A stretch of 64,000 bases of DNA from a phage. The notes beneath the pieces were generated by a model. The model did no database searches. It worked only from the letters and a program-made list of their open reading frames with translations, and was not told where the DNA came from. The position numbers and the translations under genes were made by a program. Below are positions 1 to 64,000 of the stretch, one piece after another. The DNA is taken from sequence record PZ154896.1. One strand, written 5' to 3'. Numbering within the stretch: the stretch's first letter is position 1; every line of letters begins with the position of its first letter.

Positions 1-177
1 CTTGAATGTTTCATGGTCATACGCAGGCAGAATACATTCATCAATGGAAGAAGGACGATATTTCTGTTCTAGAATGTGTTCTTTAGGATTGATAGTAATC
101 ATGTAATTTTCCTCATTATCATTAAACTGGAGGATTTCTCCTCCATAATCGTATCACAATAAACGTAAAGCTTTGAC

Positions 178-864
178 TTAGAAGTCGTGAGTAGAATCGG
201 CTTCCATCGCAATAACATAACTTACTTGAGAGCTTTCAAACTTGGCTGCAACTTTATCACCAGCTCCCCACAACATTACTTTATAATTACCTGGCTGGAT
301 TTTCATATTAGCCATATTGATTACGAAGTTAAAGTTGTTAGAACCATCATAATCGGTAAGAGTCAAAGAATACTTAGGACGAGTTAGTCCAGAATCTTCA
401 ACTTTATTGTAACCATTGATAACAATTTTACCATCTTTATTTGTAATAGCAATTGTATCAATCTGAAGACCACGTGAAACTCGAAGCAATTGTTGAAGGT
501 CTTCGGCTTTAATTTCAGTAATCACAGAAGCCACTGGGAATTGAATTGGCTTATTAGGAAAAACAATGGTGCTCTTGTCAGCGGCAGGCCAATAAACTGT
601 GGAACGTGTATCTGCAATTTTAATATTGCCATCGGTGTGCATTGAAATTTCGGCATCATCAGACACTAGACTCAAAATGCTTAAGAAGCTATTCAAATCA
701 TAAAGTGCTACGTCAAAATCAATTTCATCAGAGATATTTGCTTCCGCATAAGTGGTGCCATTAACTGCACGAGTCATAATAAATTTACCTTGACTCAGCA
801 GAATGCCGGAGTTAATAGAGGCAAAGTTTTTCAGAATAGCGATAGTATCTTTAGACAGTTTCAT
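178..864 (-). CDS. 45: DNA polymerase sliding clamp (T4 gp45-like)
   Basis: 228 aa with start at MKLSKDT; near-colinear by recall with T4 gp45, including C-terminal ALEADSTHDF-type tail. Confidence 0.9.
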   Translation of the reverse strand: MKLSKDTIAILKNFASINSGILLSQGKFIMTRAVNGTTYAEANISDEIDFDVALYDLNSFLSILSLVSDDAEISMHTDGNIKIADTRSTVYWPAADKSTIVFPNKPIQFPVASVITEIKAEDLQQLLRVSRGLQIDTIAITNKDGKIVINGYNKVEDSGLTRPKYSLTLTDYDGSNNFNFVINMANMKIQPGNYKVMLWGAGDKVAAKFESSQVSYVIAMEADSTHDF

Positions 865-906
865 TTTATTTCCTTTCAAGACAATTCAAAGTTTATAACA
901 AATTTA

Positions 907-1323
907 TTATGCAGCAACCATTTGCTTTTTAATAGCTTCAGGCAGTGATTCAATATATTCTGGAATTTTAGAAGCAACAATTTCGCCAGCTGCAATTAGC
1001 TGTTCGTCGGCATCAACACAGTAGAAATCTTCCAGACGCTCAGAACCATCTTTATCAAGAACGATTTTTCCGCCGGCTTCAATAGAATCTTTATAGTGCT
1101 TACGCATCAGATGAATCCACATATCAGATACATCGTTATCAATAAAACCATAAATCATAAAACGAGTTTCTTGTGGCAAAGATTGGAGTTTTTTAGCACT
1201 TGCGTCATCACAATGCAGGACCCATGCTTTACGAACACGATTATGGTTATGCGGGTTAGCGTCAGTACGGATAGAAGTAACTTTCAGATCAGCAGCAGTG
1301 AAACCTTTAGCAGTAGTAAACAT
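907..1323 (-). CDS. hypothetical protein at the rpbA (45.1) position
   Basis: 138-aa ORF between genes 45 and 46; synteny only. Confidence 0.4.
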   Translation of the reverse strand: MFTTAKGFTAADLKVTSIRTDANPHNHNRVRKAWVLHCDDASAKKLQSLPQETRFMIYGFIDNDVSDMWIHLMRKHYKDSIEAGGKIVLDKDGSERLEDFYCVDADEQLIAAGEIVASKIPEYIESLPEAIKKQMVAA

Positions 1324-1335
1324 ATTATTTCTCTC

Positions 1336-1536
1336 TTATTCGTAGAAGTCGGTAACTGTCCATGCGGAATTGCGATTAGACATTATTTTATTATACTCAT
1401 CTTTAAAAGCAGATTTGAGCATTTGTTCAGTAACAATATGTTCTTCACCTGAAAACGTATTGGTCAAAACATATTTTTTAATTTCAGGGACAACGAGAAG
1501 ATGTTGGCCGGTTGAATACTCCATGTTGTTCTCCAT
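1336..1536 (-). CDS. hypothetical small protein (45.2 position)
   Basis: 66-aa ORF, same strand as and directly upstream of the rpbA-position ORF (gap 12 nt); synteny only. Confidence 0.35.
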   Translation of the reverse strand: MENNMEYSTGQHLLVVPEIKKYVLTNTFSGEEHIVTEQMLKSAFKDEYNKIMSNRNSAWTVTDFYE

Positions 1537-1578
1537 TTAATTTGATGTGGTCATTATAACCACATCGTGTTAAAGCGT

Positions 1579-3267
1579 TTATGAAACAGTCATTACAGTA
1601 AATCGTCCAACTTTGCTCATTTGAAGATGTTGTCCATAAGCTTGTGGGTCATGGTCTCTGTGACTAATTATAAACACGTTTGCATCGGTTAGAGAGTTAA
1701 GAATTGTTGAAATAGCTTTAATACCTTCAGAATCAGTCGCGGAATCCATGACTTCGTCCATAATTAATGTATTGATTCTAACACCAGAGACCTTTTCAGC
1801 AATATCTCGCCATGTAAACAACAATGCGATATCGATACGCGCTTTTTCGCCTTGACTAAATGAAGCATAACTGAACTCTTCACGGCCACGTGATTTTATA
1901 GATTCATTGAATTCTTCATCAATAGAAAACACGTAATCAGCTTCCATGATTTTAAGATAATGGTTAATCTGCTTGTTGAACAGAGGCACATATTTTTTAA
2001 TGATAGCACCTTTAATACCGGAATCTTTTAACATATCTGTGATAATACCACGATGGTATTTTTCAAGAACGATATCTGATTTTGTTTTAATGATTTTATC
2101 AAGTTCTTTTTGAAGCAAAGCTATCTCATCAGCGTGGTCGATAAATTCCGCCGAGGCTTGTTCTATTGCAGCTTTAACTTTCTTAGCTTTATCAATAGTG
2201 GCAATCATTGCTTGTTTCTTGGTACGAATATCAGATGCAAGGTCCTGTTTAGTCTTAACATTAGCTCTATATTCGTCCACTAGGACACTCAGATTATCTC
2301 TGTGGCATGTAAGTTGCTCGAATGAGTGATTACATTCATGAAGCTTATCGGTAATCTTAGTGACAATAGGATCACCCTGGTGCAACTGTGATGCACAAGT
2401 AGGACATGTACCACCATCATGATACATCTTAATAACTTTGTTATACGAGTCAATTTTAGATTTAATCAAGAATGCTTCTTGTCCTATCTTGTTGAATGCC
2501 TCAGTAGGGTCTTCGTCAAGAACGATATTAAGTAGACGCTCATTAGCTTCTTCGATTTCTGCTTTTAATGAACGAGCTTCTTTGGCTAGGTCGTCATACA
2601 TGTTCTGTAGACGCGCTACGTTATCACCAGATAATTTCTTTTGACGTTCGATATTCTCGTTATAAATCTTAATTTGTTGGATAATACCATCTTTCTTGGC
2701 ATCGAGAACTTGACCCTGGGAATTAAGTTCTCGAACTTGAGACTTATTGATTTTATCCATTTCGGCGAGTGTGCCGACTTCTAAAAGGTCTTCGACAAGT
2801 TTTCTACGAGCAGGGGTGCTAAGAGCCATGAAAGGGGTATACCCTGCCGTCCCAAGCACAACGATTTGTTTAAAAGACGCGTATGACATTCCGATGCTAC
2901 GTTCAAATTCTTCTTGGAAGTCACGACTGCTGGCAGATTCATCAAGACGAACACCGTCAACGGAGATTTCGAAAATATTGGGCTTTTGGCCACGTTTAAT
3001 GAAGTATTTTTTACCATCGAATTCCATCCAAAGCTCAACTAAGAGCTCTTTCTTGTTCGTGCTATTAATGATTTGCCCTTTCTTAACATCACGAAATGGT
3101 TTACCGAAAAGTCCGAAAGTAATGGCTTCTAACATCGTAGATTTACCACCACCATTTTTACCTGTGATTAAGGTCTTTTGGACTTTATCTAATTGGATAT
3201 CGATAAAATTTTGCCCAACAGACATTATATTTTTATAACGAACACGATTTAATTTAAATGATTTCAT
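1579..3267 (-). CDS. 46: recombination endonuclease ATPase subunit, SbcC/Rad50-like (gp46)
   Basis: 562 aa; N-terminal Walker A GKNGGGKST, long coiled-coil with CPTC hook, C-terminal LIMDEV Walker B. Confidence 0.9.
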   Translation of the reverse strand: MKSFKLNRVRYKNIMSVGQNFIDIQLDKVQKTLITGKNGGGKSTMLEAITFGLFGKPFRDVKKGQIINSTNKKELLVELWMEFDGKKYFIKRGQKPNIFEISVDGVRLDESASSRDFQEEFERSIGMSYASFKQIVVLGTAGYTPFMALSTPARRKLVEDLLEVGTLAEMDKINKSQVRELNSQGQVLDAKKDGIIQQIKIYNENIERQKKLSGDNVARLQNMYDDLAKEARSLKAEIEEANERLLNIVLDEDPTEAFNKIGQEAFLIKSKIDSYNKVIKMYHDGGTCPTCASQLHQGDPIVTKITDKLHECNHSFEQLTCHRDNLSVLVDEYRANVKTKQDLASDIRTKKQAMIATIDKAKKVKAAIEQASAEFIDHADEIALLQKELDKIIKTKSDIVLEKYHRGIITDMLKDSGIKGAIIKKYVPLFNKQINHYLKIMEADYVFSIDEEFNESIKSRGREEFSYASFSQGEKARIDIALLFTWRDIAEKVSGVRINTLIMDEVMDSATDSEGIKAISTILNSLTDANVFIISHRDHDPQAYGQHLQMSKVGRFTVMTVS

Positions 3268-3518
3268 ATGTATTCTCTTCGAATGAAGTCCTCTACATAT
3301 TTTAACATGTCATCTCTATCAGCAAAATATTCATCTAGTTCTGCGTACATAACAACACCCGGTGCGTACTCACAGGTAACATACATTGTTCCAAAGAAAC
3401 GAGGAGTTGATTCCTCGTAATTCTCAGTCCATTCAACGATACCAATATAACCGTCACCAATACTAAATTCATGACGATGGATTTCGTAATCAGTCTTCGT
3501 CATTATACGCGTCCTCAA
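3264..3518 (-). CDS. hypothetical protein (46.1 position)
   Basis: 84-aa acidic ORF between 46 and 47, overlapping stop/start. Confidence 0.45.
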   Translation of the reverse strand: MRTRIMTKTDYEIHRHEFSIGDGYIGIVEWTENYEESTPRFFGTMYVTCEYAPGVVMYAELDEYFADRDDMLKYVEDFIRREYI

Positions 3519-3747
3519 TACACGCTTCAGCCATTTTAAGAATAGAGCCAGGAGTATCGTCGTCCATTATATTAAAGCTAAATTCAATAGCCCAGTCGGT
3601 GCAGACATGAACTGCTTTAACTTCATTGCCTTCAACGCGTAATGGCTCAATCCAATACTTGATAGTGTTCTCAAATCCATCATCGTCTTTAACGTCCATT
3701 TCAACTTCAAGCCTGAGTCCAGCATTGTTAAATTCATCTAAAGTCAT
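3490..3747 (-). CDS. hypothetical protein (46.2 position)
   Basis: 85-aa acidic ORF between 46 and 47. Confidence 0.45.
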   Translation of the reverse strand: MTLDEFNNAGLRLEVEMDVKDDDGFENTIKYWIEPLRVEGNEVKAVHVCTDWAIEFSFNIMDDDTPGSILKMAEACIEDAYNDED

Positions 3748-4763
3748 TGTGTTGCCTCAATATAAAGTTCGTTGGAATATTTGACCAGCGCTTCTCTGTC
3801 TTCGTCTGAGATATCTGGAATCGCGTCAATATATTCTTTAATGATATCTTGAAGTGATTTAATCTCGATTTCCTGGTCATCATCAGATTCAACACTGTTA
3901 TCAACTTTAGAAACCATACGAAGAGAGTGAACTACTTTTTCAAGTTCAGATTCAAACTTAGTCAACTCTGAATCAATTTCTGATACTATAACACGTAAGG
4001 CTAGATTAGTATAATCAGAATAATTGATTTTGCCTTTAAACGGATAAGTGATTCGTCGATGCCATGTTGTTTCATTAGGAATAAATTCCATACGTTCAAC
4101 ATCAGTGTCAAATACCCAGAATCCGCGCGGGTCGTTCTCATCACCTGCAGTAAGTGTCCATGGTGTCCCAATATATTTAACGTTAGCAGCTTCAGAGATT
4201 GTGTGGAAGTGGCCGGACCAGACTTGTTTATAGGTCTTTAAGAAATCAGGTTCAAGCCCATGAGACTTCATTCCTTTATAGAAATAAAAGCCGTTCAGTT
4301 CCCAGTGACCAACACAATACGCGGCAGAAGAAGTCTTGATGTGCTCTAAGATTTCACCTGTATTTTCTTCACACATCCATGGAACGATATCAATTAGACA
4401 TCCGTCAAAATCTACAGTAGTTGGATGCTCATAAATAGTAAAGTTTTCAAATTGAGTTAACAATTCAGAAACAGTGTTAGGTGTTATTGTATTCTTGAAC
4501 GCCATGTCATGGTTTCCTATCGTGACATGAACGTGAATGCCTGCTTTAGAAATCATATCAACGATTTCACGATTGAATTCCATTGTACGATGTGTTATTG
4601 CTTTACGGACGTCAAACCAATCACCGTACTGAATCCAAGTTTTAATCCCGTGTTTCTTAGAGTATTCAATTGCTTGACGAATACCATCACGTTGAATATC
4701 TTGAACCCATGGGTCGTCTTGTTTGACTCCGATATGGAAGTCGCCTAAGTGCAAAATTTTCAT
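3744..4763 (-). CDS. 47: recombination nuclease subunit, SbcD/Mre11-like phosphoesterase (gp47)
   Basis: 339 aa; N-terminal MKILHLGDFH metallophosphatase motif, GNHD motif; size matches T4 gp47. Confidence 0.9.
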   Translation of the reverse strand: MKILHLGDFHIGVKQDDPWVQDIQRDGIRQAIEYSKKHGIKTWIQYGDWFDVRKAITHRTMEFNREIVDMISKAGIHVHVTIGNHDMAFKNTITPNTVSELLTQFENFTIYEHPTTVDFDGCLIDIVPWMCEENTGEILEHIKTSSAAYCVGHWELNGFYFYKGMKSHGLEPDFLKTYKQVWSGHFHTISEAANVKYIGTPWTLTAGDENDPRGFWVFDTDVERMEFIPNETTWHRRITYPFKGKINYSDYTNLALRVIVSEIDSELTKFESELEKVVHSLRMVSKVDNSVESDDDQEIEIKSLQDIIKEYIDAIPDISDEDREALVKYSNELYIEATQ

Positions 4764-4807
4764 ATTATTTCCTCATTAGTTAATTCATTCTATCATCCGT
4801 TTATAAA

Positions 4808-4835
4808 GCAAAAAAAAGGAACTCCGAAGAGTTCC
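4808..4835 (-). terminator. rho-independent terminator
   Basis: minus-strand hairpin GGAACTC-ttcg-GAGTTCC followed by U9 tract; overlaps stop of the small ORF upstream of gene 47. Confidence 0.6.
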
Positions 4836-4837
4836 TA

Positions 4838-5008
4838 TCCACATAGTACACCGTACAAAGGCTCATTTGAACTTTTAAATCGAATGGGCTTGTATGTAAT
4901 AGTTCCTTCGGCTTTAGCTTTATCATAAGACTCTTTAAAACGTCTCATTCTTTCTGCTTTGCCTTTACGGATTTTATCGAAATTTTCAGAGGTCAGGTCG
5001 TTCGTCAT
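4838..5008 (-). CDS. small hypothetical protein (56 aa), below ORF-track cutoff
   Basis: hand-translated ORF MTNDLTSENFDKIRKG... with SD GAGGTGA 8 nt upstream, ending at the terminator. Confidence 0.3.
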
Positions 5009-5047
5009 GCACAATCACCTCTCAGAAAATACCTAAATCGATTTCTC

Positions 5048-5269
5048 TCATCGTTTCCACCATTTCTTAACTTGAAATGAATCAACCCACACGAGTTGTT
5101 TTGGGTCTGCCTTTACAATAGGTGGACAAATTTCTGTAATAGAACTGTCGTGATATTCCTTTTCAGAGATTTTAACACAAAGAGGACCTCCCAATTTAAG
5201 GGTGAACCCTGCGTTCAGCTTCAGACGTTTAAACTTTGTTTGAACTAGCGCCATTAATGATGTCCTCAA
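5048..5269 (-). CDS. hypothetical protein
   Basis: 73-aa ORF between 47 and 55. Confidence 0.35.
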   Translation of the reverse strand: MRTSLMALVQTKFKRLKLNAGFTLKLGGPLCVKISEKEYHDSSITEICPPIVKADPKQLVWVDSFQVKKWWKR

Positions 5270-5552
5270 TAGCCTGACGAGTAGTAACCCACTGGATTTT
5301 AATTAACTTGTCATTATATGGTTGTCGTAGAATATCCCGAGATTTCTTAATAGCATATTCGTAAGCTTCGAAGTTGTTTTGAATTGCTGCTTCTTGAGCA
5401 TGAGCATAAAGACGGTTTAGTTCAAAACGATTCTTTTTAAGAATCTTTTCGGATTTTTTACGTGCTTCAGCTTCATTTTTCTTTTGGATTTCTTGTAGCA
5501 TTTTAGCTACTGCATCTTCTGCTTCTTTATTTTCAATAATCTCGGTAGTCAT
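5229..5552 (-). CDS. hypothetical coiled-coil protein
   Basis: 107-aa ORF, Lys/Glu-rich helical. Confidence 0.45.
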   Translation of the reverse strand: MTTEIIENKEAEDAVAKMLQEIQKKNEAEARKKSEKILKKNRFELNRLYAHAQEAAIQNNFEAYEYAIKKSRDILRQPYNDKLIKIQWVTTRQAIEDIINGASSNKV

Positions 5553-5553
5553 A

Positions 5554-5763
5554 TTATCTCATTAAATTAAAATAAAAACGTCCATCCTCTTCAATACAGA
5601 ACTCATACTCAACTGGAGTCCCATTTATCGAAAATGACACGTCATGTGGGTTCAAAGGGTCGATGTCAAAATTAATTTTAAATTCACGACCCAACAGTTT
5701 TACCAAATAAGGGATTGCTTCGTCAAAAGGTTCTTCTAAGTAGTTAGAGATGTCAATTGTCAT
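5554..5763 (-). CDS. hypothetical protein
   Basis: ORF shortened to an internal Met to avoid overlap with gene 55 3' end. Confidence 0.3.
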
Positions 5764-6310
5764 CCTCATATAAAAAATCCAAACTAGGCGAATCGCTAAC
5801 AACTTCCTTCTTTTCAGCCCCAGGAGCTTTATAAGCGGATTCTTCATAATGCGTCATTTTATCGTAGATGTCTTGAATAAACGTTTCATCTACCAACGCT
5901 ACCATATCATCGTCATGACTGTCGTAGACATTATGAACGAAGTAACTATATTTCTTTGCAACTTCCTTACGTTCTTTTTTGATACGTTGGACAAAAGCAT
6001 TAAAACAAGCTCGAGTTATGTATGCATGTGGGTTATTGTACTTAGTTTCGTCGAAATTATGAAGTCCCTTAATAGAGGCTTCAATCCCATCTGCAATCAT
6101 CTCCTGCTTCCAAGACTGGGTATATCCTGAAAAGTTGAAACGTTTGGACAGGCCTTCGGCGATAAGCATAATTGCTAAACCGATGGTATCATTCTGACGA
6201 ATAATTTTGTTTGGGTCTTTATTATTTAAGAGCTCCTTTTTCCACTCGATTATAGCGGCGAGAAGCTCTTTATTATTCACATAATTATTTTTAGGTTTTT
6301 GTTCAGTCAT
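5753..6310 (-). CDS. 55: late-transcription sigma factor gp55
   Basis: 185 aa, size and recalled sequence match T4 gp55. Confidence 0.88.
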
Positions 6311-6465
6311 AAGTACCTCTTAGCTCAATTCATAGGTCTATTATATCATAATATTTAGAGACCTATCTTAAAGCACGAGATACTATCAAAGATACGTAAC
6401 TTTCATAAAGTTGTCGACTTAAAATTCACCAAACTTTTCTTCGGTTATAGCGATTCAAGATAGTT

Positions 6466-6693
6466 TCATTCTATTTCCTTTGCTGCAAATAAGGCAGCAT
6501 CCAACGAATCAAATTGGTCAACGAAATCAATATTCAACGCATCGTCAACCGTAGCATATAACCACCATTGTTTGAATTCATATTCTAGGATAAATCCAGG
6601 CCCTTCAATCTGAGGAAGACCTAGGCTATTTGTACCAACTTCGTAACCAGCTAGACGCAGGTCATTAATCAAAGTTTCTGTTAATACGCTCAT
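6466..6693 (-). CDS. hypothetical protein
   Basis: 75-aa ORF, 55.x accessory block. Confidence 0.4.
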   Translation of the reverse strand: MSVLTETLINDLRLAGYEVGTNSLGLPQIEGPGFILEYEFKQWWLYATVDDALNIDFVDQFDSLDAALFAAKEIE

Positions 6694-7022
6694 TTTACCG
6701 CCTTAACAATTTTCAGGTCAACGAATTTTTTCTTACGTTGATTTTTCATACGACGGATAGTTTTTTCAGAGATTTCATGTTTCTGATAAGCTTTAGATTC
6801 AACACCAAATGCAGCAACGTCAAATTCAGAAAGAATATATTGTACTAGAATTTCGCGAATAGAATTACGTCCAATTTTCTGGTCGTGTTTTTGCATGATT
6901 TCATAAAGACGGAATTCCCACGCGTCAAGAACTTGAGGAGTAACAATATTGCCGGATTCAAGAAGAGCAACAACTTTATCGAAAGCGAAAGAATTAACTA
7001 CATTTTTGATTTTAGTAGACAT
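6690..7022 (-). CDS. hypothetical protein
   Basis: start at MSTKIKN preceded by GAGGAAAATAAT; promoter cassette upstream. Confidence 0.45.
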   Translation of the reverse strand: MSTKIKNVVNSFAFDKVVALLESGNIVTPQVLDAWEFRLYEIMQKHDQKIGRNSIREILVQYILSEFDVAAFGVESKAYQKHEISEKTIRRMKNQRKKKFVDLKIVKAVK

Positions 7023-7048
7023 ATTATTTTCCTCGGTTGTTTTATTAT

Positions 7049-7093
7049 CCAATGAGAGCATTATACTCTGCTCTCAAGAGTTTGTGCATTATT
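7049..7093 (-). promoter_or_regulatory. early-promoter cassette with inverted repeat around -10 (PeSL-like)
   Basis: rc reads TGCACA-N17-TATAAT with TGAGAGCA/TGCTCTCA inverted repeat flanking -10; near-identical copy at 37682-37722. Confidence 0.5.
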
Positions 7094-7328
7094 TCGTGAT
7101 AAGATAATGTAAATAGTTTGCTTGACGAACACTGATATCAACACCCATATCAAAGATACCTTTATAGAACGGGTATTTGTTTTCAGTAGAATCTAGACTA
7201 AAAGCCTTTCCACCACAACTAACGGTAATAGCATCAGTTAAAGTGTCATATACAAACTTAATAGTTGAACCATTCACTACGACTTCAAGACGTTTTTTCG
7301 ATGTAGTAATGTCTAATTCTTGTTCCAT
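7089..7328 (-). CDS. hypothetical protein
   Basis: 79-aa ORF. Confidence 0.4.
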   Translation of the reverse strand: MEQELDITTSKKRLEVVVNGSTIKFVYDTLTDAITVSCGGKAFSLDSTENKYPFYKGIFDMGVDISVRQANYLHYLITK

Positions 7329-7350
7329 GATATTTTCCTCATTTTAAGAT

Positions 7351-7390
7351 GATAGGAAGATAATAACATGTCTTCCTATCGTTGTACATT
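7351..7390 (-). promoter_or_regulatory. PeSL-like early promoter plus stem-loop cassette
   Basis: rc: TGTACA -35-like, perfect 10-bp inverted repeat GATAGGAAGA/TCTTCCTATC around a TTATTAT -10-like element. Confidence 0.5.
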
Positions 7391-7391
7391 A

Positions 7392-7604
7392 TTAACCGAA
7401 CTTTTTAGCGCCTTTCCAGCCTTCGTACATAACTGCACAAGTCAGTAGTACAGCGTGCTGGCATTCTTTGTATTTGTAAATCCAGAACCAACGTAAAAAG
7501 TCTTCATCATCAACACCGTTGAGTTTCATATTGGCAAAGAATTCGGCACGTTCTTCACGAAGTTGCCATGACACAATATTTTCAGGATTCATTTTGTGTT
7601 CCAC
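7392..7604 (-). CDS. hypothetical protein
   Basis: 70-aa ORF. Confidence 0.4.
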   Translation of the reverse strand: MEHKMNPENIVSWQLREERAEFFANMKLNGVDDEDFLRWFWIYKYKECQHAVLLTCAVMYEGWKGAKKFG

Positions 7605-7723
7605 GCCCCATTTTCATCGATGAACTTAATCCAGTCATTTACAGACCATTTAGTTGTATCACCCTTTGGATTAGCATTTAAAGTATATAATCCCTGCTTA
7701 AAAAGCATTCGTTTGATATTCAT
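7589..7723 (-). CDS. hypothetical small protein
   Basis: ORF trimmed to an internal Met; low confidence. Confidence 0.25.
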   Translation of the reverse strand: MNIKRMLFKQGLYTLNANPKGDTTKWSVNDWIKFIDENGAWNTK

Positions 7724-7730
7724 AATTTCC

Positions 7731-8051
7731 TCAACTGTAACGATAACATTCGTTAGCTTTACGTTTGGCTTCAGTATGAGAAGTATTATAATCATAATCT
7801 TCTTTACTGTAAACATCTTTTTTCAACTTACGAACTTCTTTGCGAAGTTGTCGATTCATTTCATTCTTGACTTCAGAATCAACGCCTTTCATACGTTTCC
7901 ATTTATCTGAGCGGAAAATGTTTTCAACCATGTCTTTGTGGCTAACACCGTCAGGAGCTTTACGTTTACCAAAATAGTCGTAATCACGAACTTTCAAATC
8001 TTTACGACGATACGTTTTACCCATAAGTACCTCAGAGGTTGATTGATACAA
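7731..8051 (-). CDS. hypothetical basic protein
   Basis: 106-aa Lys/Arg-rich ORF. Confidence 0.45.
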   Translation of the reverse strand: MYQSTSEVLMGKTYRRKDLKVRDYDYFGKRKAPDGVSHKDMVENIFRSDKWKRMKGVDSEVKNEMNRQLRKEVRKLKKDVYSKEDYDYNTSHTEAKRKANECYRYS

Positions 8052-8280
8052 TGCGTTTGATAAAATTCACTTCACTTACTGAAAGGTCTTTAAGACCGAT
8101 TGATTCTAAACGCTGAGTAAGCGTCAACATTGGGATATAGTCCCAGTGTGTTTTAGACGTTTGATAAGTATGGACGCCATTAGCAATTTCAACATGCAAA
8201 TCGGAAATGGTAACGAATACTGGACGCTCATCATTAACTTTAAGGGTTAGAACAACTTTCTTTGAATCTAAACTAATCAT
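8032..8280 (-). CDS. hypothetical protein
   Basis: 82-aa ORF. Confidence 0.4.
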   Translation of the reverse strand: MISLDSKKVVLTLKVNDERPVFVTISDLHVEIANGVHTYQTSKTHWDYIPMLTLTQRLESIGLKDLSVSEVNFIKRIVSINL

Positions 8281-8459
8281 GGCTTAATTTCCTTCGCAAT
8301 TGAACAGAAGATACCGCGGTCACAAAGCGTTTCACCAATTTCTGGATATTTGATTGAACGGTACCAAACATCCAGGCTTGAAACTCTGGTTATCTGTACT
8401 GCATTACCATTGACAGAATAGTACTGGTCGACCTTAATTTCTTTATCTTCAATTGTCAT
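8277..8459 (-). CDS. hypothetical protein
   Basis: ORF trimmed to the Met downstream of the promoter cassette at 8469-8518. Confidence 0.35.
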   Translation of the reverse strand: MTIEDKEIKVDQYYSVNGNAVQITRVSSLDVWYRSIKYPEIGETLCDRGIFCSIAKEIKP

Positions 8460-8468
8460 TTTATTTTC

Positions 8469-8518
8469 CTCTATAGTAGATGGTTTAATCTTAACACATC
8501 TATTGAGGATGTAAACTG
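8469..8518 (-). promoter_or_regulatory. PeSL-like early promoter cassette
   Basis: rc: GTTTAC, inverted repeat, TATAGA -10-like, then GGAAAATAAA-ATG. Confidence 0.5.
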
Positions 8519-8597
8519 TTTTATGAAAATATTTTCGATTTGAGAGGGGCACAAGGAGATAGTGAAGTGAAGATTCCAATGGATTATATTAGAAATG

Positions 8598-8626
8598 AGA
8601 TAAAGAAGACCAGGCGGCACCTGGTC
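8598..8626 (-). terminator. terminator-like hairpin at the nrdH 3' end
   Basis: 7-bp stem GACCAGG/CCTGGTC with U-rich 3' flank on the minus strand. Confidence 0.4.
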
Positions 8627-8948
8627 AATCTTCTATGATATCAGAGTCATATCCTAATGAAATCAAGGACTTTTTAAACTCTGCAATATTCTTTTGTTTC
8701 TTATCATTTAAAAATATGACAGGATAACGAATATTAAGTGAAGTGAATCCTGCACGTTTAGCAAGAGATACGATTAAAGGACGGTCATATTCAATCTTAC
8801 CATTATTAGTGAGGACTTTATAAAATGTATAAGGAGCATTGAGCTCCTTTAAAAGTTTTGTAACAGTATAACATCCCGGACAACGTCCTACTTCTTCAGG
8901 GATGCCATAAATTTCAATCTTGTTCTTTAAGTTCGAGTTTTGTTCCAC
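8625..8948 (-). CDS. nrdH: glutaredoxin-like protein (NrdH-like)
   Basis: CPGC redox motif; no in-frame ATG, so start assigned to GTG with AAGGA upstream; position just downstream of nrdG as in T4. Confidence 0.55.
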   Translation of the reverse strand: MEQNSNLKNKIEIYGIPEEVGRCPGCYTVTKLLKELNAPYTFYKVLTNNGKIEYDRPLIVSLAKRAGFTSLNIRYPVIFLNDKKQKNIAEFKKSLISLGYDSDIIED

Positions 8949-9231
8949 GAGAAATAATTCCTTGGTAAGCCCAATAAGGAGGATTAACAGAATCCTCACC
9001 AGAGTTTTCTTCAGGAAAATAAACCTGGATAACAAATCCGGATGCATCAAAGGTAAAATAAACCGTAGGTAATTCACCTAACAATTCGGCATGAGCATTA
9101 ATTTCTTCGAGATCTCGTTCACGCCCAGCCCAAAAACTAGGATTTAGACTACATTCATAGAAATAATAGTCATTACCGAACATATCAAAACCTTTCCAAC
9201 TCTCTACCACATACTGCTCAAAACTAATCAT
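8914..9231 (-). CDS. hypothetical acidic protein
   Basis: 105-aa ORF overlapping the nrdH-like start by about 35 nt. Confidence 0.45.
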   Translation of the reverse strand: MISFEQYVVESWKGFDMFGNDYYFYECSLNPSFWAGRERDLEEINAHAELLGELPTVYFTFDASGFVIQVYFPEENSGEDSVNPPYWAYQGIISRGTKLELKEQD

Positions 9232-9233
9232 AA

Positions 9234-9449
9234 TTAAGCCTTTTTATCAAGAACAGAATTCAGTTTATTAGTAATTTTGTCCAAACGTTCATTGAATTCG
9301 CTGGAGGATAAACCCTTTTCCGGAGAAATTAAACTAATCAAGAAAAATACAACAGTAAAAGGAATAAGAAAAATAGCTCCAACTGCCATAAACAGAAAGA
9401 ATGTTACAGTTGTAAGAAAATCAGCTAAACCTTTACGAAATTTATACAT
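9234..9449 (-). CDS. small membrane protein
   Basis: 71 aa with hydrophobic N-terminal segment. Confidence 0.45.
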   Translation of the reverse strand: MYKFRKGLADFLTTVTFFLFMAVGAIFLIPFTVVFFLISLISPEKGLSSSEFNERLDKITNKLNSVLDKKA

Positions 9450-9559
9450 ATTTACCCTTAATTAACTAAGCATTGATAAGCACTAAACTATATTGCGAAT
9501 AAAATTCTGGACCAAAACGAAAAATCATGTCATTTATAGTATCCATAATGTAATTCAAT

Positions 9560-10030
9560 TTAATCATGTTTCCACACCCCATCGGTATTTGACCAAAGTC
9601 GCTGATTATCTGATCCTCGCCACAGCTTTTTAGTCGGAAGATTTTTCTCGTACTTCCCATCAATAATAACATCAACATATTTAAGCATTTCTAGTTGTTT
9701 AATATCTTCAAACTTATATCCTGTCCACAACCAAATGCTTTTATTGGGATAAAGATTTTTTACTGTTTGAACGATGCAATGAACAACATCTCTGTTGTCA
9801 GGATAGAGAGGGTCACCTCCGGTTATAGTCAATCCTTCTATATAATCATTATTCAAACATTCAATTAATTGTTCTAGTGTCTCTCCAGTGAATGGAATGC
9901 CATTTCTAGCATTCCATGTTGATTTATTATAACACCCTTCGCATTTATGCAAACAACCTGTAACGAAAAGAACGACCCTGCATCCAGAGCCATTCACAAA
10001 ATCGCAGGGATAAAATCTATCGTAATTCAT
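9560..10030 (-). CDS. nrdG: anaerobic ribonucleotide reductase activating protein (radical SAM)
   Basis: 156 aa; CxxxCxxC cluster (CLHKCEGC); overlaps nrdD stop. Confidence 0.88.
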   Translation of the reverse strand: MNYDRFYPCDFVNGSGCRVVLFVTGCLHKCEGCYNKSTWNARNGIPFTGETLEQLIECLNNDYIEGLTITGGDPLYPDNRDVVHCIVQTVKNLYPNKSIWLWTGYKFEDIKQLEMLKYVDVIIDGKYEKNLPTKKLWRGSDNQRLWSNTDGVWKHD

Positions 10031-11844
10031 TGGTGTTTAACCCTATGCATGATTTCTTTATTTTTACCGAGATTAAATCCGCGTTCGTTCGGATTTCCCA
10101 AATAACCGCATGTTCTTCTTATAGTATTCATCTTTTTAGGATCAGTTTCTCCACAAACTGAACAAACAAATCCGTTTTCAGTAGGAGTCATTTCATGAGT
10201 ACTTCCGCATGTAAAACATTTATCTACTGGCATATTAACACCAAAATAATCTAAATGTTGCGCAGCATAATCCCATACAGCCTCAAGACCTTTTAGGTTA
10301 TTTTTCATATCAGGAAGTTCAACATAAGAAATGTGACCGCCTGTTGCAATGAAATGATATGGGGCTTCGCGAGAAATCTTTTCAAATGGAGTAATATTTT
10401 CTTCTACTGAAACGTGGAAACTGTTAGTGTACCAGCCTTTATCGGTGACATCTTTTACACTTCCATATTTTTCTGTATCAAGTTTACAGAAGCGATAACA
10501 AAGGTTTTCAGCAGGAGTAGAATATAAACTAAAAGCAAATCCAGTTCTTTCAGACCACTGTTTAAGATGAGCATTCATTTTAGTTAAAATTTCTTGTCCA
10601 ATATCACGACCGACAAGAATATTCAATTCGTGAATACCAATGTATCCCAAAGACACTGAACTTCTACCATTTTTAAATAACTCAATTATATCGTCATCAG
10701 GTTTAAGACGAACCCCGAATGCACCTTCTTGGTAAAGAATAGGAGCTACAGTTGCTTTAACACCCTTTAAAGAACTAATTCTACACATCAAAGCTTCAAA
10801 ACACAGATCCATTCGTTCATTAAATAGCTCAACAAATTTCTGTTCATTGAATTGTGTTCCAATATAAGAATCTAATGCAATACGAGGAAGATTCAGTGTT
10901 ACAACACCAAGATTATTACGTCCATCAAGAATTTCATTACCAGTCGAATCTTTCCATACACTCAAGAAACTACGACAACCCATTGGAGAAACAGGAATAG
11001 ATGAACCGGTGATAGCTTTATTATTCTTAACTGAAATAATATCAGGATACATTCTTTTGCTTGCACACTCTAGAGCAAGCTGCTTAATATCATAGTTCGG
11101 ATCATCTTTATAAAGATTAACACCTTCTTCAACAAACATAACAAGTTTAGGAAAAATAGGAGTTATCCCATCGCGTCCAAGGCCTTTAATACGATTTTTC
11201 AGAATTGCTTTCTGAATCATTCGTTCAGCCCAGTCAGTTCCCATACCAAACGTAATTGTTACAAAAGGCGTTTGTCCGTTTGAACTAAAGAGAGTATTTA
11301 CTTCATATTCATAAGCTTGGAATGCATCGTATACGTCTTTTTCTGTTTTAGATTGGGCATAATTCAACGCATCAGCGATTTGCCATTTTTCTGCATCTTC
11401 AACATGTTTAGCGTATGTGCGTTTAACATAAGGAGAAAGAACTTTATCGACATTCGCAAATGTAGTTCCGCCGTACTGGTGTGAAGCAACCTGTGCGGTA
11501 ATTTGTGCCATAATTGCAGTAGCAACGCCAATAGATTTAGGCGTTTCAATTTGAGCATTACCTAGCTTAAATCCATTCTCAAGCATCCCCTTTAAATCGA
11601 CTAAACAGCAATTAGTAAATGGAAGAGCAGGAGAATAATCAATATCATGCATGTGAATGATTCCGCTTTCATGCGCATTCATAATAAAAGACGGGACCAT
11701 ATTTTTGGCAATGTGCTTAGACACAATACCAGCCATAAGGTCCCGTTGAGTTGGAAAAACACGAGAATCTTTATTAGCATTCTCGTTCAAAAGATCTTTA
11801 TTAGTTTTATGAATTAATCCTTCAATTTCTTTTTCAATTTTCAT
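10027..11844 (-). CDS. nrdD: anaerobic ribonucleoside-triphosphate reductase
   Basis: 605 aa uninterrupted; C-terminal zinc ribbon CxxC...CxxC and glycyl-radical region (TCGYLG). Confidence 0.9.
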   Translation of the reverse strand: MKIEKEIEGLIHKTNKDLLNENANKDSRVFPTQRDLMAGIVSKHIAKNMVPSFIMNAHESGIIHMHDIDYSPALPFTNCCLVDLKGMLENGFKLGNAQIETPKSIGVATAIMAQITAQVASHQYGGTTFANVDKVLSPYVKRTYAKHVEDAEKWQIADALNYAQSKTEKDVYDAFQAYEYEVNTLFSSNGQTPFVTITFGMGTDWAERMIQKAILKNRIKGLGRDGITPIFPKLVMFVEEGVNLYKDDPNYDIKQLALECASKRMYPDIISVKNNKAITGSSIPVSPMGCRSFLSVWKDSTGNEILDGRNNLGVVTLNLPRIALDSYIGTQFNEQKFVELFNERMDLCFEALMCRISSLKGVKATVAPILYQEGAFGVRLKPDDDIIELFKNGRSSVSLGYIGIHELNILVGRDIGQEILTKMNAHLKQWSERTGFAFSLYSTPAENLCYRFCKLDTEKYGSVKDVTDKGWYTNSFHVSVEENITPFEKISREAPYHFIATGGHISYVELPDMKNNLKGLEAVWDYAAQHLDYFGVNMPVDKCFTCGSTHEMTPTENGFVCSVCGETDPKKMNTIRRTCGYLGNPNERGFNLGKNKEIMHRVKHQ

Positions 11845-12314
11845 TTTAAACTCTTTCTAAGCTGCTTTTTGAATGAAGCTATTAATTGTGTTTTGGTATC
11901 AGATTCATTATATTCAAATCCTCTTTGAAGCATCTCAGCCATCATTTCCTCTTTACCTAGTCTTGAGAACTCTTTAGTTTTGTCTGGAACAAAATTAGGA
12001 TGGATATTATTATCAGAATAATCTTGTTTCAAATAAGCAAGAAGAGCTTCAAGCCATTCGAGGTAGTCGACATCACGTCCTTTAAGACCGGAACGGTTGA
12101 ACTTATGCTTCATTTGGCCTTCTGCTGCGTTGCACAGATTACAGAGTAATCCACGAACTCTACCGGCTTTTGGCCCGTTTAATTCATGGTCGTGGTCAAG
12201 ATGGTTACCTTGAACATCAGGGTCTAATTCACGGTGGCAAATAGGACACTTACCATTCTGTGCATCATAAAATTTTTGTTTTTCTTCTTTATATTTTGCG
12301 CCTGATAATAACAT
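11841..12314 (-). CDS. 49: recombination endonuclease VII (gp49)
   Basis: 157 aa; N-terminal CPIC...HLDHDHE motif; size identical to T4 gp49. Confidence 0.88.
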   Translation of the reverse strand: MLLSGAKYKEEKQKFYDAQNGKCPICHRELDPDVQGNHLDHDHELNGPKAGRVRGLLCNLCNAAEGQMKHKFNRSGLKGRDVDYLEWLEALLAYLKQDYSDNNIHPNFVPDKTKEFSRLGKEEMMAEMLQRGFEYNESDTKTQLIASFKKQLRKSLK

Positions 12315-12319
12315 GATAA

Positions 12320-12362
12320 ACCCTTACCTTAAATAGATAAGGGTATTTATAATTTAGTAAAC
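12320..12362 (-). promoter_or_regulatory. gene 49 promoter region: GTTTAC early-type element plus TATAAATA late promoter and inverted repeat
   Basis: rc: GTTTAC...TATAAATACCC; inverted repeat ACCCTTA/TAAGGGT; T4 gene 49 is known to have early and late promoters. Confidence 0.55.
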
Positions 12363-12533
12363 GTTATAAAAGTCTCGATGAAAACGTTTATATTGTCGAA
12401 TCATTTTCTTAGTAGGACGTGTTACTGAAATAATTGAAGTAGTCATAGTCGGATTGTTTGGAGCACCAGTCATAACAAATTTCCAGGATTTTTGTCCATT
12501 TTTTCTTTCACCATAAAATAATTCAGTTTTCAT
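12354..12533 (-). CDS. small hypothetical protein (59 aa), below ORF-track cutoff
   Basis: hand-translated MKTELFYGERKNG... with AAAGG SD. Confidence 0.3.
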   Translation of the reverse strand: MKTELFYGERKNGQKSWKFVMTGAPNNPTMTTSIISVTRPTKKMIRQYKRFHRDFYNVY

Positions 12534-12542
12534 AATAAACCT

Positions 12543-12971
12543 TTAACTTAAACGTCTTTCTAAATATTCAATGTATTCCGCTGCTGCTTGCATCAGATTA
12601 CCTTCATAGCCGTCATTATTTTCTTGTGCGGCTAATTTAGCTAAAGCATAAGAAATACGTTCCCCTTCGAATTCACCAAGTTCACTGTCACAAACTACTT
12701 GGTCAATTTCTTCGAGTTCATCTATTGAATTGGATTCCCAGAAACACCAAAAACTGATATCACGGTCGTGGATGCAAAGTTTCTCGCCTGTAGACAACAT
12801 TACTTCAACGATGCCACCCGACAGGTCAGCCGTTGTTGAAATACCAATTACCTTGATGATTGTTCCTTTCTTTAATTCAGGAAACTTGACTTGTAGTTCT
12901 TCATCTTCTTTAACAATCTTGAACCATTTACCGCGAGTTTCAGAAATATTCATAACCATACTCCATATCAA
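12543..12971 (-). CDS. hypothetical protein (pin/49.x region)
   Basis: 142-aa ORF. Confidence 0.45.
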   Translation of the reverse strand: MIWSMVMNISETRGKWFKIVKEDEELQVKFPELKKGTIIKVIGISTTADLSGGIVEVMLSTGEKLCIHDRDISFWCFWESNSIDELEEIDQVVCDSELGEFEGERISYALAKLAAQENNDGYEGNLMQAAAEYIEYLERRLS

Positions 12972-13072
12972 TTAATTCATTTATTGAAGGTTCATCATAA
13001 CACGTTTCTTCGTCATTGTAAACTGTTTCGACGTCTGGCTCGACTGTCTCCCATCGAGCCGAATACCACGGT

Positions 13073-13408
13073 TTAACCGCGGAGCTTATTGAGCTCTTCA
13101 TAATCAATCCAGGATTCTAGCCCAGATGGCAAATCAGATTCAACGTTCCACAGAAGCTCTTCGATGGCTTGTAGGCGATTATATTCTTCAACAGTAATAG
13201 TAACCATTGTTTCAGGCTTTTTAACCATCATGTCATTCATCAGAATGTACAGGTCTTCACAAACAGCCGGGTCGTCCCATGTCCATATTTCAGCATCTCG
13301 AACCAATGAAGTCGGAATCGAATTTAAAACTTCAAGCTTAGTAGGAGCGTCAGGGCCGAGAAGAGTTGCTACAAATTTATACGCTTTGGCGAAATCAATA
13401 TCGTTCAT
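13073..13408 (-). CDS. hypothetical acidic protein
   Basis: 111-aa ORF. Confidence 0.45.
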   Translation of the reverse strand: MNDIDFAKAYKFVATLLGPDAPTKLEVLNSIPTSLVRDAEIWTWDDPAVCEDLYILMNDMMVKKPETMVTITVEEYNRLQAIEELLWNVESDLPSGLESWIDYEELNKLRG

Positions 13409-13668
13409 TTAAAATATTCTCGCAGTTGGTCAAATCCACCAATGTGACTTCCGTCAGGAGCAAACACTTGAGGCATAGTCAATCCGACTTGTGATTCACG
13501 TCCAAGCTTAACCAGAAGCTCAGCAATTTTCTCATCATCGAACACACCTTTTTCTGGCATAACATTAATGAATTCGAATGGCTGTTTCTTAACAGTCAGC
13601 AATCGTTTCGCATTATCACAATAAATGCATTTATGAATAGTAGAGTCATACCCGTACACTTTAAACAT
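13405..13668 (-). CDS. nrdC: thioredoxin/glutaredoxin NrdC
   Basis: start at MFKVYGY; CIYC redox motif; 87 aa as in T4. Confidence 0.8.
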   Translation of the reverse strand: MFKVYGYDSTIHKCIYCDNAKRLLTVKKQPFEFINVMPEKGVFDDEKIAELLVKLGRESQVGLTMPQVFAPDGSHIGGFDQLREYFK

Positions 13669-14074
13669 TATTTTTCCTTTCATCAATTAAATATGCAACG
13701 CCAAATACAATACATGTAATAAAACCTGTGATACAGATAGAAACCAACAACACTGTACCAAAGAACCAAATCAAGTTATCTTTAGTAGTTTGTTTGATAT
13801 CCATCTCACGAATTTCTATAGCTATCGTATCACCTTTATTAAGAAGCGTATAAAACGATGGTGATACATGCCTGTCAAAAACTCGACCTTGTTCATCTTT
13901 ATAAACTGCAATAAATTCCAATTTAGAATATTTTCCTGTAGATTGACCTGAAATTAATTCCACTACCTCCACAGGAATTACTTTAGTTTCCATGTAAGTA
14001 TTCTGGCTGTTCCAAATGAATGGAATGACGGCAAAAACTAAAGCTGCAATAAAACAACGAAGGCTATATCTCAT
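13661..14074 (-). CDS. membrane protein
   Basis: 137 aa with N- and C-terminal hydrophobic segments. Confidence 0.45.
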   Translation of the reverse strand: MRYSLRCFIAALVFAVIPFIWNSQNTYMETKVIPVEVVELISGQSTGKYSKLEFIAVYKDEQGRVFDRHVSPSFYTLLNKGDTIAIEIREMDIKQTTKDNLIWFFGTVLLVSICITGFITCIVFGVAYLIDERKNNV

Positions 14075-14379
14075 TATAATGTTCTCTCAAATTTGTGGAA
14101 GCATTTACGGCATTTCAATTTCAAGTTATCAGTGGTCCAGTTAACCAGTTGGACTTGGATAGTTCCACATTCCGGACATGGATGTTTTGCTGCCGATTTG
14201 GCAGCATTTTCACGTCGTTCAACCATTTTCATGATTTCGTTCCATGCCGGAGTAACGAACTCTTCTTCACCGTGGATTTTATCTCGCTGAACAAATTCAA
14301 TCTTTGAACTATCGTCAATAAACTTAACCAAGCTGTGATTAGTGCTCATGTCAATATCCTCTAAAAGACGTAGTTTCAT
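14074..14379 (-). CDS. zinc-ribbon protein
   Basis: 101 aa; CPECG...CRKC four-cysteine motif. Confidence 0.5.
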   Translation of the reverse strand: MKLRLLEDIDMSTNHSLVKFIDDSSKIEFVQRDKIHGEEEFVTPAWNEIMKMVERRENAAKSAAKHPCPECGTIQVQLVNWTTDNLKLKCRKCFHKFERTL

Positions 14380-15329
14380 TATAAAACCTCAATGGCATTT
14401 CGTAAACCATCAGCTTTTGCATTCAGAGCTTTTAATGATTTAGTTTGTTCTGCAATCTGGACTTCGACTTCTTTCAGACGAGATTTGAGATATTCGCGTT
14501 CTTCTCTTAAGTTATCAACTTTTTCTACTTTAGGTTCTTTAATAGGCTTAGGCTTATACGTATTAGGGTTCTTCAGCTTAATTTGAATACGAGAACTGTA
14601 TAACATTGAACCGTTATCTTCGGATTCGTCGAACGTTTCAACAACATCCATAGTCTCTAACAATGTAATAAGTTTATAAGACAACGAACGAACGGTTTTG
14701 TTATGCTTATTAATTTCTTCAGCTTTCATGGTACCGAGATTACGTGAGTAGTAATAAGGAACCTGGATATCAATTGACAATGATGCGTTACCATTACCAG
14801 TTGGTTTGAATACTGCAGTAACCCAATCTTTAACATGAACTTTATTTGTACGACCATCACCGCCTGTGAATAATTTACGTGAATGTTTAAAAAGCATATT
14901 CACTTGATTATTAAATTCACAAGCAAATTTATCAGCAAATTTAGTTTCAGGAATGGTAGATAACCAATCAGCTAAATGAGTCTTTTTAACATCGTTAATA
15001 ATAGTAAATTCAACCAAATCAGTTTTAGATGTCACAGATTTAATAAAGCTCGGCTTCATAAAGTTTTTAATGTTATCGCGAGCTACAGTAGAAGATAATA
15101 AACGAGAACGTTTGAACCATTGAAGCAGTGTCCCTAATGAATGAGAATACGCATTCTGAGTATCTTTACAGATATGATTTTCTTGACCTGTGTATGTACC
15201 AAAATCTCGAAGAATACCACTTACTACAACTCGGTGTGGAACATCAAATCCTAATGAACCAGAAGCACGTTGGGCATGAACGTTAGCGATAAGACCTGCA
15301 AAATAATCAATGTAATGTGAACGTGTCAT
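14379..15329 (-). CDS. hypothetical protein with C-terminal coiled-coil
   Basis: 316 aa; heptad-rich C-terminus. Confidence 0.5.
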   Translation of the reverse strand: MTRSHYIDYFAGLIANVHAQRASGSLGFDVPHRVVVSGILRDFGTYTGQENHICKDTQNAYSHSLGTLLQWFKRSRLLSSTVARDNIKNFMKPSFIKSVTSKTDLVEFTIINDVKKTHLADWLSTIPETKFADKFACEFNNQVNMLFKHSRKLFTGGDGRTNKVHVKDWVTAVFKPTGNGNASLSIDIQVPYYYSRNLGTMKAEEINKHNKTVRSLSYKLITLLETMDVVETFDESEDNGSMLYSSRIQIKLKNPNTYKPKPIKEPKVEKVDNLREEREYLKSRLKEVEVQIAEQTKSLKALNAKADGLRNAIEVL

Positions 15330-15357
15330 AATATTTTCCTCTCGTTAAGATAAAAAG

Positions 15358-15387
15358 ATTATACTCCAACCATCCTTGGTTGTAAAC
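15358..15387 (-). promoter_or_regulatory. PeSL-like early promoter cassette
   Basis: rc: GTTTAC-N18-TATAAT with AACCA/TGGTT inverted repeat in spacer. Confidence 0.55.
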
Positions 15388-15391
15388 TGAT

Positions 15392-16324
15392 TTATGATTT
15401 TAATGCATTCATTGCGTTAAAAAGTTTAGAGTACTGCAACTGGAGCTTAGTAACTACTTGTTGAGCATCACGAAGCTTAGCTTGTGCTTTGTCAAGTTCA
15501 ACAGACAGTTGGTCCACAGTGGCTTTGATTTGATTATAATAGTAATCTTCGGCAGGAAGAAGTCCGTTAGAGATTTCCAGTTTAGTCGACGGTGTGCCGT
15601 TAAACATAACAGGTTGTGCTGAAGCTGAATTAATCTTACCGATAGTCGGGGCGACAATAATTGACGCTTCGAACGTTGCATTTTCCTTTTTAAGATTTTT
15701 ATAATATTCAGAGTCTTTGTGCCACCATGGCGCAGGAACCTTTTTACCAATAGATACACGAGCCTGGATAGCGATATGGCCCTTATTCTTGATAATGTCT
15801 ATAATATTAAGCTCACGAGAATAAATTGCTTTAATCTGGTGAATATTATCACCTAACACTTCCAACGCTTGGTGGAATACACGAGCAACGTTATCATTCT
15901 TAGGTTTATACGTAAGAGTGAACTCGTTCTCACTGATAACCATGATTTCTAACTTATCGTAAGTATATTTCAAATGTTTCATGTTAATTGCTTGAGGACG
16001 AATACGAGAAGCAATGGCCATCAGATTGTTAAGGTTATTTCTGAACTGTTTAGCAAAATATTGTCCATAACCGCCGATACAAAAATTACGAAGTTTCTGT
16101 TTGGCTAATAAACGGCTGAACTCACCATTTTTAATGAACTCTTTAACGGGTGTGTTAGTAACGCATTCAAATTGAGTAAACTTACGAGAATTAATCCCAT
16201 AATATGAACAGATTTCCTCAATCTCTTCAGGAGTCTTTACAGGCATACGGATAGGATTAGGACCTGGGGTATATGCGTTCGAGGTAAATTCTTTGATAAG
16301 TTCTCTACGTGTAATAGAAGCCAT
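15392..16324 (-). CDS. hypothetical protein with C-terminal coiled-coil
   Basis: 310 aa. Confidence 0.5.
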   Translation of the reverse strand: MASITRRELIKEFTSNAYTPGPNPIRMPVKTPEEIEEICSYYGINSRKFTQFECVTNTPVKEFIKNGEFSRLLAKQKLRNFCIGGYGQYFAKQFRNNLNNLMAIASRIRPQAINMKHLKYTYDKLEIMVISENEFTLTYKPKNDNVARVFHQALEVLGDNIHQIKAIYSRELNIIDIIKNKGHIAIQARVSIGKKVPAPWWHKDSEYYKNLKKENATFEASIIVAPTIGKINSASAQPVMFNGTPSTKLEISNGLLPAEDYYYNQIKATVDQLSVELDKAQAKLRDAQQVVTKLQLQYSKLFNAMNALKS

Positions 16325-16350
16325 TTTATATTCCTCATGTTGAAAAATTT

Positions 16351-16379
16351 ATTATACTCCAACCATCCTTGGTTGTACA
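16351..16379 (-). promoter_or_regulatory. PeSL-like promoter cassette (degenerate -35)
   Basis: rc: GTACAA...TATAAT; spacer almost identical to the 15358-15387 copy. Confidence 0.45.
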
Positions 16380-17375
16380 TCATTCCTTAAGAAGTTTTAC
16401 TACTTGAATAAGATTAGCTCGTTCTGTTTTATTTTTACTGTTTAAGCCTGCTAATCGTGAGATTTCATCATCAGTCTGTTGAATAGTTACATTAAGTTCG
16501 TTAATCAAAGCTTCAAAGTATTTGATTTGCTCAGCATGTTTTGATTCAAATTTCTGAACCGGAATAACGTCTTGGTTTAGTTCATCAATAAGGTCTTTAA
16601 GAGCATCTTCTTGGTTGATATCATATTCAACTTCTTTTATTTCTTCAACGAGCTCGTCTTTATATCTAACGTCTTTTAGTCCTGGTGCTGGTCCTGAAAT
16701 CTCTTCTTTAAGAGTACAAACATATCCAATACGGTATCCAATGCCGTCTCGCTTGATATCAACTTCGTCAATAAATCCACAATGTTTAAGACCAGAGCCG
16801 ATTAGGTCAAAATATCCTTGACGTCGTCCTTCAAACGTTACACGAACTACTAAGACAGTTTTACCTGCAACCTTTTGAAGCTCACATTTATAAAAGTCTG
16901 TTGAACCTGAATAACGTGGATGAGTTTTAAAGTTCATCTGACGATCTAGGCCCATTTGTAAACGTGCTGATACAGCCAGAAAACGTGTTTGGTTCTCGTT
17001 AAGATGAGCAACAATCCATTTCAAAGGCATTTTACACTGTTCACGACCGAACAAATCAGTACGTCCTAGATTACGCAGGATGTTGTTAGAGTTAATCATC
17101 GACAGAACGTTAAGTTTATTCAGCGCGCTGAAGATTCCATCGGCCATTGATTTTCCGTAACCTTTACACGCTTTAATAAGCGCTCGCGGTAGATTAGTAT
17201 AGATTTCAGACGGCATATGAAAATCAAATTTACTAGTCAGTAATTGATGAACTTGGATAGCAATTTGCTCATAATTAAGTGCTCTGCGATCATTATGGTC
17301 TTTAAACCACACTTTAATCTGTGAAGCACATAAACCGTTAATTTCATGTTTTACCGCATCAGATGTAATGCTCAT
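16380..17375 (-). CDS. hypothetical protein with C-terminal coiled-coil
   Basis: 331 aa. Confidence 0.5.
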   Translation of the reverse strand: MSITSDAVKHEINGLCASQIKVWFKDHNDRRALNYEQIAIQVHQLLTSKFDFHMPSEIYTNLPRALIKACKGYGKSMADGIFSALNKLNVLSMINSNNILRNLGRTDLFGREQCKMPLKWIVAHLNENQTRFLAVSARLQMGLDRQMNFKTHPRYSGSTDFYKCELQKVAGKTVLVVRVTFEGRRQGYFDLIGSGLKHCGFIDEVDIKRDGIGYRIGYVCTLKEEISGPAPGLKDVRYKDELVEEIKEVEYDINQEDALKDLIDELNQDVIPVQKFESKHAEQIKYFEALINELNVTIQQTDDEISRLAGLNSKNKTERANLIQVVKLLKE

Positions 17376-17410
17376 AACTATTTCCTCAGATTGAATTGGA
17401 ACTCAAAACC

Positions 17411-17436
17411 ATTATAACCCGTCCTTGGGTAAAGCG
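17411..17436 (-). promoter_or_regulatory. candidate MotA-dependent middle promoter
   Basis: rc: CGCTTTA (MotA-box-like) about 13 nt upstream of TATAAT. Confidence 0.35.
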
Positions 17437-17437
17437 T

Positions 17438-17965
17438 TTATGCGTGAACCGTCTTTAAACGTTCTTCAAATTTACGAAGAGTACTAATACGTTCTGATTT
17501 CTGTTTTGTATAGTTTGCAATACGTTCTGAAGTGAGAGCGTATCGTTCGTTTACTGTTTCTTTCATGAAGTCAGGGATTTCACGAGAAGCTTTAATTTCA
17601 TCAAACTTATCGAGTACTGCCTGGTCTTCAGCGATTAAATTTTCGTACATCTCGATATCTTTCTTGATAAACTCGATATCTTCCTGGGTTACTTTGGATA
17701 AACGAGATGCTTTATCCTTTTTGTACTGCTCGTTAGTTTCACGAGACCAGAATAATGTACGTTTTTTGTTAGTGTTTTTGTAGACTTCCACAATTCCAAC
17801 TGAATCGATGATAGCAATCCAATTCCAGCGAGATTTGAAAATCTGACCTCCGTCCACGGTAATCTCGTTACCATAAGCAACGTCATTAAAGAACTTGCTT
17901 TGTGCTTCAGATTTAAATTTACCGTCGTTATAATTTACCAGGTTGAAAATATCTTTAGCGTTCAT
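17438..17965 (-). CDS. hypothetical protein
   Basis: 175-aa ORF. Confidence 0.5.
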   Translation of the reverse strand: MNAKDIFNLVNYNDGKFKSEAQSKFFNDVAYGNEITVDGGQIFKSRWNWIAIIDSVGIVEVYKNTNKKRTLFWSRETNEQYKKDKASRLSKVTQEDIEFIKKDIEMYENLIAEDQAVLDKFDEIKASREIPDFMKETVNERYALTSERIANYTKQKSERISTLRKFEERLKTVHA

Positions 17966-17984
17966 GTTTTACCTCCAGTAGTTG

Positions 17985-18021
17985 ATAGGTCTATAATAAC
18001 ACAACCATAGACCTTGTAAAC
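17985..18021 (-). promoter_or_regulatory. PeSL-like early promoter cassette
   Basis: rc: GTTTAC, inverted repeat GGTCTAT/ATAGACC around TTATTAT. Confidence 0.55.
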
Positions 18022-18023
18022 AA

Positions 18024-18311
18024 CTAAAAGAAACTTTTTTCGGTATTTTTTCCACTGAACCAAACCGATTTCGGAATTTTCTGTAATTTTTCAGATTTAA
18101 GTTTCTCTTCCTGTTCTTTCTTATATGCATCCTTGTCGTACTGGAACAACTCTAGGGCATTCTTTTGTAGACGGTCTAAGGTAATTAAGGCTTTAGTTTT
18201 TCCTTTCAAGGAAGAGTCCTGGCGAACCTCCTCGCTATATTGCATCGTAGAACTAACCATACGATGAGCATACAGTTCTACTGCTGCTTTAATTTTTTGC
18301 ATAAAATCCAT
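18024..18311 (-). CDS. hypothetical protein
   Basis: 95-aa ORF. Confidence 0.45.
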   Translation of the reverse strand: MDFMQKIKAAVELYAHRMVSSTMQYSEEVRQDSSLKGKTKALITLDRLQKNALELFQYDKDAYKKEQEEKLKSEKLQKIPKSVWFSGKNTEKSFF

Positions 18312-18449
18312 AACATATCCTCTTTGATTTGTACAACATTATTTTTAAATAGTTCTATGCCCTCAGTAGGTTCCTGGTGTCCTTCTTTGAGGTAAGCCAT
18401 ATGATTATTCATCTTTATGGCTTTTGTTACCTCAGAACTTCCTATAAGC

Positions 18450-19451
18450 TTATTTCAGTAAAGTTACTTCAGAGATTTCCTCCCAACCATCTTTATCAGT
18501 TGAAATAAAATCTGCTACATAAAGAGCCGTACGTAATGATACATTGCGAAGACGAGATACGTTAGCCTTCATCCAGGACAATGCTTTATACGTTTCTGCA
18601 TCTGTCAGACCACGTTTCTGCATCATGTCAGTAGATAATATTACGTCTTCAACTCGAACCATAATCTCTTCATTAGAGTGTACTCCAAGGTCGAGATACA
18701 CTGAACGAGATACTAAAGCTTGAAGGTGTGGGGCAAGTTTCGAACCGCGTTCTAACTCTTTATCGATATCAACGTTTGTAATGAAAACGATAGTACCTTC
18801 AAACTCAAATTCTTTATCAATACCCTTATCATCGAGATAAGATGACGCAGTGCTCCAGCAAACTTTGCGTTTATCTCCAGTATCTAATGCTGCTTTAAGA
18901 AGGTTCAAGATGTCCATATCTGAGAATACGTCAACGTCGTCGATTAAGAGAACGCTGTCTGCATCACGGTTGAGCCAAAGTTGTTCGTAAAGGCCGATAC
19001 CAGAGATTTTACCATTAATGCTTTTATATTTGATGAAACCGTTATCATTAGCATTATTAAGTGCTTTATCCAGAGAATACGTCTTACCAATACCAGCTGC
19101 ACCTGAAATAATGAGTGAACGAATTTTACCATCGATAATGCCATTCGTCATCATGTTCATTACTTTAAAGCGTTTGTTGATACGAGTTTTCATATCTTCA
19201 GTGCTTTCAACGACTGCAACCGGTGACGTCTCAACTCCTTCCATTACGATGTCTGATTTGAAGACCCATACTCCACGTTCAGAACCATCAATCATAACGA
19301 AAATTTTACCATCACCTAAGTGGGAACATTCAGGATTAAGCTTTGCTGGGAACCATGTCTTTGTGGCAACATAAGAACCAGAGATTTCGTTATTACGATA
19401 GATACCTTTTTTGATTTGAACGTTGAACATTTTATTCTCCAATTTACTCAT
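18450..19451 (-). CDS. P-loop ATPase
   Basis: 333 aa; Walker A GAAGIGKT and Walker B LLIDDVD. Confidence 0.6.
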   Translation of the reverse strand: MSKLENKMFNVQIKKGIYRNNEISGSYVATKTWFPAKLNPECSHLGDGKIFVMIDGSERGVWVFKSDIVMEGVETSPVAVVESTEDMKTRINKRFKVMNMMTNGIIDGKIRSLIISGAAGIGKTYSLDKALNNANDNGFIKYKSINGKISGIGLYEQLWLNRDADSVLLIDDVDVFSDMDILNLLKAALDTGDKRKVCWSTASSYLDDKGIDKEFEFEGTIVFITNVDIDKELERGSKLAPHLQALVSRSVYLDLGVHSNEEIMVRVEDVILSTDMMQKRGLTDAETYKALSWMKANVSRLRNVSLRTALYVADFISTDKDGWEEISEVTLLK

Positions 19452-19460
19452 TTCGTTTCG

Positions 19461-19497
19461 ATAGGTCTATAATAACATGTTTAAAGCAAAAGTAAAC
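19461..19497 (-). promoter_or_regulatory. PeSL-like early promoter cassette
   Basis: rc: GTTTAC-N17-TTATTATAGACCTATC. Confidence 0.55.
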
Positions 19498-19499
19498 AA

Positions 19500-19718
19500 T
19501 TATTTGAGACGAGATTTTTTGGTAAGAGGTTGAAAGAACACTGCTTTACCGGCTGGGGTTAAGGTGACTCGTAATGCATTACCGATTCCTAAGGATGCTT
19601 TAACTAAACCTTTAGCTTTCAGTTCACCGAATGCTTGACGTTGGTCTGCATCACGAGTGTTAACCATAAGACCTTTATCACCTGCTTCACGAATCATTTC
19701 TAACATTTTGGTTTTCAT
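19500..19718 (-). CDS. hypothetical small protein
   Basis: start set at MKTKMLEMIRE downstream of promoter cassette. Confidence 0.4.
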   Translation of the reverse strand: MKTKMLEMIREAGDKGLMVNTRDADQRQAFGELKAKGLVKASLGIGNALRVTLTPAGKAVFFQPLTKKSRLK

Positions 19719-19738
19719 TTTGTTCTCCTCTTGTTTTG

Positions 19739-19775
19739 ATAGGTCTATAATAACATATCCTAAAAGCATGTACAC
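19739..19775 (-). promoter_or_regulatory. promoter cassette (early or MotA-type)
   Basis: rc: TGCTTTTA/GTACAT followed by TTATTATAGACCTATC. Confidence 0.45.
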
Positions 19776-19805
19776 TACTTTTTAAAAATATTTTAACCCC
19801 CTAAA

Positions 19806-19821
19806 GGGACCCGAAGGTCCC
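19806..19821 (-). other. UUCG-tetraloop hairpin just 3' of a stop codon
   Basis: GGGACC-UUCG-GGUCCC on minus strand, 5 nt after stop of 19827-20108; no U tract. Confidence 0.45.
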
Positions 19822-19826
19822 CACAT

Positions 19827-20108
19827 TTACTTATCGCACTTAGCAACATAATTAGGCATATCACAGAATACGGAGCGAGTAACTACTCGGCCCTTTGACC
19901 ATGCTTCAGTTGCTTGTCCGGCTGTGCTATTAATATAGCTTGATCTAATGTTCTCAATACCCTGAGAATGTGATGCGTTTACCGAACCATTAGAAGACCC
20001 AGAAGTCTGGTTACCACCAGCTCCTGTACTACCGCTGGCTGCACCCGTGGTAGCACCAACAGAGAATGCCATCATTACTGCGAATAAACCAATTACTAAT
20101 TTTTTCAT
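19827..20108 (-). CDS. small secreted Gly/Ser-rich protein
   Basis: 93 aa; N-terminal signal-peptide-like segment; two C-terminal Cys. Confidence 0.5.
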   Translation of the reverse strand: MKKLVIGLFAVMMAFSVGATTGAASGSTGAGGNQTSGSSNGSVNASHSQGIENIRSSYINSTAGQATEAWSKGRVVTRSVFCDMPNYVAKCDK

Positions 20109-20139
20109 ATTTACCTCAAGTTAATGGTTATTTATCTAC

Positions 20140-21129
20140 TTATTTATAGTAAGAATTATGATTTTCGAGATAGACTTGTTCAAGGAAGTCATCCCAGAAA
20201 CTCATATCTACTTTTTGTTGCATACCGTTCTTGGCAGCTTGTTCTGACGCATGTTCAACTTGGTCAACGATATCTTCTAGGAATTCTTGTACAGTTTTAA
20301 ACGTATGTTTACCAAGCTTAACATCGAGAATAAATGGAGCATCCTGAAGTGGGTAAACCAGGTCGCCTGTTTTGTAAATTTCCAATAATTGAAGTCCACC
20401 ACGACATGCATGACTCAATGCTTTCCAGTCAATACCTTCGTTAGCTTCTGCCTTACGAGCACGTTCACCATAGTTCTCTTCTAGTTTAACCAGGATGGCA
20501 TTGAACTCTTTATTGGTTAATGTGTCTTGGAATTTACGGTCCAACAGATTATAGAATGTTTGCTTACCTGTTTTCTCGTTTTCGGTTTCAACCCATGAAG
20601 CAAATTCACCTACAGGCAGAACATTCTTCATATGGGATAAACGAATTACTGCACCATTATCAAAGTATTGTCCCCATTCATTAGAACGTTTAAGGGCTTG
20701 ACGAAGAACAGCCAGTCGAGAACCCTTGACACCGTATTTAGAAGCTTGCTTACGGACATACCCTAAATAAGATTTCATGTTAGTGGTATAGAAACGAGAC
20801 CTGTTATCTTGAATATACTTCCATACATCAGGCAAATCAGATTTAACTACTAAACTTGGTGGAGTGTGAAGCATATCTAATGCGACGGTTTCACCATCCG
20901 CAGCTAGTTTAAAGAAATATTTGAGACTATACAACTCATGGTCCACGTCGTCTTTTGTGTTCTTAGAAGATGTGTTATTCGTGTTTTTGCTCATATGTTC
21001 TTTAACGTTACCGGTCAAAATATCACGAGCATGAGGGACATAAATTTCTTTAAAATCAACGTCAGATTCAGGAGTAGACGTTCCATAAAGGTGGCTACCA
21101 AAGTAAGCCTTAACAATCGTTTTCATCAT
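20140..21129 (-). CDS. Pol-beta-superfamily nucleotidyltransferase-fold protein
   Basis: 329 aa; N-terminal GSHLYGTSTPESDVDF matches GS-x(9-13)-DxD NTase motif. Confidence 0.5.
   Translation of the reverse strand: MMKTIVKAYFGSHLYGTSTPESDVDFKEIYVPHARDILTGNVKEHMSKNTNNTSSKNTKDDVDHELYSLKYFFKLAADGETVALDMLHTPPSLVVKSDLPDVWKYIQDNRSRFYTTNMKSYLGYVRKQASKYGVKGSRLAVLRQALKRSNEWGQYFDNGAVIRLSHMKNVLPVGEFASWVETENEKTGKQTFYNLLDRKFQDTLTNKEFNAILVKLEENYGERARKAEANEGIDWKALSHACRGGLQLLEIYKTGDLVYPLQDAPFILDVKLGKHTFKTVQEFLEDIVDQVEHASEQAAKNGMQQKVDMSFWDDFLEQVYLENHNSYYK
20141..20148 (-). promoter_or_regulatory. late promoter (TATAAATA)
   Basis: exact T4 late promoter octamer on minus strand, about 35 nt upstream of the 19827-20108 start. 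Confidence 0.5.
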
Positions 21130-21141
21130 TTAGCCTTATAT

Positions 21142-21600
21142 TCAAGAGTAGGACAGATTTTTTTCTTTACGAGCTTTAAGGTATTCACCTATTAATGATT
21201 TCTTACGTTCAATAGGCTCAAGTCCATTTTTAATTCGTTCTTGGTTTTGCGCAATGAGCTCAATTTCTTTATAATATTTTCTGTCGTTATATTTGTCTAA
21301 CAACCAAGACGGACCAATTACCAACCCGGTAGCAATAAAAGCCATGACTGCTACCATTAAAATGCCTACACCAATTGAGGCCGGAACTAATGTCCATAGA
21401 CTGCTAAAAACAAAGAATCTAGTTAAAATTTCCTGGCCAATGATTACGACTGCTGCTAAAATCGCAAATCCAATAATTGAAACAGACAATACTGGGATTA
21501 ACGTTTTCCAAAAATAAGCACACAACGTTTTCGGGCGATTCCATGTACTATTGAACGCGGCATAAATTTTAAAGTGCCAAGAGTTTTCATTGATAATCAT
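21142..21600 (-). CDS. membrane protein
   Basis: 152 aa with several hydrophobic segments. Confidence 0.45.
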   Translation of the reverse strand: MIINENSWHFKIYAAFNSTWNRPKTLCAYFWKTLIPVLSVSIIGFAILAAVVIIGQEILTRFFVFSSLWTLVPASIGVGILMVAVMAFIATGLVIGPSWLLDKYNDRKYYKEIELIAQNQERIKNGLEPIERKKSLIGEYLKARKEKNLSYS

Positions 21601-21609
21601 AATAATTCC

Positions 21610-22152
21610 TTATTTCAAAGTCGGGATAATAGAATCAAGATAAGCTTTAAGAGCAACTGCTTCATCTTTGTCTAATGTAACGATATGTTGACGAAGGTCA
21701 TCAATTTGACGAATAACTACGACATCACCATCTTCATAAGAAGGATTAACGCCTAGGACTGTTGTATAGTCAGGGCGGTCCTGACTTGTAATAAAAGCAT
21801 TACGGCATTTAGCCCATTGAAGTTTGGCCTTTTTGGCTGTTTCAGATTCCATGAATTCTTTCACTTTAGCGACGAATGTTTTCCAATTATTAATAGAAAA
21901 ACATTCGTCTTCAGTTTCGATATTAACCCCACTATAAAGTCCATGATAAAAACGAACTTGAAGGTCTTCACCAATGTTAATTACAGATGCATGTCCTGGT
22001 GGATTGAGTTTCAAAATCTTGTCCAGTTCCATAGGAAGAATAGTAGCAGCATCATCTTCTTGTGTCAGAACATACACATAACCACGTTTTTCGATACATA
22101 AATCACCAAACAACTCGGTTGTTTCAATTACAGTTTTCATATTATTCACCAA
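21610..22152 (-). CDS. hypothetical protein
   Basis: 180-aa ORF. Confidence 0.5.
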   Translation of the reverse strand: MVNNMKTVIETTELFGDLCIEKRGYVYVLTQEDDAATILPMELDKILKLNPPGHASVINIGEDLQVRFYHGLYSGVNIETEDECFSINNWKTFVAKVKEFMESETAKKAKLQWAKCRNAFITSQDRPDYTTVLGVNPSYEDGDVVVIRQIDDLRQHIVTLDKDEAVALKAYLDSIIPTLK

Positions 22153-22317
22153 TTAAAGTTTCAACAAAATTCACCAAAGCATTCTGGCAAGCATCAACCT
22201 GATTTTCATAAAAGTCTTCGTTATCATTTACCGCATGATAAGCTACATCATTCAAATCTGAATCGGCTTCACGTAAGTCACGGATAAGGTCCATCAATTT
22301 ATTAGCTTGTTCACGGG
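22142..22317 (-). CDS. small acidic protein (58 aa), below ORF-track cutoff
   Basis: hand-translated MTREQANKLMDLIRDLREAD...; start overlaps stop of an upstream 40-aa ORF (ATGA). Confidence 0.25.
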
Positions 22318-22448
22318 TCATTTTACCATACTCGTTTCAATAAGATTCACTATGCCGTTTACCATGTTATAAGTAAACATCGGATAATTGTATTGTACTA
22401 CAACATAAGCGATAAGCAAAAGTTTCATTTTGTTCTCCATTTGTTTTG

Positions 22449-22486
22449 GTAGGATTACTATATCATAGTCCTACCAAGACGTAAAC
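22449..22486 (-). promoter_or_regulatory. PeSL-like early promoter cassette
   Basis: rc: GTTTAC, inverted repeat GGTAGGACTA/TAATCCTACC around TGATATAG. Confidence 0.55.
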
Positions 22487-22719
22487 TACCGATTGTGTTT
22501 TAAATGTTGATAAAGTTCTTCAACTTGTTTAGGGTCCAAAACAATTAAGTCATTTTCTTGGCGAAGATAAATCAATCCCTTATCCCCAGGGCCATTTTTA
22601 CAAAACATCGCCACCATATCATCGTCTTCAGCGCTTTCAGGTAAAAGTTCAAGTACACCGTCTTCAGATTTTCCAGTATAATCGTAAAGCATAATGTCCT
22701 CACATAATCTCGTTAACAT
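22486..22719 (-). CDS. hypothetical acidic protein
   Basis: 77-aa ORF. Confidence 0.45.
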   Translation of the reverse strand: MLTRLCEDIMLYDYTGKSEDGVLELLPESAEDDDMVAMFCKNGPGDKGLIYLRQENDLIVLDPKQVEELYQHLKHNR

Positions 22720-22879
22720 ACATTTGCAATTCGGTGTGGGCGTCGGCCATCTTTTTCATAGCTCTGTTAATGTCGATGTCTCCATCTTCGCAACCATGAG
22801 CATTTTCCCAATCAGATACCGCATTAGCGTACTCTTCAATCAAAAACATCAACTTAGAAATCTTTTCTTTACGTGTCAT
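22700..22879 (-). CDS. hypothetical protein (rI.-1 position)
   Basis: start set at MTRKEK with GGAGAA SD; the track's TTG-initiated extension lies inside promoter/terminator. Confidence 0.4.
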   Translation of the reverse strand: MTRKEKISKLMFLIEEYANAVSDWENAHGCEDGDIDINRAMKKMADAHTELQMYVNEIM

Positions 22880-22884
22880 AACGT

Positions 22885-22935
22885 TCTCCTCTAGTAAGTA
22901 AGGACTACTATAACACAACCTGAGGAGAAGTAAAC
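22885..22935 (-). promoter_or_regulatory. PeSL-like early promoter cassette
   Basis: rc: GTTTAC, CTCCTC/GAGGAG inverted repeat whose 3' arm is the SD of the next gene. Confidence 0.5.
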
Positions 22936-22945
22936 TGATAGATGC

Positions 22946-22975
22946 CAAAAAGCCCCAACCGTAAGGAAGGGGCTA
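22946..22975 (-). terminator. rho-independent terminator after rI
   Basis: AGCCCCUUCC-loop-GGUUGGGGCU followed by U5; stem identical to the terminator at 39505-39535. Confidence 0.65.
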
Positions 22976-22980
22976 GTAAA

Positions 22981-23283
22981 TTAGATAGATGTAGGCTCTA
23001 ATTTTATTTTCATGAACTCGGCAAATTGTCTGGCAGTTTTTATGCCTTGTTCATGACATTCAAATGCATCATCACAGGGGCTATTTTTGTAATGCTTTAC
23101 CATATACTTATAGAATTTTTCAGAATTCTCGACATTTTGAATTTCAAACAAAGTATATACGTTTTTAATCCCTGATTCCATAAAGTTATCAAAATATGGG
23201 TCGGTGTACGCAGTACCAACGATAGGAGTTGTTGCTGCAAAAAACCCCAGCATCGCCATGACAGCTATCGCTCTTAAGGCCAT
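22981..23283 (-). CDS. rI: lysis-inhibition regulator rI (antiholin-binding periplasmic protein)
   Basis: 100 aa; signal-anchor N-terminus; recalled T4 rI motifs DPxFDxFMESGI and KNxPC. Confidence 0.85.
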   Translation of the reverse strand: MALRAIAVMAMLGFFAATTPIVGTAYTDPYFDNFMESGIKNVYTLFEIQNVENSEKFYKYMVKHYKNSPCDDAFECHEQGIKTARQFAEFMKIKLEPTSI

Positions 23284-23295
23284 ATAGGCCTCCTG

Positions 23296-23508
23296 TTAAT
23301 TTTGGCCAGTATTTATTTTTCGCCTTTGGACGGCCTTAACATCTGTGAGGTATTTTTCCAGCTTGCGCTTGCGTGTATAATCAGCTTTAGAACCAGTTTG
23401 ACGGATATCCTCGTTTAAATGAGAAATAGAATGTCCTAATTCTCTTCGGATTTCATCCAATTGGGTTACAGTAAGATTACGAAGTTGTCTTTCGTTTAAT
23501 TGCTGCAT
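23296..23508 (-). CDS. hypothetical protein (rI.1 position)
   Basis: 70-aa ORF. Confidence 0.45.
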
Positions 23509-23533
23509 ATATACCTCTTGGTTAGATATTAGT

Positions 23534-23541
23534 ATTTATAA
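23534..23541 (-). promoter_or_regulatory. late promoter (TATAAATA)
   Basis: exact octamer on minus strand inside tk 3' end, upstream of rI.1/rI. Confidence 0.45.
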
Positions 23542-24117
23542 CAACCCTGTCAAATCGTTCCAATGCTTCCGGCATAATGACACATATCTATCGGTGTCAC
23601 CAATTTCAATTTGACTGCCATCTGTAATTGGAAGTCCGTCTTCCGTGACTCTAGCTACCATTGTGGCTTTTTTACCACAATGACAGACACCTTTAAGTTC
23701 AACAAGCTTATCGGCAATAGCCATTAATGCTTGAGAACCTTCAAATAGATTACCTTTAAAATCTGTTCGTAGTCCATATGCCATTACCGGCACATTGTAT
23801 ACGTCAACAATACGACTAAGTTGATACACCTTTTCAGTAGTTAAGAACTGAGCTTCGTCAACAAATACACAATGAATATCCTTTTGTGCTGCAGCCCATT
23901 TATAGAATTCAAAGATATCCATGTCTTTTGTAATTATATTGGCGTCCTGACGAATACCAATACGAGAGACTATTTCACCTTTTGAATCGCGAGTATCAAT
24001 AGCCGGTTTAAGAACTAATACACCCATGCCACGTTCTTTATAGTTATGGGCGGCAGTCAAAAGAGAAGCAGATTTTCCAGCATTCATTGCTGCATAAGTA
24101 AAAATTAAACTCGCCAT
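23536..24117 (-). CDS. tk: thymidine kinase
   Basis: 193 aa; P-loop AAMNAGKS; C-terminal zinc-binding Cys pairs; size identical to T4 Tk. Confidence 0.9.
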   Translation of the reverse strand: MASLIFTYAAMNAGKSASLLTAAHNYKERGMGVLVLKPAIDTRDSKGEIVSRIGIRQDANIITKDMDIFEFYKWAAAQKDIHCVFVDEAQFLTTEKVYQLSRIVDVYNVPVMAYGLRTDFKGNLFEGSQALMAIADKLVELKGVCHCGKKATMVARVTEDGLPITDGSQIEIGDTDRYVSLCRKHWNDLTGLL

Positions 24118-24118
24118 C

Positions 24119-24307
24119 TTAGTCCTTAGTTAAATTTTCTAAATATGTTTCTAAATCATTTTCAGCTTTATCGATAGATTTTACTAATTCGTAGTATGTT
24201 TCAGCATCTCCATAATCCGAAGCCAATTCAAAAGATAAATCTCGTTCTAAACTAATAATTTCGCTGATTAAAAATCGTATTTCATTCTTTTGTTCGCGAG
24301 TAATCAT
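24119..24307 (-). CDS. hypothetical small acidic protein (tk.x)
   Basis: 62-aa ORF. Confidence 0.4.
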   Translation of the reverse strand: MITREQKNEIRFLISEIISLERDLSFELASDYGDAETYYELVKSIDKAENDLETYLENLTKD

Positions 24308-24510
24308 AAGGAATTTATATAATCAATAAGTTCTTGTTCTTTATCGTCGAAATCTTTACACAGTTCTTCGTATTCGTCGGTATTAAAAGGACCGCATTCA
24401 TCGCAAACTTTTTCCAATTCACTATTTTTATCCATAACTTCGTGAATAAGAGAAAACAGTCTGTCTTTTTGTTCTTTACTTAAACTCATAACCATGTCAC
24501 CTTTAAGCAA
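24304..24510 (-). CDS. hypothetical small acidic protein (tk.x)
   Basis: 68-aa ORF. Confidence 0.4.
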   Translation of the reverse strand: MLKGDMVMSLSKEQKDRLFSLIHEVMDKNSELEKVCDECGPFNTDEYEELCKDFDDKEQELIDYINSL

Positions 24511-24698
24511 TATTCTTCTACATGTTGTTTACGGCCTTTCTTATCGATAAAAGTATATTCAACGAATGTTCCGATGTAGTCTTTATCTACATCATGTGGA
24601 CTATTAATTGGGCATTTGGTACGACAAATGCGTTCCCATTGACGAATAATTACTGCCTTATTCTTTGGGTCATATGGATGTGGATAATGTATATTCAT
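24486..24698 (-). CDS. hypothetical small protein (tk.x)
   Basis: ORF trimmed to MNIHYPHP. Confidence 0.35.
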   Translation of the reverse strand: MNIHYPHPYDPKNKAVIIRQWERICRTKCPINSPHDVDKDYIGTFVEYTFIDKKGRKQHVEEYCLKVTWL

Positions 24699-25192
24699 AA
24701 TAATGGTTCCCAATCAACAATCACAATTTCTAGTTTAGTGGAATACGTATCTAAAATCTCTTCGATGATATCCCAGTTTCCGCCACCGATACCTGCACCA
24801 ATTCTTGGCATATAAATTACAGGCTTTGTTATCTTATTCTTTCCGAATTCATTTAATTCTATTATACAATTCATTAAAGCATAGTACTCAAAATTAGGTC
24901 CCGGCTCAAACTGCGTATAAAGATTAAAGCAATAAGCTTTATGGGTCTTAAAATATTTTTCATAAACCGAATAAGTCCCGAGTTTAGACTCGTCTCCGAA
25001 TTCGGTTTGAAGTTTATCGGCTTCTAAAATTTTTGGATAAGCCTTTGCTAATTGTCCTGCCACACCGGCGCCCATTGTATGAAAACAATTACACCCGTGA
25101 GCAATATTATTACCTTTAGAAAACAGGGCGACAATATCGCCCTTGATATAGTTTTTAATCACTTGCTGCAAGTCCTCTAGTATAAGAGTCAA
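24695..25192 (-). CDS. macro-domain (ADP-ribose binding/processing) protein
   Basis: 165 aa; glycine-rich macro-like motifs HGCNCFHTMGAGVAGQL and PRIGAGIGGG. Confidence 0.55.
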   Translation of the reverse strand: MTLILEDLQQVIKNYIKGDIVALFSKGNNIAHGCNCFHTMGAGVAGQLAKAYPKILEADKLQTEFGDESKLGTYSVYEKYFKTHKAYCFNLYTQFEPGPNFEYYALMNCIIELNEFGKNKITKPVIYMPRIGAGIGGGNWDIIEEILDTYSTKLEIVIVDWEPLL

Positions 25193-25502
25193 CTAGACGG
25201 TCCACCATAGAATTGCATGCTGCCTTATCTTTAGGTTCCGCCACCGAGCATTCTAATATTTGCCATTTTTTATAGTATCTTTTAATTAAGGTAGACGCCT
25301 TGAACCTACTAGACGCCCCATCTTTTTCTCCGTCTTTATACGCATATAACAATTTTTGTGAAAAATCTACTTTACACTCTTGACTTTTACCACAATAATC
25401 AGACGCCGTTCTGTTTGTATACTCCGTTACATCAGTATATGTAGTATTAGCAAGAGCGCTAAATGAAACCAAGCCAACTATTAAAGCCAACATTTTGGTC
25501 AT
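25155..25502 (-). CDS. small periplasmic Cys-containing protein (vs position)
   Basis: 115 aa; signal peptide ending ...SALA; four Cys. Confidence 0.45.
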   Translation of the reverse strand: MTKMLALIVGLVSFSALANTTYTDVTEYTNRTASDYCGKSQECKVDFSQKLLYAYKDGEKDGASSRFKASTLIKRYYKKWQILECSVAEPKDKAACNSMVDRLVDSYTRGLAASD

Positions 25503-26041
25503 TCTTTTATTTCCAGTAGTTTATTTGATTTAAGGTAATTAGCCTTTTCTAGGACTTCAGAAGCATATTTACTTCCAGCACTTGTCTTCCATCCCGCATT
25601 ATATGAGGATATAGCTTTTCTTATATCCCCGTTATGTATATTTAACCAATAAGAAAATTCGATATAAGCCCATCTGGCTGAATTAGACCGCTTAGATAGC
25701 ATTTTCTTAATTTGGGCATCAGTCATATTATAACCAAGCTGGTTAATTCTTGCCCTCATTGTTGGTAGATAATTTTGGAACATTCCATACGCATGGTGAC
25801 CTTTCTTATTTTTAAGATTAATACCGGCAGATGATTCCTGCCATAGTATTGCGGCCATTATGTATCCAAGTCCTTTCTTATGCATATTTTCATGCGTTTT
25901 AAATTTTCCATCCTTAGAAAACTGTTCCCCAAACTGATAAGCATAATTCAAGTTATCGAGTTGGACATTACTAAAAGTATGCTCGGAGCTATGTGCTGAT
26001 AACGAAAGAGCAAATAGACCAGCGAGTAGTGCTTTTCTCAT
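25499..26041 (-). CDS. periplasmic lytic-transglycosylase-like protein (vs.1-like)
   Basis: 180 aa; signal peptide; ES...GMFQ and YNAG motifs typical of the SLT/lysozyme-like fold. Confidence 0.55.
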   Translation of the reverse strand: MRKALLAGLFALSLSAHSSEHTFSNVQLDNLNYAYQFGEQFSKDGKFKTHENMHKKGLGYIMAAILWQESSAGINLKNKKGHHAYGMFQNYLPTMRARINQLGYNMTDAQIKKMLSKRSNSARWAYIEFSYWLNIHNGDIRKAISSYNAGWKTSAGSKYASEVLEKANYLKSNKLLEIKE

Positions 26042-26049
26042 GTTTACCT

Positions 26050-26508
26050 CTAGATTTTAATCACTGCTTTAGAAGCTTTTCCTGGTAGTCGTTTACTGTT
26101 AATAATAGCCATTCTGCATTGAAGAGTCTTCATTTTGAATGCTGGATTTTCGCGACAAACTGTAAGTCCTAACCAAAGATTTCCATCAGTTATTTCTAAA
26201 CGGCCTGGGCGATATTCGACACCTTCGACAAAATCTTCATCAACATCCGGACGTGCCGGCATTGATAAAAATTCTGCAACTTCTTTAACATGATTTTTTA
26301 CTTTACGAAATAATTCAAAAACGTAGTTCTCATCTATTTCTCTCTGGATGGCACGATCTAAGAGATGTTGAGAATACTTGATATGAAAGCCTGGTAGCCC
26401 AAGAGACTTTGCAGCATCTTTTACACCGGCATTTATTTTGCGGAACTCCGTTTCAAAGATTCGACGGAGTTTATTACGGCGGATAAAAACGTCAGAATTG
26501 ATAGTCAT
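26050..26508 (-). CDS. regB: endoribonuclease RegB
   Basis: 152 aa; near-colinear by recall with T4 RegB (MTIN...FIRRNKLRR...EYRPGRLEITDGNLWLG...). Confidence 0.9.
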   Translation of the reverse strand: MTINSDVFIRRNKLRRIFETEFRKINAGVKDAAKSLGLPGFHIKYSQHLLDRAIQREIDENYVFELFRKVKNHVKEVAEFLSMPARPDVDEDFVEGVEYRPGRLEITDGNLWLGLTVCRENPAFKMKTLQCRMAIINSKRLPGKASKAVIKI

Positions 26509-26520
26509 TTTTGATTTCTC

Positions 26521-26566
26521 CTCTAGTTGACAGGTCTATAGTAACACATCTAGAGGAGAAGTAAAC
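26521..26566 (-). promoter_or_regulatory. PeSL-like early promoter cassette upstream of regB
   Basis: rc: GTTGTTTAC, CTCTAG/CTAGAG inverted repeat around TACTATAG. Confidence 0.55.
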
Positions 26567-26570
26567 AACT

Positions 26571-26786
26571 TTATTGATAAAATGGAGTTAAAGCCCAAGA
26601 TTCTTTAGATACCATATCGGCGAAATGCCTCATCTCTTCGATTTGGCGACGACGTTGGTCAGCATAGTCTTCTTCGCCTTCTTCCTTACAATCTTCAAGG
26701 TCTTCTTCAAGATACTTTAAGTATTCACTACAAATTTTGTTGACCTTTTCTTGAAAGTCCAATAACCCAGTAATAGTAGAAGCCAT
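26571..26786 (-). CDS. hypothetical acidic protein (vs.3 position)
   Basis: 71-aa ORF. Confidence 0.45.
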   Translation of the reverse strand: MASTITGLLDFQEKVNKICSEYLKYLEEDLEDCKEEGEEDYADQRRRQIEEMRHFADMVSKESWALTPFYQ

Positions 26787-27052
26787 TAGTATTTTTCCTC
26801 AGGTCGAAATACTGCACGACATGCCCACATGCTGGCTTCTTTTAGATGTTGCTTAGCATACTTAAGAGCCTGCACTGCATCCATATCTTCTTTGGTTTGT
26901 TGCTCTGATTCATTTTCTTTCAAGATATATGCTTCTTCAATCAGAGCATCAAACATCAATCCAAGACGGACTTCTGCATCTTTAATAGCGTTCACTTTAC
27001 TGATTTTATCATCGGTATGCGGCTTGTAGCCTTTGATGTCTTCAATCGACAT
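26786..27052 (-). CDS. small protein at vs.4 position (candidate Acb2-like cyclic-nucleotide sponge)
   Basis: 88 aa from MSIEDIKGYK; assignment by synteny (regB, vs.3, vs.4) only. Confidence 0.35.
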   Translation of the reverse strand: MSIEDIKGYKPHTDDKISKVNAIKDAEVRLGLMFDALIEEAYILKENESEQQTKEDMDAVQALKYAKQHLKEASMWACRAVFRPEEKY

Positions 27053-27266
27053 AAGGAATTTCCTCATCGGTGGCAAGGTCATATTCGACCAATTGGATAG
27101 GCTCATTAATATCATATCCGCGTACAGTGATATCGGTTGACGGATATTTTCCAGTAATATCACCCGTTCTAAATGCTTCAATGAATGATTGCTCGCCTGA
27201 GCAACCAAACCAGGCGGCAAAACATTTTAAAACATCTTCAGACCCTTCTATAATCAATTTAGCCAT
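27042..27266 (-). CDS. hypothetical acidic protein (vs.5 position)
   Basis: 74-aa ORF. Confidence 0.45.
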   Translation of the reverse strand: MAKLIIEGSEDVLKCFAAWFGCSGEQSFIEAFRTGDITGKYPSTDITVRGYDINEPIQLVEYDLATDEEIPYVD

Positions 27267-27628
27267 TATAGACTCTCAGTAAAGGTACGAGCTATAACGT
27301 CGCGCTGTTGTTCTGGAGTCAGAGAGTTAAAGCGAACTGCATAACCAGATACACGGATGGTCAGCTGCGGATATTTTTCAGGATGCTTAACTGCATCTTC
27401 CAGAGTTTCACGACGCAGAACGTTAACGTTCAGGTGTTGACCACCTTCAATTTTAACTTTAGGTTGATGTTCAATTTCAATTTCACGGGCATTCAAACCG
27501 TAGAAAATTTCCGGGTCTACAATAGCGTCTTCTTTAAAAGTCTTAGAGACGATAATCCGGGCTTGAGTACCATCTTCAAAATAAATAGTGCCTTTATGTG
27601 CACCTTCAAGAATTTGATATGCTTTCAT
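27266..27628 (-). CDS. autonomous glycyl-radical cofactor (GrcA/YfiD-like)
   Basis: 120 aa; C-terminus carries glycyl-radical motif RVSGYAVRF and matches recalled E. coli GrcA/PFL C-terminus. Confidence 0.8.
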
Positions 27629-27634
27629 ATAACC

Positions 27635-27943
27635 TCAATTAGAAAATAAATTTATCCAAGTTTTTTCTTTAATCAAAAATGGGTCGGAATTAAACGCCAT
27701 TAAACTTTGGGTGATTAATCCCTTAAATGGCCCATCAATAAATTCCATTTTGAAATGCGGAATACTAGTCATCAACCGTGCATTAGGAGCAGTACAAAGA
27801 ACCTGTTGACCTGCGAACGGACCTTTAGTCAAACGATATCGTTTAGGTTTAAAATGGTAAATCTCGTAATTTTCTACAAGAGCCCTTTTATTGCATACTG
27901 GGCTGTTATAACAATACTCAAAAACTTCAATAGTGGTCATCAT
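27635..27943 (-). CDS. hypothetical protein (vs.7 position)
   Basis: ORF trimmed to MMTTIEVF. Confidence 0.4.
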   Translation of the reverse strand: MMTTIEVFEYCYNSPVCNKRALVENYEIYHFKPKRYRLTKGPFAGQQVLCTAPNARLMTSIPHFKMEFIDGPFKGLITQSLMAFNSDPFLIKEKTWINLFSN

Positions 27944-28479
27944 TGCATTCCAATCACAAAAAATTGAGGACGAGCAATACCGCCGATGCAATATTTGCTT
28001 TTGCAGCAGTGCTGTACTGATTTAATATGGACATTGTAAATCTTATCCATATCAGGAGCTTTAATAGGCTCGTCAATTATATACAGAATACGAGAAAGCG
28101 TTAATCCACGGAATTTAGAACCTTCATTACCAATAAAACTACGGACAGAATCAGTAAATAAACGGAATCGAATATCATCGCTAGAATAACGAGAAAATTC
28201 TTTTTTAATGTTGCCAGCAGAAATTTTAGCATAAGCTGAAGTATTAGAAAGAACAATAACTGTTCCACCATCGAGCAGCCAATTAGCGGCAAAATTAGTT
28301 ACTGCAGTTGATTTACCAGATTGTCTGCCACCATCTAAACGAAGTGTACAGTACTGCTTGAGTACGTCTTCAAATGGTGGGGCATAACCGTTCTTACAAA
28401 TTTCTTCTACTCTAGCATCAGAATGGTGTGTAAAAGCATTCATCAGGGATAGATAAGGTCCAGTTAAAAATGTTCTCAT
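27940..28479 (-). CDS. small P-loop NTPase
   Basis: 179 aa; Walker A GGRQSGKST and Walker B ILYIIDEP. Confidence 0.5.
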   Translation of the reverse strand: MRTFLTGPYLSLMNAFTHHSDARVEEICKNGYAPPFEDVLKQYCTLRLDGGRQSGKSTAVTNFAANWLLDGGTVIVLSNTSAYAKISAGNIKKEFSRYSSDDIRFRLFTDSVRSFIGNEGSKFRGLTLSRILYIIDEPIKAPDMDKIYNVHIKSVQHCCKSKYCIGGIARPQFFVIGMQ

Positions 28480-28652
28480 TTAGTTTCTCTTAAGGTTGGG
28501 GCCATTCCGTGGCACATGTTAGGTCCTTCGACTCGCTATGTAAACCCATTACCGCACTTGGGCTCGACCTTATTACAGGTTGGAAAAGGTACATCACTTA
28601 GAAGACTCGAGGTTCATAAGGAGAGGTTGCGTTTCCCTTTATTAGGCAAGAA

Positions 28653-28982
28653 TTATACTCTAGGCTTTTGAGCTTGTTTGGTATTGGATTCCCATGCGGC
28701 TTTGGTAATTTTGTTAGCGGCATAACCAAAGGCATTAGATAGAACACCTTTAGAGTTGAATACATCCAATCCAATAAGTACACCTGCTGTGTTAAATTTA
28801 GGAGCAAAGTACGCATTAGTTTTAGAAAGAGCTTTTTTCAATTCAGGGTCTTGAACCAAGCCATCAAAAACGCCTTTACCATTTACTTTATATGTTACTT
28901 TGGGATTTTTAGCTTCTTCGATAGCAGCTTTCTGTTCCGCAGATAGTGTAACTTCAGTAATAAATTCTTGATAGGTTTTCAT
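28653..28982 (-). CDS. internal-protein-like capsid-targeted protein (IP family)
   Basis: starts MKTYQEFITE (capsid targeting sequence, IxE cleavage motif); 109 aa. Confidence 0.65.
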   Translation of the reverse strand: MKTYQEFITEVTLSAEQKAAIEEAKNPKVTYKVNGKGVFDGLVQDPELKKALSKTNAYFAPKFNTAGVLIGLDVFNSKGVLSNAFGYAANKITKAAWESNTKQAQKPRV

Positions 28983-29043
28983 TTTGTTCTCTCTAGGTTT
29001 AGACCATTCCATGGCCCATGAATTGTCCATTTTCCGTATTTAC

Positions 29044-29093
29044 CACTCCAAGTAATTATGAATATACTATCACAATTCTAGGAGAAAGTAAAC
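29044..29093 (-). promoter_or_regulatory. PeSL-like early promoter cassette
   Basis: rc: GTTTAC, CTCC/GGAG inverted repeat around TAGTAT. Confidence 0.5.
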
Positions 29094-29095
29094 TG

Positions 29096-29398
29096 TTATT
29101 TACCTTTAATTACTTTAGCTGCTTCGATAGCCGCTTGCTGAAGGTCGTCCATAGACATACCGAATTTAGAAGCAAAGTTATCAATTTTCTTTTCGACCGC
29201 ATTCAAAGGCTTGGCCTGTTTACCTTCATTAGCGCCTGGAAGAGCGAGAATACGCTCTTTGTCAATATAAAGGCTTACAAGTTTCTTACGGTCTTTATCG
29301 GACAAATCATGAAATGAATGGGCCTTTTTATTTATAGCGGCTTCTAATTTACCTGCGCTCACTCGCGCTTCAGTAATAAATTCTTGATATGTTTTCAT
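29096..29398 (-). CDS. ipII: internal protein II-like
   Basis: 100 aa; starts MKTYQEFITEA; size matches T4 IPII. Confidence 0.6.
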   Translation of the reverse strand: MKTYQEFITEARVSAGKLEAAINKKAHSFHDLSDKDRKKLVSLYIDKERILALPGANEGKQAKPLNAVEKKIDNFASKFGMSMDDLQQAAIEAAKVIKGK

Positions 29399-29439
29399 AT
29401 GTTTCCTTTAAATGTAAATAGGCCTAAATATAGGCCTTA

Positions 29440-30018
29440 TTAATTACCACGGGCTGCATTAGCAACGGCATAAGCGTACTGAACATTAGCGTCTTTAAAC
29501 GTACCTTTAGAGGTATCTATTTCTGCCTTAAAGCCGCCTTTAGCCATAACATCGGCAAATTCTTTACGGAAAGCCATTGCATCAAGACCTTTCCATGATG
29601 ATTTGTGCTTGGCGAATTCAAGACCAGCGTAGTTGACAGCCTTAGCTAATTTATTATCAATAACCCATTTACCGGCTTTAGGCACAAACTTCGGTCCTTT
29701 TTGTTTAGAGAACAGTTTTAAATTCCAGCGACGAAGATCACTGTCGGCTTTAACAAAAGCTGCATCTAAGTTACTAGCAACAACATCTTCAATATGAGCA
29801 AATTTAAGTCCGTCAACTTCAATATTTAGATCGTTACGCCAGCGAAGTCCTTCCCAAGCGAAGGCTTTAAAATCAGAAGCTTTTGTGGCTAGATATCGTT
29901 CAAGTGGAGCAGTTTTAGGGTCAAAGCCGTTTCCGCCACGATAAGTCCACTCGTCCTTATTAATGCCTTGAGCTTTTCCTGCAAAGGCCTCGGCGATAAA
30001 TTCTTTATATGTTTTCAT
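29440..30018 (-). CDS. ipIII: internal protein III-like
   Basis: 192 aa; starts MKTYKEFIAEA; size matches T4 IPIII. Confidence 0.6.
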   Translation of the reverse strand: MKTYKEFIAEAFAGKAQGINKDEWTYRGGNGFDPKTAPLERYLATKASDFKAFAWEGLRWRNDLNIEVDGLKFAHIEDVVASNLDAAFVKADSDLRRWNLKLFSKQKGPKFVPKAGKWVIDNKLAKAVNYAGLEFAKHKSSWKGLDAMAFRKEFADVMAKGGFKAEIDTSKGTFKDANVQYAYAVANAARGN

Positions 30019-30036
30019 TTTTGTTTCCTTGTTTGT

Positions 30037-30078
30037 TTTGATAGAGTAATTATACCATATTAATACTTAAGCGTAAAC
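30037..30078 (-). promoter_or_regulatory. early promoter cassette
   Basis: rc: GTTTAC-N18-TATAAT. Confidence 0.55.
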
Positions 30079-30081
30079 TGT

Positions 30082-30342
30082 TTAAGCTTTACCGCCGGAA
30101 ATAATTCCGAAGTTGTTAAAATCGTATCCAATATCGTCAACATCTACTTTAGGGCTTGCTACAACATAAGCAATTTCACTACGTTTTGCATAGGTGTTGA
30201 TTTCTTTACCATCGCCACCTAAGAAAAAATACCCATTACGTTTTAATGAGCCAAAGTCTTCCGCATCACCAATGAAAGCTTTAACTTTAAATTTAGGACC
30301 TTTGGCATCTGCTTCAGCGATAAATTCTTGATACATTTTCAT
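30082..30342 (-). CDS. internal-protein-like capsid-targeted protein
   Basis: 86 aa; starts MKMYQEFIAEA. Confidence 0.6.
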   Translation of the reverse strand: MKMYQEFIAEADAKGPKFKVKAFIGDAEDFGSLKRNGYFFLGGDGKEINTYAKRSEIAYVVASPKVDVDDIGYDFNNFGIISGGKA

Positions 30343-30348
30343 TTTTCC

Positions 30349-30762
30349 TTAGTAAATTGATTTACCATAGTATTTGTACCAAGTAGGGCGCTGAGCAATT
30401 TTTTCATCTAAGCGTGCTTGACTTATCGCAATGGACGCTTCGGACGGGACATAATTATTACGAAATTCGGCAGGGATGTCGGAAATATCTTGGACAGTTG
30501 TGTCCTTGATTTTGAAACCACGTTTCAAGCATTCAGCGATTAACTCGATTTGACGTAAACGTAAAAATTCGAGTTTGTCGTAAAAGAATGTTACATGACC
30601 TGTGCCTAAGATAAATGTTGGAGAGATTTTAAAATCCTTTACACGTTTACCGTTTTGAACATGTTTACGGACTGCACCAAATACGCGTGGTAATTCACGA
30701 TACTCTGCCATAAGATGTTGGTCGGTCAGTTCAGAAACAAGTGTTAAATTGATACGAGTCAT
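30349..30762 (-). CDS. denV: endonuclease V (pyrimidine-dimer DNA glycosylase)
   Basis: start [12 protein letters not shown]; near-colinear by recall with T4 DenV; 137 aa. Confidence 0.9.
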
Positions 30763-30766
30763 AATT

Positions 30767-30819
30767 TCCTCCAAGTAGTTGATGAATGTATAGTATCAAA
30801 GTCCTTGGAGGAAGTAAAC
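30767..30819 (-). promoter_or_regulatory. PeSL-like cassette upstream of denV
   Basis: rc: GTTTAC; inverted repeat CCTCCAAGG/CTTGGAGG, 3' arm contains the denV SD. Confidence 0.55.
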
Positions 30820-30820
30820 A

Positions 30821-31102
30821 CTATTTTTCTGAAGCGCCTGAAATATATTTTTCAAGACGTTGTTTCATCAGCGAGCCGTTCTTAGCGATTTCTTCCGGTT
30901 TATCGCACATACGTAACAAGGCTTCAAGCTTAACGATATCACTGGTGCGCTCAAATTTGCGAGTATCTATCTTACTAGCAAGTTCAGAAATACGTGCTAA
31001 TAGACTTTCAGCTTCAACCAAAGCTGCACCTAGCTTAGTTGCAAATGTGTCAGTAGCTTCGTTAAGAATAGATTCTGATAAAAATTCACTATATGTTTTC
31101 AT
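30821..31102 (-). CDS. internal-protein-like capsid-targeted protein
   Basis: starts [10 protein letters not shown]; ATG overlaps gene e stop (ATGA). Confidence 0.6.
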
Positions 31103-31587
31103 ATATACGCTTTCCAAGTTCCTGTTTTAAATGTTGAGATTACGCGTTTCGCGCGATTAGGTGTCTGACGATACCATTTAGATTGGGCTAGATTTACTGC
31201 CGCTTCGTCCCAACGTTTCTGTTGAAGCATACGAAGAGAATTAGTAAAACCAGCGACGCCTGCTACACCCATTTGGAAGACCATATTGACCAATGCACAT
31301 CGACGAACTGCATCTAAAGAATCATATACCGGTTTAAGTTTAGCATTACCCAAGATTCCGCGTACGGCTTTATCAACGTCTTCATTAAATAACTTTTCGG
31401 CCTCATCAAGGGTAATTGTACCGTTGCATTTACGTCCGATCATTCTGTCAAGTTCAGCTTTAGCTACGGCTAAAGACGGGTTCTTTGTTACTAAATGGCC
31501 TATGCCAATCGTCCAAAAGCCTTCAGTGTCTTTGTATAAAGTCAGTCTAAGACCTTCGTCATTACGAAGCATTTCAAATATATTCAT
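31099..31587 (-). CDS. e: endolysin (T4 lysozyme)
   Basis: start MNIFEMLR; catalytic region ...DEGLRL.IYKDTEG...TIGIGHL; 162 aa. Confidence 0.92.
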
Positions 31588-31589
31588 AA

Positions 31590-31613
31590 TACCTCCCACA
31601 TTTATAGGAGGTA
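31590..31613 (-). promoter_or_regulatory. gene e late promoter inside an SD-sequestering hairpin
   Basis: minus strand reads ACCTCC-TATAAATG-tg-GGAGGT-att-ATG. Confidence 0.6.
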
Positions 31614-31621
31614 TTTATTAC

Positions 31622-32080
31622 TTATAGAAGGGTAGTGAGCACCTTATATAATGATTTGCCCATTACATATTCCCATTGAGAAGGTTTAATTAAAGCGAAT
31701 GCATCAAATTCAGGAATCTGTCGTCCGTCTGGGAACGTATGATAGGAATTACAAACACTGTTTCTGAATTGCTCGTGCTCTACAGGGATGGTATATAGGA
31801 ACAGATGAATATTCTTATTGTCTGAGTAATGATGTTCACCTAGGTCTTTCAGGAAGGCAGGGTCATATTGTGTAAACCCAGTTTCTTCTTCGCATTCACG
31901 AATAGCTGCTTCAATAGGAGATTCACCGGGCTCGACACGACCTTTAGGAATATCCCACCGATGAGCTAAAGAACCTTTAGGACGAGAACCAGTTACACGG
32001 CCCATGAATAACTCTTTATCTTTTGTCATGAAGATAATACCAGCTGATAGCTCTTTCACTTTATTTTTCTTACTCATCAT
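31622..32080 (-). CDS. nudE: Nudix hydrolase
   Basis: Nudix box GRVEPGESPIEAAIRECEEETGF; start taken at MMSKKNK. Confidence 0.75.
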   Translation of the reverse strand: MMSKKNKVKELSAGIIFMTKDKELFMGRVTGSRPKGSLAHRWDIPKGRVEPGESPIEAAIRECEEETGFTQYDPAFLKDLGEHHYSDNKNIHLFLYTIPVEHEQFRNSVCNSYHTFPDGRQIPEFDAFALIKPSQWEYVMGKSLYKVLTTLL

Positions 32081-32568
32081 CTCAAATTCCTGCATTCGGT
32101 AATAAAACGTTCAACTTCATTATTCTTGGCTTTTATCTTGTCTTTATGTTCTTGTAAACTACTTTTAATAAGATTAATAATGATGGCGGCGGTACCGCCG
32201 CCAATGATGCCACCAACAACACTTATGATACTAGATGCTAATAAGATAGCAATAATATCAACAAAACCGAAAGAACTCACCTTAGTACTGAAAAACCATA
32301 TAGACGGTACAAATATAATCCATCCTGTTATCCATTGGCACTTATTGAAAAACCTTTCAAGCTCAGCTTGAGTTGTTCGTATTACTTCATCGATAGGTTG
32401 ATATCCATTAATGTATCTGTTCACGATAATACCTGCTGGCTGGTCGATTTTAAATTCTTGGCAAATATTTTTCACTAAGTAGGATGGACATCCTGTCCAA
32501 TCTACTGAATAGTATGAAATACCTTCATTGCCATCGTCTATATTAGACCAATATGTTTTGTTAATCAT
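32077..32568 (-). CDS. membrane protein with C-terminal ERFITECR tail (FIKECR family)
   Basis: 163 aa; hydrophobic segments; conserved C-terminal tail. Confidence 0.5.
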   Translation of the reverse strand: MINKTYWSNIDDGNEGISYYSVDWTGCPSYLVKNICQEFKIDQPAGIIVNRYINGYQPIDEVIRTTQAELERFFNKCQWITGWIIFVPSIWFFSTKVSSFGFVDIIAILLASSIISVVGGIIGGGTAAIIINLIKSSLQEHKDKIKAKNNEVERFITECRNLR

Positions 32569-33254
32569 TACCAGCCTTCCATAGGAAATTCCAGATAAAC
32601 TTGAGCATTGACACGAATTTCATTGGTAATCTTTTTAACTCGGTCTGTATTACGAGATACACGTCCGAACCAACGCCATCCATTACTAATTGCACGAGAA
32701 CCAGTGTGCCATGTTTGCCAATCAAACTGAAGAAGAGTACGATCTGGAGCTTCCCATTTCTCTAGTTCACCTTTTTCAATTTTTTCGAGGACTTCTTTGT
32801 GCCACTGGCGATAGATAAGTTCGCCATCAGGAATCTGACTGAACTCTGCAGTTCCTGTTGCAAAATGAGTAGGACACACATCAGCGTTAACAAGACCAAG
32901 AATATGTTCAGAATAGTAACGAGGGTTGTCATAATCAGGTTGTCCTGCAGTAATAAAGTGTTGACCAACTGGAATATCAGGGCGTGGTACGTCATCATGG
33001 TGATATCCAGGAATAGCAGGATACCAACCAGGCATCAGCATGTGAACTCGTGAATCAAATACTACATCCGAGTCTTTCCAATCGTCAGGAAGATTTTGGA
33101 TAAAGCTACGAGTAATTGGGCCGCCATTATCAAAAGCAAAATTCAAATCGCAGTTAAAAAACATAGGCTCGTTTTTAATCTGGTCGTTTTTAATCGCATG
33201 AGCAAAACCACCTACTGCACGAGCTTGACTATTAAACACTTTAGAACTATTCAT
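32568..33254 (-). CDS. hypothetical protein
   Basis: 228 aa; Trp/His-rich. Confidence 0.5.
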   Translation of the reverse strand: MNSSKVFNSQARAVGGFAHAIKNDQIKNEPMFFNCDLNFAFDNGGPITRSFIQNLPDDWKDSDVVFDSRVHMLMPGWYPAIPGYHHDDVPRPDIPVGQHFITAGQPDYDNPRYYSEHILGLVNADVCPTHFATGTAEFSQIPDGELIYRQWHKEVLEKIEKGELEKWEAPDRTLLQFDWQTWHTGSRAISNGWRWFGRVSRNTDRVKKITNEIRVNAQVYLEFPMEGW

Positions 33255-33255
33255 A

Positions 33256-33561
33256 TTATTTTCCTCGACATTCTTTAATGAAATTTTCTAGATTGGTAGA
33301 TTCAATAGCTTTTTTACGAGCTTCCGCGTGTTCTTCTTCAGACAATTTACATTTATAATTGACCCAGACATTATGGTCAAAACTAGTCGTGGCATATAAT
33401 AACAATGCTCCAACGAATAGCAAAAACGGTGATAAGAATACAAAACCAGGAACACCATCCATATCGTAAGCCTTTTGTAATACTGCAACAGAAAGGGCTG
33501 CGTAAAAAGGTGATGCAAATATTGTTAAAAGACCAATTCGGTTGGTTTCGCCTAATTTCAT
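33256..33561 (-). CDS. membrane protein with C-terminal ENFIKECR tail
   Basis: 101 aa; two hydrophobic segments; tail ...LENFIKECRGK. Confidence 0.5.
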   Translation of the reverse strand: MKLGETNRIGLLTIFASPFYAALSVAVLQKAYDMDGVPGFVFLSPFLLFVGALLLYATTSFDHNVWVNYKCKLSEEEHAEARKKAIESTNLENFIKECRGK

Positions 33562-33580
33562 ACTATTCTCCTCATGTTTT

Positions 33581-33620
33581 AATAGGACTACTATAACATA
33601 GTCCCTATAATTATGTAAAC
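33581..33620 (-). promoter_or_regulatory. PeSL-like early promoter cassette
   Basis: rc: GTTTAC, near-perfect inverted repeat ATAGGGACTA/TAGTCCTAT around TGTTATAG. Confidence 0.55.
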
Positions 33621-33632
33621 AGTTTTGCGAAA

Positions 33633-34589
33633 TTATTTGAAAGGTTTTACCATATGGAAATTTTGTTTGAAACGTTTGACGTAATCATCATGTCCTAAGC
33701 TTTGGTACATACTTACTACTTTGCTGTAGTTTTCCCAGGCATACTCACGGAACCAACCAGAGGTGATGCTTGTACAGACTTTTTCTAATGCCATCATAAA
33801 ACTGGCTTCAGGGTTAATTTTAAAGTCATTAGGAATCTGAGAACGTTCTAATGCTAGTACACATGATTCTTCGTATACACCGGCCAATTTGACCATTTCT
33901 GGTAATGATTCGAACTTCTCACGTGAGGTCATGACTTCAGAACCGTCTTTCATATAAAATGTATACGCTGGACGGTCTGTTAGTGCAATGGCTTCATGAA
34001 TAGTATCATGGTCATATGTATAGATATCATCTTTAAAGAACGCACTTTTAGAAGTGTCAAGAACCGGGTGAGCATAGTTCAAGGTTTCTTTCTGGCGTTT
34101 CAGCATAATTTCAGTAAGTTCATCGTTCAGTGTAACACCTTTACCACGAAGATACTGAATATGGTTCATAGTCTTTAAAAAGAACGGATTATTTTTCTTG
34201 AAACGATGAGACATCTTAATTGCAAGACATATCTCAGGAGTTGCCCAGTAAAACCCATTCAAACGGTCTTTAGACAAATGTTTCTTGGCGTATTTTAAAA
34301 GGTCATAAGAAGACGTGAAATCTTCAGGAGTGAGTTCACCGACTAATTCACGGACATTAGTGATTGCCGGAACAATATACGCTTCAAAATGAGTTTCGCG
34401 TCCATTATGGAAGCATTTGAAAACTTGGACATCAGGGTTATCTTGATGAACATATACACCCATCATTTGATTTTTGAATGTATTCCAAGAACCTTGGTCT
34501 GCAATAAAGTCCCAGTCACTATTTTTGATAGCGTTAGAATCAATAAGACCATGATAGTGAAGTGCACGAGAACCAATAACTAACATCAT
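33633..34589 (-). CDS. nucleotidyltransferase-fold protein (putative)
   Basis: 318 aa; N-terminal IGSRALHYHGLIDSNAIKNSDWDF fits GS...DxD motif. Confidence 0.4.
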   Translation of the reverse strand: MMLVIGSRALHYHGLIDSNAIKNSDWDFIADQGSWNTFKNQMMGVYVHQDNPDVQVFKCFHNGRETHFEAYIVPAITNVRELVGELTPEDFTSSYDLLKYAKKHLSKDRLNGFYWATPEICLAIKMSHRFKKNNPFFLKTMNHIQYLRGKGVTLNDELTEIMLKRQKETLNYAHPVLDTSKSAFFKDDIYTYDHDTIHEAIALTDRPAYTFYMKDGSEVMTSREKFESLPEMVKLAGVYEESCVLALERSQIPNDFKINPEASFMMALEKVCTSITSGWFREYAWENYSKVVSMYQSLGHDDYVKRFKQNFHMVKPFK

Positions 34590-34617
34590 AATATTTTCCT
34601 CGGATTAATTCATTAAC

Positions 34618-34857
34618 TTAAATTTCACGACATGCGATATCATATTCATCCCAGAGGTCATCGTGTGAAGCCTCTACCAATGGAACGATTGTACCATTTA
34701 TGTCTTCATTATAAGGGCAAATTGTACAGTGCGCATCTTCGAATCGAATGCCTTTGTGTTCAGATTTTTTATAACGCATATCGAATATCTTTGCAAACTT
34801 TTCACGAGTAATGGTTTTAGCAACCACTTCGGTTCCAACACTTTCGTAATAAATCAT
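34618..34857 (-). CDS. hypothetical Cys-containing protein
   Basis: 79-aa ORF. Confidence 0.45.
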   Translation of the reverse strand: MIYYESVGTEVVAKTITREKFAKIFDMRYKKSEHKGIRFEDAHCTICPYNEDINGTIVPLVEASHDDLWDEYDIACREI

Positions 34858-34875
34858 TGTGGACTCCGTTTAATT

Positions 34876-34915
34876 TGATAGGACTACTATAACATAGCCC
34901 TATCTTGTTGTAAAC
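34876..34915 (-). promoter_or_regulatory. PeSL-like early promoter cassette
   Basis: rc: GTTTAC, inverted repeat GATAGGGCTA/TAGTCCTATC. Confidence 0.55.
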
Positions 34916-34919
34916 TGTT

Positions 34920-35117
34920 TTAGCAAGAATAACTAGATGATACCCAGCCTTGAACAGTAATACTATTATTTGATACCGAGATCGCGTTCTGGAGATTCAG
35001 ACCTGCGTTATCTTCAATCCATAATGTAACTTCTTCGCGTTCTTCTGTTGCAATTTGGAACAGGTTTTCCAGGGCAGCTACTGCCGTACGTACAGCACAA
35101 TCTAATTCACGAGACAT
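34920..35117 (-). CDS. small protein, WxSSxxC-tail family member 1
   Basis: 65 aa; ends ...GWVSSSYSC. Confidence 0.5.
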   Translation of the reverse strand: MSRELDCAVRTAVAALENLFQIATEEREEVTLWIEDNAGLNLQNAISVSNNSITVQGWVSSSYSC

Positions 35118-35126
35118 ATGATTTCC

Positions 35127-35399
35127 TTAGCAAGTGTGAGAAGATGCAATCCAACCACCAGTTTCGAGGCTCAGATTGTAGTCGTATTGGTAAACGTCAG
35201 CCCATTCAGCATAGCCGTTTTTTGTACAACGTTCAAGATCGGCTTTAAGATGTCCGGGTGAATGATAGGTTCCACCCATACCATAAGCTGGACACAAGTC
35301 GAATGTTGTGTTTTGTTTATCAGCAATTTCTTTGGCAGCCTCAATAGCTGCATAGATTTTTGCTACAGCTTCAGCCAGTTCGGTTTGTTCTTTAGACAT
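35127..35399 (-). CDS. small protein, WxSSxxC-tail family member 2
   Basis: 90 aa; ends ...GGWIASSHTC. Confidence 0.5.
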   Translation of the reverse strand: MSKEQTELAEAVAKIYAAIEAAKEIADKQNTTFDLCPAYGMGGTYHSPGHLKADLERCTKNGYAEWADVYQYDYNLSLETGGWIASSHTC

Positions 35400-35408
35400 A
35401 GTGATTCC

Positions 35409-35714
35409 TTAGCACAACGCAGAAGACGAAACCCAAGCACCTTCAGTAATAACGTAACCATTACCTTCACGCTTAACATCGCCACCATTATTTTCAATTT
35501 CATTTTTCATCCACTGGGATACGATTTCACCCTTAGGATAATAAGTACGACCGCTACCATAATCACCTACAGAAAATGATACGGCGTATTGGTCTGCGAT
35601 CTTTGTTGCTTCTTCTTCGATACGTTCAGCTTGATTCAGAAGTTTATAAATTGCATCTGAAGCGGATTTGGCATCATTAAACTCTGGTACTTTAATTTCA
35701 ATAATCTTACTCAT
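35409..35714 (-). CDS. small protein, WxSSxxC-tail family member 3
   Basis: 101 aa; ends ...GAWVSSSALC. Confidence 0.5.
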   Translation of the reverse strand: MSKIIEIKVPEFNDAKSASDAIYKLLNQAERIEEEATKIADQYAVSFSVGDYGSGRTYYPKGEIVSQWMKNEIENNGGDVKREGNGYVITEGAWVSSSALC

Positions 35715-36070
35715 TTTCTACATTCCTTAATAAAGTTTTCTATTGTTTCATTTTCACGTCTAGCTAGGAGTTCATTATAACTAATCATTTGAGAAGCGTA
35801 AACCTTTTTATTTTTCTTGTTATGGTTTATAAAATCGTAGTAAAAATAGACTACAGTACAAAATGATGCGATGGATGCAAAGGCTTGGGTATACCGTAAG
35901 TCCTGCCATTGGTCTGTGAATCCACCAGTGTTCCCTATAAATCCTAACACAACGCCGTCAATAAGAAATCCAACTAATCCAAAGGCAAATCCCATGCCAA
36001 TACTCATAATAAAAATTAGAATGTTCTCACCAAGAGAAGGCCATACGGTTAAGAGTTGAGGCTTTTGCAT
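35711..36070 (-). CDS. membrane protein with C-terminal ENFIKECRK tail
   Basis: 119 aa; hydrophobic segments; stop overlaps next start (ATGA). Confidence 0.5.
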   Translation of the reverse strand: MQKPQLLTVWPSLGENILIFIMSIGMGFAFGLVGFLIDGVVLGFIGNTGGFTDQWQDLRYTQAFASIASFCTVVYFYYDFINHNKKNKKVYASQMISYNELLARRENETIENFIKECRK

Positions 36071-36444
36071 CTTATTTCCTTAACGAATTCCATAGCTTCT
36101 TCATATTCATACTTTTTAACAGCTTCATCATACTGAGCTTGGGCTTTTGCGCACTGAACTTTCCATTCTCTTAATCGGGCTCTGTGATGACGTCCTTGGT
36201 ACCAATATCCCACCCAGTTAATAGGCATTAATAAAAATGGTACAATAAACGACCCGGCTATAATAAGTAAAAACACTGCATCAGACGATATAACTTCACT
36301 AGAATCTAAAACAGCTCCTATAATCATAAAGATTAAAAATGCTAAAGCTAAAATAGGGCCAAATAGTACTTCATTTGGGATTAATTTACGCTTGTATTCG
36401 TATGCCCAGGGCTTAATTGGCATGTACAGGGTTGGCTTTGACAT
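36049..36444 (-). CDS. membrane protein with EFVKEIRCK tail variant
   Basis: start set at MSKPTLY; two TM-like segments. Confidence 0.45.
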   Translation of the reverse strand: MSKPTLYMPIKPWAYEYKRKLIPNEVLFGPILALAFLIFMIIGAVLDSSEVISSDAVFLLIIAGSFIVPFLLMPINWVGYWYQGRHHRARLREWKVQCAKAQAQYDEAVKKYEYEEAMEFVKEIRCKSLNS

Positions 36445-37009
36445 ATTCTCTACATTCCATAATAAATTGCTCAAGGATTAAATTGTTAGTGAAATTAGGA
36501 CTAACAACCATGGTTTCATAAAGCGCATCAATAGCACTTAAAGCATCAACTCTTTTAAGCAAAGGCTTGCCTTCATACATAGTTTCAGAATCGACGATTA
36601 ACGTAAAGTAATATTTTTTATTATCGACTAGAACTTCAGTATCGATATAAAACATGTTAGACCTTAAGAGCTTATCTCTAAAACCATAATAATCTTCAGA
36701 GCGTTCGCTGATATATTCCCATTCAGTGTTTAAACAACAAACAGACCATGTAGGAGCAACGAAATCAGTGAATCTAATATCATGGTCTGCAACTAGTTTA
36801 GCAATAGCTCCGATATCATGAATCATAATACCTGGGGCTAATAAAGATTTTCGGTTATTTGCATATTCAGTTGTCTCATAAGAAGACGACCAGTACCATT
36901 TACGTCCAGTTGCAACATATCGTAATGAATCAACTAAAGACGTAGGTGGATTTACCTTATTTCGGAACTCTTCGAACATTGAGTCAATATCATTATTTTG
37001 GTTTCGCAT
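36413..37009 (-). CDS. hypothetical protein with FIMECR motif near C-terminus
   Basis: about 198 aa from MRNQNND. Confidence 0.45.
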   Translation of the reverse strand: MRNQNNDIDSMFEEFRNKVNPPTSLVDSLRYVATGRKWYWSSSYETTEYANNRKSLLAPGIMIHDIGAIAKLVADHDIRFTDFVAPTWSVCCLNTEWEYISERSEDYYGFRDKLLRSNMFYIDTEVLVDNKKYYFTLIVDSETMYEGKPLLKRVDALSAIDALYETMVVSPNFTNNLILEQFIMECREYVKANPVHAN

Positions 37010-37058
37010 GTTAACTCCTTTATTATCCAAAAGGAGGACCTGAGTCCTCCGTATTATT

Positions 37059-37652
37059 TTATTTCAAAGAGTTAATATATTCTTGTACATCGGCAGAAGT
37101 GGTTTCGACACCAGCTGGAGTGCCATTGAACGTTTCAACACGAGTCAGAGTGTCTTCGATATCAACCTTAGTCAGTGCAGCGATTTCAATTACATCATCA
37201 GCCGTAGAGATACCAAGGGCATTAGCTGCTCGAGTTTCACGAATGTATTCGAGTTTGATTGCCAGATTCTGACGAGCATCGTCAAGTTCAACCACCTTAC
37301 GAGCAATTTCAATTCGCATAGCGGCATACCCGTCAGCTTTTGTATTAAGTTGTTCGGCAGTTCGACGATACAGAAGACCAAGCTTGGCATGCATGGTAAC
37401 ATCTTGACCTTCAGCCAGGAGCTTACGAATTTCACGTTCCTTAGAAGCGGCTTGCTTATTCTTTTCATTAACAAGTTCGCGAATACGTTTTTCTTCATTA
37501 ATAGATTTAACAGAAGCCGTTTTTAGTTCTTTGATTTGGGTAATCAACTTATCTGCAGCTGCGTTATACTGTTCTTCGACAGTCAGATTTTTAGCCATAG
37601 CAGTACCCAGTTTAGTGCGGATGAATTCAACAAGTTTCTTCAGTGTGTTCAT
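37059..37652 (-). CDS. coiled-coil protein, possibly PspA/IM30-like
   Basis: 197 aa from MNTLKKL; continuous heptad pattern; weak recalled resemblance to PspA N-terminal region. Confidence 0.35.
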
Positions 37653-37681
37653 ATTATTACCTTTCAATTGGTGGTTTATTA

Positions 37682-37722
37682 TCCAACGAGAGCATTATAC
37701 TCTGCTCTCAAGAGTTTGTACA
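37682..37722 (-). promoter_or_regulatory. early-promoter cassette, near-identical copy of 7049-7093
   Basis: about 45 bp with 2 mismatches versus the 7049-7093 element. Confidence 0.5.
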
Positions 37723-37950
37723 TTATTTTTTAATCAAGTTGACATAAAATTCTGCATCTTCAGGGTGCATGCCTTCGCAGTATTCTTCAACCATGAACTT
37801 CTTAACAGCTTCATAAGGGCCGCTCAGATTAAGTTCAGTTGTCCAGAACTTGGAATCTTGGACTGAATCGATACGAACTTCAGGGTGACGGTTGCGAATA
37901 ACTTCTTCAGTGTATTCATAATCAACGACATCAATACTAACTTTAGCCAT
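37723..37950 (-). CDS. hypothetical acidic protein
   Basis: 75-aa ORF. Confidence 0.45.
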   Translation of the reverse strand: MAKVSIDVVDYEYTEEVIRNRHPEVRIDSVQDSKFWTTELNLSGPYEAVKKFMVEEYCEGMHPEDAEFYVNLIKK

Positions 37951-37967
37951 TTTGTGTTCCTCTTGTT

Positions 37968-38007
37968 TTGATAGGACTACTATACCATAAACTTACTTAG
38001 ATGTAAA
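37968..38007 (-). promoter_or_regulatory. early promoter cassette
   Basis: rc: TTTACA-N17-TATAGT followed by AGTCCTATC. Confidence 0.5.
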
Positions 38008-38161
38008 TTATTTCAACGTCACCTTTAGCTGCTTTATAACCTTCAGCCCAAGATACAACAGAGTTTTTATCCGAGGATTCAAATTCAGGCATTGGGCTTT
38101 CACCAATATTCACACAGTATGTTTCTTCATTTTCATCGAACCAAATAATTAAAGTAGTCAT
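37997..38161 (-). CDS. hypothetical small protein
   Basis: start at MTTLIIWF downstream of promoter cassette. Confidence 0.35.
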   Translation of the reverse strand: MTTLIIWFDENEETYCVNIGESPMPEFESSDKNSVVSWAEGYKAAKGDVEIIYI

Positions 38162-38182
38162 TTTGTTTACTCCTCTGTAGTT

Positions 38183-38220
38183 GATAAGTCTATAGTAACA
38201 CCGTCCTTGGTGCTTGTACA
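38183..38220 (-). promoter_or_regulatory. promoter cassette (degenerate -35)
   Basis: rc: GTACAA...TACTATAGACTTATC. Confidence 0.45.
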
Positions 38221-38724
38221 TCATTTATTTTTAATTTTGCAAATTTTTTCTGCTTCAGCAATTGCAGCGTCAATGATGCTTTGTGCAATTTTATTACTAG
38301 TTGACCTGGCAATCACACTAAGAACAATTTCTTTTTCTTCACCACCCCAACCCCAAGTCCTTTGTTCGTGGGTACCTTTAACTACAGCTGAAACTTCAAC
38401 AGAACGTCCACCATCAGAAGTTTTAACATCTACAACCCAATCACCGTCTTTCTCTTCTACCCTTGATTTATCCCAAGAAATACTAATATATGATTCACTG
38501 TCAATAGAAGTCGCCGGGTTTTTCTCTACCGTAAGACCTTCACTTTCCAGCCATTCAATTGTATTTGCGCATAAATCCGAAGAACACCTAATCGGAAACC
38601 GGCAAGATTTTTCACCTTTAGCTGCAGCGTTATACATCTTTTCTAAAATACGCTTTTGCACGTTTTTAAAAATAGTTTCAGCAGATTCTTCAGATTTTTT
38701 ATTCAGTTCAGTGTAAAGACTCAT
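38221..38724 (-). CDS. hypothetical protein
   Basis: 167-aa ORF with GGGGAG SD. Confidence 0.5.
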   Translation of the reverse strand: MSLYTELNKKSEESAETIFKNVQKRILEKMYNAAAKGEKSCRFPIRCSSDLCANTIEWLESEGLTVEKNPATSIDSESYISISWDKSRVEEKDGDWVVDVKTSDGGRSVEVSAVVKGTHEQRTWGWGGEEKEIVLSVIARSTSNKIAQSIIDAAIAEAEKICKIKNK

Positions 38725-38744
38725 AATATTCTCCCCATGTTTTG

Positions 38745-38781
38745 ATAGGTCTATAGTAACACATCTAGGGAAGAAGTAAAC
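38745..38781 (-). promoter_or_regulatory. PeSL-like early promoter cassette
   Basis: rc: GTTGTTTAC-N-TACTATAGACCTATC; same core as the regB cassette. Confidence 0.55.
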
Positions 38782-38812
38782 AACTTTTTCAGTAAGTTAT
38801 AGACCCCCTAAT

Positions 38813-38828
38813 GGGGACCGAAGTCCCC
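38813..38828 (-). other. UUCG-tetraloop hairpin just 3' of a stop codon
   Basis: GGGGAC-UUCG-GUCCCC, 6 nt after the 38834-39460 stop; same flanking motif as 19806-19821. Confidence 0.45.
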
Positions 38829-38833
38829 ATTCT

Positions 38834-39460
38834 TTACTTACGAGTTTTTGCATACTGAGCAGCGTCAGCAGCCAAACGACCTGCCTGACGAAGTTTTTCT
38901 TTAATCGCATCGTGAAGTGGTTGAGTATACTTCAAACCTTCGATAGTCAAATAAAGACGATAAAGGTCTGGGGTATCAAGGTTGTTGATATGTTGGCCAT
39001 TACGAAGACTGTTGAATTCACGAACGAGTGAAGATGTATCGGATTCAATATCGCGAACAAGCGAAGATAGTTGTTTATATTTTTTTTCCAGGCTAGAAGT
39101 ATCAAACTTAAGAGCAGGAGCTTTAGGAGTTGCTTTTACTTCCGGCTTAGGCTCAGGTTTTGCTATTGCTTTAGGGGTCGCAGGTTTAGGAACGGTAGGA
39201 GCAGGTTTTACTTTAGGCGAACCCGATTTAGCAGAAACACCGCCACTAACAATATCTTTGAACGCTTTAGAAGCTCTGTAATATTCTTTTTGGCTGGAAG
39301 TGTCGATACCATACATGGCTTGAACGTTTTTGAAAAACTCTGTACTAGTTTTTGTACCAGAAATAGCATCGTAAGCAGCTTGCCATTTCTCTTTTGTCAT
39401 ACGTACACCGGCTTCGGTGATTACTTCCGTTTCGGCTAAAAATTCATTAAAAGTATACAT
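38834..39460 (-). CDS. capsid-targeting-sequence protein with Pro/Lys-rich linker
   Basis: 208 aa; N-terminus MYTFNEFLAE resembles IP capsid targeting sequence; central PKPxxP low-complexity region. Confidence 0.5.
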   Translation of the reverse strand: MYTFNEFLAETEVITEAGVRMTKEKWQAAYDAISGTKTSTEFFKNVQAMYGIDTSSQKEYYRASKAFKDIVSGGVSAKSGSPKVKPAPTVPKPATPKAIAKPEPKPEVKATPKAPALKFDTSSLEKKYKQLSSLVRDIESDTSSLVREFNSLRNGQHINNLDTPDLYRLYLTIEGLKYTQPLHDAIKEKLRQAGRLAADAAQYAKTRK

Positions 39461-39504
39461 TGATGGTCCTTAGAAAGTAGGTTTATTGTTTACTATATTT
39501 ATAC

Positions 39505-39535
39505 AAAAAAGCCCCAACCTTTCGGAAGGGGCTAT
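39505..39535 (-). terminator. rho-independent terminator
   Basis: stem as at 22946-22975 with GAAA loop, followed by U6. Confidence 0.65.
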
Positions 39536-39574
39536 ATACCTTGTCGGGGTTTCCACCTACTAAGGCAAGTGTTT

Positions 39575-39670
39575 GTACGAAACGCCGGGATTCGAACCCG
39601 GTTATTAAGCAGTTGACGCTACTCAATATTTTTAAAAGGCCATATCTCGACCATATCCGAACGTTCCGTC
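39575..39670 (-). ncRNA. candidate tRNA-like stable RNA (possibly an RNA C/D analog)
   Basis: tRNA-like T-arm CCGGG-UUCGAAU-CCCGG and acceptor-like pairing CGGAACG/CGUUUCG about 90 nt apart, but no canonical D or anticodon arms. Confidence 0.25.
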
Positions 39671-39836
39671 AAAAACGCTACTCGGCTTACGGCAAAGATA
39701 TTTCCTCGAATCGATAATTCTTTGCGCCGTTTCTGCTGTGATGTAAGGGGATATTAACAAATCATAAAGATTTATTAAGACCAGTCCTTACTCAGGGAAC
39801 ATCAGTCCGACGACTTGCCGGTAGCGACCCGGCTTC

Positions 39837-40181
39837 TTATTTTGACATATCATCAATTTGTTCTCTACGTCTACGCCATAGATTAATTACTTCATCAACA
39901 CATTCAGCATTTGGTATATGACGACAATAGTATAGTGATTCGCGTTTCTGGAACCGATGTTGTAATGGAATTTCGTTTAAAAGGTCTTTACGGTCAAAGT
40001 ATTCAAAACTAGTTAACCCGGAACGGTTTTTAAGAAACTTCCAATGTCCGAATTCATTTTGAAAATAAACATAATCAGCGTGTTGATATAACGAATTAAT
40101 CAACCGGTCGGAAATAACTGTATCCTGTTCATTAAAATAAAACGTTAAATCATGAACTACCAGATAAATATTACCTTTCAT
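39837..40181 (-). CDS. hypothetical protein embedded in the tRNA region
   Basis: 114 aa from MKGNIYLVV with GAGGAA SD; occupies the position of segB in T4. Confidence 0.45.
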   Translation of the reverse strand: MKGNIYLVVHDLTFYFNEQDTVISDRLINSLYQHADYVYFQNEFGHWKFLKNRSGLTSFEYFDRKDLLNEIPLQHRFQKRESLYYCRHIPNAECVDEVINLWRRRREQIDDMSK

Positions 40182-40199
40182 ATTTTCCTCACTTAAAGT

Positions 40200-40276
<77 letters not shown>

Positions 40277-40279
40277 GAT

Positions 40280-40354
40280 TGGTGACCCTGGCTGGTTTCG
40301 ATCCAGCTACCTATCAGTTATGAGCTGACAGCTCTCCCATTGAGCTACAGGGCC
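40280..40354 (-). tRNA. tRNA-Met/Ile (anticodon CAT)
   Basis: hand-folded cloverleaf: acceptor GGCCCTG/CAGGGTC, D-arm GCTCAATGGGAGAGC, anticodon loop CTCATAA, encoded CCA; 3 nt from tRNA-Arg. Confidence 0.7.
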
Positions 40355-40433
40355 TTAATAACTTTCTATTATGAAAGGCACTTTAGAGCACCTTTGGTAA
40401 TAGAGGGTATGAATTAATAATAACACATAATTC

Positions 40434-40949
40434 TTAAAGCAAATCAATCATTTTAACAGTCGGCAAAACGATTTCTTCTTCAATATAAGCAAATTCAACA
40501 CATTCAACTACACGCAAGAAATCATAATCATAATATTCAGAAGCATGGCCAAGAATATCAATGAGACCTTCTGATACTAAATATCCATTCTCATGGAACA
40601 GGTCAAATACACGCGATTCGTCTTCTTCAGATTTATTACCAAGGTCGACTTCAATATCAAAGACCTTTTTAATGAATTCTGGATAAAGCTGGTCTGAGAA
40701 CAATCCTTCAACCAAGTATTCATAGATTAAAAGCGAACAATCACTGAATAGTGTATTACCACAGTAACGTTCAGCTTTAGTGCTGGAATGACGGCTCTTA
40801 AATTTCTTCAAAAGATATTTAAACTGTTGGAGCTCATGCTCTTCTACACCAAATAATGTTTTGGTTTTATAGTTGTCGCCGTCATTTTCCCAAGTAGTGA
40901 CATCAATTACGTAACCTTTAGGAATTGTACTGCCTAAACAAATATTCAT
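40434..40949 (-). CDS. hypothetical protein
   Basis: 171-aa ORF. Confidence 0.5.
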   Translation of the reverse strand: MNICLGSTIPKGYVIDVTTWENDGDNYKTKTLFGVEEHELQQFKYLLKKFKSRHSSTKAERYCGNTLFSDCSLLIYEYLVEGLFSDQLYPEFIKKVFDIEVDLGNKSEEDESRVFDLFHENGYLVSEGLIDILGHASEYYDYDFLRVVECVEFAYIEEEIVLPTVKMIDLL

Positions 40950-40953
40950 TTAC

Positions 40954-41244
40954 TCACCGTACCATATTAATGTAATTATATTCAATGCAACATAATTTCA
41001 AAGGATTCTTGAAAATATCATATTCAAGAGGACCTTTTTCTGTTTCAATAAAGAAATCAAAGTTCACACTATTAAATTTGCGGTCTTCCCAAAGTAATTT
41101 AACCTGTGAAGATGAACGGTCGACGTAAACCTTTTCAACTTCAAAGTGGGTCAAAATACCATAGTAATCGACTAGTGCTTTAGCTGCAGCTCGGTCGCTT
41201 TCATATCCATTCTCAACGGATTTTACCTTAGCATAAAGAATCAT
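40954..41244 (-). CDS. hypothetical protein
   Basis: 96-aa ORF. Confidence 0.45.
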   Translation of the reverse strand: MILYAKVKSVENGYESDRAAAKALVDYYGILTHFEVEKVYVDRSSSQVKLLWEDRKFNSVNFDFFIETEKGPLEYDIFKNPLKLCCIEYNYINMVR

Positions 41245-41246
41245 TA

Positions 41247-41630
41247 TTAACCTTTATCAACAATAGTATGTGTATGGGCATTTACGATTTGCCACCAGTC
41301 AAAACTATCGCCAAATCGTTTTGATTTATTGTCTTCAATAATTTGGCGTAATTCATCTTCAGTAGCGGCTTTCGCGATTAAATCAGCATATCCACCACGA
41401 GGATAATAATTATCACCTGCAAAAAGTAAAAAGTTTGGTTTAATATTATTAAACTCTTCAAGAGTAATAACTGTTCCACCAGGTTGAACAATATCTACAT
41501 AACTATATCCTAATTTTTGAGCAGCATCTACTGCTTCAAGCAGGGTATCATGAGCCCATCCAATTTGGCAATCTGGCTTTTCAGATGGATTAGCCTGATA
41601 ATCCGCGTACACTTTATACATTCTATTCAC
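41247..41630 (-). CDS. hypothetical protein
   Basis: 127-aa ORF. Confidence 0.45.
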   Translation of the reverse strand: MNRMYKVYADYQANPSEKPDCQIGWAHDTLLEAVDAAQKLGYSYVDIVQPGGTVITLEEFNNIKPNFLLFAGDNYYPRGGYADLIAKAATEDELRQIIEDNKSKRFGDSFDWWQIVNAHTHTIVDKG

Positions 41631-41808
41631 CTTTAGAAATTTTATCCATAACGATAGCGATTAAACCGATTAGAAATGCTACTACCAATGAGATAGAATT
41701 TTCTGTTGTTGTCAGTAGTCCACAAATGAATCCTACAAACATCGAAAAACTAAAAGCCATTGAAGCAATTACTACAGCAACATTACGAATCAGTTCAGCG
41801 CGTTTCAT
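41623..41808 (-). CDS. small membrane protein
   Basis: 61 aa, largely hydrophobic. Confidence 0.4.
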   Translation of the reverse strand: MKRAELIRNVAVVIASMAFSFSMFVGFICGLLTTTENSISLVVAFLIGLIAIVMDKISKGE

Positions 41809-41828
41809 TTTATTCTCCTCAGTAGTTG

Positions 41829-41866
41829 ATAGGGTAATAGTATCACTACCCTATCTAAAAGTAAAC
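41829..41866 (-). promoter_or_regulatory. PeSL-like early promoter cassette
   Basis: rc: GTTTAC, perfect inverted repeat ATAGGGTA/TACCCTAT around GTGATACTAT. Confidence 0.55.
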
Positions 41867-41877
41867 GGTTTTATAAA

Positions 41878-42186
41878 CTATTTTATTCCACGTGATGCAA
41901 TCGTATTCTGCCGTTTAACGCCAGTTTGTTTAAAGTCATGACTGTCGATTTGATCGGTACGAGCAACTCCGAACGATGATTTAATCTTAGCTTTAGATCC
42001 TTTAGTTATAGAAATAAACATCTCAGAGGACCCTTTCTTAAAGTCTGATGCAGATACTTCAACGCCGTTCTTAGCAAGTGACCTCAGAATTGCATCTGCG
42101 TACTCATCATCAAGACTCGCTTGAGTATTAATAACGAATGTCTTTGGCGCAGCTGCTTCACAGATAAATTCTTTAAATGTTTTCAT
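41878..42186 (-). CDS. internal protein at the ipI locus (IPI-like, divergent)
   Basis: 102 aa; starts MKTFKEFICEA; immediately upstream of 57B as ipI is in T4. Confidence 0.6.
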   Translation of the reverse strand: MKTFKEFICEAAAPKTFVINTQASLDDEYADAILRSLAKNGVEVSASDFKKGSSEMFISITKGSKAKIKSSFGVARTDQIDSHDFKQTGVKRQNTIASRGIK

Positions 42187-42206
42187 TTTATTTTCCTAAT
42201 TAATTT

Positions 42207-42246
42207 TGATAGGACTACTATAACATAGTCCTATCAGCATGTAAAC
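42207..42246 (-). promoter_or_regulatory. PeSL-like early promoter cassette upstream of the ipI-locus gene
   Basis: rc: GTTTAC, perfect 10-bp inverted repeat GATAGGACTA/TAGTCCTATC around TGTTATAG. Confidence 0.55.
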
Positions 42247-42259
42247 TGTTTTGTGAAAA

Positions 42260-42945
<686 letters not shown>

Positions 42946-42949
42946 TTTA

Positions 42950-43684
42950 TTACCTTAAGATTGTTTCAATTTTAGAATAAAGCTCTTCTAAAGAGCCGTC
43001 GTTTGTAATAACTAAATCGCCTTCTTCAATAGGCAACCCAGCTTCTGTAATATGTTTATCAGTGGATTCCGTACCAGAGCGAACCACATGAATAACTGTA
43101 GCACCCATCGCTCTAGCGGTTTCCATTTCATGGACTTGGCGTGTATCGGTTACAACATAGTAATCGAAATCACTTCCAATATAATCCATATAGTTTAATG
43201 CAAAAAGTTTAACCCAATACATACGGTCAAATAAATTAACGACAACATCCGTACCGAGGGCTTGCATAAGACGGCGGATTGACCATGTGTCGTTGATATT
43301 ATTTATAGCTTCACGCAGGGCTTCATATGGTTTAATATCTAGATATGAATACCCACCTTCTAATGATGATAATACTTTAACATTATTAATTGGTAAATAT
43401 TGACTTTGTAAATAAATTAGCGCTTCTTCCAATAATTCAATAACATCCAACTTATTGAGATTTAATGGTGTTTCACGGTCGTATCCAACACCTTCGAAGT
43501 ATTCATATTTCAACTCAGTGAATACATCAGGATTTTCAGCATGCCTACGTCCCCAGGCTATTGCTAGAGCGTCTTTAATCGGATATGCCAATTGGTATTT
43601 TACGGATTTAAAGTTTGAATTGATGTAATCGGCAGTAGTGTCTTTACCACTACGTTTGATGCCGCTTAAAAAGATTAGCTCCAT
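42950..43684 (-). CDS. 1: deoxynucleoside monophosphate kinase (gp1)
   Basis: 244 aa; P-loop GIKRSGKDT; size and position as T4 gene 1. Confidence 0.85.
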   Translation of the reverse strand: MELIFLSGIKRSGKDTTADYINSNFKSVKYQLAYPIKDALAIAWGRRHAENPDVFTELKYEYFEGVGYDRETPLNLNKLDVIELLEEALIYLQSQYLPINNVKVLSSLEGGYSYLDIKPYEALREAINNINDTWSIRRLMQALGTDVVVNLFDRMYWVKLFALNYMDYIGSDFDYYVVTDTRQVHEMETARAMGATVIHVVRSGTESTDKHITEAGLPIEEGDLVITNDGSLEELYSKIETILR

Positions 43685-43737
43685 AGGTTTTCCTCATATA
43701 ATTTATGAATGATTATAACATACGGAGCTAGAAGCGA

Positions 43738-44328
43738 TTAACGCAAGGAAGGGTGTCTAGAAATGGATTTAGATTCGACCGCTTGACGTGGCTGTTGAGA
43801 TACAATGACTTCGCCATCCTTTTCTATCGTCATATACGCGTAGTGAATAGTTGCTACGCACGTAACGGCAGGGTCAGAGTCTTCGGTGTAACTAAATTCA
43901 ATTTCACTCAAATCAGAAATCCATGGTTTATAGAAATTTGCCGTCAAAACTACTTCGGTCTTATTGTTGTTTAAAATGTGCAAAGTAACAAACTCAGGAC
44001 CATCTGAGTGGGCCGTATTATGTCCGGTTATATAGTTATTAGTGCTGAGCATCCATTTATACATGTTCATCCAGGACGTCATGTCTTCATCAACTATAAA
44101 TCGTACAACAAAAGGGTCATATTCAAATGTGGTGCCTGCACGCATTGCACGTCCTAACCCCATTGTGCCTGTCACAGTTTCAACAACAGGAATTCTCACA
44201 CCTGGCAATGGTGCCGTTTGGGCATTGAGCACAAAACCTGAAGTTCGTGTACTATCTGGGATATCCACAACAAAGTTTGTTATATTTGTTTGGTTAAAAA
44301 TCTGTCTCGTTGGACGAGTCATAAGCAC
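43738..44328 (-). CDS. 3: tail completion/sheath stabiliser protein (gp3)
   Basis: position between genes 1 and 2; start uncertain. Confidence 0.6.
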   Translation of the reverse strand: MLMTRPTRQIFNQTNITNFVVDIPDSTRTSGFVLNAQTAPLPGVRIPVVETVTGTMGLGRAMRAGTTFEYDPFVVRFIVDEDMTSWMNMYKWMLSTNNYITGHNTAHSDGPEFVTLHILNNNKTEVVLTANFYKPWISDLSEIEFSYTEDSDPAVTCVATIHYAYMTIEKDGEVIVSQQPRQAVESKSISRHPSLR

Positions 44329-44424
44329 CTCAAAAACGCTTTAATAAAAATGCAGTATAATGGTTTTAGGTCTCTTCCATTAATCTGGTTCAACAGAATA
44401 TCAGAAGAACGGAAGAGAATAGAA

Positions 44425-45246
44425 TTAAGATTTCCAAACAGTATTCGCAGAGAAACGTTTTCCTTTTGACATAAACTGCTGAGTAGGTAACATGATTATG
44501 TTAGCCCAGTCTTTAGGAGCGATTTCTGTTATTGTTCCTCTAATGTGGCCTGGCAGGTATGCTTTAATCATTTTGTCAGCACCTTGAAATCCTTTCACCT
44601 TGCTCCAGTCTATCTTCAACTTTGTGTTATTAGTAATAGTAGTTGTGCTAGCATATTGCTTCAGCAATTCTTCAAGAAACTGTTGTCGTGCTTTAGGTGG
44701 GATATAGTGCAAGTTTAACCCATACATCAAATTATGTTTACCTAATCCTAAATAAATAATCAAAGGATATCGGTCCCAGTATGGCAGAGTATCTTTATGT
44801 TTAGCATCATACACGTAGGTATAAATTTTGCCTGGCGTAGGCTTGACTACTTTATGACCTTTTACACTTTTCTTAATTGTTTCAACAAACCACTTAGATG
44901 ATTTGTTGTTTACTGCTGCACCTTCATTTCTAATCTTTTCTCGTATTGAACTGCGAAACGAGTTTATCATCAGAAGTTGACGTTCTTGCTTATTGAGTTT
45001 ATTTTTAGGTTTAGATTCAAGTGTTTCAATTTTCTGTGCAGTCTTAATAGATGATGCATATCTAGACATTGCAGATGTAAACGACGAGTATTTTATTCCT
45101 TTTGATTCTGCAAATGCTTTTGCAGTGATTCCTTTCTCTTTAGCTTTCTTGTATTCTAATCCTATCTCAATCCATTTTCTTTCATTCATAGACTGAGCAA
45201 TCTTAGGGGCTTGTACGCCTTCAGATATAATTTGGAATATGCTCAT
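44425..45246 (-). CDS. 2: DNA end protector protein (gp2)
   Basis: 273 aa; size and position as T4 gp2. Confidence 0.7.
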
Positions 45247-45248
45247 AA

Positions 45249-45701
45249 TTACCCCTTGTATCCGAGTTTTCTAAGACCATCCTCGGTTAGAACTCGGAAT
45301 TTTATATTTCTCTTTTCAGCAACAGCTGAGGCAGCTTTCCATTTATCACAGTTCACAGACCAGGTATATATTTCATTCATATAACGTTTCTTTGCTGCAG
45401 TCGTAAGATTTGCAGGCTTAATAGGCGGTTGAGTTTCTTTCTTTGGTTTTATTTCTACAAAGAACTCTTGACCTGATGCATCCTTCATCCATATATCCAT
45501 AAAGTATCGACGTTTTTTACCTTCTGCGTTACAGAAATATGGAATTACTGCTGTTTCACTACCCCATGCAATAATTTCTGGATTTTTATCCAACCATTCG
45601 AAAAAGAATTTTTCCCAGTTTGAACGATACGTTATTTTGGTATGGTCTCCACGGTATTTTTTTAAATTTTTTGGGACCCATTTACCAGAGTAGGCCATGT
45701 T
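45249..45701 (-). CDS. 4: head completion protein (gp4)
   Basis: 150 aa from MAYSGKW; size identical to T4 gp4. Confidence 0.7.
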
Positions 45702-45710
45702 GTCCTCCTT

Positions 45711-45718
45711 ATAAATAG
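45711..45718 (+). promoter_or_regulatory. late promoter (TATAAATA) for gene 53
   Basis: exact octamer on plus strand about 40 nt upstream of gene 53 start. Confidence 0.6.
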
Positions 45719-45724
45719 TATTAT

Positions 45725-45732
45725 TATTTATA
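45725..45732 (-). promoter_or_regulatory. late promoter (TATAAATA) for gene 4
   Basis: exact octamer on minus strand about 25 nt upstream of gene 4 start. Confidence 0.55.
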
Positions 45733-45759
45733 CCAATTTCATATTGGAAGGAGACTATC

Positions 45760-46335
45760 TTGTTATTTACATTCTTCGACCCAATAGGATATAGTGCTAA
45801 AACAGTTAATAAGAATGCACCTACTATTCCTATGACAGACATATTTCGTAACTATAAAGAGTACTTTAAGCGTGTTGCTGCCAATTATAGATTACGTTCT
45901 TATTATATTAAAGGCTCTCCGCGTCCTGAAGAACTAGCAAACATAATTTATGGCAACCCTCAATTATACTGGGTCCTTTTGATGTGTAATGACAACTATG
46001 ATCCGTATTATGGTTGGATTACATCTCAGGAAGCAGCGTATCAAGCTTCTATTCAGAAATATGCTAATGCTGGCGGCGACCAAGTTCTTTATCATATTAA
46101 TGAAAATCGTGAGAAATTTTACAATTTGGTTTCATATCCGGACGAGCCTTTAGTGTGGTACGATAAAGGTGATGAAGCTCGTAAGTATCCGCAATATAAA
46201 GGACCTTTAGCTGCAGTAGATACTTATGAAGCGGCAGTATTAGATAATGAAAAACTTCGTAAAATAAAAATTGTTGCAAAAGAAGATATAAACTCGTTTA
46301 TCACAGATTTGATTCGTGAGATGGAGATTGCATAA
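45760..46335 (+). CDS. 53: baseplate wedge protein gp53
   Basis: 191 aa, TTG start with AAGGAG SD; near-colinear by recall with T4 gp53. Confidence 0.85.
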   Translation: MLFTFFDPIGYSAKTVNKNAPTIPMTDIFRNYKEYFKRVAANYRLRSYYIKGSPRPEELANIIYGNPQLYWVLLMCNDNYDPYYGWITSQEAAYQASIQKYANAGGDQVLYHINENREKFYNLVSYPDEPLVWYDKGDEARKYPQYKGPLAAVDTYEAAVLDNEKLRKIKIVAKEDINSFITDLIREMEIA

Positions 46336-48068
46336 TGGAAATGATTAGCAGTAGCCTTAATTGGTTCGTGGGTGTTGTCGAGGATAGAATGGACCCATTA
46401 AAACAAGGGCGAGTTCGAGTTCGAGTCGTTGGTCTTCATCCGGCGCAGAGAACACAAGGTGATGTACAAGGTATTCCTACAGAAAAACTTCCATGGATGA
46501 CTGTTATTCAACCTATTACGTCTGCATCAATGTCAGGTATTGGTGGTTCTGTTACAGGTCCTGTTGAAGGAACTCGAGTATATGGTCATTTCTTAGACAA
46601 ATGGAAAACAAACGGGATTGTACTTGGTACATACGGTGGAATAGTACGTGAAAAGCCTAATAGACTTGAAGGTTTTTCAGACCCGACAGGTCAGTATCCG
46701 CGACGTTTAGGTAATGATACGAACGTACTAAACCAAGGTGGTGAAGCTGGTTATTATTCAAACTCTAACGTAATTCAAGATAACAACTTGGATTATGGTA
46801 TAAACCCAGATGATACAGATTTAGCAAATATTCCAGAAGATGATGACCCTAATTTTACAATAACAGAAATGTTACGTCGTGACGAAGGTCTTCGTGATAA
46901 AGTGTATTGGGACCATCTCGGATATCCTACAGTAGGTATTGGACACCTTATAGTAATGGAAAAAACCCGAGATATGTCTCGAATTAATAAATTGTTATCT
47001 GATCAAGTAGGGCGTGAAGTAACAGGAAATCCGGGAACTATTACATTAGAAGAAGCAACAGCGTTATTTGAGAAGGACCTTGCTAAGATGCAGAAAGCCA
47101 TTCGTTCTAATTCTAAAGTAGGTCCTGTTTATGCTAAAATGAACAGATCTCGCCAAATGGCATTAGAAAACATGTGCTTCCAGATGGGTGTTGGTGGTGT
47201 AGCAAAATTCAATACTATGCTTAAAGCAATGGCCACAGGTGATTGGAAAACCGCATACAAATCTGGACGCGATTCATTATGGTTCCAACAGACTAAAGGG
47301 CGTGCTTCACGTGTAACAACAATTATTTTAACTGGTAACATGGAATCATATGGCGTTCCTGTTAAAACACCACCTTCACCAGGAGTTGGTGCTGATTTAG
47401 TTACTAGAAATACCGATCCAGAAGACCCGGCTGGTCCTCCTGTTCCTTTAGATTCACGCATCCTTTTTAAAGAACCGGAATCAAGTTATCGTGGTGAGTA
47501 TCCATACGTTCATGCTATGGAAACAGAAAGTGGTCATATCCAAGAATTTGACGATACTCCAGGTAATGAACGTTATCGCTTAGTTCATCCAACAGGGTCA
47601 TATGAGGAAGTTTCTCCGTCTGGGCGTCGTACTCGTAAAACTGTAGAAGACCTTTTTGACATCACTAATGGCGATGGGAACTTCTTGATTTCTGGTGATA
47701 AGCTTGTTAACGTTGGTGCTAACGAAATATATTATAACATGGCAGACCGCCTCCATCAAATAGATGGCAATGACACAATCTTTATTCGCGGTAACCAATC
47801 TAAAACTGTTGAAGGCGATGGAACTCTTTATGTTAAGGGTAATATCAAAATAGTTGTTGACGGAAATGCAGATATTCTTGTTAAAGGTGATGCTAAAACT
47901 CAGGTCGAAGGGAATCATGATTACACCGTCAACGGAAACGTTAAATGGACTGTTAATGGTAATGTTGATATGACTGTTGCCGGGGATTGGGCAGAAACAA
48001 TGTCTACAATGAGCTCAGTAGCTTCAGGACAATACACTGTTGACGGATCTCGTATTGATATTGGGTAA
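46335..48068 (+). CDS. 5: baseplate hub plus tail lysozyme (gp5)
   Basis: 577 aa; OB-fold N-terminus, lysozyme domain (DEGLRDKVYWDHLGYPTVGIGHL), C-terminal VxGxxxxx beta-helix repeats. Confidence 0.92.
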   Translation: MEMISSSLNWFVGVVEDRMDPLKQGRVRVRVVGLHPAQRTQGDVQGIPTEKLPWMTVIQPITSASMSGIGGSVTGPVEGTRVYGHFLDKWKTNGIVLGTYGGIVREKPNRLEGFSDPTGQYPRRLGNDTNVLNQGGEAGYYSNSNVIQDNNLDYGINPDDTDLANIPEDDDPNFTITEMLRRDEGLRDKVYWDHLGYPTVGIGHLIVMEKTRDMSRINKLLSDQVGREVTGNPGTITLEEATALFEKDLAKMQKAIRSNSKVGPVYAKMNRSRQMALENMCFQMGVGGVAKFNTMLKAMATGDWKTAYKSGRDSLWFQQTKGRASRVTTIILTGNMESYGVPVKTPPSPGVGADLVTRNTDPEDPAGPPVPLDSRILFKEPESSYRGEYPYVHAMETESGHIQEFDDTPGNERYRLVHPTGSYEEVSPSGRRTRKTVEDLFDITNGDGNFLISGDKLVNVGANEIYYNMADRLHQIDGNDTIFIRGNQSKTVEGDGTLYVKGNIKIVVDGNADILVKGDAKTQVEGNHDYTVNGNVKWTVNGNVDMTVAGDWAETMSTMSSVASGQYTVDGSRIDIG

Positions 48069-48071
48069 TAT

Positions 48072-48587
48072 ATGGCACAAATACTTCCTTTAAATACCGA
48101 CTTAGGAGAAGACATGGAAGGGGCGTCTATTGACGTCCTTTTTACTCCACAGTTAGAAACAACCGAAACTTTAGTGTCAATAAATATAACAGATTATGAA
48201 CCGACACAAGGCATTACGGTAGACGGTAATCGTTTATATGGAACATATGAAAGTGTGTTTAGCTTTTCTTCGGATGCATTGAAATACCGATTAAATGATA
48301 ATTTTGAAACCGCATCTTCATGGGATGATTTACCGAAAGATGAATCCACACAGTTATATTTGTGGAGAGCTCCTCAGAATCTTCGTAAAGTGTTTAGTTA
48401 TACGGTTGAAATGATTTATAACTACCAAGAAGAAAGTTCATCAGGCGGTTCTAGAAGTGACTCTGGTACAGAACCTCCACCGGCTCCAGTACAAAAAACT
48501 CTTACTAAGGTTTATACAAAAACTATAGTAGGAAATTGGAGCAAATGGGCTCAACAATTACGAAACTATGTTTATGTGAGGCCGTGA
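48072..48587 (+). CDS. 5.1: gp5.1-like protein
   Basis: 171 aa directly after gene 5. Confidence 0.6.
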
Positions 48588-48589
48588 AA

Positions 48590-48883
48590 ATGTCTGGTTT
48601 AAGTTACGACAAGTGCGTTACAACAGGTCATGAAGCATGGCCTCCTACTGTAATAAATGCTTCCCAATCTAAAGTATTCACCGGCGGTATTCCTGTTCTT
48701 GTGGCAGGAGACCAAATAACACCTCATACAGAAATTAAAAAACCATACGAGACTCATGGAGGTGTTACTGAACCTCGTACATCTAAAGTATACGTCACCG
48801 GTAAAAAGGCTGTTCAAATGGCTGACCCAATTTCATGCGGGGATACTGTTTCTCAGGCCTCGTCAAAAGTCTTTATAAAATAG
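48590..48883 (+). CDS. 5.4: PAAR-repeat spike tip protein (gp5.4)
   Basis: 97 aa from MSGLSYD; size and position as T4 gp5.4. Confidence 0.7.
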
Positions 48884-48891
48884 GAATTAAA

Positions 48892-50865
48892 ATGGCAAAC
48901 ACTCCTGTAAATTATCAATTAACCCGAACAGCGAATGCTATTCCCGAGATTTTTATCGGGGGCACATTTGCCGAAATCAAACAGAATATTATCGAATGGC
49001 TCAATGGACAGAATGAATTTCTTGATTATGATTTTGAAGGTTCGCGTTTAAACGTATTGTGTGACCTTTTAGCATATAACACTCTTTACATCCAACAGTT
49101 CAGTAATAGTGCAGTGTACGAAAGTTTTATGCGTACTGCAAACTTGCGTAGTTCTGTTGTACAAGCGGCTCAAGATAACGGATATCTGCCTTCATCTAAA
49201 TCAGCAGCACAAACAGAAATTATGCTCACATGTACTGATGCATTAAATAGAAACTATATCACCATTCCACGTGGCACTCGTTTCTTAGCATACGCTAAAG
49301 ATACTTCTGTTAACCCGTATAACTTTGTTTCTACTGAAGATGTCATTGTAGTTAAAGACAAAAATAACCAATATTTTCCACGTCTTCGATTAGCTCAAGG
49401 ACGTATTGTTCGCACTGAATTAACATTTGATAGATTAAAACCTATCATTATTCGCGATAAGAATATTGACCGTAATTTGGTTAAGTTGTATGTTGACGGA
49501 GCAGAATGGATTAACTGGACTCGTAAGTCGATGGTTCACGCTGGTTCTACGTCAACAATCTATTATATGCGTGAAACAGTTGATGGGAACACCGAATTTT
49601 ATTTTGGTGAAGGCGAAATCTCTATTAACACATCAGAAGGTGCGTTAACATCTAACTATATTGGTGGCCTTAAACCTGTTCAGGGTTCTAAAATCGTAAT
49701 TGAGTATATTTCTACTAATGGCGCAGATGCTAACGGTGCTGTAGGATTTTCTTATGCTGATACATTAGCTAATATCACGGTAATCGGTATTAACGAGAAC
49801 CCTAGCAATAACCCAGACTTTGTTGGGGCCGATGGCGGCGGTGACCCTGAAGATATTGAACGTATCCGCGAATTAGGCACAATTAAACGCGAAACTCAAC
49901 AACGTTGTGTAACCGCTTCCGACTATGACACATTCGTCTCTGAGAGGTTTGGTTCTATTATTCAAGCGGTTCAAACATTCACGGATTCATCTAAACCAGG
50001 GTACGCATTTATTGCTGCTAAACCTAAGTCTGGGTTATATTTGACTTCAGTCCAACGTGATGATATCAAAAACTATTTGAATGATTATAACTTAGGGACT
50101 ATTACACCTGTTGTTATTTCGCCTGATTATTTGTTTATCAAAATGAATATCAAAGTTACGTACGCGTTGAATAAACTCCAGGAATCAGAACAATATCTTG
50201 AAGGGCAGATTATTAATAAAATAGACCGTTATTATATTGAAGATGTAGAAATTTTTAACTCATCATTTGCAAAATCTAAAATGCTAACTTATGTCGATGA
50301 TGCAGATATTTCTATTATTGGTTCTTCAGCTACTATTCAAATGGTTCGCGAAGTACAAAACTTCTATAAAACGCCTGAGGCCGGTATTAAATACAATAAT
50401 CAGATTAAAGATAGATCGATGGAATCTAATATATTCTCGTTTGATTCGCACAGACCTAATCCAGAAAATGCAAACGAAACTATTAAATACGGTGTTCGCA
50501 TAGTATCTTCTGACCGTAATGACCGTGGCATAGGTCAAGTTATTATTGGTCCATTTGCAGACGGTGATGTTGTTGAAAACGAAAATATACAACCTTATAC
50601 AGGTAATGATTTTAATAAACTTACTGTTACTGACGGACGAAACAAATACTATTCAATTGGTGAAGTGAATTATCCTGCCGATTCGATTTATTGGAACATT
50701 GCTAAAATTGACCTCACTTCAGACCGTTTTGAAGTTCAAACAATTGAACTTTATTCCGACCCTGCAGATGATATTATTTTTACAAAGGATGGTTCTTTAA
50801 TCGTATTCGAAAATGACTTACGTCCTCAGTACTTAACTATAGATTTGGAGCCTATTTCACAATGA
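48892..50865 (+). CDS. 6: baseplate wedge protein gp6
   Basis: 657 aa from MANTPVNYQ; size and position match T4 gp6. Confidence 0.85.
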   Translation: MANTPVNYQLTRTANAIPEIFIGGTFAEIKQNIIEWLNGQNEFLDYDFEGSRLNVLCDLLAYNTLYIQQFSNSAVYESFMRTANLRSSVVQAAQDNGYLPSSKSAAQTEIMLTCTDALNRNYITIPRGTRFLAYAKDTSVNPYNFVSTEDVIVVKDKNNQYFPRLRLAQGRIVRTELTFDRLKPIIIRDKNIDRNLVKLYVDGAEWINWTRKSMVHAGSTSTIYYMRETVDGNTEFYFGEGEISINTSEGALTSNYIGGLKPVQGSKIVIEYISTNGADANGAVGFSYADTLANITVIGINENPSNNPDFVGADGGGDPEDIERIRELGTIKRETQQRCVTASDYDTFVSERFGSIIQAVQTFTDSSKPGYAFIAAKPKSGLYLTSVQRDDIKNYLNDYNLGTITPVVISPDYLFIKMNIKVTYALNKLQESEQYLEGQIINKIDRYYIEDVEIFNSSFAKSKMLTYVDDADISIIGSSATIQMVREVQNFYKTPEAGIKYNNQIKDRSMESNIFSFDSHRPNPENANETIKYGVRIVSSDRNDRGIGQVIIGPFADGDVVENENIQPYTGNDFNKLTVTDGRNKYYSIGEVNYPADSIYWNIAKIDLTSDRFEVQTIELYSDPADDIIFTKDGSLIVFENDLRPQYLTIDLEPISQ

Positions 50866-53800
50866 CAGTAAAAGCGCCAGCAGTCACAAGTCTCAGAATA
50901 TCCAAGTTGTCCGCTAACCAAGTTCAAATACGCTGGGATGACGTTGGTGCTAATTTCTACTATTTTGTAGAAATCGCTGAGACTAAAACGGCAGACGGGG
51001 AAATAATTCCCCCTGCCAGCTACAGATGGACAAATTTAGGATATACTCCTAATAGCAACTGGTTCGAAAGTAGCTTAGACCCATTAACTTCTTATATTAT
51101 TCGTGTATCAACTGCCGCTGAAGGCTTCGAGAGATCTGATTGGGTATATACCGAAATATTTGAATCATTTCAGACTAACGCGTATACATTTCAACATATG
51201 ATTGAAATGCAATTGGCTAATACTTTTATTAGAGAAAAATTTACAAATAACAACACGGCTTATGTCGATTTTAATAACGACACTATAATGGCAGCTCTAA
51301 TGAATGAATCGTTCCAATTTAGCCCTGCTTATGCGGATATTTCATCTATTAAAAATTTCATTATTGGTGAAAATGAGTATCATGAAATTCAAGGTTCGAT
51401 TCAACAGGTGTGTCATGATATAAACCGTGTTTATTTGATGGAATCCGAAGGAATTCTTTATTTGTTTGAACGGTATCAGCCTGTGGTTAAAGTCTCTAAT
51501 GATAAGGGACAAACCTGGAAATCGGTTAAATTGTTTAATGACCGTGTAGGGTACCCTGTATCAAGAACAGTGTATTACCAGACAGATTACACCACGTATG
51601 TTCTTGGGTATGATAAATTATTTTACGGCCGTAAATCAACTGACGTTCGTTGGTCTGCTGATGATGTGAGATTTAGTTCTCAAGATATAACATTTGCTAA
51701 AATTGGTGACCAGTTAAATTTAGGATTTGATGTAGAAATATTTGGTAACTACGCATCATTACCTGCTAACGTATCACGTATTGCAGAAGCTATCGTTTGC
51801 AATGACGATTATGTATATGTTGCTGCTCGAGATAAAGTCCGTTTTATTAAAACTAGTAATGCCCCTATTGATTCAGACCCATTATCTCCGACATATTCCG
51901 AACGTTTGTTTGAACAAGAAACATTTAACATCACAGGTAACCCTAAGGCAGTTTGCTATAAAATGGATTCTGTCGGTGGTAAAATATTTGCACTGATTAT
52001 CGGTGAAGTTGTTAATCTTAATGACGACCCGAGGACCACTCCTATTGTTGATTCTGCTGATAAAGGTGTTTACGTTCTAGACCATGATGCTGGCACATTT
52101 AAACGTGTGTTTGGTAATACTGAAGAAGAACGCCGTCGTATTGAACCTGGGTACACCAGTATGTCTACTGATGGTGTTGAGTTATCTATTTCATCTAGTA
52201 ATTTTAAATTTTTAGAATCAGATATTGTTGATGACCAAAAAACACAAACCAAGTACGGTTTAATCGGTGCTGTTAAATACGAGTATCCTCGCGAATGGTT
52301 GGCTGATAAACATTATCATATGATGTCATTTATTTCAACTGAAGACTCTCAATGGGAATCGTTCACTCCTCAACCGATGGAATACTATGCTGAGCCATTC
52401 TTTAGTTATTCTAGAAAGTCTGGTACTCGTTGTTGGATTAATAACTCAGACAAGGCCGTTGTAATTTATTCTGATTTACTTTACACTAAGGTTATTGAGA
52501 GTCATCCACTTAGTTCTCCAGACCGTGAAGTTCATGAATATTGGAAGGACGGTGACTGTACAATAGTGATGCCTAACGTAGATTTCACCGGATTTAAAAA
52601 ATATGCATCCGGCATGATTTTCTATAAAGCATCAGGTGAGATTATTTCTTATTATGATTTTAGTTACCGTGTTAGAGATAATGTTTCTATAATTTGGAAG
52701 CCTACTAATGTATTCTTAACAGCATCGTTACAAAACCAAGAAAAAGATACCACATGGGCTCCTGTGGAAGAGAATGGTATTGCGGACCCAGATTTACGAC
52801 CATTGCTCACTACAATGATGCCGGAGTCTTATCTTTTAGATAATACAAACTTCGAAGCATTCTGCGAGGCTTATATTCAGTATCTTTCTGACGGTTATGG
52901 GACCCATTATAACAACCTTTTAAATCTTATTAAAAATCAATATCCACGAGAAGAACATGCGTGGGAATATTTATGGTCTGAGATTTATAAACGAAACATT
53001 TACTTAAACGCCGAAAAACGCGATTTAGTGTCTCGTTTCTTTGAATCAAGAAGTTATGACTTCTATTCAACTAAAGGAACTGAAGCATCATATAAATTCT
53101 TGTTTAAAGTGCTTTATAATGAAGATGTTGAAATTGAAATTGAATCTAGTTCCGGGACCGAATATGATATCATCATTGAATCTGATTCGTTGACAGAAGA
53201 TTTGGTCGGACAAACCATATACACCGCTACAGGACGTTGTAATGTGACGTATATCGAGAGAAGTTACTCTAAAGGTAAATTACAATGGGCTGTAACAATT
53301 CACAACCTCTTAGGTCGTTTAATCCAAGGACAGGAAGTTAAAGCTGAAAGACTCCCTGGTTTTGAAGGTGAAATTGTTCGTGGTATTAAAGGTAAAGAGC
53401 TTTCTCAGAACAACATCGATTACATAAATCGTGGTAGAGCATACTACGTAATGAAGATTAAATCTAAACTTCCATCATCTCGTTGGAAATCAGACGTATT
53501 ACGTTTTGTTCATCCGGTTGGATTTGGATTTATCGCAATTACCCTTCTCACAATGTTTATTAACACTGGATTAACACTTAAACATGTTGAAACCATTATT
53601 AATAAATACAAAAACTATAAGTGGGATTCTGGATTACCGACTAAATATGCAGACCGAGTGGCTAAATTAGACCCACAAGGAAATGTTGAGTTTGACCCTA
53701 TTACAGGTAAAGCGATATATGAAATAGGCCCTATGGCTGGTCAAGATTATCCATTGCCTGAAGATTATAACGCTGAAAACAATAACTCCATATTTCAAGG

Positions 53801-53960
53801 TCAACTTCCATCGGAACGACGTAAACTGATGAGCCCATTATTTGATGCGTCTGGAACAACATTCTCTAGATTTAGAGATTTGGTTGAACAGCGGTTAATC
53901 GATAATGTAGGAAATCCAAGAGACCCCGTGAATCCACCACAGGTTAAATTAGATGAATGA
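50862..53960 (+). CDS. 7: baseplate wedge initiator gp7
   Basis: 1032 aa, identical length to T4 gp7. Confidence 0.88.
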   Translation: MTVKAPAVTSLRISKLSANQVQIRWDDVGANFYYFVEIAETKTADGEIIPPASYRWTNLGYTPNSNWFESSLDPLTSYIIRVSTAAEGFERSDWVYTEIFESFQTNAYTFQHMIEMQLANTFIREKFTNNNTAYVDFNNDTIMAALMNESFQFSPAYADISSIKNFIIGENEYHEIQGSIQQVCHDINRVYLMESEGILYLFERYQPVVKVSNDKGQTWKSVKLFNDRVGYPVSRTVYYQTDYTTYVLGYDKLFYGRKSTDVRWSADDVRFSSQDITFAKIGDQLNLGFDVEIFGNYASLPANVSRIAEAIVCNDDYVYVAARDKVRFIKTSNAPIDSDPLSPTYSERLFEQETFNITGNPKAVCYKMDSVGGKIFALIIGEVVNLNDDPRTTPIVDSADKGVYVLDHDAGTFKRVFGNTEEERRRIEPGYTSMSTDGVELSISSSNFKFLESDIVDDQKTQTKYGLIGAVKYEYPREWLADKHYHMMSFISTEDSQWESFTPQPMEYYAEPFFSYSRKSGTRCWINNSDKAVVIYSDLLYTKVIESHPLSSPDREVHEYWKDGDCTIVMPNVDFTGFKKYASGMIFYKASGEIISYYDFSYRVRDNVSIIWKPTNVFLTASLQNQEKDTTWAPVEENGIADPDLRPLLTTMMPESYLLDNTNFEAFCEAYIQYLSDGYGTHYNNLLNLIKNQYPREEHAWEYLWSEIYKRNIYLNAEKRDLVSRFFESRSYDFYSTKGTEASYKFLFKVLYNEDVEIEIESSSGTEYDIIIESDSLTEDLVGQTIYTATGRCNVTYIERSYSKGKLQWAVTIHNLLGRLIQGQEVKAERLPGFEGEIVRGIKGKELSQNNIDYINRGRAYYVMKIKSKLPSSRWKSDVLRFVHPVGFGFIAITLLTMFINTGLTLKHVETIINKYKNYKWDSGLPTKYADRVAKLDPQGNVEFDPITGKAIYEIGPMAGQDYPLPEDYNAENNNSIFQGQLPSERRKLMSPLFDASGTTFSRFRDLVEQRLIDNVGNPRDPVNPPQVKLDE

Positions 53961-54957
53961 TTCAAGTGTTATCTATCGTGCAATAGTTACATCAAAATTT
54001 AGAACAGAGAAAATGCTGAATTTTTATAATTCAGTTGGGGATGGAGATGATAAGAACTCCATTTATATTACGTTTGGACGTTCAGAGCCTTGGGCGTCAA
54101 ATGAAAATGAGGTGGGCTTCGCCCCACCTTATCCTACAGATTCTGTTCTTGGTGTTACTGATATGTGGTCCCATATGATGGGTACCGTTAAAGTTTTACC
54201 TTCAATGTTAGATTCTGTTATTCCTAGACGTGATTGGGGAGATGTGCGATATCCAGACCCTTACACGTTTAGAATTAACGATATAGTCGCATGTAATACT
54301 GCTCCGTACAACGCGACAGAAGTTGGAGCTGGTTGGTTAATTTACCGTTGTTTAGATGTCCCTGACGTAGGGCTCTGTTCAATAGAATCTTTAGATAATA
54401 AAGATGAATGTCTTAAATTAGGTGGTAAATGGACTCCGTCTGTTCGTTCTATGTCTCCTCCTGAAGGCAGAGGCGATGCTAATGGGGTTATCGAAACCGG
54501 TGATGGATATATTTGGGAATACCTTTATGAGATTCCTGCCGATGTGTCAATTAACCGTTGCACTAATGAATATCTTGTAGTTCCATGGCCAGAAGAAATT
54601 AAAGAAGACCCCGCCCGTTGGGGATATGAAAATAACTTAACTTGGCAACAAGATGACTACGGCTTGATTTACCGTGTTAAAGCCAATACGATGCGGTTTA
54701 AAGCATATTTTGATTCTGTTTATTTCCCTGAGGCAGCTTTGCCTGGTAACAAGGGTTTTAGACAGATATCAATTATCACAAACCCGTTAGAAGCTAAGAA
54801 AAATCCAAATGACCCTAATGTTAAAGCAGAAAAGGATTATTACGACCCTAGAGACCTGCAGCGTCATTCCGGTGAAATGATTTATATGGAAAACCGACCA
54901 CCTGTTATTATGGCAATGGACCAAACAGAAGAAATTAACATTTTGTTTATGTTTTAA
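53953..54957 (+). CDS. 8: baseplate wedge protein gp8
   Basis: 334 aa, identical length to T4 gp8. Confidence 0.88.
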   Translation: MNDSSVIYRAIVTSKFRTEKMLNFYNSVGDGDDKNSIYITFGRSEPWASNENEVGFAPPYPTDSVLGVTDMWSHMMGTVKVLPSMLDSVIPRRDWGDVRYPDPYTFRINDIVACNTAPYNATEVGAGWLIYRCLDVPDVGLCSIESLDNKDECLKLGGKWTPSVRSMSPPEGRGDANGVIETGDGYIWEYLYEIPADVSINRCTNEYLVVPWPEEIKEDPARWGYENNLTWQQDDYGLIYRVKANTMRFKAYFDSVYFPEAALPGNKGFRQISIITNPLEAKKNPNDPNVKAEKDYYDPRDLQRHSGEMIYMENRPPVIMAMDQTEEINILFMF

Positions 54958-54958
54958 T

Positions 54959-54986
54959 TAGGGAGCCTTCGGGCTCCCATTTTTGT
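54959..54986 (+). terminator. rho-independent terminator after gene 8
   Basis: GGGAGCC-ttcg-GGCTCCC followed by ATTTTTGT. Confidence 0.65.
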
Positions 54987-54989
54987 ATC

Positions 54990-54997
54990 TATAAATA
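54990..54997 (+). promoter_or_regulatory. late promoter (TATAAATA) for gene 9
   Basis: exact octamer immediately after the terminator, about 35 nt upstream of gene 9 ATG. Confidence 0.6.
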
Positions 54998-55029
54998 GAA
55001 TATAATATCGGACAACAAAAGGCAGAATT

Positions 55030-55902
55030 ATGGCATTTTTTAAGCAAACTCCTAAACAATTAATCGATACCGGCGAAATTGGTAATGCCTCAACAGGTGA
55101 TATCTTATTCGACGGTGGTAATAAAATAAATGACGATATCAACGCTATTTACAATGCATTTGGCGATCAACGTAAAATGGCCATAGCAGATGGAACCGGA
55201 CCAACAGGTCAAACTATTCATGCCACAGGCTATTATCAAAAAGGAAAGGCTGTCGATTATCAAACTCCTATTAAACCTGGCACCATGCATGATATTGATG
55301 CTTCTGATGGCGGTGTGATTGTTATTATTGACCGTCCTGAATTAGGTGACTCTGTAGAATTCATAAACTCTAATGGGTCTATTTCTGTTAACAATCCTTT
55401 AAGTATCCAAGTAACTGATGGTTCAATTAAAGGCGTTCTTAATAATCTTGTTATTTCCACCCCTTATACCCATGTTGTTCTTCGTTGTATTGAAATTAAT
55501 GGGCCAACTTCAGTATGGAATTATTCTACTGATAGCATGTTTGGGCAGAAAGAATCTCCTGTCGATGGGACTTGGAGTCTTACAGGAAACACAGTTTCTA
55601 TTCCTCTGTTTTATCGCACAGATTATAACATGGCTAAATTGCTTGTTACATGCCAATCCGCAGACGGTAGAAAAATAAAAACATGCGAAATAAATATTCT
55701 AATAGATACAATTAACTCAGAAGTTCTTTCTACCGAATTTGCAGTAATGCGAGTTGGTAATGTAGATGAAACCGACGAGATTGCTAATATTAGCTTTAGT
55801 ATTATTAACAACTTTGTTACTATGACGATTACATCTGATATTATTGGATTACGTTCGGCAGTTAAAATTATCTCAACTCAGAAAATTGGGGTCGCTCAAT
55901 AA
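55030..55902 (+). CDS. 9: baseplate wedge / long-tail-fibre socket protein gp9
   Basis: 290 aa; size and order as T4 gp9. Confidence 0.85.
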   Translation: MAFFKQTPKQLIDTGEIGNASTGDILFDGGNKINDDINAIYNAFGDQRKMAIADGTGPTGQTIHATGYYQKGKAVDYQTPIKPGTMHDIDASDGGVIVIIDRPELGDSVEFINSNGSISVNNPLSIQVTDGSIKGVLNNLVISTPYTHVVLRCIEINGPTSVWNYSTDSMFGQKESPVDGTWSLTGNTVSIPLFYRTDYNMAKLLVTCQSADGRKIKTCEINILIDTINSEVLSTEFAVMRVGNVDETDEIANISFSIINNFVTMTITSDIIGLRSAVKIISTQKIGVAQ

Positions 55903-57707
55903 TGAAACAAAATATTAAAATTGGTAACGTCGTTGATGACGGACAAGGCGATTACCTTCGTCGAGGTGGTGAAAAAATAAATGAGAACTTTGACGAAATC
56001 TATTATGAATTAGGTGATGGTGAAGTTCCTTATTCCGCTGGCGCATGGAAGACTTATGATGCGGCTGATGGTCTTAATCTTAAGGCGGCTTGGGGTAAAT
56101 CTTATGCAATTAATACTACTTCTGGCCGGGTTTCGGTAAATCTTCCTAAAGGGACAATTGCAGACTATAATAAAGTTATTCGTGCTCGTGACGTATTTGC
56201 AACTTGGAACATTAACCCTGTTACTTTAATTCCAGCAAACGGAGACACGATTAAAGGTTCTTCATCTCCGGTAGAAATTAACGTTCAGTTCTCTGATTTA
56301 GAATTAGTTTATTGTGCTCCTGGACGTTGGGAATACATCAAGAACAAACAAATTGATAAAATAGTTAGCTCTGACATTAGTAATGTTGCTCGTAGAGAAT
56401 ATCTGGTTGAAACCCAAGGTCAGACCGATTTCATGGATGTTTTTAACGGGACCTCTTATAACGTTAACAACATTCGTGTAAAACATCGTGGCAACGAATT
56501 GTATTATGGTGATGTATTCAGTGATAATAGCGATTTTGGTTCGCCAGGCGCTAATCCTGGTGAACTGGTTGCACTTGATGGATTTAATATTAGATTACGC
56601 CAACCATGTAATGTTGGTGACACCGTACAAATTGAGACATTCCTAGATGGTGTTTCTCAGTGGCGTAGTTCATATACTCGTCGCCAAGTTCGCATTTTAG
56701 ATAGTAAATTGACTGCTAAAAAGTCTATTGATGGAAGTATTTACGTCACTGATTTGAGTACGTTCCGGTCTATTCCATTTACAGCATTTGGTATTAATCC
56801 TACGGAACCACCTAACCCGAATTCGTTAGAAGTTCGCTTCAATGGTATTCTCCAAGAATTAGCTGGTACTGTTGGAACTCCTATTTTCCGCTGTGAAGGT
56901 GTGGATGCTGACTCTGAAGAGTCATGCGCTAATCTCGGTGGGACATGGACTCAATCGTATACAGATTATGCGATTGAATATACTGATAATATCCCTAGCG
57001 CAATTCTGTTTGACCGTCAATTTGAAGACCAAGACATTATTACCATCACATGGTTTAATAACGATTTAGGAACTCTTCTTGAAATGGACGAAATCCTTGA
57101 TGTCGCTGATGAGAAATATGTTTCTCAAGGGTCTAACATTGAAATTACTGGTGACGTTGCATTAACCGATTTCGATAAAATTGGATGGCCTAATGTAGAA
57201 CCTGTTCCTAAGTATGAACGTGAATTCTCGACTATCTCAGCAATATTTGATACAATTTATCCTGTCGGGACTATTTACGAAAATGCGGTTAACCCTAATA
57301 ATCCGGCCACTTATTTAGGTTTTGGTTCGTGGAAAATTTGGGGACAAGGCAAAGTATTAGCAGGTTGGAATGACGACGCGTCGGATCCTAATTTTGCATT
57401 AAATAATAATGACCTTGACGTCAATGGTAACCCTACTCATACCGCAGGTGGTACCGTTGGTGTAACAACCATCACATTAGAAAATGCTGATTTACCAGCT
57501 ACGCAAACCGATGAAAAGGTTCTTATTTCTGATGATAATGGTACAGTAATTATAGGCGGTTGCCAATATGACCCAGATGAAGAAGGTCCTATTTACACTA
57601 AATATCGTGAAGACCATGCAAAGACTAACGGATCTCATGTTCCAGCGCGTTCTATAACTAATATTCAGCCATCTATAACTGTATACCGTTGGGTAAGGAT
57701 TGCATAA
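55902..57707 (+). CDS. 10: baseplate wedge protein gp10
   Basis: 601 aa; size and order as T4 gp10. Confidence 0.88.
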
Positions 57708-58366
57708 TGACTGTACTTAATACAAAGGCGGGAGTTATTTCCCGTCATGCTGATTTTTTGAATTACAGAAAAAATCCAGCTCAAATTGATGTTTTAAACA
57801 ACCAAGCTGTAGGTTCAGTGACTATTTCTCAGTTAGCTCGCGGTTTTTATGATGCTAACGTAGAATCTGCAATAAATGATGTCCATAATATGGCACGAGC
57901 TGATATTGGTACTGTTGTCACAAACACTTCAGGCGTATCGCCTGAAGGTACAGCACAAGTTGATTATTGGACTTTTTCTGGTGATGTTCTCGACGATACT
58001 TTGACCCCTGGAACGCCGGTCGTTATTAACGTATTTGGACTTGCTGTTAAAGCAACAATCGGTATGACTGATAACGAATTAACGGCACAAGTTCGTATAG
58101 CTTTACAAGAAGCCATTGCTAATCAAATCGCTATTTCTTCTTATAAAGACCATCCTACCGAAGGTAATAAACTTCAGGTGACATATTTAGATAACCAACG
58201 TCATGTGTTGCCAACATATGCTTCGTTTGGTGTAACAATTTCGCAAGAAATTTTGTCTGAAGCAAAATCCGGATACGGAACATGGAATTTATTGGGTGCC
58301 CAAACGGTTACTCTTGATAACCATAGCACTCCTACCGTTTTCTACCACTTTGTGAGAGCCTCATGA
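57707..58366 (+). CDS. 11: baseplate wedge / short-tail-fibre attachment protein gp11
   Basis: 219 aa from [12 protein letters not shown]; near-colinear by recall with T4 gp11. Confidence 0.88.
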
Positions 58367-59946
58367 GTAATAACAATACATACCAACACGTTTCAAACGA
58401 ATCCGTTTACGTTGAATTCGACCCTACGGGGTCGAATTTTCCAGATACAGTCACTAATGTCCAAGCCGCATTAGCTGCTATTTCTCCTTCAGGTGTTAAT
58501 GGCGTACCGGAAGCAACAACTACTACACCAGGAATTATTCAAATAGCTACTCCACAAGAAGTTATTGATGGATTAGATAATAGTAAAGCTGTTACTCCGG
58601 CAACACTGAATGCTCGTCTACAATATCCTAATGCAACCGAAACTCAATATGGCTTAACTCGTTATGCTACTGAAGACGAAGCAGTAACCGGAGCTATTGA
58701 CGATGCATCAATTACTCCGCTTAAATTGAATCAAAAAATAGACAATGTATTTCAGACAAAAGTGTCAACAGAAGCAACAAATGGTGTAATTAAAATTTCA
58801 ACTTCTGCCGCGGCATTAGCTGGTTCTGACGATACAACAGCAATGACTCCGTTAAAAACGCAACAATTAGCAATTAAACTTATTTCGCAAATTGCTCCAA
58901 ATAATAGTGACGCCACCGAATCTATTACAGGTGTTGTTCGTTTGGCTACAGTAGCTCAAGCACAACAAGGCACCCTGCGTGAAGGCTATGCAATTTCACC
59001 TTATACCTTTATGAATTCAGTAGCATCAGAAACTAATAAAGGTGTCGTTAAACTAGGGACACAGACTGAAGTAAATAGTAACAACTCTTCAGCTGTAGTG
59101 ACAGGCGCAACATTAAACGGGCGTGGGGCTACAACTTCTTTACGTGGAGTTGTTCGTTTAACTACACAAGCTGGTAGCCAATCAGGTGGTGATGGTTCTT
59201 CTGCCCTTGCTTGGAATGCTGATGTTATCCACCAACGAGGTGGACAAACTATTAACGGCACGCTTCGCATTAATAATACGTTGACGGTTGGTTCTGGTGG
59301 CGCTAATATAACGGGTAATGTCAATATGACCGGCGGTTATATTCAAGGCAATCGTATTGTGACTCAAAATGAATTAGACCGAATTCTTCCAGTTGGCGCT
59401 ATTACAATGTGGGCTGCAGATAGTTTACCGAGTTCTGACTGGCGCTTCTGTCATGGTGGGACTGTTTCTGCTTCAGAATGTCCGGTATATGCTTCCAGAA
59501 TTGGGACACGATATGGTGGTAGTTCTTCTAACCCAGGCTTGCCTGATATGCGTGGATTATTTGTTCGCGGCTCAGGTCGTGGTAATCATTTAACTAACCC
59601 TAATGTTAATGGTAATGACCAATTTGGTAAGCCTCGTCTGGCGGTAGGTTGTACCGGTGGGTATGTCGGTGAAGTGCAAAAACAACAGATGTCATATCAT
59701 AAGCATGCTGGCGGTTTTGGTGAACATGACGATTCCGGTGCATTTGGTAATACTCGTCGTTCAAACTTTGTTGGTACACGTAAAGGACTTGACTGGGATA
59801 ACCGTTCGTATTTTACTAACGAGGGATATGAAATTGATCCAGCGTCTCAGCGTAACTCTAAATATACCATGAATCGTCCAGAATTAATTGGAAATGAAAC
59901 TCGCCCATGGAATATTTCTTTAAACTATATCATTAAGGTAAAATAA
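58363..59946 (+). CDS. 12: short tail fibre protein gp12
   Basis: 527 aa, identical length to T4 gp12. Confidence 0.88.
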
Positions 59947-61394
59947 TGACTGATATAACTCTGGTAGATTTACCATATGTTGACGGCCCGCCAGACGCGG
60001 GTCAGAGTCGTATTGAATGGATTAAAAACGATGAAGAAATAACAGGTGCTGACACAAAATACGGTTCTGAAGGTGTAATGAACCGTCCTATTGTTGAAGT
60101 TCAACGTAACGTAGAAGCGTTAGATGTTAATATTAAAACTATAGCATCTTCTCTGAATACAGCCAATAAAGATATCAAAGTTATTCAAGGTATTTTAGAT
60201 GTTTCTGGGGATGTTGATGCTCTTGCGCAGATAGGCCAGAACACCCAAGATATCGATGTCATTAAAGTCACAGTTCAAACCCATGCTAGTGAATTGAATG
60301 ATTTGAATAAACATATTGATGCGAATACTGATGATATTGGCGTTTATAATCAGGAAACAGATTCAGTTTATAGAACGGTTCGTAACGACCTGCTTTGGAT
60401 TAAAAATGAATTAGGACAATATACCGGTCAAGATATTAATGGGGTTCCTACTCCAGGAAATGATAGCACTGGTATGAAACGCCGTATTATGACTAATAGC
60501 TCCGTGATTGTTGACCACGGTGTTCGATTAACTGATTTAGAAACTAAATTTGCTGATTCTGACGTCGGCTCTTTAACTAATGAAGTCGAACACTTACGCG
60601 AAGAAATGGGACCTCGCACTTCTTTCACTACTCCAGTATTTAGTCGTCTTTCCGGTATTGATTTAACTTTGTCGCGTCAAAATGCTGACTTAGATGGCAT
60701 TAAACGGTCTATTGGGTATCCTAATACGACTTCTATTATTACTACAACTAATGCGAATAGTTCAGCAATAAACGACATTAATCTTGAGCTCAATCAATCG
60801 GGTGGTATTAAACCTCGTTTGACCACAGTAGAAACTGCCATTGGCGCCGATGATTTGCCTACTACAATCCAAGGACGTATTAAACTCAATACTGATGCTA
60901 TCGGAGCATTGAACACTGTTGTCGGCTCTGATTCTTCGTCAGGATTGCGTTTTAATGTGTCATGGTTAAATAACGTAGTTGGTGTTGACGCTTCAGGTGG
61001 GAAACCGGAACCAGACGGCTCTTTGCTTTATCGTACTAGAGCGCTTGAAGGATCTATCGGTGAGATGAGTAACGACATTCAGAACATTCAAACTGATGTT
61101 GGGACTAATACCACAGGGGTTAAGGGTTCTGTAAACACATTAAATACTCTTATAAACGGCACCAACCCAAATGGTTCGACTGTTGAAGAACGTGGTATAT
61201 TGCCTACAGTTAAAAGTCATGATACGACAATTAATGGTTTAACTTCTAGAATTGCTACTCTTGAAACTGATTTGGCCGCTGCAGAAGCTGAAATCCAAAC
61301 TCTTAAGGACGCTGGATATATTGAAGATGCTCCTTCAGACGGTAAATTCTATGTTCGCAAAGACGGTGCATGGGTTGAACTTCCTACAGCTTAA
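59946..61394 (+). CDS. wac: fibritin (whisker/neck protein)
   Basis: 482 aa; coiled-coil repeats; C-terminal foldon GYIEDAPSDGKFYVRKDGAWVELP. Confidence 0.9.
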   Translation: MTDITLVDLPYVDGPPDAGQSRIEWIKNDEEITGADTKYGSEGVMNRPIVEVQRNVEALDVNIKTIASSLNTANKDIKVIQGILDVSGDVDALAQIGQNTQDIDVIKVTVQTHASELNDLNKHIDANTDDIGVYNQETDSVYRTVRNDLLWIKNELGQYTGQDINGVPTPGNDSTGMKRRIMTNSSVIVDHGVRLTDLETKFADSDVGSLTNEVEHLREEMGPRTSFTTPVFSRLSGIDLTLSRQNADLDGIKRSIGYPNTTSIITTTNANSSAINDINLELNQSGGIKPRLTTVETAIGADDLPTTIQGRIKLNTDAIGALNTVVGSDSSSGLRFNVSWLNNVVGVDASGGKPEPDGSLLYRTRALEGSIGEMSNDIQNIQTDVGTNTTGVKGSVNTLNTLINGTNPNGSTVEERGILPTVKSHDTTINGLTSRIATLETDLAAAEAEIQTLKDAGYIEDAPSDGKFYVRKDGAWVELPTA

Positions 61395-61401
61395 TGAAAA
61401 G

Positions 61402-61416
61402 GGCCTTCGGGCCCTA
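61402..61416 (+). other. UUCG-tetraloop hairpin between wac and gene 13
   Basis: GGGCC-ttcg-GGCCC just before AAGGA SD of gene 13; no U tract. Confidence 0.4.
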
Positions 61417-61426
61417 AAGGATTTAT

Positions 61427-62353
61427 ATGTCAGGTTATAATGCACAAAACCCTAAAGAATTAAAGGACGTAATATTACGTCGTTTAGGCGCTCCTATTGT
61501 AAATGTTGAATTAACTACAGATCAAATTTATGATTGTATTTCACGAGCGTTAGAACTTTACGGCGAATACCATTTTGACGGGTTGAATAAAGGTTTCCAT
61601 GTATTTTTTGTTGATGACGAAGAAAAATACCGTCACGGCGTATTTGATATGCGTGGTTCTAACGTATTTGCTGTAACAAGAATTATAAGAACAAACGTTG
61701 GCTCTATTACTTCAATGGATGGTAATGCAACTTATCCATGGTTCACTGATTTCCTTTTAGGAATGGCCGGTGTTTCAGGTGGTATGGGTAGTAATTGCGG
61801 TAAATTCTACGGCCCGAACGCTTTTGGCGCTGATCTCGGGTATTATTCTCAATTAGTATCTTATATGGGTATGCTTCAAGATATGATTGCTCCTCTTCCA
61901 GATTTTTGGTTTAACTCTGCAAACGAGCAATTAAAAGTAATGGGTAACTTTAGACAGAAAGATGTCATTATCGTTGAATCGTATGTTCGCTCTTATATCG
62001 AGACCCATAAGATGGTAGGAAATACAGTAGGGTACGGACAAGTAGGTCCTCGTGATTCATGGTCTATTTCTGAACGTTATGATAATCCAGACCATAATTT
62101 GGTCGGACGTCGAGTTGGTGAAGATCCTGCAACTAAACAAGGCGCATATAACAACCGCTGGGTTAAAGATTATGCAACTGCATTAGCTAAAGAGCTTAAC
62201 GGACAAATTCTTGCTAGACATCAAGGTATGATGTTACCTGGTGGCGTCACTGTTGATGGTGTTCGATTAATTGAAGAAGCTCGTTTAGAGAAAGAAGCTT
62301 TACGAGAAGAGTTATATTTACTGGACCCTCCTGCAGGTATTTTGGTAGGTTAA
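61427..62353 (+). CDS. 13: neck protein gp13
   Basis: 308 aa; size and order as T4 gp13. Confidence 0.85.
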
Positions 62354-62354
62354 T

Positions 62355-63119
62355 ATGGCAACTTATGATAAAAATCTTTTCGCCAAACTAGAAAATCGTG
62401 GTGGGTATTCTCAGACAAATGAAACCGAAATCCTCAACCCATTTGTCAATTTTAATAACTATGAGAATAGTCAGACATTAGCCGATGTTCTAGTGGCAGA
62501 AAGCATACAGATGCGCGGTATTGAATGTTTTTATGTTCCACGTGAATATGTTGCCGCGGACCTTATCTTTGGTGAGGACCTTAAAAATAAATTTACTAAA
62601 GCATGGAAATTTGCTGCATATCTGAACTCTTTTGAAGGTTATGAAGGAGCGAAATCGTTCTTCAGCAACTTCGGAATGCAAGTTCAAGACGAAGTTACAT
62701 TATCTATTAACCCGGGTCTTTTCAAACACCAGGTCAACAATCAGGAGCCCAAGGAAGGTGATTTAATATACTTCCCAATGGATAACAGTTTGTTTGAGAT
62801 TAACTGGGTTGAACCATATGACCCATTCTATCAAGTAGGTAAAAATGCGATTCGTAAAATTACTGCAGGCAAGTTTATTTACTCTGGCGAAGAAATCAAT
62901 CCGGTGCTTCAGAAAAATGAAGGTATCAATATACCTGAATTTAGTGACTTGGAACTTAACCCTGTTAGAAATCTTGACGGTATCCATGACATTAATATCG
63001 ATGAATATTCTGAAGTTGAGCAAATCAATTCAGAGGCAAGTGAATACGTTGAGCCGTATGTAGTAGTTAACAACCGTGGTAGACAAAATTCACCATTTGA
63101 CGATGGGTTTATGAATTAA
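62355..63119 (+). CDS. 14: neck protein gp14
   Basis: 254 aa; size and order as T4 gp14. Confidence 0.85.
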
Positions 63120-63171
63120 TAAATAGATAAGATAAAGCAAACACCGGTCGAAAGGCCGGTTAGGAGAAATG

Positions 63172-63993
63172 ATGTTTGGTTATTTTTACAACTCGTCGTT
63201 CAGGCGATATATCACAATGATGGGCGATTTGTTTTCAAATATCCAAGTTAACCGTCAATTGTCTACAGGCAATAAATTAATTAGAGTTCCTATTACGTAT
63301 GCATCTAAAGAGCACTTTATGATGAAACTTAATAAATGGACCTCTATAAACTCACAAGAAGATGTGGCTAAAGTCGAAACTATTCTACCGCGTATAAATC
63401 TTCAAATGGTAGATTTCGTTTATAACCCAACGTTTAAAACGAATATATTGAATAACTCTCTTTTGAGTAAATCGACTAAGGATATTGTAGACCAATACAA
63501 CCCATCACCAATTAAAATGATTTTTGAACTGAGCATCTTTACTCGTTATGAAGATGATATGTTCCAAATCGTTGAGCAAATTATTCCATATTTTCAGCCG
63601 CATTTTAATACGACTATGATTGAGCAATATGGGCAGGATATTCCATTTGAAAGGGATATTAAAGTCGTATGGATGTCAGCAGCAATGGATGAACAAATAG
63701 ACGGTGATAATTTATCCCGTCGACGTTTAGAGTGGTCATTAACATTTGAAGTAAATGGATGGATGTATCCTCCGGTAGGCGCAGCAGAAGGCCTTATTAA
63801 AACGACTTATCTTGATTTTCATGCTAATGAACGAGACCTTCAAACGGCCGCCAGTGTTTTTGAATCAGTTGATACAGAAATTAAACCGAGAGACGTTGAA
63901 GCACAAGATTGGAATGGCGAAGTTGAACAAACTTATACTCATGATATTCCAATCCCGACTCCACCAACCCCTCCTGGTCCTAGAAAACAATAA
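63172..63993 (+). CDS. 15: tail sheath stabiliser / tail terminator gp15
   Basis: 273 aa from MFGYFYNSSF; size and order as T4 gp15. Confidence 0.85.
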   Translation: MFGYFYNSSFRRYITMMGDLFSNIQVNRQLSTGNKLIRVPITYASKEHFMMKLNKWTSINSQEDVAKVETILPRINLQMVDFVYNPTFKTNILNNSLLSKSTKDIVDQYNPSPIKMIFELSIFTRYEDDMFQIVEQIIPYFQPHFNTTMIEQYGQDIPFERDIKVVWMSAAMDEQIDGDNLSRRRLEWSLTFEVNGWMYPPVGAAEGLIKTTYLDFHANERDLQTAASVFESVDTEIKPRDVEAQDWNGEVEQTYTHDIPIPTPPTPPGPRKQ

Positions 63994-64000
63994 GAGGTAA

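Follow-up and report, generated by a model that had tools for sequence, protein, structure and literature searches.

The Mosigvirus ortholog of T4 vs.6, a GrcA-like gene with a host-like radical-domain half

The ORF at 27266–27628 on the minus strand of the phage DNA analyzed here (record PZ154896.1; the window, meaning the whole stretch of 64,000 nucleotides) is, judging by its sequence and its place in the gene order, the Mosigvirus ortholog of phage T4 vs.6, whose product is called Y06I in UniProt and in the older literature. Our overall explanation, which we hold to be very probably correct, is that its 120-residue, 13.8-kDa product serves as a spare radical domain for the host pyruvate formate-lyase (PFL) and is activated by the host activase PflA. 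The gene itself is a mosaic, in which a host-like 3' half follows a phage-like 5' half. The original prediction, made from the letters of the DNA, had called this ORF a GrcA/YfiD-like spare-part protein; the ORF boundaries were exact, on the minus strand, and the family assignment held in comparisons with both profile models and solved structures.

As a gene identification this is nothing new: the T4 ortholog was characterized in 2001, and the gene is annotated routinely in hundreds of phage genomes. Small spare-part proteins were described by Knappe and coworkers in Escherichia coli (YfiD) and in T4 (Y06I), and these two, the founding members, are also the only ones to have been validated biochemically (PMC8683613, JBC 2021). 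In that article's account of Wagner et al. (2001, BBRC 285:456), the PFL activating enzyme puts a glycyl radical on either protein and O2-cleaved PFL is restored. It has further been reported that the radical passes from Gly102 of GrcA to Cys419 of PflB, and that PflB carrying G734A makes formate in vivo when GrcA is present (PMC12338860). A T4 omics paper and a review of T4 transcription make no mention of vs.6, and our literature search found neither a phage-focused study of the autonomous glycyl radical cofactor nor any vs.6 mutants followed during infection.

Family assignment and orthology

The ORF divides into an N-terminal half of codons 1–60 (27449–27628, minus strand), which was aligned with E. 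coli GrcA and with T4, and a glycyl-radical domain of codons 61–120 (27269–27448, minus strand), which was delimited by Pfam and by comparison with E. coli grcA and which coincides with the Escherichia grcA-like DNA tract described below. Pfam PF01228 (Gly_radical) matches residues 60–101 at E = 2e-18 and 67 bits, relative to a cutoff of 22. The best NCBIfam model is TIGR04365 (autonomous glycyl radical cofactor GrcA, spare_glycyl), which covers residues 18–120 at E = 5.8e-47; its equivalog cutoff is narrowly missed, with 159.1 bits against 170, because the N-terminal half has diverged, but no other NCBIfam model comes close to matching as well. In comparisons with solved structures, E. coli GrcA ranks first (PDB 6owr; E = 2e-42, residues 21–120 against 27–127) and PflB next (PDB 1h16; E = 3e-26, residues 57–120 against PflB 696–759). 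The match to GrcA is far beyond chance.

Residues 61–120 are identical at all 60 positions to residues 68–127 of E. coli GrcA, and 49 of 64 residues (77%) are identical to PflB 696–759, the core around Gly734 being wholly common to the two proteins. The RVSGY motif, seen in the sequence and in the alignments to 6owr and 1h16, lies at 27341–27355 (minus strand), and the GGT codon at 27344–27346 specifies Gly95, the counterpart of GrcA Gly102 and PflB Gly734. The original prediction had stated a match of the last 60 residues to the glycyl-radical domain of GrcA and PFL, RVSGY included, and had proposed aligning the C-termini; the match was borne out and the glycine of the motif is conserved. The peptide that it quoted is present except for its first letter, which should be Ile60 (KIEGGQHL), the V given there being the E. 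coli residue.

The N-terminal half is much less like that of the host protein, with 19 of 60 residues identical to E. coli GrcA in a MAFFT alignment, but homology to GrcA extends into it: the HMM and phmmer alignments reach residues 18–21, and the blocks ARxIVxKxxFxED and RE(V/I)x(V/I)E are conserved. E. coli GrcA (YfiD, P68066) is likewise a small stand-alone protein, longer than the phage protein by seven residues, and both are presumably activated by PflA and act on PflB. GrcA is, however, a host gene, whereas vs.6 stands in an early-region gene block of a lytic phage and not beside host genes.

That the protein might itself be a pyruvate formate-lyase was considered and ruled out. Such an enzyme has a catalytic barrel of some 700 residues in a protein of about 750, with Cys418 and Cys419 at its active site, whereas Vs.6 has neither barrel nor a single cysteine among its 120 residues; lacking the active-site cysteines, it cannot be a formate-lyase. 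The model for formate C-acetyltransferase (TIGR01255, 744 positions) is matched only over positions 679–744, with 89.6 bits against a cutoff of 994. Many GenBank phage records name the 120-residue protein "pyruvate formate-lyase", "2-ketobutyrate formate-lyase" or "putative formate acetyltransferase"; these labels are mis-annotations, because only the last ~65 positions of TIGR01255 are matched. Nor does the protein belong with the short GrcA2 and GrcA3 proteins (NF008341 and NF038360, ~80 residues). Those models match its radical half (1e-27 and 5e-31), but it scores far below their cutoffs (96 vs. 145 bits and 107 vs. 158 bits, respectively), and GrcA2 and GrcA3 are without the N-terminal extension of ~50 residues that Vs.6 has.

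The prediction also stated, rightly, that T4 carries a homolog: vs.6 (Y06I_BPT4, NP_049730, annotated as GrcA) encodes a protein that is likewise 120 residues long, has the same RVSGY, and is 93% identical (112/120). Seven of the eight substitutions fall in the N-terminal half, where 53 of 60 residues are the same, and one falls in the radical domain, at residue 73, which is R here, as in E. coli, and H in T4. T4 Vs.6 shows the same split between a phage-type N-terminal half and a C-terminal half of GrcA type; a similar N-terminal motif is found in other phage genera. The protein is 100% identical to that of Mosigvirus phage SF (YP_010096332; autonomous glycyl radical cofactor GrcA in RefSeq), and phrog_1209 is matched over its full length (positions 1–121 of 121, E = 9e-63). 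The gene order denV-...-vs.8-vs.7-vs.6-vs.5-vs.4-vs.3-regB is that of T4 and of phage SF, and in T4, too, vs.7 lies upstream and vs.5 downstream, with overlapping stop and start codons.

Megablast with the vs.6 DNA matched 795 phage records. The highest identities (98–98.6%) belong to Escherichia phages, among them S143_2 and SF (Mosigvirus), and in several of these the gene is annotated as autonomous glycyl radical cofactor. By tblastn, homologs are present in 1589 phage records, which include Straboviridae infecting Escherichia, Shigella, Klebsiella, Yersinia, Citrobacter, Kosakonia and Aeromonas, T5-like Demerecviridae (Salmonella, Escherichia, Providencia) and an Erwinia jumbo phage. The genomic position is kept within the Tevenvirinae and is different in Krischvirus and the T5-like phages. 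In these other phage groups, GrcA-like genes lie elsewhere, adjoining nrdC.11 or tRNA genes (Krischvirus kaaroe, L089 292–708; T5-like S131, L090 301–669; Providencia phage PSTCR5, L091 1–513), and their N-terminal regions are longer or different, the kaaroe protein having 138 residues and that of PSTCR5 more than 170, with a hydrophobic stretch. Such differences in position and N-terminus suggest several captures or N-terminal remodeling.

A host-like 3' half

At the DNA level the two halves of vs.6 have different affinities. The 3' 183 nt, stop codon included, are 95.6% identical to E. coli grcA, with eight differences, and the same stretch is 98.4% identical in T4 and 99.5% in Tequatrovirus OES_C-2; the first 180 nt, by contrast, are only ~50% identical after codon alignment. 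Codon identity counted among identical amino acids alone shows the disparity too: 10 of 19 in the N-terminal half against 52 of 60 in the C-terminal half of the window gene (Fisher p = 0.0035), and 8 of 18 against 57 of 59 in T4 (p = 2e-6). The change sets in abruptly at codon 61, where the disordered half of GrcA gives way to the structured one. Base composition changes as well, from 35% GC in the 5' half to 46% in the 3' half, in a window of 37% overall; E. coli grcA has 49% GC in its 3' half. Among 50,697 phage records, blastn with the 3' 183 nt of E. coli grcA matched 1511, 639 of them at 95% identity or more, whereas its 5' 201 nt matched none.

Conservation of the protein is not enough to account for this. 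Citrobacter phage Margaery encodes the same 60 residues using only 34 identical codons of 60, so protein conservation alone does not suffice for the DNA identity of the tract in the window and in T4. When grcA genes of 81 bacterial species were compared, the nearest to the 3' halves of the window gene and T4 vs.6 was that of Escherichia (95.6% and 98.4%, respectively), followed by that of Citrobacter (89.6% and 91.3%). Citrobacter grcA is itself 92.9% identical to the E. coli gene (codon identity 78%) and Salmonella grcA 84% (59%); the phage tract is closer than both. The bacterial genes show no such discontinuity between their N- and C-terminal halves, which makes the phage the receiving side. 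The most economical interpretation is that, in Tequatrovirus and Mosigvirus, the radical-domain half was captured or overwritten from grcA of the Escherichia lineage, in one or in repeated events, and that this took place relatively recently, after that lineage split from Citrobacter and Salmonella; the 5' half is proposed to be older phage sequence. Overall, the pattern points to the radical domain having passed from host to phage relatively recently, by transfer or gene conversion.

That the 3' half generally tracks the host genus was considered and dropped, the pattern being clear in the sample compared only for Escherichia phages of Tequatrovirus and Mosigvirus. The best bacterial matches for phages of Klebsiella, Kosakonia, Citrobacter, Erwinia, Salmonella and Providencia are only 75–90% and are not host-specific. 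Codon identity to E. coli is 35–63% in Jiaodavirus, Slopekvirus, Winklervirus, Krischvirus, the T5-like phages and the Erwinia jumbo phage, and no clear host-specific donor was found for these genera. EC.W14-2, a 116-kb record with a 3' half that is 98.9% E. coli-like, was considered as an independent conversion in a T5-like phage and rejected, since the record is that of a Tequatrovirus. Separately, five E. coli records matched the phage gene in the 95–99% band, none of them over at least 80% of the gene; these are presumably shorter alignments, limited to the part of grcA that is conserved at the 3' end, and not phage DNA in the assemblies. The mosaic was not described in the literature that we searched, a body of work to which Wagner et al. 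(2001) does not belong, and the sharply bounded host-like 3' half is the one mildly new element here.

A 3' half that is almost host-identical in DNA, and host-like in GC, could also mean that vs.6 is a recently captured host fragment carried as a neutral passenger with no selected function. We regard this as extremely unlikely. All eight differences from E. coli grcA in the 3' half are synonymous and none is nonsynonymous, a sign of purifying selection, to which the homologs in 1589 phage records also point. An intact reading frame with a Shine-Dalgarno sequence is packed tightly between the neighboring genes, and no frameshift, stop or loss of Gly95 was found among the 11 phage genes compared. 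The wide distribution across Straboviridae, T5-like Demerecviridae and a jumbo phage, and the synteny across Tevenvirinae, likewise speak against a passenger, as does a 2006 comparison of T4-like genomes in which the Gly_radical match of vs.6 was present in 6 of 6 (PMC1524935).

Gene context and the anaerobic reductase

The signals around vs.6 are those of a gene in a closely packed block. A putative Shine-Dalgarno sequence, GAGG (27633–27636, minus strand), precedes the ATG by 4 nt, and the TGA stop of vs.7 (27635–27637) overlaps it. At the other end, the vs.6 TAA and the ATG of vs.5 (27042–27266, minus strand, placed by the T4 and SF gene order) have base 27266 in common in the sequence TAATG (27264–27268). 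Both junctions (27633–27637 and 27264–27268, minus strand) would be tight coupling signals. The gene is flanked on both sides by separate genes and is not fused to the catalytic barrel of a glycyl radical enzyme. A promoter or terminator of its own was considered and rejected: a scan for sigma-70-like promoters gave 11 sites relative to 11.1 expected, with none convincing upstream of vs.6, and a regular-expression search of 27500–29500, minus strand, returned no MotA-box middle promoter. Most simply, vs.6 would belong to a longer transcript of the early region. An antisense ORF inside the gene (27308–27649, plus strand) was taken as spurious.

Several neighbors deserve brief comment. The vs.4 homolog, which lies two genes downstream of vs.6 (26786–27052, minus strand; 88 residues), matches Pfam Acb2_Tad1_hairpin at E = 3e-17, and we take it to be the counterpart of T4 Vs.4/Acb2, an anti-CBASS cyclic-nucleotide sponge. 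The ORF list extends it to a TTG at 27220, but the 88-residue form beginning MSIEDIK agrees with the length annotated in phage SF. Further downstream, regB (26050–26508, minus strand) was placed by the T4 and SF gene order. On the other side lies the 179-residue vs.8 homolog (27940–28479, minus strand; phrog_1488, unknown function), which has a Walker-A-like motif (GGRQSGKST) and weak, sub-threshold Pfam matches of P-loop type (Terminase_6N, E = 0.0036; AAA_14, E = 0.0071). Beyond it, three consecutive minus-strand ORFs (28653–29030, 29096–29398 and 29440–30018) have a common leader, MKTY(Q/K)EFI(T/A)E, which in the first begins at an internal Met. The leader presumably resembles the capsid-targeting leader of T4 internal proteins; the 100-residue ORF of the three is annotated as an internal virion protein in phage SF.

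The original prediction had also coupled vs.6 to nrdD and nrdG as joint support for glycyl-radical enzymes in anaerobic infection. Both genes are indeed in the window, nrdD, for class III anaerobic ribonucleotide reductase, at 10027–11844 (minus strand; PF13597, E = 1.9e-171; PF01228, E = 1.4e-25) and nrdG, for its radical-SAM activase, at 9560–10030 (minus strand; PF13353 (Fer4_12), E = 6e-48, and PF04055 (Radical_SAM)), but the connection is thematic only, as ~15 kb and many genes lie between them and vs.6. A literal form of it would be that Vs.6 is a spare part for the phage NrdD, activated by NrdG and replacing an NrdD radical domain cleaved by O2. The shared window speaks for it, and NrdD and Vs.6 both match Pfam Gly_radical and have an oxygen-sensitive glycine radical site (of the T4 Gly580 type in NrdD); moreover, the 2006 comparison speculated on a role of vs.6 in nucleotide metabolism (PMC1524935), and reviews allow that glycyl radical enzymes besides PFL may have spare parts (the 2026 review discussed below; PMC8683613).

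The sequences, however, do not bear this out, and we consider it highly improbable. BLASTP of Vs.6 against the window NrdD gave nothing significant (E = 9.9), and in the best local alignment (NrdD 530–605) just 6 of 28 residues are identical and the glycines are unaligned; the spare-part idea for NrdD was rejected on this basis. NrdD has RRTCGYLG as its radical site, with a Cys-rich CxxC...CxxC stretch before it, and a different activase, NrdG; the radical domain of Vs.6 is 100% GrcA and 77% PflB. The Vs.6 domain being of PFL/GrcA type and unlike NrdD, complementation of NrdD, which the prediction had offered as one possible check, is therefore not expected to work. The distance between the genes also counts against it, as does T4 Y06I, which is reported to work with PFL and the PFL activase (PMC8683613). 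A connection through metabolism rather than through protein contact is possible. In fermentation, formate comes from PFL. The electron donor of T4 NrdD is formate (PMC4390871), and a link to Vs.6 from PFL via formate to NrdD can be inferred.

Predicted role during infection

Vs.6 as a spare radical domain for host PFL thus remains our preferred explanation, and its steps can be set out as follows. The host radical-SAM activase PflA would remove hydrogen from Gly95, the glycine of the RVSGY loop, and the radical domain, with its 60 residues of host GrcA sequence, would dock into a host PFL that had lost its own radical domain through O2-dependent cleavage at Gly734, or that was otherwise inactive. 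The docked radical would then be handed on to PflB Cys419. The N-terminal half would be the form that the PFL-binding and activation aid of GrcA has taken in the phage lineage, and one benefit to the phage may be that formate is kept available as the reductant of its class III RNR (NrdD). That the window protein, like T4 Y06I in vitro, is activated by the PFL activase and rescues cleaved PFL is inferred by orthology, and a benefit to the phage in vivo is likewise a prediction. Because the phage encodes no PflA, function would depend on the host enzyme staying active after infection.

The N-terminal half is where the phage and host proteins part company, and in E. coli GrcA this half governs binding to cleaved PFL and the efficiency of activation (PMC8683613); the diverged Vs.6 could therefore differ in degree. 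A stronger proposal would be that Vs.6 is a decoy or hijacker, competing with GrcA or PflB for PflA, or occupying PFL, and so throttling or redirecting host fermentation. Its 41 differences from host GrcA over the 60 aligned N-terminal positions, in just the region known to control PFL binding and activation in E. coli, would suit such a role, and modified copies of host proteins are common in phages. Yet we judge it very unlikely: the catalytic half is identical to the functional host domain, radical glycine included, which an inhibitor would not need; according to PMC8683613, the T4 ortholog restores PFL activity in vitro; and no evidence of inhibition was found.

The mosaic also allows a bolder reading, which we consider rather unlikely. 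Repeated host-to-phage conversion may keep the radical half nearly identical to host grcA in strictly lytic T-even phages, while the conserved, phage-specific N-terminal half may have gained an adaptor role: it could win PflA or cleaved PFL from host GrcA, or tie the repair of PFL to the formate supply of NrdD.

Vs.6 is a clean case of a lytic phage with a repair module for an enzyme of host central metabolism, and its mosaic gene is a small, well-bounded case of sequence flow from host to phage. The mosaic also marks the N-terminal half, the role of which in E. coli GrcA is still called "enigmatic" in a 2026 review that otherwise gives the same spare-part account, as an independently evolving part in phages.

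Follow-up and report, generated by a model that had tools for sequence, protein, structure and literature searches.

HDV-like ribozymes, including the theta ribozymes, are built on a nested double pseudoknot and occur beside phage tRNAs. In the virulent coliphage T4, the stable RNAs of species 1 and 2, termed RNA C and RNA D, are small structured RNAs that are co-transcribed with tRNA genes. Their roles are unknown, T4 has no characterised riboswitch or trans-acting sRNA (PMC3014915), and the phage is not mentioned in a 2025 review of phage sRNAs (PMC12197685). CsrA/RsmA sites present GGA in hairpin loops and share an ANGGA core (PMC7652899). PeSL cassettes consist of a stem-loop and, in this order behind it, an early promoter, a Shine-Dalgarno sequence and a start codon (PMC4122927; PMC2839356) and have been described near indels (PMC4122927). 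As far as the work on the internal-protein (IP) locus of T-even phages is relayed in later papers, conserved non-coding blocks with translation signals flank the IP genes there and form recombination joints (Repoila 1994 via PMC4122927; PMC2839356), and these reiterated blocks are credited with recombinational shuffling of the IP genes (PMC4122927 citing Repoila 1994).

The window considered here, a stretch of 64,000 nt from a T4-like Mosigvirus (PZ154896.1), carries all genes of the region in question on the minus strand. A vs.8-like P-loop gene (27940..28479, 179 aa in the ORF list; phrog_1488 at 8.6e-78, besides weak matches to terminase ATPase) lies downstream of an IP gene (28653-28982), and both genes, their leaders and the RNA domain described below share the minus strand, i.e., the sense strand of the flanking genes. 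The sequence-only reading had singled out 28523-28652 as markedly GC-rich. With 45.4% GC compared to a window mean of 37.4% (sd 4.3), the segment does belong to the top 4.2% of 130-nt windows, but the enrichment is moderate and equalled by some nearby coding stretches. The inverted repeats cgactcg/cgagtc and gggctcgacc pointed out in the same place are present but differ from the conserved pairings. On the other hand, the impression that the segment holds no convincing ORF was borne out, as stops interrupt all sense frames in 13 of 13 homologues checked; antisense frames of the element lack stops in scattered cases only, and none of the frames stays open throughout the 13.

A protein-coding origin of the conservation, whether as the first 40 residues of an extended Vs.8 or as a small ORF in one of the two strands, is scarcely credible. 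The T4 reference AF158101 does list vs.8 with 219 aa and a start 27 nt past denV, and "hypothetical protein" features overlie the element in KaAlpha and other records. Apart from the interrupted frames, however, a TAA stop directly precedes the vs.8 ATG in the window, the conserved start reads MRTF/MK.., and substitutions take the form of compensatory pairing and not of third-codon-position change. A conserved small peptide or uORF was also rejected, with reading frames varying among the homologues and the AUG in the hairpin missing from some of them. The start assigned to vs.8 in the T4 reference is probably wrong, as are several of the "hypothetical protein" calls over the RNA.

Judged from sequence comparison, positions 28534-28640 of the minus strand very probably constitute a real, conserved and structured RNA element. 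The small structured RNA suspected for the GC-rich segment thus takes the shape of a pseudoknotted, covariation-supported RNA conserved across several phage families. The whole conserved domain, as delimited by a covariance model and by structure counts in 20 homologues, begins with the 5' strand of P1 and ends with the 3' strand of PK1 (28534..28640, ~107 nt, minus strand), and its strands follow each other in the order P1, PK1, P2, P2', P1', junction domain, PK1'. The covariance model, R1, matches the window once (28531-28634, 55 bits, E = 1e-11); neither a further R1 match nor a second copy of the 39-nt core (28545-28583) was found elsewhere in the window. The minus strand carries all parts. 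In P1, the 5' strand AAAGG (28636..28640) pairs with CCUUU (28585..28589), the former being supported by covariation and the latter by the structure counts in the 20 homologues. P1 closes P2, a long bulged hairpin (28591..28627) with its 5' strand at 28617-28627, its tip at 28601-28615 and its 3' strand at 28591-28600. PK1 comprises just 3 bp in the window and is formed, as covariation indicates, by CGC (28629..28631) in the 5' internal loop between P1 and P2 and by GCG (28534..28536) directly 3' of UUUACAUA (28537-28544). Between the two PK1 strands resides a three-way-junction core (28545..28584) that consists of Pc (5' strand UCCA, 28581-28584; 3' strand UGGG, 28545-28548), the hairpin P3 (ACCU-GUAAUA-AGGU, 28567-28580), the junction strand CGA (28564-28566), the mini-hairpin P4 (GCC-CAA-G(U)GC, 28554-28563) and the junction strand GGUAA (28549-28553). 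The P3 and P4 loops vary freely, but hardly any variation occurs in the helices of the junction and in its strands CGA and GGUAA, an invariance that is inflated by ascertainment, as core patterns served to fetch most of the loci.

Counts of the fold were taken on an alignment of 20 homologues, termed A2. In this alignment, 97.7% of the cells pair, compared to 27-44% in shifted-register controls, and 10 pairs change on both sides vs. 0-2 in the controls; none of 500 shuffles reached the observed values. RNAalifold reported 8 pairs with compensatory changes, and changes of this kind were found in five helices. For P1, A2 contains AAAGC/GCUUU and AAAGA/UCUUU variants (pair 17-64: GC 16, CG 2, AU 1), and pair 5-39, compared between the T4-type and rV5-type classes, is AU in 11 cases, GC in 8 and CG in 3. 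The P2 pairs 26-62 (CG 13, AU 7) and 35-54 (CG 18, UA 1, UG 1) vary likewise, the U-A double change of the latter being the sequence of the window itself. In P3, A-U is replaced by G-C in CGG4-1 and in copy 2 of PEi20, and in P4 the GCC/GGC of L062 copy 2 stands against GUC/GAC in PEi20 copy 2. Pc varies at pair 72-105 (UA 7, UG 6, AU 4, CG 3); in several classes it pairs imperfectly, 6 of its 75 cells being unpaired. With regard to PK1, columns 23-119 of A2 are CG in 13 sequences, AU in 4 and GC in 3, and columns 24-118 are GC in 12 and CG in 7; other classes feature CUG/CAG, CCA/UGG, CCAG/CUGG, GUGAGGG/CCCUUAC and CGGA/UCCG. Over five classes all 75 cells of PK1 pair, with G-C, A-U, C-G or U-A as the middle pair, in a table registered by hand because MAFFT and the covariance model put the classes one to two columns out of register; for PK1 and Pc in this cross-class register, the contrast between matched and mismatched strands is modest (4.3 vs. 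3.1). As the 20 G.U cells of the alignment would be A.C mismatches on the opposite strand, they fix the sense strand of the RNA.

The window sequence on its own folds worse than shuffled sequence (z = +2.24), and the structure becomes visible solely by comparing relatives; the N4-type version, enclosed in a long closing stem, reaches a fold z of -3.9. A different version of the core proposed by RNAalifold (ACC/GGU, GUA/UGC, GGU/GCC) was dropped in favour of the hairpins P3 and P4: CGG4-1 and PEi20 have a double change from A-U to G-C that agrees with P3 instead, the GUAAUA positions vary freely like a loop, and T4's AAGCGCGG would require an A.C mismatch. In EP32B, a natural Mosigvirus, P1, P2 and PK1 are missing and P3 is broken, from which it follows that the full fold is dispensable for viability.

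The 39-nt core is present in 1048 phage records, and a 201-nt query matched 1071. Carriers of the core belong to the Tevenvirinae, including phage T4, the Vequintavirinae, the Stephanstirmvirinae and the N4-like Pylasvirus, and unrelated phage families agree in 97-100% of the core sequence. Matches of the query in T4-like genera of Klebsiella and Enterobacter were 80-87% identical and reached no further than the edges of the element; tandem copies occur in PEi20 and L062. No match was obtained in E. coli genomes, and among 185,579 bacterial species genomes there were only three hits, coincidences in GC-rich DNA lacking the flanking motifs of the element. Given this lack of true bacterial matches, a host origin or a bacterial copy, e.g., a type III antitoxin beside its toxin, was rejected. 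In evolution, the RNA domain behaves as a unit and passes from one phage family to another.

Known RNA classes did not accommodate the element. Rfam 15 (4227 models) recognised only tRNAs located elsewhere when the window and 11 loci were scanned at the gathering threshold, and the window-, N4- and rV5-type versions produced nothing but noise (snoRNA, miRNA and lncRNA models) up to E = 10; the Rfam scan that the sequence-only reading had recommended for the segment thus matched no family. A tRNA or pseudo-tRNA was rejected, as ARAGORN finds only tRNA-Arg and tRNA-Met at 40200-40354 and RF00005 misses the element in all classes. Homology to RNA C and RNA D is excluded by the absence of an R1 match, at E up to 1, in the rnaC/rnaD/tRNA region of T4 (AF158101, 69500-74500). 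In T4, unlike these two RNAs, the element lies upstream of vs.8, 6 kb away from them, and bears no RNA annotation. Several likenesses to other systems, i.e., the twister CCCAAG loop, the RfaH ops/JUMPstart sequence GGCGGTAG, ToxI, tmRNA, the RNase P P12 motif GUGCGGUAAG and the tRNA-Tyr anticodon loop, fail in their defining bases or in colinearity.

The HDV-like ribozymes come closest, as the strands of the element follow one another in the same nested double-pseudoknot order, a match in topology only. A self-cleaving ribozyme or RNA-processing module that splits the upstream message from the vs.8 mRNA and matures tRNA-cluster transcripts elsewhere would agree with the very different transcript contexts of the element, and small ribozymes typically show the same pattern of an invariant unpaired junction that is held by a pseudoknot, with variable stems and loops at the periphery. 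Nevertheless, such an activity appears quite unlikely. No Rfam 15 ribozyme family is matched even at E = 10 by short inputs from any of the three classes, and the element has neither a G.U at the base of P1, where the first pair is A-U in most sequences (P1 thus beginning with A) and G-C in others, nor P1.1. The strand equivalent to HDV J4/2 is UUUACAUA, UAAAUA, UAU or CCUACA and hence not conserved, so that a conserved catalytic C before the closing pseudoknot strand is missing, and the T4 type (UAAAUA) contains no C at all. Furthermore, the conserved nucleotides of the element are concentrated where HDV ribozymes are variable, in the counterpart of the dispensable P4 of HDV.

With regard to genomic context, the carriers differ. 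A vs.8 homologue lies directly 3' of the element in all T4-like loci with DNA reaching that far, with the exception of L015, where an IP gene intervenes, while the identity of the Vs.8 proteins between genera is only 36-45%. In the Vequintavirinae, the Stephanstirmvirinae, the N4-like Pylasvirus and uncultured phages, the element shares the strand of the tRNA genes and is located inside their clusters or next to them (e.g., V18, slur12, phiWec188, KpCHEMY26 and metagenomic loci), and some of these copies are bracketed by a ~15-bp stem. No vs.8 homologue is found near the element in rV5-like, Phapecoctavirus, N4-like and metagenomic loci, and downstream neighbours outside the Tevenvirinae are tRNAs, a promoter or other RNA cassettes. 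The strict synteny with vs.8 in the Tevenvirinae is equally compatible with a role in cis. Co-expression of vs.8 with the immune sensor Avs2 was recently reported to be toxic (PMC13601566), and the control of vs.8 expression is therefore of current interest.

In the T4-like phages, the domain is followed by a 3' appendage specific to this group (28480..28533, minus strand), which is the translation-initiation leader of vs.8. It comprises an AAGGA motif (28524-28528; ANGGA is invariant in A2), the hairpin P6 (GCCA-CGGAA-UGGC, 28501-28513) and the weak Shine-Dalgarno sequence AAGAGAAA, followed by the start codon (28477-28479). As no pair of P6 varies among the 20 homologues, apart from two A.C cells, comparison is uninformative on its structure. 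Two GGA motifs 10-63 nt apart, one of them in a hairpin loop, are expected of CsrA targets; the leader has AAGGA and CGGAA 18 nt apart, in a likeness to CsrA sites that is one of sequence. Its nGGAA loop is one base longer than in the consensus, which we take to be CANGGANG. The Shine-Dalgarno sequence of the window lacks GGA, which is present there in KP1, L005, L011 and L024.

These features bear on the possibility that the element is a cis-acting 5' leader of vs.8, i.e., a riboswitch-like aptamer or protein-binding translational operator that sets the translation or mRNA stability of vs.8. Whichever gene precedes it, the element is the immediate upstream neighbour of vs.8 in all T4-like loci examined except one, and in T4 and JS10-like phages P1 directly adjoins the upstream stop codon. 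As one example of such an operator, host CsrA might bind the two GGA sites, for which the invariant ANGGA motif, the GGA in the hairpin loop and the third GGA at the Shine-Dalgarno sequence of several genera would speak. We regard a cis-acting role, including the CsrA variant suggested by motif likeness, as unlikely. There are loci without a nearby vs.8 homologue, where the domain sits amid tRNA genes or immediately ahead of a promoter, and in L015 it is separated from vs.8 by the IP gene. The conserved aptamer-like fold with covariation resembles that of a riboswitch, but neither an expression platform nor a coherent set of downstream genes was found: no terminator is predicted and no alternative pairing that would mask the Shine-Dalgarno sequence or the AUG. 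Furthermore, the invariant P6 offers no covariation support, and the literature search yielded no paper tying CsrA to T4.

A second copy of the leader (28983..29044, minus strand) precedes the IP gene; it lacks the RNA core, and R1 gives no match there. Its parts are, in this order, GGUAAAUACGG, AUGGA (29026-29030), the hairpin GGCCA-UGGAA-UGGUC (29002-29016) and a Shine-Dalgarno sequence, with the same arrangement of GGA motifs as in the vs.8 leader. The leader motif shared by the two genes, noticed in the sequence-only reading over about 40 nt, proved genuine: the 64 kb contain CATGnGCCAnGGAATGGnC exactly twice, on the minus strand in both cases (28500-28518 and 29002-29020; shuffles average 0.01), and the likeness extends to ~60 nt, over which the two leaders are 65-68% identical. 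The leaders may act as a shared translational operator, as proposed in the sequence-only reading. Recombination nevertheless accounts better for their duplication, as the IP-gene leader is 87% (55/63) identical to the vs.8 leader of T4, compared to 68% for that of the window itself. In L015, two copies of the leader hairpin flank an IP gene. By these sequence identities, the IP-gene copy is better explained as a recombination joint of the hyperplastic IP locus than as an independent regulatory invention. In this respect the duplicated leader resembles the conserved blocks of the T-even IP locus, while the GC-rich core differs from them in that it is also present in phage families without an IP locus.

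Upstream of and separate from the shared leader, an early-promoter-like cassette of the IP gene (GTTTAC ... TAGTATATT, 29061..29093, minus strand) was recognised by eye from the T4/PST early-promoter consensus TTTACW-N17-TAYWAT (PMC4122927), remaining below the threshold of a consensus scan, and GGAG (29046-29049, minus strand) is located nearby. In contrast to the PeSL arrangement, the shared leader thus sits downstream of the promoter, and the GC-rich core is a pseudoknotted RNA without a promoter. In the window, TTTACA-17-TAACAT, a promoter-like match at 9 of 12 positions, overlaps the tail of the element, and part of the conservation of the tail could be promoter sequence. This match, the location of the element on a fixed boundary of the hyperplastic locus, the demonstrable recombination joint in the leader hairpin, the PeSL cassettes near indels and the 97-100% core identity between unrelated phage families might all be taken to mean that conservation acts on DNA, with a PeSL-type cassette or a recombination or homing-endonuclease hotspot mediating modular shuffling at the edge of the IP locus. 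Such a DNA-level element is nonetheless very improbable. The compensatory changes in five helices and the 20 strand-specific G.U pairs argue for selection on an RNA fold, and parts of a PeSL in PeSL order are absent from the element. In addition, the putative -10 is not conserved among the homologues (CCACGT in L011, CATGTG in CGG4-1), the T4 type lacks any -35, and shuffling would account for the duplication of the leader, not for the core.

The whole account given here, i.e., a non-coding pseudoknotted RNA with a proposed mode of action and a leader that arose as a recombination product, is on balance the probable one. Its mode of action, that of a stable, autonomously folded RNA acting through the invariant junction, is a tentative proposal. 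The RNA would fold on its own and, as a stable small RNA, would be excised from polycistronic early transcripts or tRNA precursors or would outlast them. The pseudoknot would hold the invariant junction in shape, and the junction in turn may bind a factor common to the enterobacterial hosts or to these phages. The RNA would then act neither by base-pairing to a target nor by regulation specific to vs.8. Antisense targets of the invariant 11-mers were at chance level in the window. A more far-reaching reading sees in the element the prototype of a new class of functional RNAs in T4 and other virulent enterobacterial phages. It would represent a novel fold for ribozyme self-cleavage, or else it would bind a protein or metabolite of the host with high affinity, as an aptamer or decoy. 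It would have spread horizontally among at least four phage lineages, and T4 would thereby gain its first RNA of this kind, one that the over-extended annotation of vs.8 has concealed. We consider this possible but doubtful.

The pseudoknotted RNA has apparently not been described so far. An exact-string search of the literature for the core returned unrelated primers only, and the literature on T4 small RNAs, on CsrA and T4 and on vs.8 contained nothing on the element, the 10,006 candidate viral RNAs of PMC10690425 being outside this comparison. The alignment supplies T4 coordinates (AF158101, ~64,790-64,915, minus strand), a pairing model and designs for compensatory mutants and thereby a testable candidate, while the duplication of the leader is an instance of the known mosaicism in the internal-protein locus. 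The element itself has been exchanged between Straboviridae, Vequintavirinae, Stephanstirmvirinae and Schitoviridae, with no true copy in the bacterial genomes searched. A fold that is far better conserved than the surrounding proteins, together with this exchange among phages, points to a function that is important in the lytic infection of enterobacteria.

The window stems from a T4-like phage and is 99% identical in this region to Shigella phage phi25-307 (Mosigvirus). All genes of the region lie on the minus strand and follow each other, in the direction of transcription, as nudE, lysozyme gene e, an internal protein (IP) gene, denV, four further IP genes whose products all begin with MKTYQEFI or MKMYQEFI, an intergenic gap of 173 nt (28480-28652) and, 3' of it, a homologue of T4 vs.8, a P-loop gene encoding 179 aa. 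The finding described here covers this gap and the leader of the last IP gene. The sequence-only reading had called the gap markedly GC-rich; it is indeed enriched, with 45.4% as compared with 37.4% for the window on average, which ranks it in the top 4% of 130-nt windows, but only moderately so. Its view that a convincing ORF is missing holds well beyond the window, as all homologues checked have stops in each sense frame, and no frame stays open throughout the set. That the element is a coding sequence is extremely unlikely.

The accompanying idea of a small structured RNA would have failed on single-sequence folding alone, because the window sequence folds worse than its shuffled versions (z = +2.24). 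It is borne out instead by pairing and covariation among relatives. Identity as a tRNA was rejected, as neither ARAGORN nor an Rfam scan of the gap returned a match, and homology to the stable RNAs C and D of the T4 tRNA cluster was ruled out, none being found. Conservation in related phages, on which the proposal had been made to depend, is evident from 1071 phage records matched by a 201-nt query. T4-like genera infecting Klebsiella, Enterobacter and Salmonella, including Jiaodavirus, Kanagawavirus, Karamvirus, Gelderlandvirus, Dhakavirus and others, show 78-87% identity to this query, and in most of them the match spans query positions ~28-180, i.e., exactly the intergenic element. The adjoining Vs.8 protein shares just 36-45% identity between the same genera, such that the non-coding stretch is far better conserved than the gene downstream.

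The predicted fold comprises helix P1 (28636-28640 with 28585-28589), the bulged hairpin P2 (28591-28627), a three-way junction and the pseudoknot PK1, which pairs an internal loop (28629-28631) with 28534-28536 and amounts to only 3 bp in the window. The junction would consist of Pc (28581-28584 with 28545-28548), the P3 hairpin (28567-28580), the P4 mini-hairpin (28554-28563) and the strands CGA and GGUAA. Among 20 window-type sequences, 97.7% of cells are paired in the model vs. 27-44% in shifted-register controls, and 10 pairs are altered on both sides vs. 0-2; for each measure, none of 500 shuffles attained the model's value. In the same sequences, the two central pairs of PK1 occur as CG 13/AU 4/GC 3 and GC 12/CG 7, and the junction-closing pair as UA 7, UG 6, AU 4 and CG 3. 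Between the T4-type and rV5-type classes, covariation is seen in P1 (AU 11, GC 8, CG 3). For PK1 and Pc, the register between classes was set by hand. P2 of the T4 type appears as CCUCAU/AUGAGG, CCUCAC/GUGAGG and CCUUAU/AUAAGG, and A-U is replaced by G-C in P3 of CGG4-1 and of PEi20 copy 2. Two divergent copies have GCC/GGC and GUC/GAC, respectively, in P4, whose variable positions in the main family are exactly the triloop and the single bulge. Twenty G.U cells identify the gene-sense strand as the RNA strand, and a cassette acting at the DNA level appears very unlikely.

Of 50,697 phage records, 1048 contain the 39-nt core (28545-28583, CCAACCUGUAAUAAGGUCGAGCCCAAGUGCGGUAAUGGG), and phages belonging to other families share it at 97-100% identity. 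The invariance of the core is inflated by searches that demanded the core itself. E. coli genomes gave no match, and three matches among 185,579 bacterial and archaeal species (one genome each) were taken as chance because they lie in GC-rich DNA without the flanking motifs of the element. Viral contigs, metagenomes and GenBank phages supplied about 60 distinct copies. By their flanks, these can be sorted into five types, two from Tevenvirinae, two rV5-like and one N4-like/Phapecoctavirus. Edwardsiella phage PEi20 (locus L078 1140-1365) and a related contig (L062 309-531) carry two tandem copies between denV and vs.8, the second diverged in that its P3 carries GCCU/AGGC, its junction is shorter and its mini-hairpin reads GUC-CGC-GAC. 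A naturally truncated, decayed copy in Escherichia phage EP32B (Mosigvirus; L080 1185-1275) has lost P1, P2 and the PK1 tail, shows AUGU for AGGU in P3, and joins the junction core straight to the leader hairpin 5' of vs.8.

In the T4-like loci examined, the element lies just 5' of vs.8 downstream of varying genes (an IP gene, denV or other), the sole exception being locus L015 with an IP gene inserted between the two. This synteny would fit a cis-leader or operator of vs.8, a reading that we consider unlikely in view of the contexts outside the T4-likes. There, no vs.8 homologue was found in the examined loci, and the element resides on the tRNA strand inside or beside a tRNA cluster: followed by a promoter, one ORF and tRNAs in Vequintavirus V18 and slur12, between tRNA-Thr and tRNA-Gly in Phapecoctavirus phiWec188, after the tRNA array in N4-like KpCHEMY26, and likewise with tRNA clusters in several metagenomic contigs. 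In the N4-like/Phapecoctavirus type a stem of ~15 bp encloses the RNA (GUGYUCUUAUCGUUGUG ... CACAAC-AGGUAAGAGCA; folding z = -3.9 for the unit). A self-cleaving or processing module, for which the strand order shared with the HDV double pseudoknot speaks, is nevertheless quite improbable, as the defining catalytic features of HDV are missing. One fold that persists in transcripts of unrelated context, next to tRNAs and in some cases within a processing-type stem, is most simply read as an autonomous stable RNA whose invariant junction would mediate its action, probably as the binding site for a factor of the host or the phage. We hold this reading as a whole tentatively, at somewhat less than even chance. 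Within the window, the invariant 11-mers have no excess of antisense sites.

In loci of the N4-like/Phapecoctavirus type, the arm pair GUGCUCUUAUCGUUGUG ... CACAAC..AGGUAAGAGCA that brackets the element is repeated (L034 6817-6833, 6932-6955 and 6995-7011; L071 3115-3346; also L052, L063 and L028). An extra 5' arm begins a second cassette with structured-looking cargo (about L034 7012-7250), for which no Rfam family matched, and the arms may be processing stems for several unassigned RNAs. The rV5-like loci feature a second conserved motif, CCCYUAGAGGGCUUGAWAGUGC (L004 2560-2620; L037 81-122 and 210-246); it lies upstream of the element and in one subgroup recurs downstream, just before a strong TTGACA-N17-TAAACT promoter. 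Between two IP genes of the window, a perfect 7-bp hairpin (AGGCCUAUAUUUAGGCCU, 29420-29437) followed by a U-rich tract is terminator-like on either strand, and contigs L018 and L020 carry this hairpin upstream of the element.

The leader motif proposed to be shared by vs.8 and an IP gene is real: CATGnGCCAnGGAATGGnC occurs at 28500-28518 and 29002-29020 only, with 0.01 matches expected. In T4-likes it belongs to an appendage downstream of PK1 consisting of an ANGGA motif, 18 nt, a GCCA-nGGAA-UGGC hairpin, a weak Shine-Dalgarno sequence and the vs.8 AUG. IP gene 28653-28982 has the same appendage without the RNA core, starting at GGUAAAUAC (29044) and more similar to the T4-type vs.8 leader (87% identity) than to the window's own (68%). 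As the IP gene of L015 is flanked by two hairpin copies, the hairpin region is a recombination joint, the behavior that a passage in PMC4122927 (citing Repoila 1994) ascribes to conserved blocks flanking IP genes and that promoter/stem-loop (PeSL) cassettes also show (PMC4122927). The hairpin, which might in addition serve as an operator, resembles CsrA sites in its GGA pattern, by sequence only, but is invariant in the 20 window-type sequences, and the literature searched yielded no CsrA-T4 connection. Within 28477-28509 (minus strand), the AUG in this hairpin, P6 (GGAAUGGCC), opens a 9-codon uORF, AUGGCCCCAACCUUAAGAGAAACUAAAUGA, whose UGA stop overlaps the vs.8 AUG (AUGA). The arrangement recurs in CGG4-1, ZX14 and L050; as this AUG shares the vs.8 reading frame in T4 and L024 and is replaced by ACG in several phages, the uORF is not conserved.

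The vs.8 protein (27940-28479, minus strand) weakly matches the terminase large-subunit ATPase (Pfam Terminase_6N, phrog_2), and a 2026 paper reports T4 vs.8 to resemble a terminase ATPase and to be toxic if expressed together with the immune sensor Avs2 (PMC13601566). RefSeq gives the last IP gene of phi25-307 125 aa (L001 3754-4131; window 28653-29030, minus strand), starting at the AUG of the AUGGAC leader motif (29028-29030). Because the conserved MKTYQEFI begins at 28982, this position is probably the true start, and the leader non-coding. In Klebsiella phage KaAlpha a "hypothetical protein" (KAALPHA_132; L068 1443-1571, plus strand) runs on the opposite strand straight over the element, the SA21RB record labels the core "terminator", and most other records listed leave the region unannotated.

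Three classes were compared with Rfam, and no model matched any of them; exact-string literature searches likewise gave no match, the unnamed candidate list of PMC10690425 lying outside this comparison. One review presents T4 as lacking any riboswitch or regulatory sRNA that has been characterised (PMC3014915); another does not mention T4 (PMC12197685). The element is shown to be an RNA domain that is conserved, pseudoknotted and horizontally mobile and lies outside all curated families. We place it, as a new family, among the orphan structured RNAs already known from virulent phages with tRNA genes; that a new functional class begins with it is doubtful. For T4 itself, vs.8 is annotated with 219 aa from a start 27 nt after denV (AF158101 64253-64912; L077 454-1113). 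The first 40 residues (MRDSRQPVIRSSPSAVMGKYRNGQ...) are a translation of the RNA element (window counterpart 28480-28640), and their codons are not conserved as an ORF. Given the TAA directly 5' of the conserved MRTF start in the window and the stops in all sense frames of the homologues, the long ORF is probably an annotation artefact. In the T4 reference genome, the RNA element is concealed within this vs.8 annotation.

Follow-up and report, generated by a model that had tools for sequence, protein, structure and literature searches.

The closest described systems are the internal proteins (IPs) of phage T4, small, non-essential proteins with unrelated mature domains that share an N-terminal capsid targeting sequence (CTS; Y/F4, F7, I/L8, E10). 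Mutational data on the CTS of T4 IPIII assign residues 4 and 7 to targeting and residues 8 and 10 to processing by gp21 at the motif L/I-x-E (PMC9026906). It is established for T4 IPI-III that the CTS is what binds to the gp22-based scaffolding core while the prohead is assembled, that cleavage by the prohead protease gp21 takes place after Glu10 (I/L-x-E), and that the head retains some hundreds of mature copies, which enter the host by injection together with the DNA; the proteins described below would be expected to follow the same path. At the locus between gene e and vs.8, the T4 order is e-ipIII-ipII-denV-vs.8, with ipIII and ipII as the only IP genes. Many Ip genes were reportedly found through their shared leader by Repoila, Tetart, Bouet and Krisch in 1994 (EMBO J 13:4181), who are said to have described polymorphic IP loci in the T-even phages. 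The variable IP locus has thus been described since 1994, and published work already covers this type of locus, the principle of the CTS, the shuffling of cassettes and the hypothesis of an anti-restriction role. In such loci (Ip4-Ip13-type, for example Ip5, Ip7, Ip9 and Ip10 of T2, T6, RB32 and VR25) the number, order and identity of the cassettes vary, and a conserved leader and repeated flanks mediate their shuffling. The GenBank annotation of VR25 reads e-ip5-denV-ip10-IHP-ip7-vs.8, the same type of layout as reported here, and the RB32 record carries the remark 'flanked by 43 bp direct repeat'.

Ip1, Ip2 and Ip3 were shown to inhibit one GmrSD type IV enzyme each, a different one in every case, and the same role has been proposed for other Ips (Silas et al. 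2025, PMC12373910). IPIII is required on ECOR17 and works in trans from a plasmid without its CTS (PMC9391042). A further CTS protein, Bas37_0260, inhibits McrBC (HIDEN-SEQ preprint, bioRxiv 2025.11.20.689424), and Ip targets are therefore not limited to GmrSD. [quoted passage not shown] The Dar proteins of phage P1 offer an analogy only: they are likewise capsid-internal, are injected with the DNA and protect it from restriction (PMC12810830). They are unrelated proteins with a different, DarA/Hdf-dependent packaging hierarchy, and are not known to have a T4-type CTS.

The locus analysed here lies in a 64,000-nucleotide stretch of phage DNA (PZ154896.1; hereafter the window). T-even-type phages have two known hypervariable IP loci, of which this is one, and the phage that carries it is a Mosigvirus. 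For the full account, in which a variable IP locus encodes CTS-tagged injected proteins and its cassettes are shuffled through repeats, we estimate a probability of about 85%. Five CTS ORFs, all on the minus strand, were found between 28653 and 31102, each at the position given in the sequence-only reading and each beginning MK(T/M)Y(Q/K/S)EF(I/L)xE. These ORFs, two neighbouring or embedded genes and a sixth CTS gene elsewhere in the window are as follows.

31099..31587, minus strand: gene e (endolysin), read from the sequence (PF00959, E=7.5e-14)
30821..31102, minus strand: Ip5 homologue, 93 aa (phrog_3499 'internal head protein', 1.2e-46)
30349..30762, minus strand: denV (endonuclease V, pyrimidine-dimer glycosylase; PF03013, 3.3e-14; phrog_1183, 1.5e-62)
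30082..30342, minus strand: CTS4, 86 aa, MKMYQEFIAE (phrog_2667 'internal head protein', 4.8e-20)
29440..30018, minus strand: ipIII orthologue, 192 aa, MKTYKEFIAE (phrog_5341, 1.8e-117; comparison with T4 IPIII)
29096..29398, minus strand: ipII orthologue, 100 aa, MKTYQEFITE (phrog_7857, 4.5e-55; comparison with T4 IPII)
28653..28982, minus strand: CTS1, 109 aa, MKTYQEFITE (phrog_3966 'unknown function')
41878..42186, minus strand: Ip7 homologue, 102 aa, MKTFKEFICE, the sixth CTS gene, in the second IP locus downstream of 57B

Several differences from T4 follow from this arrangement. Five IP genes are present at the locus where T4 was correctly said to have only two, and denV, which is not an IP gene, stands between the Ip5 and CTS4 genes and so separates two IP slots, whereas in T4 it follows the IP genes; the PF03013 match bears out the earlier identification of the embedded gene as denV. 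The TGA stop of e overlaps the ATG start of the Ip5 gene as ATGA at 31102-31099, as had been proposed, and a near-consensus late-promoter-like sequence, cTATAAATg, lies just upstream of e. Comparison of synteny with T4 and with Shigella phage phi25-307 places the CTS genes of the window in the e...vs.8 or the 57B...trna.4 IP locus; at the latter, the ipI locus, the window has Ip7 where T4 has IPI. The cytosine modification also differs, being arabinosylation rather than the glucosylation of T4, according to the literature on Mosigvirus and not the window itself. The 64-kb window extends as far as the gp15 region and does not include the genes for gp21, gp22, gp67 and gp68, which are present in phi25-307. 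That phage is the closest relative across the locus (98.4% identical). In a collection of 50,697 phages the locus is covered contiguously by 0 records, the best being phi25-307 with one extra cassette. The array is not unusual: phages of Mosigvirus, Gaprivervirus and Dhakavirus normally have expanded IP arrays with an embedded denV, and their annotations say so. With its Ip5 and Ip7 homologues of the T-even IP set, and Ip10 in its closest relative, the locus differs from the polymorphic T-even loci only in its particular combination of cassettes.

The five genes are supported as CTS-type internal-protein genes, since two encode orthologues of IPII and IPIII, one encodes Ip5 and one belongs to PHROG 2667; the PHROG matches include head-and-packaging families. 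The true orthologues have mature parts that are 93-94% identical to those of T4 (167/178 residues for IPIII, 84/90 for IPII), and because the T4 proteins have known targets, IPII and IPIII of this phage would be predicted to inhibit GmrSD enzymes as well. Weak matches of IPII to DUF7412, PbeC and ATP-synthase-delta, none of them above threshold, were the only ones returned by Pfam, NCBIfam and PADLOC. The Ip5 homologue is 88% identical to VR25 Ip5 and 48% identical to RB32 Ip5, with T2 ip5 at the same identity; it was matched in 497 phage records. Alone among the IP genes it occurs at this locus in each of the seven inspected relatives, and its CTS-coding DNA has diverged furthest. CTS4 (mature part 76 aa, pI 6.4) is 73% identical to VR25 gp125, an 'internal head protein', and was matched in 217 phage records. 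Several relatives of CTS4 in the protein database are truncated, for which reason some cassettes may be decaying. The Ip7 homologue is 93% identical to RB32 Ip7 and has F at CTS residue 4.

The mature parts of the five proteins range from 76 to 182 aa and show no similarity to one another (z <4 for all cross pairs), which is likewise the case for published Ips (PMC12373910). Scans of all six CTS proteins against Pfam, NCBIfam and PADLOC gave nothing above threshold, and searches of PDB sequences with CTS1, CTS4 and Ip5 gave only chance-level matches and no similarity to IPI*. An AlphaFold2 (AF2) model of CTS4, built from an 8-sequence alignment, predicted a small alpha/beta fold with a pLDDT of 67.4. 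The best Foldseek match of this model in the PDB had an E value of 0.5, with none <=0.001; IPI* (T4 IPI, NMR) was absent from the top matches, a weak test at a pLDDT of 67. The model of CTS1 (pLDDT 55.5) was too poor for a fold search.

By analogy with the T4 proteins, Ip5, CTS4 and CTS1 are predicted to be packaged, processed and active against host defences, most likely by inhibiting, once injected, further type IV enzymes directed against the modified DNA. An alternative is that the extra CTS proteins are mainly structural, serving scaffold-core assembly or DNA condensing and charge neutralisation. Such a role would fit the larger number of aberrant polyheads in IPIII-minus and triple-IP-minus mutants of T4 and the basic character of T4 IPs, which bind DNA at low salt (PMC9026906); CTS1, IPII and IPIII are also basic here (pI 9.6-9.7). 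CTS4 and Ip5, however, are near-neutral (pI 6.3-6.4), and for each of IPII, IPIII, CTS1, CTS4 and Ip10 there is at least one close relative that lacks it, so that none of them is needed for assembly. The T4 Ips are moreover non-essential and have specific restriction-enzyme targets, and IPIII remains active from a plasmid without its CTS. We regard a mainly structural role as unlikely and retain the anti-defence role as the prediction for these proteins.

Which defence might be the target is a more tentative matter. Mosigvirus DNA with arabinosylated cytosine is cut by GmrSD-family enzymes, and cleavage of arabinosylated DNA has been shown for BrxU/GmrSD variants (PMC13390438). It is conceivable, if rather doubtful, that CTS1 is a previously unrecognised IP family and that, together with CTS4 and the Mosigvirus Ip5, it is an injected inhibitor of type IV enzymes or of other first-response defences that recognise arabinosylated cytosine specifically; the class of target would then differ from those of T4 Ip1-3. 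Bas37_0260, 77 aa by gene length, is comparable in being a CTS-tagged orphan of an IP locus, here the ipI locus, with a role in type IV anti-restriction. As a discovery the locus carries little weight: these genes are already present in hundreds of phage genomes in GenBank, and roughly 900 T-even-type genomes match the locus. What it offers in practice is a short, well-defined list of candidates (Ip5, CTS4, CTS1 and Ip7), all CTS-tagged orphans from a genus with a DNA modification unlike that of T4, in a field that has only recently provided targets for Ip2 and Ip3 and one McrBC inhibitor.

CTS1 (mature part 99 aa, pI 9.7) belongs to a narrow, phage-only family that was matched in 91 phage records. 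It is 'hypothetical' in every annotated record among the matches listed, none of which names an Ip. A word-indexed search for homologues of mature CTS1 returned only 2 near-identical clusters. In an exhaustive HMMER search the only short, full-length relatives were P0001 (97%, its own family) and P0020 (119 aa, 33%), and the other 11 matches, partial and in multiple stretches within proteins of 289-3,699 aa, were treated as compositional. P0020 is, on this sequence comparison, the one true distant family of CTS1. The membership of PHROG 3966 suggested remote homology between CTS1 and Ip10, which was rejected at an hhalign probability of 0.3%; PHROGs thus groups CTS1 with an unrelated protein. 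A copy of the vs.8 leader lies on each side of the CTS1 cassette.

28983..29040 (approximate), minus strand: duplicated and diverged vs.8 leader on the left side of the CTS1 cassette (aligned against mogra, JoYop and W143, and against the T4 Vs.8 N-terminus)
28480..28652, minus strand: spacer with frameshifted remnants of a longer T4-type vs.8 N-terminus and the other vs.8 leader copy, on the right side of the CTS1 cassette

The 173-nt spacer was also considered as a structured RNA or tRNA, and this was rejected: it had no tRNA or Rfam match and is instead a decayed vs.8 5' region.

These flanks bear on the possibility that at least one of the five ORFs is a non-functional remnant or is untagged, for example if CTS1 were translated from an upstream ATG at 29030 that would bury its CTS. 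RefSeq does start the phi25-307 homologue of CTS1 at the upstream ATG (378 nt), one protein cluster (P0002) contains a 125-aa form, and truncated variants exist for CTS4. Against this, the 16-codon extension of CTS1 is the diverged vs.8 leader copy and not conserved coding sequence, the distant homologue WG01 ORF115 (36% identical to CTS1) starts directly with MKTYQQFITE, and a 330-nt form of CTS1 is annotated in S143_2, PNJ-6 and VIPECOMC06. About 77 genomes carry CTS1 with 96-99% conservation, and CTS4 of the window is full length with a mature part 96% identical to P0003. The remnant or untagged reading is accordingly very improbable, and we treat all five ORFs as intact, CTS-tagged genes. 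The CTS of CTS1 is hidden in RefSeq behind the spurious upstream start, and its correction is a small one of annotation.

Across the five N-termini, M1, K2, Y4, E6, F7 and E10 are invariant. Residues 8-10 read ITE, ITE, IAE, IAE and LSE, all instances of the gp21 motif L/I-x-E, so that the functional CTS positions 4, 7, 8 and 10 defined for IPIII are conserved in every gene and the prohead-protease motif first noted in these ORFs is confirmed. Cleavage at the predicted site would leave S, A and V as the first residues of mature Ip5, CTS4 and CTS1, respectively. Scanned in all six frames over its full 64 kb, the window has the CTS motif only at the five starts in this locus and at the start of the ORF 41878-42186. 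At the DNA level, the 23-nt consensus ATGAAAACATATCAAGAATTTAT was matched 5 times at <=3 mismatches, 4 times in the e-vs.8 locus and once at 42186, compared with 0.00 expected from 100 dinucleotide-preserving shuffles. An origin of the shared N-termini by chance, or from the base composition of an AT-rich genome, has only the AT-rich codon usage of the motif in its favour and is already refuted by the 0 matches in those 100 shuffles against 5 observed and by the restriction of the motif to ORF starts in the two known IP loci.

The 30 CTS-coding nucleotides of four of the genes are 24-29/30 identical among themselves, and those of the Ip5 gene are only 21-23/30 identical to the others; between genes the identity falls to 5-14/30 in the next 30 nt. 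An unbiased repeat search identified a direct repeat whose copies coincide exactly with the five CTS gene starts, in agreement with the claim that the genes share near-identical 5' DNA, the Ip5 copy being the most diverged. This repeat and the putative control elements around it are listed below.

28953..28993, 29369-29409, 29989-30029, 30313-30353 and 31073-31113, minus strand: 41-nt direct repeat comprising the ribosome-binding site (RBS) and CTS-coding sequence (family D1), 5 copies
30789..30819, minus strand: putative T4-early-promoter-like element GTTTAC...TATACTATA, upstream of denV (repeat family D6, 81% identical to the copy at 29063-29093)
29063..29093, minus strand: second early-promoter-like copy, GTTTACTTTCTCCTAGAATTGTGATAGTATA, lying after ipII and before CTS1 (repeat family D6)
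30049..30077, minus strand: sigma-70/T4-early-type promoter-like site TTTACG-17-(TG)TATAAT before ipIII (10/12 of the consensus, the best in the region)
29420..29437, minus strand: terminator-like element between ipIII and ipII, consisting of a GC-rich hairpin and then a T-rich tail

Promoter and terminator predictions in this region showed no enrichment over shuffles. The site at 30049-30077 is only suggestive of a promoter before ipIII, because such sites are no more numerous here than in shuffles.

Seven relatives carry 4-6 members of the set Ip5, CTS4, Ip10, IPIII, IPII and CTS1, and comparison among them located the ends of three cassettes. An exact repeat of 15 nt, itself part of a repeat of ~40 nt, marks the limits of the Ip10 indel (341 bp). 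The limits of the IPII indel (416 bp, window 29389..28974) are set by the 22-nt exact repeat TATCAAGAATTTATTACTGAAG, and those of the IPIII indel (620 bp, window 30018..29399) by ATGAAAACATAT. All three sets of breakpoints lie within CTS-coding repeats, with 12-22 nt of identity, and are the direct footprint of cassette exchange. These presence/absence polymorphisms substantiate the proposal that the shared 5' DNA is a substrate for such exchange, and the exact breakpoints illustrate how IP cassettes move. The 30-40 nt repeats of RBS and CTS-coding sequence, together with the repeated promoter and leader segments, would provide portable homology, and recombination within them may add, delete or reshuffle whole cassettes, which would explain why related phages carry different subsets of the same cassettes. 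Variants of the CTS itself also co-vary between neighbouring genes: ITE is found in both IPII and CTS1 (IAE in T4 IPII), and K5 in both IPIII and Ip10.

Five small open reading frames (ORFs) lie between e and vs.8 on the minus strand, with denV among them. The sequence-only reading, which had described five genes for internal proteins (IPs) with a common capsid-targeting sequence (CTS), was correct in every particular of their coordinates, the position of denV and the ATGA overlap between the stop codon of e and the start of the 93-aa ORF (30821-31102). This overlap is compatible with translational coupling of e and ip5.

Genes of the locus in transcription order, and a sixth CTS gene elsewhere in the window.
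31622-32095, minus strand: nudE, first in transcription order
31099-31587, minus strand: e, second, after nudE
30821-31102, minus strand: 93-aa ORF, Ip5, between e and denV; 88% to VR25 Ip5 and 48% to RB32 Ip5, with T2 ip5 at the same level
30349-30762, minus strand: denV (endonuclease V gene), between the 93-aa and 86-aa ORFs
30082-30342, minus strand: 86-aa ORF, here CTS4, after denV; 73% to VR25 gp125, 'internal head protein'; PHROG 2667
29440-30018, minus strand: 192-aa ORF, IPIII, after the 86-aa ORF; 167 of 178 mature residues identical to T4
29096-29398, minus strand: 100-aa ORF, IPII, after the 192-aa ORF; 84 of 90 mature residues identical to T4
28653-28982, minus strand: 109-aa ORF, here CTS1, last small ORF, before vs.8; PHROG 3966, 'unknown function'
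27940-28479, minus strand: vs.8, end of the region in transcription order
41878-42186, minus strand: 102-aa ORF starting MKTFKEFICE, Ip7; 93% to RB32 Ip7

The common 10-residue N-terminus and the near-identical 5' DNA were borne out by several lines of evidence. Residues M1, K2, Y4, E6, F7 and E10 are invariant in an N-terminal alignment of the five small ORFs (CTS1 starts MKTYQEFITE), and when the entire window was scanned in six frames, the motif turned up nowhere but at the five ORF starts and at 41878-42186. A CTS DNA consensus gave five matches at three or fewer mismatches versus none in 100 shuffles, and an unbiased repeat search returned a 41-nt family with five copies, exactly at the five ORF starts. 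The first 30 nt are identical at 24-29 positions among four of the genes and at 21-23 for the gene adjoining e; identity is at background level in the second 30 nt, and outside the CTS the mature domains have no similarity to one another.

Over this locus the sequence is 98.4% identical to Shigella phage phi25-307 (Mosigvirus, family Straboviridae), one of 911 matching phage records. For Ip5, the annotation of RB32 already names 'RB69ORF127c' as a homologue. The sixth gene is at the second IP locus (the ipI locus), directly downstream of 57B, so in this phage Ip7 occupies the place that IPI has in T4 and RB69. The CTS1 and CTS4 families are both narrow, with members in T4-like phages only. CTS1 is a 'hypothetical protein' in all annotated records among the matches listed, and its sole distant relative is ORF115 of Dhakavirus WG01 (36%), which starts MKTYQQFITE and occupies the same denV-vs.8 slot. 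Searches of Pfam, NCBIfam, PADLOC and PDB with the orphan domains gave no matches. The AlphaFold2 model of CTS4 (pLDDT 67), a small alpha/beta domain, had no significant PDB neighbour, T4 IPI* included; that of CTS1 was unreliable. Several database relatives of CTS4 (P0005, P0008, P0009 and P0010) are truncated, frameshifted or internally deleted, possibly a sign of decaying cassettes in some phages, or else of assembly errors.

As had been proposed, the array is larger than that of T4 (e-ipIII-ipII-denV-vs.8) and otherwise ordered, but T4 does not represent the usual arrangement. Gaprivervirus VR25 is annotated as e-ip5-denV-ip10-IHP-ip7-vs.8, and Dhakavirus WG01 has e-ORF118(CTS)-IPIII-denV-ORF115(CTS)-ORF114(CTS)-vs.8. 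Taken together, these layouts define two IP slots, e/denV and denV/vs.8, that are filled differently by lineage.

Seven relatives, 92-98% identical at the locus, were compared and carry differing subsets of the same cassettes.

Cassettes in the seven relatives.
phi25-307: all five, plus Ip10
S143_2: lacks IPII; has Ip10
PNJ-6: lacks IPIII
VIPECOMC06: lacks CTS4 and IPII; has Ip10
mogra: lacks CTS1
JoYop: lacks CTS1
W143: lacks CTS1; has Ip10

In pairwise alignments three indels fall exactly in CTS-coding repeats, in support of the earlier proposal that the shared leader is a substrate for cassette exchange. The Ip10 indel spans 341 bp, with a 15-nt exact repeat (AACAAAAATGAAAAC) within a repeat of about 40 nt; the IPII indel spans 416 bp (window 29389..28974, 22-nt exact repeat) and the IPIII indel 620 bp (window 30018..29399, 12-nt exact repeat). 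CTS variants also match those of neighbours, ITE in IPII and CTS1 and K5 in IPIII and Ip10, which suggests crossovers or gene conversion within the leader. In a collection of 50,697 phage genomes the locus (28400-31700) is nowhere matched contiguously; the best match, phi25-307, has the extra Ip10 cassette and every other one is missing one or more cassettes. The window thus carries a combination of known cassettes that is absent from this collection, an outcome that cassette shuffling predicts and that is unremarkable as such.

The CTS1 cassette is flanked differently, by two diverged vs.8-leader copies instead of CTS repeats. T4 Vs.8 has a 41-codon N-terminal extension, of which frameshifted pieces (QPVIRSSPSAVMG and CHGMA, in separate frames) survive in the spacer between CTS1 and vs.8 (28480-28652, minus strand); the window's vs.8 ORF begins at the Met that corresponds to T4 M42. 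The second copy lies upstream of CTS1 (28983-29040, minus strand), so that the cassette sits within a vs.8-leader direct repeat. A 31-nt direct repeat, 81% identical, occurs between ipII and CTS1 (29063-29093) and between ip5 and denV (30789-30819), both on the minus strand; it carries T4-early-promoter-like hexamers (GTTTAC...TATAGTATA / TATACTATA) and might act as another type of portable recombination flank. In the RefSeq record of phi25-307 the CTS1 homologue starts 16 codons upstream (window 29030 versus 28982; record coordinates 2754-3131) and the CTS4 homologue begins at Met3, MYQEF... (4524-4778). These wrong starts obscured the CTS character of both.

In T4 IPIII the first 10 residues suffice for head targeting, with residues 4 and 7 important for targeting and 8 and 10 for processing; gp21 cleaves after L/I-x-E, and each IP is packaged in about 360 copies, which are ejected with the DNA (PMC9026906, PMC3012670). 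All four of these CTS positions are conserved in the window's genes (compared with the data in PMC9026906). Genes for the protease and the scaffold are not within the window but are found in phi25-307. The earlier interpretation holds up, but its statement that only IPI had been characterized is outdated, since Ip2 and Ip3 act on GmrSD enzymes (PMC12373910, PMC9391042) and a Bas37 protein on McrBC. The GmrSD-type enzyme inhibited is a different one for each of Ip1, Ip2 and Ip3, and the authors proposed the same kind of action for every protein of 'the two Ip loci' (PMC12373910). IPIII is needed on ECOR17 and is active in trans without its CTS (PMC9391042); the McrBC inhibitor of phage Bas37 is a CTS protein (bioRxiv 2025.11.20.689424). 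Mosigvirus DNA contains arabinosylated cytosine and is cut by GmrSD-family enzymes (PMC13390438, PMC6024577). At 93-94% identity, the window's IPII and IPIII can reasonably be expected to have their T4 functions. Our best guess for Ip5, CTS4 and CTS1 is that they would be injected anti-type-IV proteins.

Much of this picture has precedent. Repoila et al. in 1994 reportedly described two IP loci as highly polymorphic, with a leader of 11 residues and shuffling via repeated flanks. Where later authors cite that work, it is for at least ten Ip genes found via the N-terminal signal sequence (Silas et al. 2025, PMC12373910) and for highly diverse Ips with only the CTS conserved (Rao & Black 2010, PMC3012670). 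The same layout is already annotated in GenBank (VR25, RB32), and the anti-defence reading is already the one found in current publications (PMC12373910, PMC9391042, bioRxiv 2025.11.20.689424). The additions here are small: the exact breakpoints that mark cassette exchange, recognition of CTS1 as a CTS protein whose leader was masked by the wrong RefSeq start call, and a list of four candidate injected effectors in a putatively arabinose-modified phage.

Possible expression signals, only suggestive at the level of sequence, comprise three early-promoter-like elements (GTTTAC-N17-TAnnnT) before denV, ipIII and CTS1, a hairpin after ipIII and a near-consensus late-promoter-like site before e. 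The denV ribosome-binding region (30763-30775, minus strand) reads TGGAGGAAATT-ATG and includes GGAG, the target motif of the RegB endoribonuclease; the ribosome-binding sites of the five IP genes are of the GGAA or GAGA type and lack GGAG. The window's tRNA region (40200-40354, minus strand) holds only tRNA-Arg (tct) and tRNA-Met (cat) according to ARAGORN and Rfam.

Follow-up and report, generated by a model that had tools for sequence, protein, structure and literature searches.

The window, a 64,000-nucleotide stretch of phage DNA (PZ154896.1), carries on its minus strand a homologue of T4 e.6 (37059..37652; 197 aa, 88% identical to the T4 protein) and, downstream of it, five ORFs designated here O5, O4, O3, O2 and O1. 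These genes lie in the e-to-tRNA region, a classic hyperplastic region among those of T4-type genomes, which is full of ORFs without an assigned function. A sequence-only reading of the window had proposed that the five ORFs share a C-terminal tail, and their coordinates and translated ends were confirmed; every one is a minus-strand ORF with the ending F-[IV]-x-E-[CI]-R.

O5 (36413..37009; 198 aa) is the first gene after e.6 and encodes a soluble alpha/beta protein ending in LEQFIMECREYVKANPVHAN, whose tail LEQFIMECREY (core F-I-M-E-C-R, 36449..36466) falls inside a predicted C-terminal helix (residues 177-192). O4 (36049..36444; 131 aa) contains a transmembrane (TM) hairpin, a 53-aa basic linker and the tail AMEFVKEIRCKSLNS, in which Ile stands in place of Cys (core F-V-K-E-I-R, 36070..36087). 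O3 (35711..36070; 119 aa) contains a TM hairpin and the tail IENFIKECRK (core F-I-K-E-C-R, 35717..35734, TTT ATT AAG GAA TGT AGA), and O2 (33256..33561; 101 aa), which occurs only in Mosigvirus records, contains two TM segments, a 39-aa basic linker and the tail LENFIKECRGK (core F-I-K-E-C-R, 33265..33282, TTC ATT AAA GAA TGT CGA). O1 (32077..32568; 163 aa), a long form of T4 e.2, has a soluble N-terminal domain, a hydrophobic region at approximately residues 78-134, a basic linker and the tail VERFITECRNLR (core F-I-T-E-C-R, 32089..32106, TTT ATT ACC GAA TGC AGG).

Full-length profile matches were obtained for O1, O3, O4, O5 and O2 to phrog_2203, phrog_2330, phrog_2604, phrog_2607 and phrog_9798, respectively (E 5e-53 for O1; 4e-68, 4.5e-50, 2.5e-61 and 1e-94 among the other four). 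Gene order from e.6 to nudE is the same in the window (e.6, O5, O4, O3 ... O1, nudE, e) and in T4 (e.6, e.5, e.4, e.3, e.2, nudE, e), and by profile match and synteny O1, O3, O4 and O5 are orthologues of T4 e.2, e.3, e.4 and e.5, with O2 a member of phrog_9798. The T4 proteins e.3, e.4 and e.5 end in EFVIDCRKIK, KFVKESRCKSQS and EKFVKECREYVK..., respectively. T4 e.2 (PHROGs 2203/35263) is truncated and its tail persists as an unannotated 51-aa ORF; relatives of T4 have a full-length e.2, tail included.

T4 e.2 to e.5 carry no annotation beyond conserved hypothetical or predicted membrane protein, and none of the annotations found for these genes mentions the common tail or a link to e.6. O1-O5, e.6 and the genes around them gave no significant match to PADLOC profiles (defence and counter-defence). 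Knock-down of the T4 orthologues leaves laboratory fitness unaffected, and T4 e.2-e.6 are transcribed early and their proteins have been detected (PMC9697503 supplement).

Promoter-like sites are confined to three gaps. A sigma-70-like site on the minus strand upstream of e.6 (37694..37722; 10/12 matches, a consensus match only) is likely the promoter from which e.6, O5, O4, O3 and the genes after them are transcribed early; another, with a TG extension, lies in the gap upstream of O2 (33590..33619, minus strand; 10/12 matches, likewise a consensus match only). One stem-loop, which is GC-rich, follows e.6 in the gap before O5 (37033..37050, minus strand). In phage SF a GAGATGA repeat flanks a 78-aa ORF that is absent here, an ORF-precise indel at junction microhomology.

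Tail consensus and carrier families

Translated in all six frames, the 64 kb contain exactly five matches to the pattern F[IVLM].E[CI]R, namely these five C-termini, and each match lies 1-11 residues before a stop codon. Shuffling by residue or codon block yielded 0.4-0.5 matches anywhere (maximum 3-4). Hydropathy shows hydrophobic TM regions in O1-O4 and none in O5, in agreement with the earlier count of four membrane proteins, and the segments after the last TM region of O1-O4 are rich in K+R (8-11), so that by the positive-inside rule the tail is predicted to be cytoplasmic, as had also been suggested.

The five ORFs had also been described as one paralogous family, a description that is not supported. 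When the tail was masked, hhalign gave a probability below 40% for every pair of membrane families, and O5 is soluble; the exception is a pair of e.5-like soluble families (families 1 and 3, 81%), and the only weak cross-match, O2 to phrog_2203 (E 0.0019), runs over TM plus tail. Common descent of the five ORFs is not supported, there being no detectable homology outside the tail. With the tail included, collinear alignments reach 80-93%, and the arrangement of TM hairpin, basic linker and tail recurs in O1-O4 and in most families; soluble carriers comprise O5 and about eight other families. Because the tail-masked families show no detectable homology, the tag itself is what they share.

A membership of five proved too narrow as well. 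Across 72 loci from T4-like genera, the tail occurs on approximately 20 small-protein families that are not linked by BLAST, with 3-7 members per genome, and it is present in phages of Escherichia, Klebsiella, Enterobacter, Serratia, Erwinia and Aeromonas. Its consensus is Φ(-3)-E-x-F(0)-[IV]-x-x-[C, rarely I/V](+4)-[R, rarely K](+5)-basic, always 0-15 residues from the C-terminus. The F is fixed by the search pattern itself; family-weighted, C and R occupy their positions in 79% and 93% of tails, and +3 is E in only 42%. Positions outside the ascertainment pattern are also non-random (-3 L/I 54%, -2 E 47%, +2 K 42%, +6/+7 basic). Projected on a helix, the tail has a narrow hydrophobic stripe (-3, 0, +1, +4) with charges on both sides. 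Since Cys is replaced by Ile or Val across entire tail families, it is taken to be a small hydrophobic residue and not a catalytic or metal-binding one.

The strongest contextual signal, which the sequence-only reading did not contain, is the link to e.6. Gene-strand ORFs with the C-terminal motif lie 0-7.5 kb downstream of e.6 in 164 of 169 cases, and the remaining five are short, doubtful and spread over the other 490 kb. In every genome examined e.6 heads the tail-gene array. Of 38 distinct ORFs directly 3' of e.6, 35 bear the motif, and the other three are frameshift-split copies with the motif on the 3' piece. In Aeromonas phages and Pseudotevenvirus phages e.6 lies between nrdD and nrdG and the next gene still bears the tail, on a protein body unrelated by sequence; the pair of e.6 and tail gene is thus kept after relocation of e.6 to another genomic region. 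One tag unites about 20 ORF families of this hyperplastic region and links them to a single gene of high conservation, and it provides a simple sequence rule for spotting members that lie beyond the reach of homology search.

Candidate partner and alternative roles

We infer that the tail is a C-terminal amphipathic helix of a docking type. Because the five ends and about 20 unrelated families share the peptide just downstream of e.6, it may be a docking tag that has not been described before, and our working proposal, held at somewhat less than an even chance, is that it joins variable adaptors to one conserved partner, with e.6 the best candidate. The tag is carried by many otherwise unrelated early accessory proteins, mostly small inner-membrane ones, of which the typical carrier is predicted to be an N-in/C-in TM hairpin with a charged cytoplasmic linker of 30-50 residues and the terminal tag. 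The narrow stripe with flanking charges fits packing of a helix into a groove of the partner, the tag would tether a fast-evolving, variable set of adaptors to the conserved protein, and early in infection e.6 would be drawn to the inner membrane's cytoplasmic face or be arranged there. The partnership with e.6, the docking through a helix and any physiological role are what we infer from these patterns. The tag makes a single testable system of hypothetical proteins otherwise unrelated, and a binder of the tag, once found, would give context for all carriers at once.

A more far-reaching version makes e.6 the hub for Φ-E-x-F-I-x-x-C-R and the array a rapidly diversifying set of interchangeable membrane adaptors plus one soluble subunit, together a modular membrane-associated scaffold encoded by the phage for host takeover or counter-defence, into which new adaptors would be plugged by recombination at gene 3' ends via the tag; this we consider unlikely. 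Profile searches with e.6 against Pfam, NCBIfam and PDB sequences returned nothing above noise. Its structural model has an N-terminal helix and a helical hairpin of 55-60 residues, a layout for which BAR domains outscore PspA, Snf7 and Vipp1, and these fold matches reflect generic, non-specific coiled-coil similarity. Membership of e.6 in the PspA/IM30/ESCRT-III family is not established, no sequence-profile match to that family having been found in the same databases, and PspA/IM30/ESCRT-III or BAR-type proteins, having no such match, serve as analogues only.

Short terminal peptides that dock many clients on one hub are known from the clamp-binding tails of T4 gp43, gp33 and gp55 and from the C-terminal tip of SSB. 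Like these, the tail is short and terminal and occurs on diverse proteins, with conservation limited to the peptide; unlike them, it has an unrelated sequence and membrane-protein carriers, and its hub is a candidate only.

The tails may instead bind one another, and perhaps the N-terminal helix of e.6 too, in a helical bundle that builds hetero-oligomeric membrane complexes from interchangeable subunits. A narrow stripe between charges is what coiled-coil packing typically shows, co-transcription and translational coupling of the 3-7 tail proteins of a genome favour their stoichiometric co-expression, and the N-terminus of e.6 (L-V-E-F-I-R-x-K, with F10 invariant) resembles the tail core. Nevertheless, the Aeromonas and Pseudotevenvirus phages showed just a single tail gene in the vicinity of e.6, which excludes hetero-assembly as the ancestral role, although homo-oligomers would still fit, and the conserved core of nine residues is short for a stable bundle. 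We regard mutual binding, too, as improbable.

Slightly less probable again is a short linear motif for a host protein, by which diverse effectors would be brought to one target or a host C-terminal peptide would be mimicked. The genes are early, non-essential, fast-evolving and hypervariable and lie in a hyperplastic region, as is typical of host-takeover and anti-defence genes, and conservation of the motif over phages of six host genera would be natural if the host target were itself conserved; why the tail is so strictly associated with e.6, however, is left unexplained.

An in-plane membrane-binding helix of the MinD/FtsA kind would anchor the soluble members and flatten the linkers of the TM proteins, and the tail is indeed C-terminal, amphipathic, followed by basic residues and carried mostly by membrane proteins. 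Its hydrophobic face, however, is a stripe of four residues covering an arc of about 100 degrees amid E, K and R, acidic residues included, and lipid binding would not be expected to preserve F, C and R specifically over some 20 families, nor do TM proteins need an anchor. The assignment to the MinD/FtsA type is not supported, given the stripe and the residue-specific conservation, and a membrane-binding role is doubtful to the point that we give it little weight.

Peptide and nucleotide constraints at the gene junctions

The sequence-only reading stated that the final codons of the tail hold the Shine-Dalgarno (SD) sequence and start of the next gene, and this was read out at the junctions of O1-O5, which are stop/start overlaps without a spacer. 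The O4 ATG lies 4 nt past the Arg codon of O5. In O4, AAGGA is followed after 6 nt by an ATG inside AGA-TGC, the last base of the Arg codon being the A of the O3 start. In O3, AAGGA is the SD, followed after 8 nt by the ATGA (A-ATG-A) of the next gene. In O2, GAGGA and 7 nt precede an ATG, the core being followed by GGA AAA TAA T ATG, from which a 228-aa gene takes its SD and start. In O1, AGGAA precedes the ATG of nudE, whose start the O1 stop overlaps at 32080.

These overlaps raise the possibility that the tail is a nucleotide-level junction element, either an SD and translational-coupling signal or a recombination linker for cassette shuffling, with the peptide a by-product. In 68% of tails the following gene starts between -3 and +15 nt from the Arg codon, 80% have an SD of 4 nt or longer, AGR codons are enriched at the Arg, and pS falls to 0.21 in the codons after it; ORF-precise indels at junction microhomology (GAGATGA, phage SF) also fit. 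The core argues otherwise. Among 126 unique tails from 22 families, codon usage is near background (F TTT/TTC 60/40; I ATT/ATC/ATA; C TGT/TGC 39/40), synonymous variation is full, and the Arg is encoded by AGA, AGG, CGT, CGA and CGC, exchanging between AGR and CGN. Over eight codons the O2 and O3 tails differ by five synonymous and no non-synonymous changes. Pooled Nei-Gojobori pS is 0.50 in the tail vs 0.51 elsewhere in the gene; the corresponding pN values are 0.139 and 0.265, and 16 of 17 families have the smaller pN in the tail. Relative to the peptide motif, the SD position is bimodal and not fixed. Synonymous sites are saturated between paralogues of the same genome, so recent gene conversion among them has not occurred.

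The suggested comparison of codon-level with protein-level conservation places the constraint on the protein, and similarity confined to the nucleotides is largely contradicted by normal pS and halved pN in the core. Judged by its codons, the tail is a peptide-level module rather than a nucleotide element, and a junction element with a by-product peptide is very unlikely; it would explain the residues after the Arg and perhaps the spread of the tag, but not the retention of F-I-x-x-C-R. The earlier proposal that a conserved peptide and a conserved junction coincide accordingly stands for the residues after the Arg and partly for +2/+3, and not for F, I and C, which show background codons and normal synonymous divergence. 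The tail is a clear case of dual coding, in which a protein motif lies over the ribosome-binding site of the next gene and each constraint can be told from the other at the level of single codons. PeSLs are promoter-stem-loop cassettes found between genes of T4-type phages; a PeSL-type linker was rejected for the tail junction, where core codons vary synonymously and genes overlap without a spacer.

Least tenable is a C-terminal capsid targeting sequence (CTS) with a gp21 site (I-x-E|) for prohead targeting or late clipping, which has in its favour that the CTS MKTYQEFITEARV of this phage is strikingly like the O1 tail VERFITECRNLR and that I-x-E occurs in tails of Tequatrovirus and Mosigvirus, and against it that the CTS is N-terminal and keeps E at both -1 and +3 throughout the genera examined, that in tails of other genera +3 is G/Q/N/S/M/Y and -1 is unrestricted, that C+4/R+5 is kept in tails and missing from the CTS, and that integral membrane proteins cannot be packaged and tail genes are early. 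Identity with a CTS was also rejected directly, the tail not following Met and having no conserved Glu at P1 of the (I/L)-x-E gp21 site. The CTS of T4 internal proteins resembles the tail as an amphipathic peptide of about ten residues on hypervariable, unrelated proteins from hyperplastic loci, with an F-I core; it differs in its N-terminal position, obligatory M-K-T-Y lead, E at -1/+3 and cleavage by gp21, whereas the tail is C-terminal, keeps C/R and belongs mostly to membrane proteins encoded by early genes.

The C-terminal tail of O1-O5 and its carriers

The window represents a T4-like Mosigvirus with approximately 97% identity to phages SF, TH58, and HX01 across the region. Genes on the minus strand are ordered e.6 (37059-37652), O5 (36413-37009), O4 (36049-36444), O3 (35711-36070), three small ORFs, a 79-aa ORF, a DUF7275/7277 protein, O2 (33256-33561), a 228-aa protein, O1 (32077-32568), nudE, and the e lysozyme. 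Translations bore out the sequence-only reading that O1-O5 end in variations of one tail, here written Φ-E-x-F-I-x-x-C-R (numbered F = 0, C = +4, R = +5). The pattern F[IVLM].E[CI]R has exactly five matches in the six-frame translation of the 64 kb, all in O1-O5 and 1-11 residues from the stop, vs 0.4-0.5 matches anywhere in shuffle controls. Strongly hydrophobic transmembrane (TM) regions are present in O1-O4 and absent from O5, in agreement with the claim that four of the five are membrane proteins. The C-terminal segments after the TM regions of O1-O4 are K/R-rich, and the tail is thus predicted to be cytoplasmic.

Based on profile matches and synteny, O1, O3, O4, and O5 are orthologues of T4 e.2 (long form), e.3, e.4, and e.5, respectively; O2 is phrog_9798 and is confined to Mosigvirus records. 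T4 e.3, e.4, and e.5 have the C-termini EFVIDCRKIK, KFVKESRCKSQS, and EKFVKECREYVK..., respectively. The reference T4 e.2 (102 aa) has been shortened by truncation or frameshift relative to the 162-aa gene that close relatives retain intact, and its lost 3' part persists as an unannotated 51-aa ORF between e.2 and nudE (T4 locus L002, 4473-4628, minus strand), which ends in NNFITECRKLK and overlaps the nudE start.

The family-weighted tail consensus has L/I at -3, E at -2, F, I, K at +2, E at +3, C at +4 (79%, otherwise I/V), and R at +5 (93%), followed by basic residues, and yields a charged helix with a hydrophobic stripe of four residues. In a structure model of O5 the tail lies within a C-terminal helix. 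A redox, metal, or modification role for the tail Cys was rejected because entire families have Ile or Val at that position.

Clustering places the tail-bearing ORFs in approximately 25 groups without BLAST links to each other, about 20 of them convincing. The majority of families are TM-hairpin proteins of 100-190 aa; among the soluble carriers are the e.5-like families and a number of proteins near 100 aa in length. Once the tail was masked, no profile-profile homology was found between membrane families (<40% probability), and the single surviving link joins two e.5-like families (81%); with the tail included, many family pairs reach 80-96% probability in collinear TM-linker-tail alignments. 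With regard to the proposed paralog family, the tag, and in most families the architecture, is therefore shared, but it cannot be demonstrated that the protein bodies descend from one ancestor.

Searches with O1-O5 and e.6 returned nothing significant in Pfam (a copy without PF26876), NCBIfam, or PADLOC, and the e.6 profile matched only noise among PDB sequences; in precomputed annotations the e.5 family is assigned to PF26876, a recent accession in Pfam. Annotations of T4 e.2-e.6 read unknown or predicted membrane protein. Transcription of all five is early, and mass spectrometry has detected their proteins (PMC9697503 supplement), which answers, for the T4 orthologues, the objection that the ORFs are not translated; knock-down of e.2-e.6 in T4 had no fitness effect (PMC11879866 supplement). 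The motif strings were not found in the literature searched, searching for the e.x genes by name yielded noise or no hits, and the HIDEN-SEQ main text has no mention of e.2-e.6. Based on the T4 annotations and the absence of the motif from the literature searched, the genes are already known and the common tag and its linkage to e.6 are apparently undescribed.

Peptide and nucleotide constraint on the tail

In 68% of cases the next gene starts -3 to +15 nt from the Arg codon, and its SD ends at one of two places, codons +2/+3 (AAG-GAA = K-E) or +5/+6 (AGG-AAA and similar). AGR codons are enriched at the Arg position (62% vs 33%), and synonymous divergence is depressed in the post-Arg codons (0.21). 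The alternative that the tail similarity is that of a junction or recombination element is contradicted by codon data from 72 T4-like loci anchored on e.6, which supplied 126 distinct tail-coding sequences from 22 families. Conserved residues vary freely in codon, near background (F, TTT/TTC 60/40; I, ATT/ATC/ATA; C, TGT/TGC 39/40), and AGA, AGG, CGT, CGA, and CGC are all used for the tail Arg. Between the O2 and O3 tails of the window, 5 of 24 nucleotide positions differ, and none of the changes alters an amino acid. With 17 families pooled, synonymous divergence is 0.50 in the nine tail codons vs 0.51 in the remaining gene; non-synonymous divergence is halved in the tail (0.139 vs 0.265) and is lower there in 16 of the 17 families. 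F-I-x-x-C is maintained by protein-level selection; the codons for the basic end and for some of the variable positions serve a second purpose as ribosome-binding site. The similarity is not purely nucleotide-level, and the conserved peptide proposed from the sequence stands. Recent gene conversion among paralogous tails was rejected because O2/O3 synonymous sites are saturated.

Linkage to e.6 and candidate roles of the tail

Gene-strand ORFs with the motif <=20 residues from the stop number 169, and 164 of these lie 0-7.5 kb downstream of e.6; the remaining five, across 490 kb elsewhere, are doubtful ORFs of 48-68 aa. The first ORF after e.6 bears the motif in 35 of 38 distinct cases, and in the other three the gene is frameshift-split with the motif on the 3' fragment. 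In Aeromonas (Biquartavirus) and Pseudotevenvirus phages, e.6 is relocated to the nrdD-nrdG region with only one tail gene nearby; the gene after it (263-326 aa) is unrelated in sequence to e.5 and ends ...VELFVDYCRRTASKK or ...MEKFIHSCKKNV.... Present in 1110 phage records, e.6 is conserved well above its neighbours: identities are 55-100% among Tevenvirinae-like genera and 31-53% outside them. Residues 88-99 and 133-141 (KLEYIRETR) of e.6 are invariant patches.

The reading with the best support is a C-terminal docking helix, which we infer would tie variable early accessory proteins, the majority of them in the inner membrane with the tail in the cytoplasm, to one common partner; e.6 is the leading candidate for that partner. 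Alternatively, the tails may bundle with each other, bind a host target, or serve as lipid-binding helices. Nearest in kind to the tail is the capsid targeting sequence (CTS) of T4 internal proteins, a conserved targeting peptide carried by hypervariable proteins and cleaved by gp21, from which the tail differs in sequence, place within the protein, and carrier type. The reading of the tail as a CTS-like signal or gp21 site was rejected on comparison with genuine CTS sequences. Seven ORFs open with the internal-protein CTS (minus-strand starts 28982, 29398, 30018, 30342, 31102, 39460, and 42186), reading MKTYQEFITEA..., MKTFKEFICEA..., or MYTFNEFLAE..., and the e-to-tRNA block is flanked on both sides by this large internal-protein gene set.

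The e.6 N-terminus (residues 1-15, 37610-37652) resembles the tail core as Φ-x-E-F-I, with F10 and K14 invariant and I11 nearly so. In the AlphaFold2 model this segment is a low-confidence helix, and it may compete or pair with the tails.

Indels and neighbouring genes

Between e.6 and O5, the sequence GGAGGAC-TCAG-GTCCTCC (37033-37050) is a GC-rich stem-loop with a perfect stem of 7 bp and T-rich sequence after it. The stem-loop could reduce read-through from e.6 into the array of tail genes or protect the 3' end of the e.6 mRNA. The window has two tRNA genes only, Arg-TCT and Met-CAT (40200-40354, minus strand), vs eight in T4.

In SF, VR26, and IME341 the e.2-like gene is separated from nudE by an additional acidic ORF of 78 aa. 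The SF copy (L001, 3071-3307) is bordered at both ends by the 7-nt junction GAGATGA, and the window lacks the ORF and has a single GAGATGA copy (32077-32083); the difference is an ORF-precise indel at stop/start microhomology. The natural Mosigvirus isolate p000v (L043, 5991-6090) has lost the e.3-like O3 save its final 90 nt, and O3 is thus dispensable. The remnant has 96.7% protein-level identity and retains the downstream ribosome-binding site; with only the last 30 O3 residues matched it had appeared chimeric, and a fusion was rejected in favour of a partial deletion.

A second tail-sharing family consists of small soluble proteins of 65-101 aa (phrog_899, phrog_4882) encoded in tandem on the minus strand (34920-35117, 35127-35399, and 35409-35714), with the C-terminus W-[VI]-[SA]-S-[SH]-x-x-C and Cys as the last residue. 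The endings are WVSSSALC, WIASSHTC, and WVSSSYSC in the window, and WFNSSMSC and WYPSSC in other phages. Further members occur in VR26 (L004, 5009-6277, five tandem copies) and in loci L003 and L005. These proteins could be modified peptides or proteins, and their genes adjoin those for the DUF7275/DUF7277 protein and the 228-aa protein (32568-33254, minus strand). One record annotates the latter as a 2OG-Fe(II) oxygenase; the protein has no match in Pfam or NCBIfam. It shows very strong cross-genus conservation, contains a PGYHHDDVP motif, and has a C-terminus, ...NEIRVNAQVYLEFPMEGW, that is invariant. Its gene is always found amid tail genes, immediately upstream of the e.2-like gene.
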